17,743 bases of DNA, from NCBI GenBank assembly GCA_965369655.1, contig CBDUQR010000051.1, positions 1-17,743 on the forward strand, in the 5' to 3' direction. The notes beneath the pieces are model-generated. The model saw nothing but the letters and a program-made list of their open reading frames with translations. It searched no databases and was not told the origin of the DNA. Positions 1 to 17,743 of the stretch are shown here, in pieces (within the stretch, counting starts at the first letter, position 1; each line of letters begins with the position of its first letter). Position numbers and translations under genes: made by a program. This DNA comes from an uncultured bacterium (GTDB taxonomy: Bacteria > Zixibacteria > MSB-5A5 > JAABVY01 > JAHJOQ01).

Positions 1-11
1 CATGTATGGAG

Positions 12-41
12 AGAATATAGATATGTCGTCGACTATGTCAA
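12..41 (-). promoter_or_regulatory. Putative sigma70 promoter pointing left, out of the window
   Basis: Minus strand reads TTGACA (41-36), 18 nt spacer, TATTCT (17-12). Target gene not visible. Confidence 0.35.
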
Positions 42-48
42 GTTAGTA

Positions 49-611
49 CTAGTCCATAGCAAACCCCTTTGGAATGAAATAAAATCTGTTATCAGCGAGG
101 TCGACGCTGAGAAGTGCAAGACCAAGGTTTCAAAAGAAAAGGGAATGAAGGAAAGCTTCTCTACAGCCCTGTCGATATGAACGCAGCTTTCAAAGAGCTT
201 CTCAAACCCATGGGCTGGAAGGAGAGCCGAGTTAGTTACTGGGTTACAAAGAGTGAGCAACTCATCAGAAAGACTCTTGCGCTATCTCCCGAGCAACAGA
301 AGATTGAAATCGAAACCGCTGGTGAAACCCCAATCTATAGCTACAATCAAACTGACTTTGTCAAAGACCGTGTAGCGATAGAAGTTCAATTCGGCAAGTA
401 TTCGTTCGTAGCGTATGATCTTTTCGTGAAGCATCTCGCGTTTTACATAGGCGATCATATTGATGTGGGCATTGAGATACTGCCCATGAAATCTCTTCAG
501 AGCAAGATGAGTTCAGGTCCGGCGCACTACGAAGGTGAACTCTATAATGTCGTCCGTCAGGGACGTGGGGTCCCGGCTGTTCCCCTTGTCATTGTTGGTA
601 TTGAGCCGTAG
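49..611 (+). pseudogene. BglII/BstYI-family type II restriction endonuclease, frameshifted near 150, native N-terminus apparently missing
   Basis: Frame 3 (150-611) gives GKLLYSPVDMN...YNQTDFVKDRVAIEVQFGKYSFVAYDLFVKH...EILPMKSLQSKMSSG, with the D...E-x-Q catalytic variant of this family. Frame 1 gives the matching upstream part LVHSKPLWNEIKSVISEVDAEKCKTKVSKEKGMK and then stops at 178-180. The halves join by a 1-nt deletion at about 149-151. Confidence 0.8.
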
Positions 612-635
612 CCTGGAGGATCAGTGTAATAGAAG

Positions 636-2054
636 TCACTTCAGTGAAAACGCCTCCACGAGATTGAGGCCCCGCTTGATGACTTCGTATTGTGGGACAT
701 CAGTCGCCGAGATCAAATCGCCGTTCGAGTCAATAAACTCTATTCGCAAGTCATAGACTCCCGGTTCAAGCTCAAAATCCCCGACATAGATTCGACCCGG
801 CAAAAGCCTCGAACAGCGCAAATCAGCGGCCTCTGAAAAGTCAGTCACGACATCGATCGCGGCCTTCTTGAGCCACCCATCGAGGCCGCCGGTATCGACT
901 TTTTTCTTCGCCCTGTGGGCGAGAATGCCCTTTGCGACCGCACGTGCGATCGATCTGAAATAGATCATCGATTTCCGGGCGCGAAATATTTCTTCTGACA
1001 CCCGGTAGACATCCTCGATAAGTTGCAGCCTGCCAATTTCTCTGCTATCAGCATAGACCCTGATTTCGCGCACACTGGACGGCCTCTCGACAATTCGAGG
1101 TATCGAAAACTTGAAATAGAAATCCTCTCCAATGTCAATCGGCAGATGACCGTATTCGGACTCTTTGCCCTCCGAGTCGGTGTAGAGCACTTGCACGAGA
1201 TCAAGGTCTTTGTCGGTCCTGATCCTGAGATCGAACGCTTCTTTCACGGGCGACAACCCCGCGAGACCCACGACTGACAGGATCGCTTTCCCCTTACTCG
1301 GCTGGTAATTGACCTCCGGCATCGCGAAATCGTAGACTTCGGGCTGCGTTTGAAACGCTTTCACGAGATAGTCGTAGTCGATCCTTGCGTCATCCCAGGC
1401 TCCATCGGCTGCATAGAGTCGCATACTCAGATACCGCGCGAACGCATCGTTGTGGAATCGAACATCATCAAGCGCATACTCGATTTCGACTGCGGATGTG
1501 TCACTCTTTGCGCCGCGCTTCAACTCCGTGACAGCATCGCCATATTTCTGTTCGAGCAGTTCGATTTTCAGATTCGCTCGCTTGACCTCTACGAAAGCAT
1601 CGTCAAACTGGCCGAGCGTTGCGTAGTTCAGTGCTTTGATGAGATTCGTGTAGAGGATTTCGTAGTCCTCACCGGAGTATTCGAGGACATTGTCGTTGAG
1701 CAGCATCGATGCCGCCGCGCGCGAGATGCTTTTCCTGAACAGATCTTCGGAGGCATATTCAGCCTCAGTCAGATTCACGCTGCTCTGATCGAGACTCCCC
1801 GCATAGTGACGCGCCATCCCAACATCGATGAAGTAGAGCAACCTATCCTTGTCGCCGTACTTCCCCTTTTCATTCGCCGCCTCAATACCGGCAACTGCGG
1901 CGGCATAGTCACCGCTCTGGAGACTCGCGGTGATCGGCTCATAGAAACCAGTGCGCGTGCGGACCGATCCGCAGCCTCCGATGATCAGAAGCGCGATGAT
2001 CGCCGAAGCGATAAGACTCAGGTTGATCCGACAGGACTGCCGACGGTCTACCAC
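636..2054 (-). CDS. COG3014-like uncharacterised lipoprotein (helical/TPR-like N-terminus), LpoB-associated
   Basis: 472 aa; lipobox IIGG-C after a hydrophobic stretch; motifs LLNDNVLEYSGEDYE...KALNY and ADLRCSRLLP; GTG start overlaps the lpoB stop. Confidence 0.75.
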   Translation of the reverse strand: MVDRRQSCRINLSLIASAIIALLIIGGCGSVRTRTGFYEPITASLQSGDYAAAVAGIEAANEKGKYGDKDRLLYFIDVGMARHYAGSLDQSSVNLTEAEYASEDLFRKSISRAAASMLLNDNVLEYSGEDYEILYTNLIKALNYATLGQFDDAFVEVKRANLKIELLEQKYGDAVTELKRGAKSDTSAVEIEYALDDVRFHNDAFARYLSMRLYAADGAWDDARIDYDYLVKAFQTQPEVYDFAMPEVNYQPSKGKAILSVVGLAGLSPVKEAFDLRIRTDKDLDLVQVLYTDSEGKESEYGHLPIDIGEDFYFKFSIPRIVERPSSVREIRVYADSREIGRLQLIEDVYRVSEEIFRARKSMIYFRSIARAVAKGILAHRAKKKVDTGGLDGWLKKAAIDVVTDFSEAADLRCSRLLPGRIYVGDFELEPGVYDLRIEFIDSNGDLISATDVPQYEVIKRGLNLVEAFSLK

Positions 2055-2629
2055 GTAATGCTCTTTTTAATCTCTTTCGTTCCGATCCAGACTTTCTCGT
2101 TCGATTCGACATTGATAAGCTCAAGATCAGTCTGGTAGAACACAACTTTCTGGCTTTCAACCTGATCTGTGATCGTCTTGATTGAACCAAGGAGTATAAA
2201 ATCGGCGCCGGTTTCCTCGCGAAGTTTTTTGACTGTCTCTTCCGATGCCCAGTCGCGCTGATCCATGCGTTCTTCGCGGACATCCCCACGCTCAAGCTTG
2301 CTGCCTGTAAAACGAACCCGTCCGGAATTCAGAAGTTCGCGTTCGAAATCTTTGGTGAACACCTCGGTGTCGATATGCTCGGAGCTTTTGTTTCGGATTC
2401 TGCCGACTGTCACGACCGGTTTGTCTCCGGAAGCGCGGATGAAATCATCGAGCCAGATTCTCGACAGGCAATCGGAGATCATTTCCTCAGCGACGAGACG
2501 GGCATCGGTGTCGTTCCACCGACCCGACAAATCCTGCGTGGTGCCGGGATCGATCCGTGTGACCTGCCTGCTACTGCCGCATCCGACTAATAGAATCATT
2601 GCAAGCAGCAATAGTGTGAGCTTTTTCAT
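2048..2629 (-). CDS. lpoB: Penicillin-binding protein activator LpoB family lipoprotein
   Basis: ATG at 2629 after RBS AAGGGGAG; signal MKKLTLLLLAMILLVG-C; motifs DLSGRWNDTD, IRNKSSEHIDT, TGADFILLGSI, YQTDLELINVESNEKVWIG. Confidence 0.85.
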   Translation of the reverse strand: MKKLTLLLLAMILLVGCGSSRQVTRIDPGTTQDLSGRWNDTDARLVAEEMISDCLSRIWLDDFIRASGDKPVVTVGRIRNKSSEHIDTEVFTKDFERELLNSGRVRFTGSKLERGDVREERMDQRDWASEETVKKLREETGADFILLGSIKTITDQVESQKVVFYQTDLELINVESNEKVWIGTKEIKKSITW

Positions 2630-2769
2630 TGTTCTCCCCTTCCGTGGATAACAGAAATGTTGATTGTTTACTTCTTCGATAATTGTTACCGAGATTAACT
2701 CCACAGGTTTCGGTATTTCGCGGGAATTGTAGAATAGCAATTGTCAGAGTGGTAGAATATGATCGTCAT

Positions 2770-3294
2770 TCAAACATCATCTTTTATTGAAAAATCATAT
2801 ATTTCTTTTGCTTGCTGAAATGCCTCATCGAAATAGTTGCCAAGGTCCGGCTTCAATTCCTTGAGTTTAGCAACCAGTCTTTCTCCCCTGTAGTGATTCC
2901 TATAAAGATAGACGATGGTACTCAAAACCTCAAGATAACGTGGCTGCTTGGACACTAAGTCACGAAGTATAGGGTCTTCCTCAGAAACAAACGACCGAAC
3001 AATAGATTCTGTATTGCTTTCGCTTGTCTGTTTGAGTTCATATACGTAGGCGCCTTGCGAATCGCGACTCTCTTCTAAGAATCCGGTGTCCTCTGCCGAA
3101 GCCAAACTCAAATCATTGGCCAGCGTTGGGGAAAATACGCCGTAATGGTGAAATGTGAAGTCCTGGTTTAGTTCTATTCCAAGTTCCTGAAGAAGGTACA
3201 CCAGCTTGTGTAGTTTCTTGCGGGTTTCGATCTTTTCTCCCGCGATCTCAAAAATACCTTTAATACAGGCAAGCCTCTCAGAACAATCTAACAT
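2770..3294 (-). CDS. YwgA-family (COG3465-like) winged-helix protein, related to Panacea/SocA-type antitoxins
   Basis: 174 aa; RBS TAAGGAG; motifs RKKLHKLVYLLQ, FTFHHYGVFSPTLANDL and LEVLSTIVY; starts 29 nt after the HD gene stop. Confidence 0.7.
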   Translation of the reverse strand: MLDCSERLACIKGIFEIAGEKIETRKKLHKLVYLLQELGIELNQDFTFHHYGVFSPTLANDLSLASAEDTGFLEESRDSQGAYVYELKQTSESNTESIVRSFVSEEDPILRDLVSKQPRYLEVLSTIVYLYRNHYRGERLVAKLKELKPDLGNYFDEAFQQAKEIYDFSIKDDV

Positions 3295-3323
3295 GGCTAC
3301 TTCTCCTTACACCGCCTATCAGG

Positions 3324-4790
3324 TTACTCTACTTCCTCAGGAAAACAAATGAAGAATCGCTTCTCCTTGAGGTCTAAAATCGCTTTTGTTATGTCACTCT
3401 TCTCTCTCAAAGTACCATAGTGGACAATATCATCATCACCATCGCCTTTTCGACACCAGATTTCCTCCATCGGCTTCTTTTGTATCCAGAAATCGTAAAA
3501 GCTCTTGTACGCTTTGCGATCAGTTTCTATACGCACCAAGAAATATTTGGGGTCAAGCTCTTTCACTTTAAGGGCATTCGTCTTATCCGTTACAATGTTT
3601 TGAGTATCTTTTTTGGACAGTTCTTGATCTTCCGGTACTATTGATTTGAATACCTTCCTCGATATCAAATCGCAACAGAGTCTCCTCAAAATCCTGTCCT
3701 CGCCATGATCTGCCCAGTTACGAACTTGGGCAAGAAATGCAATATCGTCCATAGATAAGTATTCATGTATTGTCAATTCTCTGTTGAATGCAATCTTATA
3801 TAGGACATCCAAATCGCAATCAAGATTATCTCCATTTTTAAGAAGGTCTACAGCTCTCACAAGAATGTTGATCATCATGTTCTCAGCAGCAATCACCTTC
3901 TTGTGGAAGTATACGTTCCTATACAGGTATAGATTACCCAGGAGATATTCTTCCAGACAACTAAGACCGCGTCGAACATCAATGACGATTTTCTGCTCCT
4001 TGCCTTCGACTACTCTGCCGTCCTCATCCCGTCGGTCCACTTCTGCTATATCAAGGTTTCTGAATAACCAGTTTAGATCGAATCTGCCATAGTGCACACC
4101 AGTCATGAAAGAATCTCTAAGCATATAATCCAGTCTGTCTGCATCAAACTGCGAACTAACAATTGTACAAAGGAATCTTGGCGAAAAAGTACCAGCTAGC
4201 ATATTCTGGACATCGAACTTCAGGCGTTTATCGATACTATCCATGAAGTTACACAACTCGGTTTGTTTGAGGACGATTGCTTGGGACCAAGTTTCATGTG
4301 ACCGTTCTGCTGTCTTCAGATACTCAACCTGAGATATGAACCTTTCGAATAGATGACTAAATGGACCATGCCCAACATCGTGCAATAATGCAGCTAGCTT
4401 TACAACCAAACGAAGATAGTCATCGGACTTATATTTGTCAGATTCATCGAATCGCTTGAGCATCCTGCAAGCAAGATGATAAACACCAAGCGAATGGGTA
4501 AATCTACTGTGCTCCGCACCCGGGTACACTAAACTTGTGAATGGAAGCTGCGTAATTCGACGCAAGCGTTGCATGGGTGAAGAATCTAGAACATCCAGAA
4601 CCACATTGTCTGTTATCTCTATGATGTCATGTATTGGATCTCTGATATACTTCGTGGAGCTCCTAACTTGTTTGCGAACAGAATTCTGTAGTTTATCCCT
4701 AACCTCCTCATCAAGCTCCGAATACGCCAGATAATCTGAGGAAGATGTTTTCGATATTTTTCCCACAATATCTTCCAAGTCAGATAACAC
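3324..4790 (-). CDS. HD-domain phosphohydrolase, dNTP triphosphohydrolase (YwfO/SAMHD1, COG1078) type
   Basis: IRDPIH, MQRLRRITQL, YPGAEHSRFTHSLG, ALLHDVGHGPFSH, DADRLDYMLRDS and LYRNVYFHK are all present. The GTG start lacks an SD, so the start is uncertain. Confidence 0.9.
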   Translation of the reverse strand: MLSDLEDIVGKISKTSSSDYLAYSELDEEVRDKLQNSVRKQVRSSTKYIRDPIHDIIEITDNVVLDVLDSSPMQRLRRITQLPFTSLVYPGAEHSRFTHSLGVYHLACRMLKRFDESDKYKSDDYLRLVVKLAALLHDVGHGPFSHLFERFISQVEYLKTAERSHETWSQAIVLKQTELCNFMDSIDKRLKFDVQNMLAGTFSPRFLCTIVSSQFDADRLDYMLRDSFMTGVHYGRFDLNWLFRNLDIAEVDRRDEDGRVVEGKEQKIVIDVRRGLSCLEEYLLGNLYLYRNVYFHKKVIAAENMMINILVRAVDLLKNGDNLDCDLDVLYKIAFNRELTIHEYLSMDDIAFLAQVRNWADHGEDRILRRLCCDLISRKVFKSIVPEDQELSKKDTQNIVTDKTNALKVKELDPKYFLVRIETDRKAYKSFYDFWIQKKPMEEIWCRKGDGDDDIVHYGTLREKSDITKAILDLKEKRFFICFPEEVE

Positions 4791-4898
4791 TAATCAAATG
4801 AAAATACTATAACTAATTTCTATGTAAATACTGCAGCTACACATAGATTTTGTCAATCATTTTCGACAAATTACTTCCCAAAATGAGACCATCATCCT

Positions 4899-6284
4899 CT
4901 ACCTCATCCCCTTCCCCAGAAACTCTTCGACTTCGGGCAGACCGCCCTGGAGGATGATATACCCGTTGTGTGGTTCGCCTTCGGTGATTTCGCTGTTGAT
5001 CGGGTTCAACATGATCTCTTTGACCTTATCGAGATCGCTGGTTTGTCCCAACGCCCAGCAGAGCTTCATGTACGCGACTTCTGGAAGCATGTTGGCGGCT
5101 GGAATCACACCGGCATCGAGCAAATCACGGCCGGTATCATAGACATTCATCTGAACATATCCCCACAGCGTCTGGACAGTCATATAGACCGCGACACCTT
5201 TCCTGACAGCCTTGCGCAGCGGTTCATACAATGGCTTGTTGACATGACCGAGACCGGTTCCGGCTATCACAATGCCTCGATAGTCGTTGTCGACAAGCGA
5301 TTCGACCATATCGGGAAACATGTTCGGATAGTAATAGAGTATCGCGACTTTCTCCTCGAACGACGTATCGATCCTGACATTCGTGTCTTTCCGTCGGCGC
5401 GCAAAATCATCTCGCAGCGGAACGACCTTATCGGGCGTGCATGTCGCGATTGGAATGTCGCCAAGCGTCCTGAACGTGCTGCGATACGACGAGTGCATCT
5501 TGCGAACGCGAGTGCCGCGATGCAGCAGATTGTACTGGTCCGATGTTGGGCCGAACATGCAGACCATCACCTCGGCTATGTCGCCGCAGGCCGCAGCATG
5601 GGCCGCACATCTCAGATTGAATGCAGCATCAGATGACGGTCGATCCGACGATCTCTGTGATCCGACTAAGACTATCGGCACAGGCGAATCCTGCACCATG
5701 AAAGTCAGAATCGCTGCCGTGTGGTGCATCGTGTCGGTGCCGTGCCCGATGACTACTCCGTCGACGCCGTTTTCTATCTCGTGCTTGATGGCTTTCGCCG
5801 TCGCGATATACTGTTCCGGTCCCATGTTCTCTGAGAACACGCCATAGAGTTTCTCGGTCTTGAGATTGCAGATGTCGGCAAGTTCGGGAACCGCGCCGTA
5901 GAGTTCTCCCGGTGTGAATGCAGGTATGACTGCGCCGGTCCGGTAATCGAGCCGAGATGCAATTGTGCCGCCGGTGCCAAGCAGAGTGACATTTGGCTTG
6001 TCGGGACACGTTGGGAATTCAGATTCGGGAATCTTGTAGTGCGCCTCTTTGTAGCCGATTTCTTTTGCCGAGATTATGGAATCGACAGCGATACCGACAT
6101 TGTAGCCGTTGTGCATTTTCAAGACAAGATGTTTATCGTCGGCTGTTTCGGATCGCGGCAGGATCACACCGATAAACATGCCCTTGGTTGTCGACACCTC
6201 GACATCGGACCAGACTTTGACGCCGAGTTCCCTGAGCTTGCTCAGCGACGGTCCCTTGTATCCCTGATATGGATCATTACCCAA
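4899..6284 (-). CDS. gatD: Glu-tRNA(Gln) amidotransferase subunit D (asparaginase-like glutaminase)
   Basis: TTG start after GGAG; N-terminal extension of about 90 aa (LVLKMHNGYNVGI); GTGGTIASRLDYRTGAV, HGTDTM, GSQRSSDRPSSDA, RKMHSS, GTGLGHV and MLPEVAYMKLCWALG are GatD-type rather than plain AnsA. Confidence 0.88.
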   Translation of the reverse strand: MGNDPYQGYKGPSLSKLRELGVKVWSDVEVSTTKGMFIGVILPRSETADDKHLVLKMHNGYNVGIAVDSIISAKEIGYKEAHYKIPESEFPTCPDKPNVTLLGTGGTIASRLDYRTGAVIPAFTPGELYGAVPELADICNLKTEKLYGVFSENMGPEQYIATAKAIKHEIENGVDGVVIGHGTDTMHHTAAILTFMVQDSPVPIVLVGSQRSSDRPSSDAAFNLRCAAHAAACGDIAEVMVCMFGPTSDQYNLLHRGTRVRKMHSSYRSTFRTLGDIPIATCTPDKVVPLRDDFARRRKDTNVRIDTSFEEKVAILYYYPNMFPDMVESLVDNDYRGIVIAGTGLGHVNKPLYEPLRKAVRKGVAVYMTVQTLWGYVQMNVYDTGRDLLDAGVIPAANMLPEVAYMKLCWALGQTSDLDKVKEIMLNPINSEITEGEPHNGYIILQGGLPEVEEFLGKGMR

Positions 6285-6360
6285 TTTTGCACTCCATTAA
6301 GTACCAGAATTCATTGCGGCCGCTCTTGGCACAATCAGCCGCGCGACGCGACAGGGACAC

Positions 6361-6389
6361 ATCATAGCCGCTTTCAGCTATGATTGCAA
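6361..6389 (-). promoter_or_regulatory. Putative sigma70 promoter of gatD with overlapping inverted repeat
   Basis: Minus strand TTGCAA-N17-TATGAT; ATCATAGC-N8-GCTATGAT at 6361-6384 covers the spacer and -10. Confidence 0.55.
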
Positions 6390-6414
6390 GCGGTAATTTG
6401 TCGGTATGTAATGT

Positions 6415-6444
6415 AAAAAGAAGGGCCGCCCTTTCGGACGGCCC
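6415..6444 (-). terminator. Rho-independent terminator of the TBDR/T9SS-CTD/PorV operon
   Basis: Minus strand GGGCCGTCC-GAAA-GGGCGGCCC followed by TTCTTTTT, about 30 nt after the PorV-like stop. Confidence 0.88.
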
Positions 6445-6472
6445 GAGAGTAGTTCCCCCTCATTTCAATCTA

Positions 6473-7489
6473 TCAGAAGGAAAACTTCGCAGTGAAATAC
6501 TGATTGTCGTCAAACCACTCCGATTGTACCCAGGAGTAATCGAAACTGATATAGTTCTGACCCCATGCGTACTTCAGACCGGCGCCGAGAGACGCACCGT
6601 ACATGTACTCGTCCTGACTCGACGCGACATATCCGCCGCGCAGGAAGAACATGTCATCATACGAGTATTCCAGACCGCCTCGGAATTCATCCTCAGAGAA
6701 GTTGTTGGCCTGGAACGAGCCTGTAAAAACAGCCCTGTTGAGATCCTGGTTGATCGCATCCCACGACGCGCCAAACTGGATGAATGCCGGCAGTTCGAAT
6801 TCGGATGACTGAGAGCGGAAGTTCTTCGGCTTTGAGCCCGGCTCGGTTTCCGGAACATCAATGCTGACATTGAACCCTTCACCTTCGAACTTCATGTTCG
6901 GACCGAAGTTCTTCATCGCGACTCCAAACTTCAGACCCTGCCAGAGCGGATTGTACATGATTCCGACGTCAAACGACATCCCGTGAGCAGCCACCTGCTC
7001 GACCGCCTCGTTCACGTAGTTCGCAGTAATGCCGAACGACACACGATCAGTGAAAATGCGCGAATACGTGACGCCGATGATCGAAAAGGTCGGACTGAAC
7101 GTCTCACCGGTGCCAAGCGCCTCGTGGGTCGTGGTCTTGATGATCTCGCCGATCGAAATCACCTTGGCCTGAAACCCGATCGTTCCAAAATCCTCGAGGT
7201 TGGTCATGACACCAAAGTAGTTGATGTCGATACCAGCCATATACTCGAGGTGCGAGAACATCGCCTCGGTGCCATCGTGATGCGCTACTCCTGCTGGATT
7301 CCAGTAGAGCGCCTCAGCGCCGGACACGTCAGCGATATCTGCGCCTCCCATCGCAGTCGTTCTGCCTCCTATAGGTATGCGAAGTTCCTGAGCGCCCGCA
7401 GTACCGATGCGGTCACTGCTTCCAGCGTAAAGACAGGAAGCACCCAGAAGAACGCATACGAAGCAGATAATCACATATCTCGTCTTCAT
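6473..7489 (-). CDS. PorV/PorQ-family outer-membrane beta-barrel
   Basis: ATG 7489 after AGGAGG; signal peptide; GTAGAQELRIPIGGRTTAMG and ALYWNPAG motifs; alternating beta-strands; terminal Phe (AKFSF). Confidence 0.82.
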   Translation of the reverse strand: MKTRYVIICFVCVLLGASCLYAGSSDRIGTAGAQELRIPIGGRTTAMGGADIADVSGAEALYWNPAGVAHHDGTEAMFSHLEYMAGIDINYFGVMTNLEDFGTIGFQAKVISIGEIIKTTTHEALGTGETFSPTFSIIGVTYSRIFTDRVSFGITANYVNEAVEQVAAHGMSFDVGIMYNPLWQGLKFGVAMKNFGPNMKFEGEGFNVSIDVPETEPGSKPKNFRSQSSEFELPAFIQFGASWDAINQDLNRAVFTGSFQANNFSEDEFRGGLEYSYDDMFFLRGGYVASSQDEYMYGASLGAGLKYAWGQNYISFDYSWVQSEWFDDNQYFTAKFSF

Positions 7490-7502
7490 TGTCTTCCTCC
7501 TA

Positions 7503-10500
7503 TTAGTAGAAGTCAAGCTGCTCTACCTCGGTGAATACAGCCATCTTGCCATACTTCGTACCGATCTCCGATTCAGCCAGCCATACGTAAATGCCGGAAG
7601 CCACGTAGAGCGCGTTATCAGTTCTCACATCCCAGATCAACTCAGAACTCTCACCTGCCGGATGCACCAACGTACGGACATGATCTCCGGCAAGATTGAA
7701 AATCCTGATCGTCGTTTCGACACCAGGCGGCAACTGAGTGAACTTTATAGCTCTGCTGAACTGATCACCTTCCCAATCCGCGTAGTTGTAATACGGATTG
7801 GGAACTACCAGAATGTTCTCCATGGTCCTGGCAACAACCGTACCATCATCCTCACCGATTCTCGGAGCCGAGAAACGGAAGACATCGGCAGGAGTGTTCG
7901 CCTTGTTTGAGATGAAGAGCATCGAATCGCCTTTGGTCCAGCCCTCATGCACGCCGTCGGGAGCCCATCCGTAAATCCTGTAATCCCAATCGTGGCGGGA
8001 AATTGGATTTTCCGTATCATAGCCGTAATACTCTGGATCTCCATCGTGATACGAGTACGAGAAGAAGTCGTTGCCGTAGATATTGGCGTCAGTCCCGCTA
8101 ATATCCTTCGTGAGAAACATGAAGTAGTCGTCGTTGTACCAGCGATAGTCACCGTAGAAATCGTAGAACAGAGGCCAGAGACGAACATCATCGTCGGGAC
8201 TGTCAATATCATCTCCGAGGTCATAGATAGCGAATGGAATCGAGAACTTAAAGAGTTCTTCATCTGCTGCGTTCGCCCAATCATCCCATCCTGTATTATA
8301 TCCCCAGATTGTATCACCATTGTCGTCGAGATACCTGATGGTTGTATATTCATCGCCATCATACTCCATCACAGGTCCCGGAACGGTATCTCCCGGCCCC
8401 GCAAGGAACTTAACGACAAAATCGCGGAAATTGGCGTTGTTACCGGCGTTGCGTCCCCCCATGTAGGCCTGATCGCCGTAGGAACTGAATTCGCCTTCCT
8501 CGTCTGCATAGACTGCATCGACCTGTTTGAAGCCGGGGGCTGGTCCAACAGTCCGAACCATCATGCCGTTGACAATCGGATAGGTGAAATCACCTGACTG
8601 ATTCCCTTGGCTCTCAAGAACCATAACATTGCTGGTCAGATCTTTCAGATTCCAACTGAAATCCGTGTTAAAGTTGACTTCATAGTCATGGCCTGTCAAA
8701 GAATCCTGAATCAGATACTCAACTTCGACGTATCCATCAGAGGAACCTGCTACGCGAAGACCATCCCTCGCCAGAGTCGCACCTGAACCCCACGGGGACA
8801 CAGTAATCGGCCTGATCTTGCTTTCGAGATTATATGAAAGCAAACCGGCGAAGTTTGGCCCGAAGAAGACGGAATCCTCAGGATATACCTGTTGGGCATT
8901 GACGCTGTAAGACGTAACGCCGAAGTAATACGGACGATACGCTTCCAGCGGATTACCTGACTCCGGATCACGAGTGATGTTGATCTGGTACCGCGTTCCG
9001 CCGTTCGAGCCTTCCTGAGCAATCACTCGCTCTTTGGCAACATCTCCGTACAGCAGAGCGTAATCCCAGATTCGATCGGTTCTTGGTTTCACAAGAGTGT
9101 CGCAGTCCCATACTCCGTTCAGACTATCCCAATCGCAGTCAACATACTCATTGATTGCAGACTCGTATGCAGATTGCGACTGTCCAGCAGTGTAGTCATA
9201 CGTGGCAATCTTGGTCCAGGGACCGGACGCCGACTTGCCCATGTACACGTTGTAGCCCTCGAAAATGTAGAGCTGACCGAGTTTGGTGCGGAAATCCTCG
9301 AGGTAGTTGTCAGAACCCTCAGGATCATCCTCCCAAACCAACTCAACATAGTTCTCGAACCCACGTGCATAGATAGTAGGATTCGGCGGGGGCAGCGGGA
9401 TCACGAAATTCAGGTCATACACCACCTGAGCAGCACGGTCGATCTCTTTCAGCACCGTGATGCTGTTCAGCGGGGTGTCACCCTGAGCAGCCAGAGCGGC
9501 AGCAACTACCACCTGAGTGTCGCCCGGTTCCATCGTGAACGGTCCGGTTGTCATCATCCAGCGACGGTCAGCAGAAGCAGCATCAATCCAGCCCTCGCCT
9601 GTCACCGGATCTCCGGGAAGGAAGAACATGGTCTCCTCACCCGTCGTCGGATCGACCACTGGAGTGCCATTGCGATTGAGGCCTCTCATGTAATTGTAAC
9701 ACTCGATGGGCGTCTGCGGGTCCGTGCCGTTGATATACTTATTGAACGACGTCATGCCGAGCTGTTTGAAGTCCGGCACCGGTCCTGTCGGTAGGAATGC
9801 AGTGTCACCCGGCGACGCGATCAGCGGACCCTGGAAGAAGTCGAATCCGACCGCAGGTGCGGCGGCGCCATAGTCCGTATCGGTGCCATCATTATAGGCA
9901 TATCCAAGTGAAAGAGCTGTGTCGCAGCCCACGAAGTCGTCGCCGGCATCACCAACATCCGGATCCGCCCACAGTGAGATGAAGGTCGAATCGAGTGTGT
10001 TGTTACCCTTGTTGATGATCGTGTACTTCATGAAGATTACATTGTCGAGGGGACCCTTGGCTGCGAAGCCGAAGGTCGATTGCTGAATCTCGACTCCGAG
10101 CGTCCTGGTCTCCATATTCACATGACCTTCGGGAGAAGCGTCATTGTAAACAGACCAGCACATCTGGTTGCCGAGCATAGCTGGCACCCGTTCGCCATCG
10201 ACCCACTCGCCCGGGGCGCCATCGTCGTACGGCCAGTCGGCACGATCTCTGGAATCGTCATACGGGGTCTTGCCGTCGAGTTCGGTGCCATCACCGATTT
10301 TGTAGACTCTGAAGCTGCCCTTATCAGGCTGCGCCTCGCCGTCCAGCATCGGTCCCGGAACGAATTCGGCTGAATACTCCGCGATCGCGACGCGAATCTC
10401 ATCATTGACCTTCGCGCCGACCCAGATGCCTGCAGCATAGATAACGGTCCTGTTGTCCTTCTCCGAAGCGAACGGGAAGTAGAATCCGTCAATCTTGCCA

Positions 10501-10709
10501 ATGACTTCTGCGTCATCGTATCCGAAATTGCCGTTATTGTACACGACACAAAGAATGCTGTTGATCCACAGATGGGTTGATGTATCAAGGATCAGCGACA
10601 TTCCCGGACTGCCGTTGTACTTACCTCCCGAGTTCCAGTTTATTCCCCAGGCTACTGCCGTCATCACGAGCAGGATCACCAGGAAGATCACAAGTCGTTT
10701 TGCTATCAT
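7503..10709 (-). CDS. Large secreted surface protein with C-terminal T9SS type-A/FlgD-Ig-like sorting domain
   Basis: 1068 aa; RBS AGGAGG; signal peptide; N-domain (IYAAGIWVG, WADPDVG, GFDFFQGP, GPFTMEPGDTQ); PPP linker and FN3-like segment; C-terminal VVPNPY...IRIFNLAGDHVRTL...WD...VASGIY. Confidence 0.8.
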   Translation of the reverse strand: MIAKRLVIFLVILLVMTAVAWGINWNSGGKYNGSPGMSLILDTSTHLWINSILCVVYNNGNFGYDDAEVIGKIDGFYFPFASEKDNRTVIYAAGIWVGAKVNDEIRVAIAEYSAEFVPGPMLDGEAQPDKGSFRVYKIGDGTELDGKTPYDDSRDRADWPYDDGAPGEWVDGERVPAMLGNQMCWSVYNDASPEGHVNMETRTLGVEIQQSTFGFAAKGPLDNVIFMKYTIINKGNNTLDSTFISLWADPDVGDAGDDFVGCDTALSLGYAYNDGTDTDYGAAAPAVGFDFFQGPLIASPGDTAFLPTGPVPDFKQLGMTSFNKYINGTDPQTPIECYNYMRGLNRNGTPVVDPTTGEETMFFLPGDPVTGEGWIDAASADRRWMMTTGPFTMEPGDTQVVVAAALAAQGDTPLNSITVLKEIDRAAQVVYDLNFVIPLPPPNPTIYARGFENYVELVWEDDPEGSDNYLEDFRTKLGQLYIFEGYNVYMGKSASGPWTKIATYDYTAGQSQSAYESAINEYVDCDWDSLNGVWDCDTLVKPRTDRIWDYALLYGDVAKERVIAQEGSNGGTRYQINITRDPESGNPLEAYRPYYFGVTSYSVNAQQVYPEDSVFFGPNFAGLLSYNLESKIRPITVSPWGSGATLARDGLRVAGSSDGYVEVEYLIQDSLTGHDYEVNFNTDFSWNLKDLTSNVMVLESQGNQSGDFTYPIVNGMMVRTVGPAPGFKQVDAVYADEEGEFSSYGDQAYMGGRNAGNNANFRDFVVKFLAGPGDTVPGPVMEYDGDEYTTIRYLDDNGDTIWGYNTGWDDWANAADEELFKFSIPFAIYDLGDDIDSPDDDVRLWPLFYDFYGDYRWYNDDYFMFLTKDISGTDANIYGNDFFSYSYHDGDPEYYGYDTENPISRHDWDYRIYGWAPDGVHEGWTKGDSMLFISNKANTPADVFRFSAPRIGEDDGTVVARTMENILVVPNPYYNYADWEGDQFSRAIKFTQLPPGVETTIRIFNLAGDHVRTLVHPAGESSELIWDVRTDNALYVASGIYVWLAESEIGTKYGKMAVFTEVEQLDFY

Positions 10710-10738
10710 GGTTTCCTCCTATGTCGCATTTACCATTA

Positions 10739-13624
10739 TCAGAAACTCAGACGCAGACCGAAGCGAATCAGCCTCGGTATGTCATAATTGAGCGGCGTCT
10801 GCTGCTTCATCTGGTAAAGCTCTTCTCCTGTGTATCCAAACTCATTCGGTTCACTGTAGTTCCCGATGAACCCCTGGCCTGCCGGTGTGGCGAGCCAGCC
10901 GGTTTCATCAGGCTTGCCTGTGCCTTCGTAAACATCAAGTACATTGTCACGATTAAACACGTTGAGTACCCAGAGGTACGCATCGAAATTCAGATCGTAG
11001 AGAGTGAATGCCCGGCTCAACTTCAGATCGACTCGGTATGTCCAGGGACCATATCTCGAGTTAACCGTAGACAACGGGCTGGGTGAAACAGAGGCCAGCG
11101 TGACCTCATTGAACACCTTGGACGGCGTATATGGCGTCCCTGATCCGACGTTGACCACGACGTTGAGACCCATATTCTCAAGCGGGAATGCATCTCCCAA
11201 CTTTGGACCTTCACCCTTCGTGGAACGGATATCTATCACGCCCGTGAACTTGTGCCGTTGATCGAAATCGAGTGGCGACACATTGACCGGACGATCTGAG
11301 CCAACCCAGGCGATGTTGCTCTGCGTCGTTGCGTAGGAACCAGTACCGGAGGCGTAAGCAAGCGTATAGCTCAGATCGAGAGCTATGTTTCTCGTGCGGC
11401 GCATCTTGAGGTTTGTCTCCACGCCCTTGACCGTACCGTAGTCACGATTGCGGTATGTGGGATAACCCTTCGGCAGCGACGGCAATCTGAGAACTTCTGT
11501 CTGATTCCGCACATCCTTGTAGTATGCAGTAACATCCAGTCTGGTGTTCTCACCCAGGCGGTGAGTGAAACCGACCTCGTATGCCGTCGTTTCCTCCGGT
11601 TCGAGGTTTGGATTCCCGACCGGGTAGTAGTACGGCGCAACCTTAGTCATGTACTCCAGGTAGTCGTAGGAAACATACAAATACTGCAGTTCCGGACGCT
11701 GGAAGAACTTACCATACGAGAACCTGAAATGGGTTCTGTCTGACACGGGATAGGCCACACCAAGACGCGGTGAGATTTGCTTCTCAGCCTCGGCGTCTTC
11801 GAGATCATCCTCAGTCAACCGCTGACCTTCGAGGATTTCCTCATCGCTCGCATCAGGATCATAACCCTTCAGATCCGGATCCAGCGGGAAGTACTCGTTC
11901 CTGAGCATGAGCGTGTTCGCATTGAAATAATCGAATCTGAGTCCGGCGTTGACGATCAGACCTTCCCACTCGAACTTATCCTGGAAATACAGGGCGAATT
12001 CGTACGGGTTCTTGGCCGCGTTCCAGCCATCATCGAGCTCATCCTGGCCGGTGAAATCATACCCGTAGTTGTTGACATCTGACCAGGCCTGTGGGCTGAT
12101 GACCCATGTCGAGTCGGTCTTGTCCTCGTTGAATTCCCACTGGCGATAGACCTTGTGCGGGACAAGGTGATTGTAGTAGCGTAGGGTATGGCGCAGGTAT
12201 TCAGCGCCCACCTTGATCTCGTTAGACGCATTCACCTGGCTCGTCATGTCGAACTTTGCGCCATAGTAGGACGACTTACGGTGCAGATAATCATCGTACA
12301 CGTAGCTCTCGTCCTGTTCCGTGGTATCGATATCCCAGGGTCGGTAAAGACTTGTCTCTTCAAACCTGAGATTACCACCCGGACGACCGTAGGCAAACAG
12401 GTCATCCCATGCCACACCGTCGCCGCGTTCGCGCTCTGTCACGAAGTGGTTGGCGGAGACTTCGTAGAACGTGCTCTTGGAGACACTGTGCGTCAGCTTG
12501 AGATACATGGAGTTGTTCTTATCCTCATACCTCGGCATGTGATCCTGATTGAATATGTACGATCGGACATACTGCTGCCACTTGTCGATCGAACCGAGAA
12601 TGCCAAATCTTACGGTAGCCTGCGGCGCGACATCGTACCGCAGTTTGCCCTGCCAGGTGTAACCATCGAGGTGGTTGTTCGGCAGAATCCCGTCGGCGGT
12701 CGCTTTCGGATTCCTGTCAGCCTGCCAGCGTCTTTCTCCCGACAGGTAGAACGACAAATCCGAAAAGTCCGGCGCCAGTGGTCCGGAAACGTCGAAAGCA
12801 TAGATATTATAATCGTAGCTCTCGCCGTGGAAATTGTCCGTGACCACTTCGAAATTGCCGCTGTAGTTCTTCGCGCCTTCCTTCGTAGTCACATTGATAA
12901 TACCGGCGGAAACTTTGCCGTATTCGGCGTTGAAACCACCTGTGGTAATCTGAATTTCCTCGATGGCATTGTTGTTGATCGCAGTAGTGGAAATCCCTGT
13001 GAGCGGATCCTGCTGCGAGAAACCATCGACGTAGTAGGCAACATCCGACTGACGGCCACCACGAATGTTCATGGCGGGTGAGTTTGTCGCCTCACGTCCA
13101 CCTCGCTGCCGGGCGCCCGGGTTTTCACTGAATGCCACAACGCCTGAGTTCAACCCAACGACATCCTGATAACCACGCGTCGGAAGGTGCTGAATCTCCT
13201 CTTTGCTGACGATCGTCAGCGTAGCGGTCTGGTCCTGCTGAATCAGCGGACGCTCAGCCCTGACTACGACCACCTCGCCGGTCTCGACCGTGAGCGGTGT
13301 CAGATCGAAGTCGTAGATCGTGGTCAAATCGATCGACACACGAATGTTCTCGACCTCAATCGAACCATAACCGACCAGTTGGGCCTTTACTGTGTAGGTG
13401 CCGACAGGGACATTCAGGATAACGTACGCCCCGTCTGCATTCGTCAGCGATCCGATTGTCGTTCCTTCGATAGACACGGCAGCACCTGGGACCGGTCCGC
13501 CCGTTGTCTTGTCCTTGATCACTCCCGATATCTTGCCGGTAGTACCCCCAAGCAGTATCGAAGCGGAGAACATGACAACGACGAGGAACGCCATCGGGAT
13601 GATAAGCAGTTTGCTTTTGCTCAA
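10739..13624 (-). CDS. TonB-dependent receptor with N-terminal carboxypeptidase-regulatory-like domain
   Basis: GTTGKISG domain; plug NIRGGR...YYVDG and TGGFNAEYG...GIINVTTKEG; NAGLRFDYF, SPRLGVAYP, GNPNLEPEETTAYEVG; terminal LRLSF. Likely start TTG 13624 (GAGGAGGG 7 nt upstream); in-frame GTG/ATG at 13690/13687 is an alternative. Confidence 0.9.
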   Translation of the reverse strand: MSKSKLLIIPMAFLVVVMFSASILLGGTTGKISGVIKDKTTGGPVPGAAVSIEGTTIGSLTNADGAYVILNVPVGTYTVKAQLVGYGSIEVENIRVSIDLTTIYDFDLTPLTVETGEVVVVRAERPLIQQDQTATLTIVSKEEIQHLPTRGYQDVVGLNSGVVAFSENPGARQRGGREATNSPAMNIRGGRQSDVAYYVDGFSQQDPLTGISTTAINNNAIEEIQITTGGFNAEYGKVSAGIINVTTKEGAKNYSGNFEVVTDNFHGESYDYNIYAFDVSGPLAPDFSDLSFYLSGERRWQADRNPKATADGILPNNHLDGYTWQGKLRYDVAPQATVRFGILGSIDKWQQYVRSYIFNQDHMPRYEDKNNSMYLKLTHSVSKSTFYEVSANHFVTERERGDGVAWDDLFAYGRPGGNLRFEETSLYRPWDIDTTEQDESYVYDDYLHRKSSYYGAKFDMTSQVNASNEIKVGAEYLRHTLRYYNHLVPHKVYRQWEFNEDKTDSTWVISPQAWSDVNNYGYDFTGQDELDDGWNAAKNPYEFALYFQDKFEWEGLIVNAGLRFDYFNANTLMLRNEYFPLDPDLKGYDPDASDEEILEGQRLTEDDLEDAEAEKQISPRLGVAYPVSDRTHFRFSYGKFFQRPELQYLYVSYDYLEYMTKVAPYYYPVGNPNLEPEETTAYEVGFTHRLGENTRLDVTAYYKDVRNQTEVLRLPSLPKGYPTYRNRDYGTVKGVETNLKMRRTRNIALDLSYTLAYASGTGSYATTQSNIAWVGSDRPVNVSPLDFDQRHKFTGVIDIRSTKGEGPKLGDAFPLENMGLNVVVNVGSGTPYTPSKVFNEVTLASVSPSPLSTVNSRYGPWTYRVDLKLSRAFTLYDLNFDAYLWVLNVFNRDNVLDVYEGTGKPDETGWLATPAGQGFIGNYSEPNEFGYTGEELYQMKQQTPLNYDIPRLIRFGLRLSF

Positions 13625-13864
13625 GTCAATCCCTCCTCTTGAGTGTTTCTCAATCCTAATTCTGTAGCTTTTGGATTTACTGGTCATCACCTCCTCATGA
13701 TTCGTTAGAGTGAATAAGCTTTATTCTATCTTTCTATCCACATTATCGCACTGAGTATATGCAGACTGAGCGAAGAGTACAAGTTGCCGGTCGATGTTGA
13801 AAAATGTCAAGCCACTCCACAGCCAAGAGCCTGCAACACACAAAAATGCTCTTATCTGCAAACA

Positions 13865-13892
13865 ATTCTAAAGAATCCCGGAATCACGTCAA
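13865..13892 (-). promoter_or_regulatory. Putative sigma70 promoter of the TBDR operon
   Basis: Minus strand TTGACG-N16-TAGAAT, about 240 nt upstream of the TTG start. Confidence 0.5.
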
Positions 13893-14105
13893 CAAAAACT
13901 AACAGATTTTCTGCCGTCGGCAGACGCTTAAGTTCTTGAGTGTCCATAACTTTGAAGATCGGCAGAAGTGTGCATTTCTTGAACATTCAAAATATCCCGC
14001 AATAAACGCCCGGATCGATGCAGGTACGGCTATGCGTCAGCATGTGGAGTAATCGTGAGGCTATCCCACAAATACCCGTTCCGGCAGTTGTGACTGCCGC
14101 TGAAA

Positions 14106-14373
14106 GGGCATGTTGAAAAAGGTAATAAGCATGGGATTCCAGGCGATCGTTAGATCTCGCTGTCATTGCGAGCGACCGTCGGTCGCCGATCCCGTCATTG
14201 ACCCCGATCTTCTCCCTCCGGGATCCCGTGGGAGAGGGGATCCCCGAGGGACAGGGAGCGTGGCAATCTCATGTTTGGTATCACATTGCATGAACTGAGA
14301 TCACCACGTCGCTGTCGCTCCTCGTGATGACGACAACACAGACCCGCACCTAAATGGGTTTCTCAACAAGCTC
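14106..14373. mobile_element. Non-autonomous MITE-like element with IS-type terminal inverted repeats
   Basis: Left end GGGCATGTTGAAAAA matches the reverse complement of the right end (GAGCTTGTTGAGAAA) at 12/15; flanks GAAA and GAAG may be an imperfect target duplication; no transposase. Confidence 0.55.
14161..14331. repeat. REP-like long palindromic repeat with nested short palindromes
   Basis: Arms GTCATTGCGAG / CTCGTGATGAC and CGTGGCAATCTCA / TGAGATCACCACG, whose mismatches are G-U compatible or single; internal palindromes GCGACCG-T-CGGTCGC, CGGGATCCCG and GGGGATCCCC. Confidence 0.75.
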
Positions 14374-14512
14374 GAAGGCGGGCGTGTGAACTGTCGGCTA
14401 TGGAATTCGTGTCAGGCATCAGTCTGCAAAAGATCGATTTGACATCATGAGTTGTTCTGGACTCTTACTTTTATTCGGCACGAATTATCGTGCGATTCGC
14501 TCGCCGGTTTAT

Positions 14513-14540
14513 TATAATTGGCGCAACTTAGTGGTATGAT
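14513..14540 (+). promoter_or_regulatory. Candidate -10 elements for the rightward operon
   Basis: TATAAT at 14513-14518 and extended -10 TGgTATGAT at 14532-14540; no well-spaced -35 found. Confidence 0.3.
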
Positions 14541-14656
14541 TTGGTGTACTCTAAGGAACACTGACACGATTTGTTAGTCAAGATCGCCTGAGATAACGAC
14601 ACAGTGATGATAACAAGCAACAATCATAACAGAGACACAGCCATGGAGGTACGAAA

Positions 14657-15436
14657 GTGAAGAAAGCAACTCTGATTCTGATGGTCCTCTTCCTTGCGGC
14701 GTCTTTCACTAATGTCTTCGCCCTCACGGTGGACGAAGTCATCGAGAAGAACATCGAGGCGAAGGGTGGACGGGAGAAGCTTGAAGCCGTCAAGTCAATG
14801 AAGACAACCGGCAAACTGTTCGCAATGGGGGGAATGGAAGCCCCATTCACGATGTATAACAAACGGCCGGATCACTACAGATTCGAAGCCACAATTCAGG
14901 GCATGAGCATGGTGCAGGCCTACGATGGTGAGACAGCATGGAGCATCATGCCATTTGGCGGCAGCACCGAACCGCAGAAAATACCTGATATGCAGGCTCA
15001 GTCCACCAAACAGCAGGCTGACATGGACGGCTTCCTTCTGAATTACAAAGAACGTGGTTACAAAGTGGAGTTAGTCGGAAAAGAGGAAGTGGAAGGAACC
15101 GAAGTCTATCATCTCAAGCTCACCAATCTTGGTATGCTTGAAGGAATGACGATCGATATATATCTCGATGCCGAGCATTTCATTGAAATCAAACAGTCAA
15201 TGAAAGGTTCATTCGAAGAACAAGCCTTTGAAGTCGATACGTACATGGGTGATTATAAAGAAGTCGAAGGCATGATGATGGCGCATTCTATCGACGTAAA
15301 GATGGGTGGCCAAACTGTCTCCACGCTTGTATTGGAAAAAATCGAAATCAACGCGGAAATCGATGACTCTATCTTCACAATGCCGGTGAAAGAAGAGAAG
15401 AAAGCCCCTGAGAAGAAGGAGTCGGAAGACAAATAA
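14657..15436 (+). CDS. LolA-like outer membrane lipoprotein-sorting protein
   Basis: GTG after GGAGG; signal peptide; TVDEVIEKNIEAKGG, QAYDGETAW, LVGKEEVEGTEVYHLKL, DYKEVEG and EINAEIDDSIFTMP motifs. Confidence 0.72.
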   Translation: MKKATLILMVLFLAASFTNVFALTVDEVIEKNIEAKGGREKLEAVKSMKTTGKLFAMGGMEAPFTMYNKRPDHYRFEATIQGMSMVQAYDGETAWSIMPFGGSTEPQKIPDMQAQSTKQQADMDGFLLNYKERGYKVELVGKEEVEGTEVYHLKLTNLGMLEGMTIDIYLDAEHFIEIKQSMKGSFEEQAFEVDTYMGDYKEVEGMMMAHSIDVKMGGQTVSTLVLEKIEINAEIDDSIFTMPVKEEKKAPEKKESEDK

Positions 15437-15570
15437 ACACCCCTGGCGCTGAATCCTGCCGTCAGTGCGGTGACAGTTGAGACCGACCGGTGTGATTGGA
15501 TCGGCGTCAGCCATTCCATAACCAAGGGCCGGAATCGTAACTATCCGGATCAATAACCGGGAGATGTGTG

Positions 15571-17743
15571 ATGAGACTCGTACTGTCCCTCGCAGTTGTA
15601 TTGTGTTTATTCGCAGGTACTTCGTTTTCGGCAGATTCGGCCGAATTCACGGTTGGTCCCTGGCTGTTTGGCGCTCTCAAAGCCAGGGCGATAGGCCCGG
15701 CTGTGATGGGCGGCAGAATATCTGCAATGGACGTCGTCAGTTCAGATCGACGAATCATCTGGGTCGGAGCGGCGAGCGGCGGAGTATGGAAATCGGTCAA
15801 CGGCGGGACTACGTTCGATCCGATATTCGACAAGTACACACAATCGATAGGCTCCATCGCAATCGATCAGGAGCGACCCGATACGGTCTGGATTGGCACC
15901 GGCGAACCATGGGTGAGAAACTCAGTCTCTGTCGGAACCGGCATCTACAAGACCACCGACGGCGGCGATGAGTGGAAATTTATGGGTCTCGAAGAATCCG
16001 AGCGAGTCGGTGAGATTATTATCGATCCGCGCAGCCCGGACACAGTGTATGCTGCCGTACTCGGCCATCTGTGGGATGCCAACGAAGAACGCGGCCTGTA
16101 CAAAACCGAAAATGGTGGTGAGACGTGGGAGAAGATTCTCTATGTCGACGAAAATACCGGCTGCACGGACATAGCAATCGATCCCCAGGAACCGGATATC
16201 ATCTATGCCTCGATGTGGCAGTTCAGGAGAGAGCCATACTTTTTCACGTCGGGCGGACCGGGCAGCGGCCTCCACAAGAGCACAGACGGCGGCAAGACAT
16301 GGAAAGAACTGACCGATGGTCTTCCTGAGGGAGAACTCGGCAGAATCGCGATCGCCGTCGCGCCATCACGACCGAACGTGCTGTACGCTGTGGTTGAATC
16401 CGAAAAAACAGCTTTGTACCGATCCGAGGATCTCGGACAGACATGGGTTAAGAAAAGCGACGACCCCGTTGTCAAGGACAGACCGTTCTATTTCAGTCTG
16501 ATCATTGTCGACCCACAGGATTACGACAGAGTCTACAAACCGGCAACGATGCTCTCCATCAGTCGGGACGGAGGCGAGACATTCACGACCGGGTTCGGCG
16601 GTGTTCATCCGGACCATCACGCGATGTGGATCGATCCGGAGGACCCGAACTACGTGCTGACCGGAACCGACGGCGGTATTTACGTCTCGTTCGACCGTGC
16701 CGGGACATTTCGATTCCTTAATAATCTCCCGATCTCTCAGTTCTATCAGATCAGTTGCGATCAGCAGCGACCATACAACATCTACGGCGGGCTGCAGGAC
16801 AACGGACAGTGGTTCGGACCGTCGCAGAGCCCCGGCGGCATCGAGAACAGAGACTGGCAGAGCATCGGTTTTGGCGATGGATTCCACACCTACGCCGATC
16901 CGACCAACAACGACATCGTTTACTGGGAACTTCAGGGCGGACGGATATATCGCAAGGACATGATAACCGGCGAAAACAAAGACATACAACCGCAGCCGGG
17001 CGAGGGCGATCCCGACTACAGATTCAACTGGAACGCACCGATTGCGATGAGTCCCAACAATCCGGGTATGATCTATTTCGGATCGCAGTTTCTTTTCCGG
17101 TCTTCCTATCGTGGAGACTCGTGGGAGAGAATATCAGGAGACCTGACGACCGACGATCCGAAGAAACAGCGCCAGGAGGAATCGGGTGGTCTCACAGTCG
17201 ATAATACTACGGCGGAGAACCACTGCACGATATACACAATCTCAGAATCACCGGTGGATGGCAGTGTGATCTGGGTCGGTACCGACGACGGCAACGTGCA
17301 GGTGTCCGAAAACGGCGGCGGATCGTGGAAGAATATCATCGGCAACATCGACGGCCTGCCGAAATCCACATGGTGCAATTCGGTCGAACCGAGTCATCAC
17401 GACCGCGCAACGGCGTATGTCACATTCGATGGTCATCGAACAGGCGATATGAAGCCGTATTTGTTCCAAACGACGGACATGGGTGAGACATGGGAATCGC
17501 TCTCAAACGATTCCTTGATCGGCTACTGTCATGTCGTGTGTGAAGACCTCGAAAATCCGAATCTGCTGTTCGTCGGAACCGAGTTCGGCCTGTTTGTGTC
17601 GATAGACGCCGGATCGCAATGGGTACACTACAAAGAGGATTTCCCAAAGGTGCCGGTCCGCGACCTGGTCATCCACCCCGAGGAATCTGACCTCGTGATC
17701 GGCACTCATGGTCGCGGGATTTACATCATCGACGATATCACGC
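15571..17743 (+). CDS. BNR/Asp-box (VPS10/sortilin-like) beta-propeller, usually annotated 'glycosyl hydrolase'; 3'-partial
   Basis: Absent from the ORF track because no stop lies in the window. ATG 15571 after GGGAG reads MRLVLSLAVVLCLFAGTSFS...AIGPAVMGGRI...GGVWKSVNGGTTF...KTTDGGDEW...KSTDGGKTW...GGLQDNG; the same frame gives GTHGRGIYIIDDIT at the edge. Confidence 0.9.
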   Translation, partial: MRLVLSLAVVLCLFAGTSFSADSAEFTVGPWLFGALKARAIGPAVMGGRISAMDVVSSDRRIIWVGAASGGVWKSVNGGTTFDPIFDKYTQSIGSIAIDQERPDTVWIGTGEPWVRNSVSVGTGIYKTTDGGDEWKFMGLEESERVGEIIIDPRSPDTVYAAVLGHLWDANEERGLYKTENGGETWEKILYVDENTGCTDIAIDPQEPDIIYASMWQFRREPYFFTSGGPGSGLHKSTDGGKTWKELTDGLPEGELGRIAIAVAPSRPNVLYAVVESEKTALYRSEDLGQTWVKKSDDPVVKDRPFYFSLIIVDPQDYDRVYKPATMLSISRDGGETFTTGFGGVHPDHHAMWIDPEDPNYVLTGTDGGIYVSFDRAGTFRFLNNLPISQFYQISCDQQRPYNIYGGLQDNGQWFGPSQSPGGIENRDWQSIGFGDGFHTYADPTNNDIVYWELQGGRIYRKDMITGENKDIQPQPGEGDPDYRFNWNAPIAMSPNNPGMIYFGSQFLFRSSYRGDSWERISGDLTTDDPKKQRQEESGGLTVDNTTAENHCTIYTISESPVDGSVIWVGTDDGNVQVSENGGGSWKNIIGNIDGLPKSTWCNSVEPSHHDRATAYVTFDGHRTGDMKPYLFQTTDMGETWESLSNDSLIGYCHVVCEDLENPNLLFVGTEFGLFVSIDAGSQWVHYKEDFPKVPVRDLVIHPEESDLVIGTHGRGIYIIDDIT

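Follow-up and report, generated by a model that had tools for sequence, protein, structure and literature searches.

An AT-rich accessory gene pair encoding a predicted SAMHD1-type dNTP triphosphohydrolase and a homologue of the DarG toxin-binding domain

Why would an enzyme that is predicted to destroy dNTPs be encoded directly next to a small protein of a family that has no assigned function, and what could the small protein do to the enzyme? The question is raised by two minus-strand genes that lie 29 nt apart and are flanked by a gatD-like gene and lpoB, an arrangement whose coordinates, as given in a preliminary description made from the letters of the DNA, were borne out by our analysis of the window (the whole 17,743-nt stretch of DNA considered here). 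The features of the locus, in the direction of reading of the pair, are the following:

4899 to 6284, minus strand: gatD-like gene (upstream flank), with GatD_N and asparaginase domains
4791 to 4898, minus strand: upstream intergenic region, AT-rich (GC 0.29)
3324 to 4790, minus strand: HD dNTP triphosphohydrolase gene, GTG start, 488 aa if the longest open reading frame is taken, from the open reading frame and its translation
3295 to 3323, minus strand: intergenic spacer of 29 nt, with a GGAG-type ribosome-binding site a few bases 5' of the ATG of the small gene, from the sequence
2770 to 3294, minus strand: YwgA-family gene, 174 aa, ATG start, from the translation
2630 to 2769, minus strand: downstream intergenic region, up to the likely lpoB ATG (2629)
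2048 to 2740, minus strand: LpoB lipoprotein gene (downstream flank), given as the open reading frame, with a likely ATG at 2629

The pair is compositionally foreign. The genome has a GC content of 0.518, the pair one of 0.418 (0.413 and 0.425 for the HD and YwgA-family genes, compared to 0.539 for gatD and 0.507 for lpoB), and the GC3 of the pair, 0.43, compares to 0.60-0.66 in six neighbouring genes. Because the 2021-bp stretch that holds the pair has a GC z-score of -4.4 among genome-wide windows, with only 10 of the 5620 windows of the same size in the whole genome being equally AT-rich, this low GC content is far beyond chance. The line counts by which the AT-richness had originally been noticed (21/60 GC at 3721-3780, 36/60 at 5581-5640) are exact. 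The same tendency is found at 10 of 11 other loci, in hosts from many phyla, the AT content of the pair there exceeding that of its flanks by 4 to 23 points.

The upstream intergenic region contains a promoter-like site (TTTACA-16-TATTTT, 4828 to 4801), which is a consensus match only, six such sites being found against a mean of 5.5 in shuffled sequence and thus no excess. This site is overlapped by a 7-nt perfect inverted repeat (4819-4825 and 4841-4847) surrounding a CTGCAG palindrome; the repeat is short and could at most be put forward as a weak candidate for an operator. A terminator scan of the minus strand detected no intrinsic terminator in 2630 to 2769, and Rfam and tRNA scans detected no RNA features in the window.

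The enzyme and its small partner

The first gene is predicted to encode a full-length dNTP triphosphohydrolase of the EF1143/SAMHD1 type (HD superfamily, COG1078), in agreement with the identity initially proposed for it. The protein matches PDB entry 2o6i (EF1143) with an E-value of 2.4e-50 over residues 45-456, 2q14 with 9e-41 over residues 46-393 and the SAMHD1 chains with about 1e-21, in addition to a Pfam HD match of 2.9e-10. The HD catalytic motifs had been described as intact, and indeed H99, H137-D138, H141, H146, H165 and D216/D218/D221 are invariant in an alignment of 42 sequences, with the metal and catalytic motifs aligning to those of EF1143 and SAMHD1. Because of this full-length homology and the intact motifs, the enzyme would be expected to hydrolyse dNTPs. 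Translation may begin a few codons 3' of the GTG, and necessarily upstream of residue 48. As another candidate for its class we considered the Dgt-type anti-phage dGTPases (NF041026) and rejected it, the enzyme scoring 20.7 bits against a family cut-off of 400; the PADLOC dGTPase model also matched weakly (31.4 bits), and about 60-90 N-terminal residues were covered.

The second gene has 79 homologues with E-values of 3e-39 to 3.5e-14, of which five are named 'uncharacterized protein YwgA' by JGI, and judging by these labels the small protein is a member of the YwgA family (COG3465), as had been suggested. The family is large, with 2243 cluster representatives at E-values up to 0.001. In the predicted structure (pLDDT 88.7) a winged helix at residues 1-102 is followed by a helical C-terminal domain. 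The top Foldseek match of this model is 7yk3_D (probability 1.00, TM 0.60), and in the VIA comparison the DarG domain is found with a Z-score of 12.8 and an rmsd of 3.7 Å over 159 aligned residues, with no other match above a Z-score of 8 and the next best at 7.2. Profile methods point in the same direction: the small protein matches the PADLOC DarG model with an E-value of 8.8e-9 (model positions 167-309 of 329), and an hhalign comparison of its family with nine C-terminal domains of DarG proteins of this phylum gave a probability of 96.1% and an E-value of 3.4e-9. The NCBIfam DarG model (NF048014) was matched at model positions 187-311 of 338, with 25.5 bits against a cut-off of 250, and a sequence search of the PDB with the YwgA profile returned chance matches only (E-values of 0.11 and 0.69). 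By its modelled fold and by these profiles, the small protein is a free-standing homologue of the DarG C-terminal domain, which binds the toxin, and this antitoxin domain is its only characterised relative. A full DarG antitoxin can be ruled out, since the N-terminal macrodomain is missing and DarT is not encoded next door.

Linkage, distribution and evolution of the pair

The HD and YwgA-family genes constitute a conserved two-gene module, linked across many phyla, which upholds what the preliminary description had supposed of the pair. The HD gene is found directly upstream of its partner in 9 of 10 genome loci, the tenth lying at a contig edge, and in 18 of 23 metagenome loci; of the HD loci in 201 genomes of the phylum, the 14 strongest have the partner adjoining in 13 cases and the 18 weaker ones in 12. 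Both gene orders are seen among the loci, 11 of 19 related loci have overlapping open reading frames for the two genes, and the pairwise identities of one protein correlate with those of the other (r of 0.76). Among 686 longer proteins considered as candidates there was no HD-YwgA fusion, an absence that says little in itself; a 671-aa open frame in one genome (G026) was rejected as a fusion, being two genes in one frame split by a stop. Five of the 18 HD loci of mid-range strength in the phylum are without a detectable partner.

Within the phylum, the pair is patchy, fast-evolving and accessory; in the marine-sediment bacterium studied here, the variable slot that it occupies is bounded by gatD and lpoB. 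The YwgA profile is present in 30 of the 201 genomes (about 15%) and the pair in 30 to 37 of them, and it is missing from a genome of the same genus that is 94% complete (G001). One edge of the slot is formed by the gatD-like gene, which is 83-92% identical within the family, and the cargo of the slot differs between genomes, with a different AT-rich gene in one of them (G003); the thought that relatives might have gatD directly beside lpoB was not borne out by any of the relatives examined. In another genome of the same family (G004) the pair is found at the same place after gatD, its HD protein being 45% identical to that of the genome studied (G000) where the gatD proteins are 83% identical. 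The HD genes of these two genomes and of a third (G008) form one clade with an SH-aLRT support of 97.

The preliminary description took the pair to be horizontally acquired, and the foreign composition speaks for this, although 'recently acquired' would be too simple a description, given that the shared site and the shared HD clade fit a long vertical residence. It also named vertical inheritance in conserved synteny across the lineage as one part of what would count against a defence role; for this, the same site and the same clade in G004 are found, while presence in only about 15% of the phylum genomes and absence from G001 stand on the other side.

Defence or mobility genes adjoin the pair in 10 of 23 loci and are lacking in 13 of 23, a mixed picture in raw counts. 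The clearest defence neighbourhood (L013) places the pair between Wadjet JetC, a NERD-helicase and PDC-M26A, and four loci (L011, L012, L020 and L048) have in common a stable MoxR-DUF58-HD-YwgA arrangement resembling ordinary chromosomal residence. Viral carriage is rare, a relative having turned up on a single viral contig out of about 2.9 million. This locus (L044) lies at the contig edge of a 42-kb record, 64% complete, in which no HD gene was found.

How the small protein may act on the enzyme

Our preferred reading, to which we would give an even chance, is that the enzyme is a potentially toxic dNTPase and the small protein its binding partner and restraint, the two together forming an accessory module of defence or of a toxin-antitoxin-like kind. 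The first gene of such an operon would provide an enzyme that splits dNTPs into deoxynucleosides and triphosphate, and the small protein would most likely hold this enzyme in check by direct binding, in the manner of the DarG C-terminal domain with DarT. If the partner were lost, titrated or displaced, for instance upon phage infection or stress, the dNTPase would be set free, and its activity would drain the dNTP pool and halt the DNA replication of phage and cell alike.

The physical interaction that the preliminary description had anticipated is weakly supported by a computed complex of the HD enzyme and its partner, with an ipSAE of 0.59 (0.51, 0.59 and 0.62 in the individual runs) against 0.00 for the best control, a range in which most predictions are wrong, except where the pairing is likely beforehand. 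The runs share at least 70% of their contacts, and the partner has a pLDDT of at least 73. In the calibration of the ipSAE mark, 116 of 157 solved complexes and 2 of 215 mismatches reached it, and only 18 of the 157 solved complexes, plus both mismatches, were found at 0.60 or under.

The main competing explanation is that of a housekeeping enzyme of the dNTP pool with a regulatory or adaptor subunit, in which YwgA would tune the dNTPase, by activating it, targeting it or sensing a signal, in the service of replication fidelity or of the control of dNTPs in stationary phase. We regard this as a serious possibility, if a tentative one. In B. subtilis, ywfO and ywgA (COG1078 and COG3465) form what we take to be an adjacent core gene pair, and this core status of the pair, the co-evolution of ywfO with polC and the retention of a YwfO-like gene in a minimal genome point to housekeeping. 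In published work, ywfO is listed as co-evolving with polC (PMC3814617), a YwfO-like gene is kept in Syn3.0 (PMC4993169), and EF1143-type enzymes are described as controlling dNTP pools (PMC3190883). The stable MoxR-DUF58 context, the 13 loci without defence or mobility neighbours and the single clade formed by the HD genes of G000, G004 and G008 would also be natural for a resident enzyme. A housekeeping role is, however, harder to reconcile with a pair that is restricted to 30 to 37 of the 201 genomes and missing from a close relative, whose AT-richness persists across hosts from many phyla, and whose HD protein has diverged to 45% identity where gatD retains 83%; nor would one expect an antitoxin domain to be the only characterised relative of its partner.

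One could also imagine that the small protein is a winged-helix transcription factor, which autoregulates the operon and makes no contact with the enzyme. MarR, PadR and other DNA-binding winged-helix proteins do match residues 1-102 in the VIA comparison, with Z-scores of 5-7, and the inverted repeat overlapping the promoter-like site would be a suitable place for such a factor to bind. We nevertheless consider this improbable, since the match to the DarG domain extends beyond the winged helix and spans the whole protein, since a plain repressor would not be expected to remain so strictly linked, over many phyla and in both gene orders, to a single family of enzymes, and since the computed complex, weak as its support is, and the shortness of the repeat both argue against it.

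Finally, a canonical Panacea toxin-antitoxin pair (PanA/SocA, PF13274) with the HD enzyme as toxin, the affiliation favoured by the preliminary description, is very improbable: the likeness consists of a shared motif (K-L-x-K-L-x-Y, then Y-G), a weak profile-profile signal between the YwgA family and PF13274 (hhalign 43%, E-value 2.5e-4, over the N-terminal 99-100 columns), an hhalign probability of 72% between the DarG C-terminal domain and Panacea, and an Atlas cluster at rank 17 with 13% PF13274 members, against which none of 39 family members matched PF13274 at E-values up to 1, the sole match of a genome-wide search was another gene (C14 of G000), the nearest relative of the small protein is the DarG C-terminal domain, and the Panacea paper, in its main text and two supplements, contains no YwgA, COG3465, COG1078 or PF01966.

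Implications and comparison with known systems

Depletion of dNTPs is an antiviral strategy common to animals (SAMHD1) and bacteria (dGTPases, Clover), and how cells protect themselves from their own dNTP-depleting enzymes is an active question, to which the pairing described here suggests a solution by a protein inhibitor, using the domain with which DarG holds DarT. It likewise offers a testable function for the widespread YwgA/COG3465 family, which is without an assigned one; in the literature covered, that is, papers outside subscription, we found none on the HD-YwgA pair or on the function of YwgA. More generally, one could speculate, and we do so with some reserve, that YwgA proteins are free-standing antitoxins of the DarG-C-terminal/Panacea-like kind that are dedicated to SAMHD1-type dNTPases, and that they mark a large unrecognised class of depletion modules. 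Perhaps, by analogy with the DarG domain and DarT, YwgA mimics nucleic acid in the regulatory groove of the enzyme. If this were true, HD-YwgA pairs would be unrecognised abortive-infection or toxin-antitoxin modules acting by nucleotide depletion, in a class spanning more than 2000 sequence clusters, some 15% of the phylum genomes and ywfO-ywgA of B. subtilis; YwgA, DarG C-terminal and possibly Panacea domains would be linked as one family of neutralising domains, and orphan YwgA-like genes on phage contigs, of which that of L044 may be one, could be anti-defence decoys.

Among known systems, Clover (the dNTPase CloA with the nucleotidyltransferase CloB) is similar in that a dNTP-depleting effector is held back by what the adjacent gene encodes (PMC12265719). 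The partner here would differ in acting as a protein inhibitor and not through a small-molecule signal, a comparison made by partner family only. Membership in Clover was rejected, the small protein having no nucleotidyltransferase match and consisting of a winged helix and a helical domain instead. The single-gene Dgt-type anti-phage dGTPases are also nucleotide-depleting enzymes of the HD fold, whereas the enzyme described here is placed on the EF1143/SAMHD1 branch and is paired with a partner. With Panacea, the small protein shares N-terminal winged-helix motifs at the level of a weak profile-profile signal, and in concept the use of one antitoxin fold for differing toxins; it differs in lacking a family-level match and in a C-terminal domain that remains unaligned.

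EF1143 and SAMHD1 themselves resemble the enzyme in sequence over its full length and have identical metal and catalytic motifs. The known enzymes are controlled by nucleotides at allosteric sites, whereas the enzyme here has a candidate protein partner, and to our knowledge a protein partner has been described for neither EF1143 nor SAMHD1. The families and the adjacency of ywfO and ywgA in B. subtilis are apparently the same as in our pair, the adjacency being presumed and the YwgA label being carried by 5 of the 79 homologues; the pair here differs in being accessory and AT-rich, where that of B. subtilis is presumably core.

The closest comparison is to DarTG (7yk3). The small protein differs from DarG in being free-standing, with 174 aa, and in lacking the macrodomain, an ADP-ribosylglycohydrolase, and its neighbour is a predicted HD dNTPase and not the DNA ADP-ribosyltransferase DarT. 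In darT-darG the gene of the enzyme comes first and that of the binder second, which is also the order found here. A 2023 study by Deep and colleagues (Structure 31:780), going by its title, is said to have found that the DarG domain neutralises DarT by binding to it, through nucleic-acid mimicry. The small protein is homologous to the DarG C-terminal domain over its whole length, and neutralisation by direct binding is the likeness that we would propose for the present pair.

The gene pair and its slot

The window is an entire contig of 17,743 bp from a 2.99-Mb genome in 100 contigs, and the DNA sequencing runs containing the stretch are labelled marine sediment metagenome. The pair and its flanks are arranged as follows.

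4899-6284, minus strand: gene with GatD_N and asparaginase domain matches, upstream flank
3324-4790, minus strand: HD enzyme gene, 488-aa ORF, GTG start
2770-3294, minus strand: small YwgA-family gene, 174-aa ORF, ATG start
2048-2740, minus strand: LpoB gene, downstream flank, probable ATG at 2629

The spacer from the HD gene to the small gene measures 29 nt, with a GGAG site ahead of the second start. Gene GC is 0.413 (HD) and 0.425 (small gene), and GC3 is 0.43 for the two and 0.60-0.66 in six neighbouring genes; relative to the whole genome (GC 0.518) the 2021-bp pair stretch lies at z = -4.4, and only 10 of 5620 windows of equal size genome-wide are as AT-rich. ORFs, GC, GC3 and genome-wide z thus confirm the preliminary description of two closely spaced AT-rich genes between gatD and lpoB, whose line counts of G and C (21/60 and 36/60) were exact on recount. 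The promoter-like site ahead of the HD gene is overlapped by a perfect inverted repeat with 7-nt arms (TCTATGT N15 ACATAGA, window 4819-4847), which is centred on a CTGCAG palindrome and may be an operator. Two conserved proteins of 347 and 1068 aa without a Pfam family (window 6473-13690, minus strand) adjoin a CarboxypepD_reg-type TonB-dependent receptor and are syntenic in family relatives. The gatD-like gene combines GatD_N with asparaginase N and C domains, the architecture of archaeal GatD, in a bacterium with TonB-dependent receptors and LpoB; it is 83-92% identical in four family relatives, and G005 holds a 107-residue contig-edge fragment (79%).

The family backbone reads unk1068-unk347-gatD-[slot]-lpoB-unk472. 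The HD gene was detected in 7 of 41 relatives and missed in G001, a genome of the same genus that is 94% complete and in which DUF6125, rhodanese and MauE genes come after gatD; the genes in G002 are different ones, G004 reads gatD-HD-YwgA-EamA with the pair at the same place, and the same-family G003 carries a different, AT-richer hypothetical gene of 455 aa (L021:3002-4369, GC 0.46-0.48 vs 0.51-0.55) with no match in Pfam or PADLOC. The Atlas clusters resembling this gene are unnamed and come from Bacillota and Pseudomonadota. The direct gatD-lpoB adjacency raised earlier occurs in none of the relatives examined, the slot carrying different genes, and the junction behaves as a variable cargo site.

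Between G004 and the window, identity is 45% for HD and 40% for YwgA, against 83% for gatD and 77% for LpoB. In an LG+G4 tree of 42 HD proteins, the clade of six rows that holds the window's enzyme (SH-aLRT 97) also contains the copies from G004 and G008, whose rows were assigned by sequence identity, and three metagenome proteins; the nearest neighbour of the window's enzyme is 50% identical. Because the G004 pair sits at the same place, is far less conserved than its flanks and shares the clade, a simple recent insertion does not fit; what does fit is a long-standing residence in which the pair evolved fast and was lost repeatedly, or else a replacement of alleles at a hotspot. In 10 of 11 other loci (all but L019) the pair's AT content likewise exceeds that of the flanks, with margins from 4 to 23 points, so that the foreign signature is persistent. 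For the horizontal acquisition proposed at first, the foreign composition is borne out; a recent acquisition is too simple a picture.

The HD enzyme and its small partner

We read the pair as a restrained effector, in which the partner would bind and restrain the dNTPase, and the released enzyme would deplete dNTPs and so halt replication; our belief and our doubt in this reading are evenly matched. The HD enzyme has a Pfam HD domain (E 2.9e-10). Among solved structures it matches EF1143, a dNTPase of E. faecalis, best (2o6i/3irh/4lrl, E 2.4e-50, residues 45-456), followed by 2q14, 2hek, 9mr6 and then many SAMHD1 chains at ~1e-21. In alignments its motifs RF-H-SLGV, LLHD-GHGPFSH-FE and D-DR-DY-RD are in register with EF1143 and SAMHD1, and H99, H137, D138, H141, H146, H165, D216, D218 and D221 are invariant across 42 sequences, which bears out the earlier claim of an HD dNTPase with intact catalytic motifs. 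It matches Dgt-type dGTPase models over short stretches only, with scores far under the cut-off (20.7 bits vs 400). We read the protein as a dNTP triphosphohydrolase of the EF1143/SAMHD1 branch, with activity predicted from this kinship. A regulated dNTPase could also be a housekeeping enzyme; this main rival, which draws on PMC3814617 and PMC4993169, we consider rather unlikely.

A Pfam scan assigned the small protein no family. It has 79 homologues (best 45-51% identical), 5 of them named 'uncharacterized protein YwgA' by JGI, and a profile search of 1.84 billion representatives gave 2243 clusters at E <= 0.001, nearly all of 150-185 aa. Strongly conserved in the family are R-K-K-L-H-K-L-V-Y-L-L-Q, Y-G-V-F-S-P and L-E-V-L-S-T-I-V-Y-L. 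Two models of the antitoxin DarG match it, each with the C-terminal half of the model: the PADLOC one from 167 to 309 of 329 positions (E 8.8e-9), the NCBIfam one from 187 to 311 of 338 (25.5 bits vs a cut-off of 250). A confident AlphaFold model (pLDDT 88.7) shows a winged helix at residues 1-102, in keeping with the small wHTH protein first described, and a helical domain. Foldseek ranked 7yk3 chain D highest (prob 1.00, TM 0.60; no match reaches E 0.001), the chain that represents DarG in a DarT-DarG complex from M. tuberculosis, and an independent VIA search of 48,161 chains ranked the same chain first (Z 12.8, rmsd 3.7 A, 159 residues) and alone above Z 8, the rest being winged-helix-only matches at Z <= 7.2; that the protein is purely a transcription factor seems improbable. 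When the family profile was compared by hhalign with nine full-length DarG C-terminal halves, all of the same phylum, the match scored 96.1% (E 3.4e-9) and the three conserved motifs each aligned.

The suggested Panacea likeness fared worse: 0 of 39 YwgA-family members match PF13274 at E <= 1, the PF13274 search of the genome points to another of its genes (C14) and not to the pair, and a canonical Panacea toxin-antitoxin pair is very improbable. For the YwgA family, hhalign against 13 Panacea proteins gave only 43% (E 2.5e-4, N-terminal 99 columns); the DarG C-terminal domain against Panacea gave 72%, and the Atlas cluster at rank 17 has 13% PF13274 members. A deeper link to Panacea is possible. 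Given the DarG evidence and the missing Panacea matches, the small protein is a stand-alone homologue of the DarG C-terminal domain. The PADLOC model PDC-M19A (294 positions), a defence candidate, resembles a fusion of two domains: a YwgA-like one at the N terminus, which the window's small protein matches at positions 11-129, and a DUF488 one, matched at 150-284 by the DUF488 gene L025:5337-5876 of G008; that gene is divergent, adjoins an HD-YwgA pair and also matches PDC-M45B (9e-40).

The computed HD-partner complex reached ipSAE 0.59 (runs 0.51, 0.59, 0.62; best of three controls 0.00), on a scale where 116 of 157 solved complexes reach the mark, as do 2 of 215 mismatched pairs, and where at ipSAE <= 0.60 only 18 of those 157, and both mismatches, reach it. 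Between runs, at least 70% of contacts agree, partner pLDDT is >= 73, and the modelling weakly supports a complex.

Linkage and neighbourhoods

Genome contigs yielded 10 loci, which carry at least seven phylum labels between them. Nine have HD immediately upstream in the same orientation, and in one of the nine (L014) HD is internally deleted; the tenth starts at a contig edge. On metagenome contigs HD is directly upstream in 18 of 23 loci, some of them duplicates of one sequence; three others start <500 nt from a contig end, at L060 an NFACT gene takes the place of HD, and L067 is a 92-aa remnant. In a phylum sample of 201 genomes, 30 have a match to the YwgA profile and 37 to the HD profile (E <= 1e-10). 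With coordinates read by hand, the partner is <= 200 nt away at 13 of 14 HD places with E <= 1e-100, the exception being a truncated HD with an in-frame stop (G084); at 18 places between 1e-100 and 1e-45, a YwgA/DarG-C-terminal-like gene adjoins 12 (one visible only with the DarG model), 5 have none and 1 is at a contig edge. The order is reversed in six genomes (G026, G114, G186, G061, G073:C54, G136). In 11 of 19 loci the two ORFs share 1-14 nt, and pairwise identities of the two proteins correlate (r 0.76, 171 pairs), which kinship alone can produce. The linkage is tight in both directions.

The reversed-order variants are distant, and many distant HD-linked partners fit the DarG C-terminal model (E ~1e-16) better than the YwgA profile; in G026 (L027:1959-3950) the YwgA-like and HD genes share a frame, with one stop codon between. 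The search for fusions found no fused HD-YwgA form, which is weak evidence. In the HD gene at L014:1163-2367 and L052:605-1809 the middle is lost: nothing corresponds to ~residues 112-339 of the window's HD protein, and a 148-aa ORF remains beside an intact YwgA-like gene; judged by these reading frames, the enzyme has decayed and the partner was kept.

Of 23 distinct pair loci screened by Pfam, PADLOC or both, 10 have a defence- or mobility-type neighbour and 13 have none; these are raw counts that describe the loci and do not amount to enrichment.

Defence- or mobility-type neighbours at pair loci
Window: BglII-type REase remnant 2.2 kb from the pair
L012: MTase + MjaI
L013:1-12492: Wadjet JetC 5e-96, NERD-UvrD helicase (DRT-associated model) 1e-56, PDC-M26A-like AAA protein 2e-48
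L014/L052: Uma2/PDC-S03
L017: AbiEii, weak
L019: PDC-S36 + DDE transposase
L025: DUF488/PDC-M45B
L055: resolvase
L059: resolvase + AEP-TOTE
L062: STAND-type NTPase

L013, from a Bacillota-labelled MAG, has the pair between the JetC, NERD-UvrD helicase and PDC-M26A-like genes and is a clear defence island. In the window, the BglII-type type II restriction endonuclease ORF (114-611, plus strand; Pfam 1.2e-27, PADLOC REase_II 4.8e-76) covers only profile positions 45-203 of 203, with several stops upstream in the same frame, and is probably a 5'-truncated remnant or frameshifted; no methylase is visible in the window. L011, L012, L020 and L048 share a MoxR-DUF58-HD-YwgA context, which suggests stable residence beside a MoxR-DUF58 operon in one subclade; the recurrent order is MoxR AAA+, Asparaginase_2 or MjaI restriction-modification pair, small ORF, DUF58/VWA, HD, YwgA. 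A relative of the small protein occurs on only 1 of ~2.9 million viral contigs, at the very start (L044:1-528; DarG model 1e-8) of a 42-kb record (64% complete) in which no HD gene was found; it may be a phage-borne orphan.

The pair beside known systems

The restrained-effector reading starts from the enzyme family and its intact site, the partner's DarG-domain homology, the two-way linkage and the foreign composition. In the openly available literature, neither YwgA nor COG3465 nor an HD-antitoxin pair turned up as the subject of a paper, and the text and two supplements of the Panacea paper mention none of these. The pair is visible in annotation as B. subtilis ywfO-ywgA; what appears new is YwgA's identity as a DarG C-terminal domain and its strict pairing with SAMHD1-type enzymes. 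We rate partner-restrained dNTPase effectors and DarG-type antitoxin domains as the known kinds behind it. The DarG C-terminal domain reportedly binds and silences its neighbour enzyme (Deep et al. 2023, Structure 31:780), and it is to this domain of DarTG that the small protein is homologous. Replication is halted by dNTP depletion in SAMHD1, bacterial dGTPases and Clover, according to PMC12265719 and PMC13519002. The same effect, dNTP depletion, is what we propose for the enzyme of the pair.
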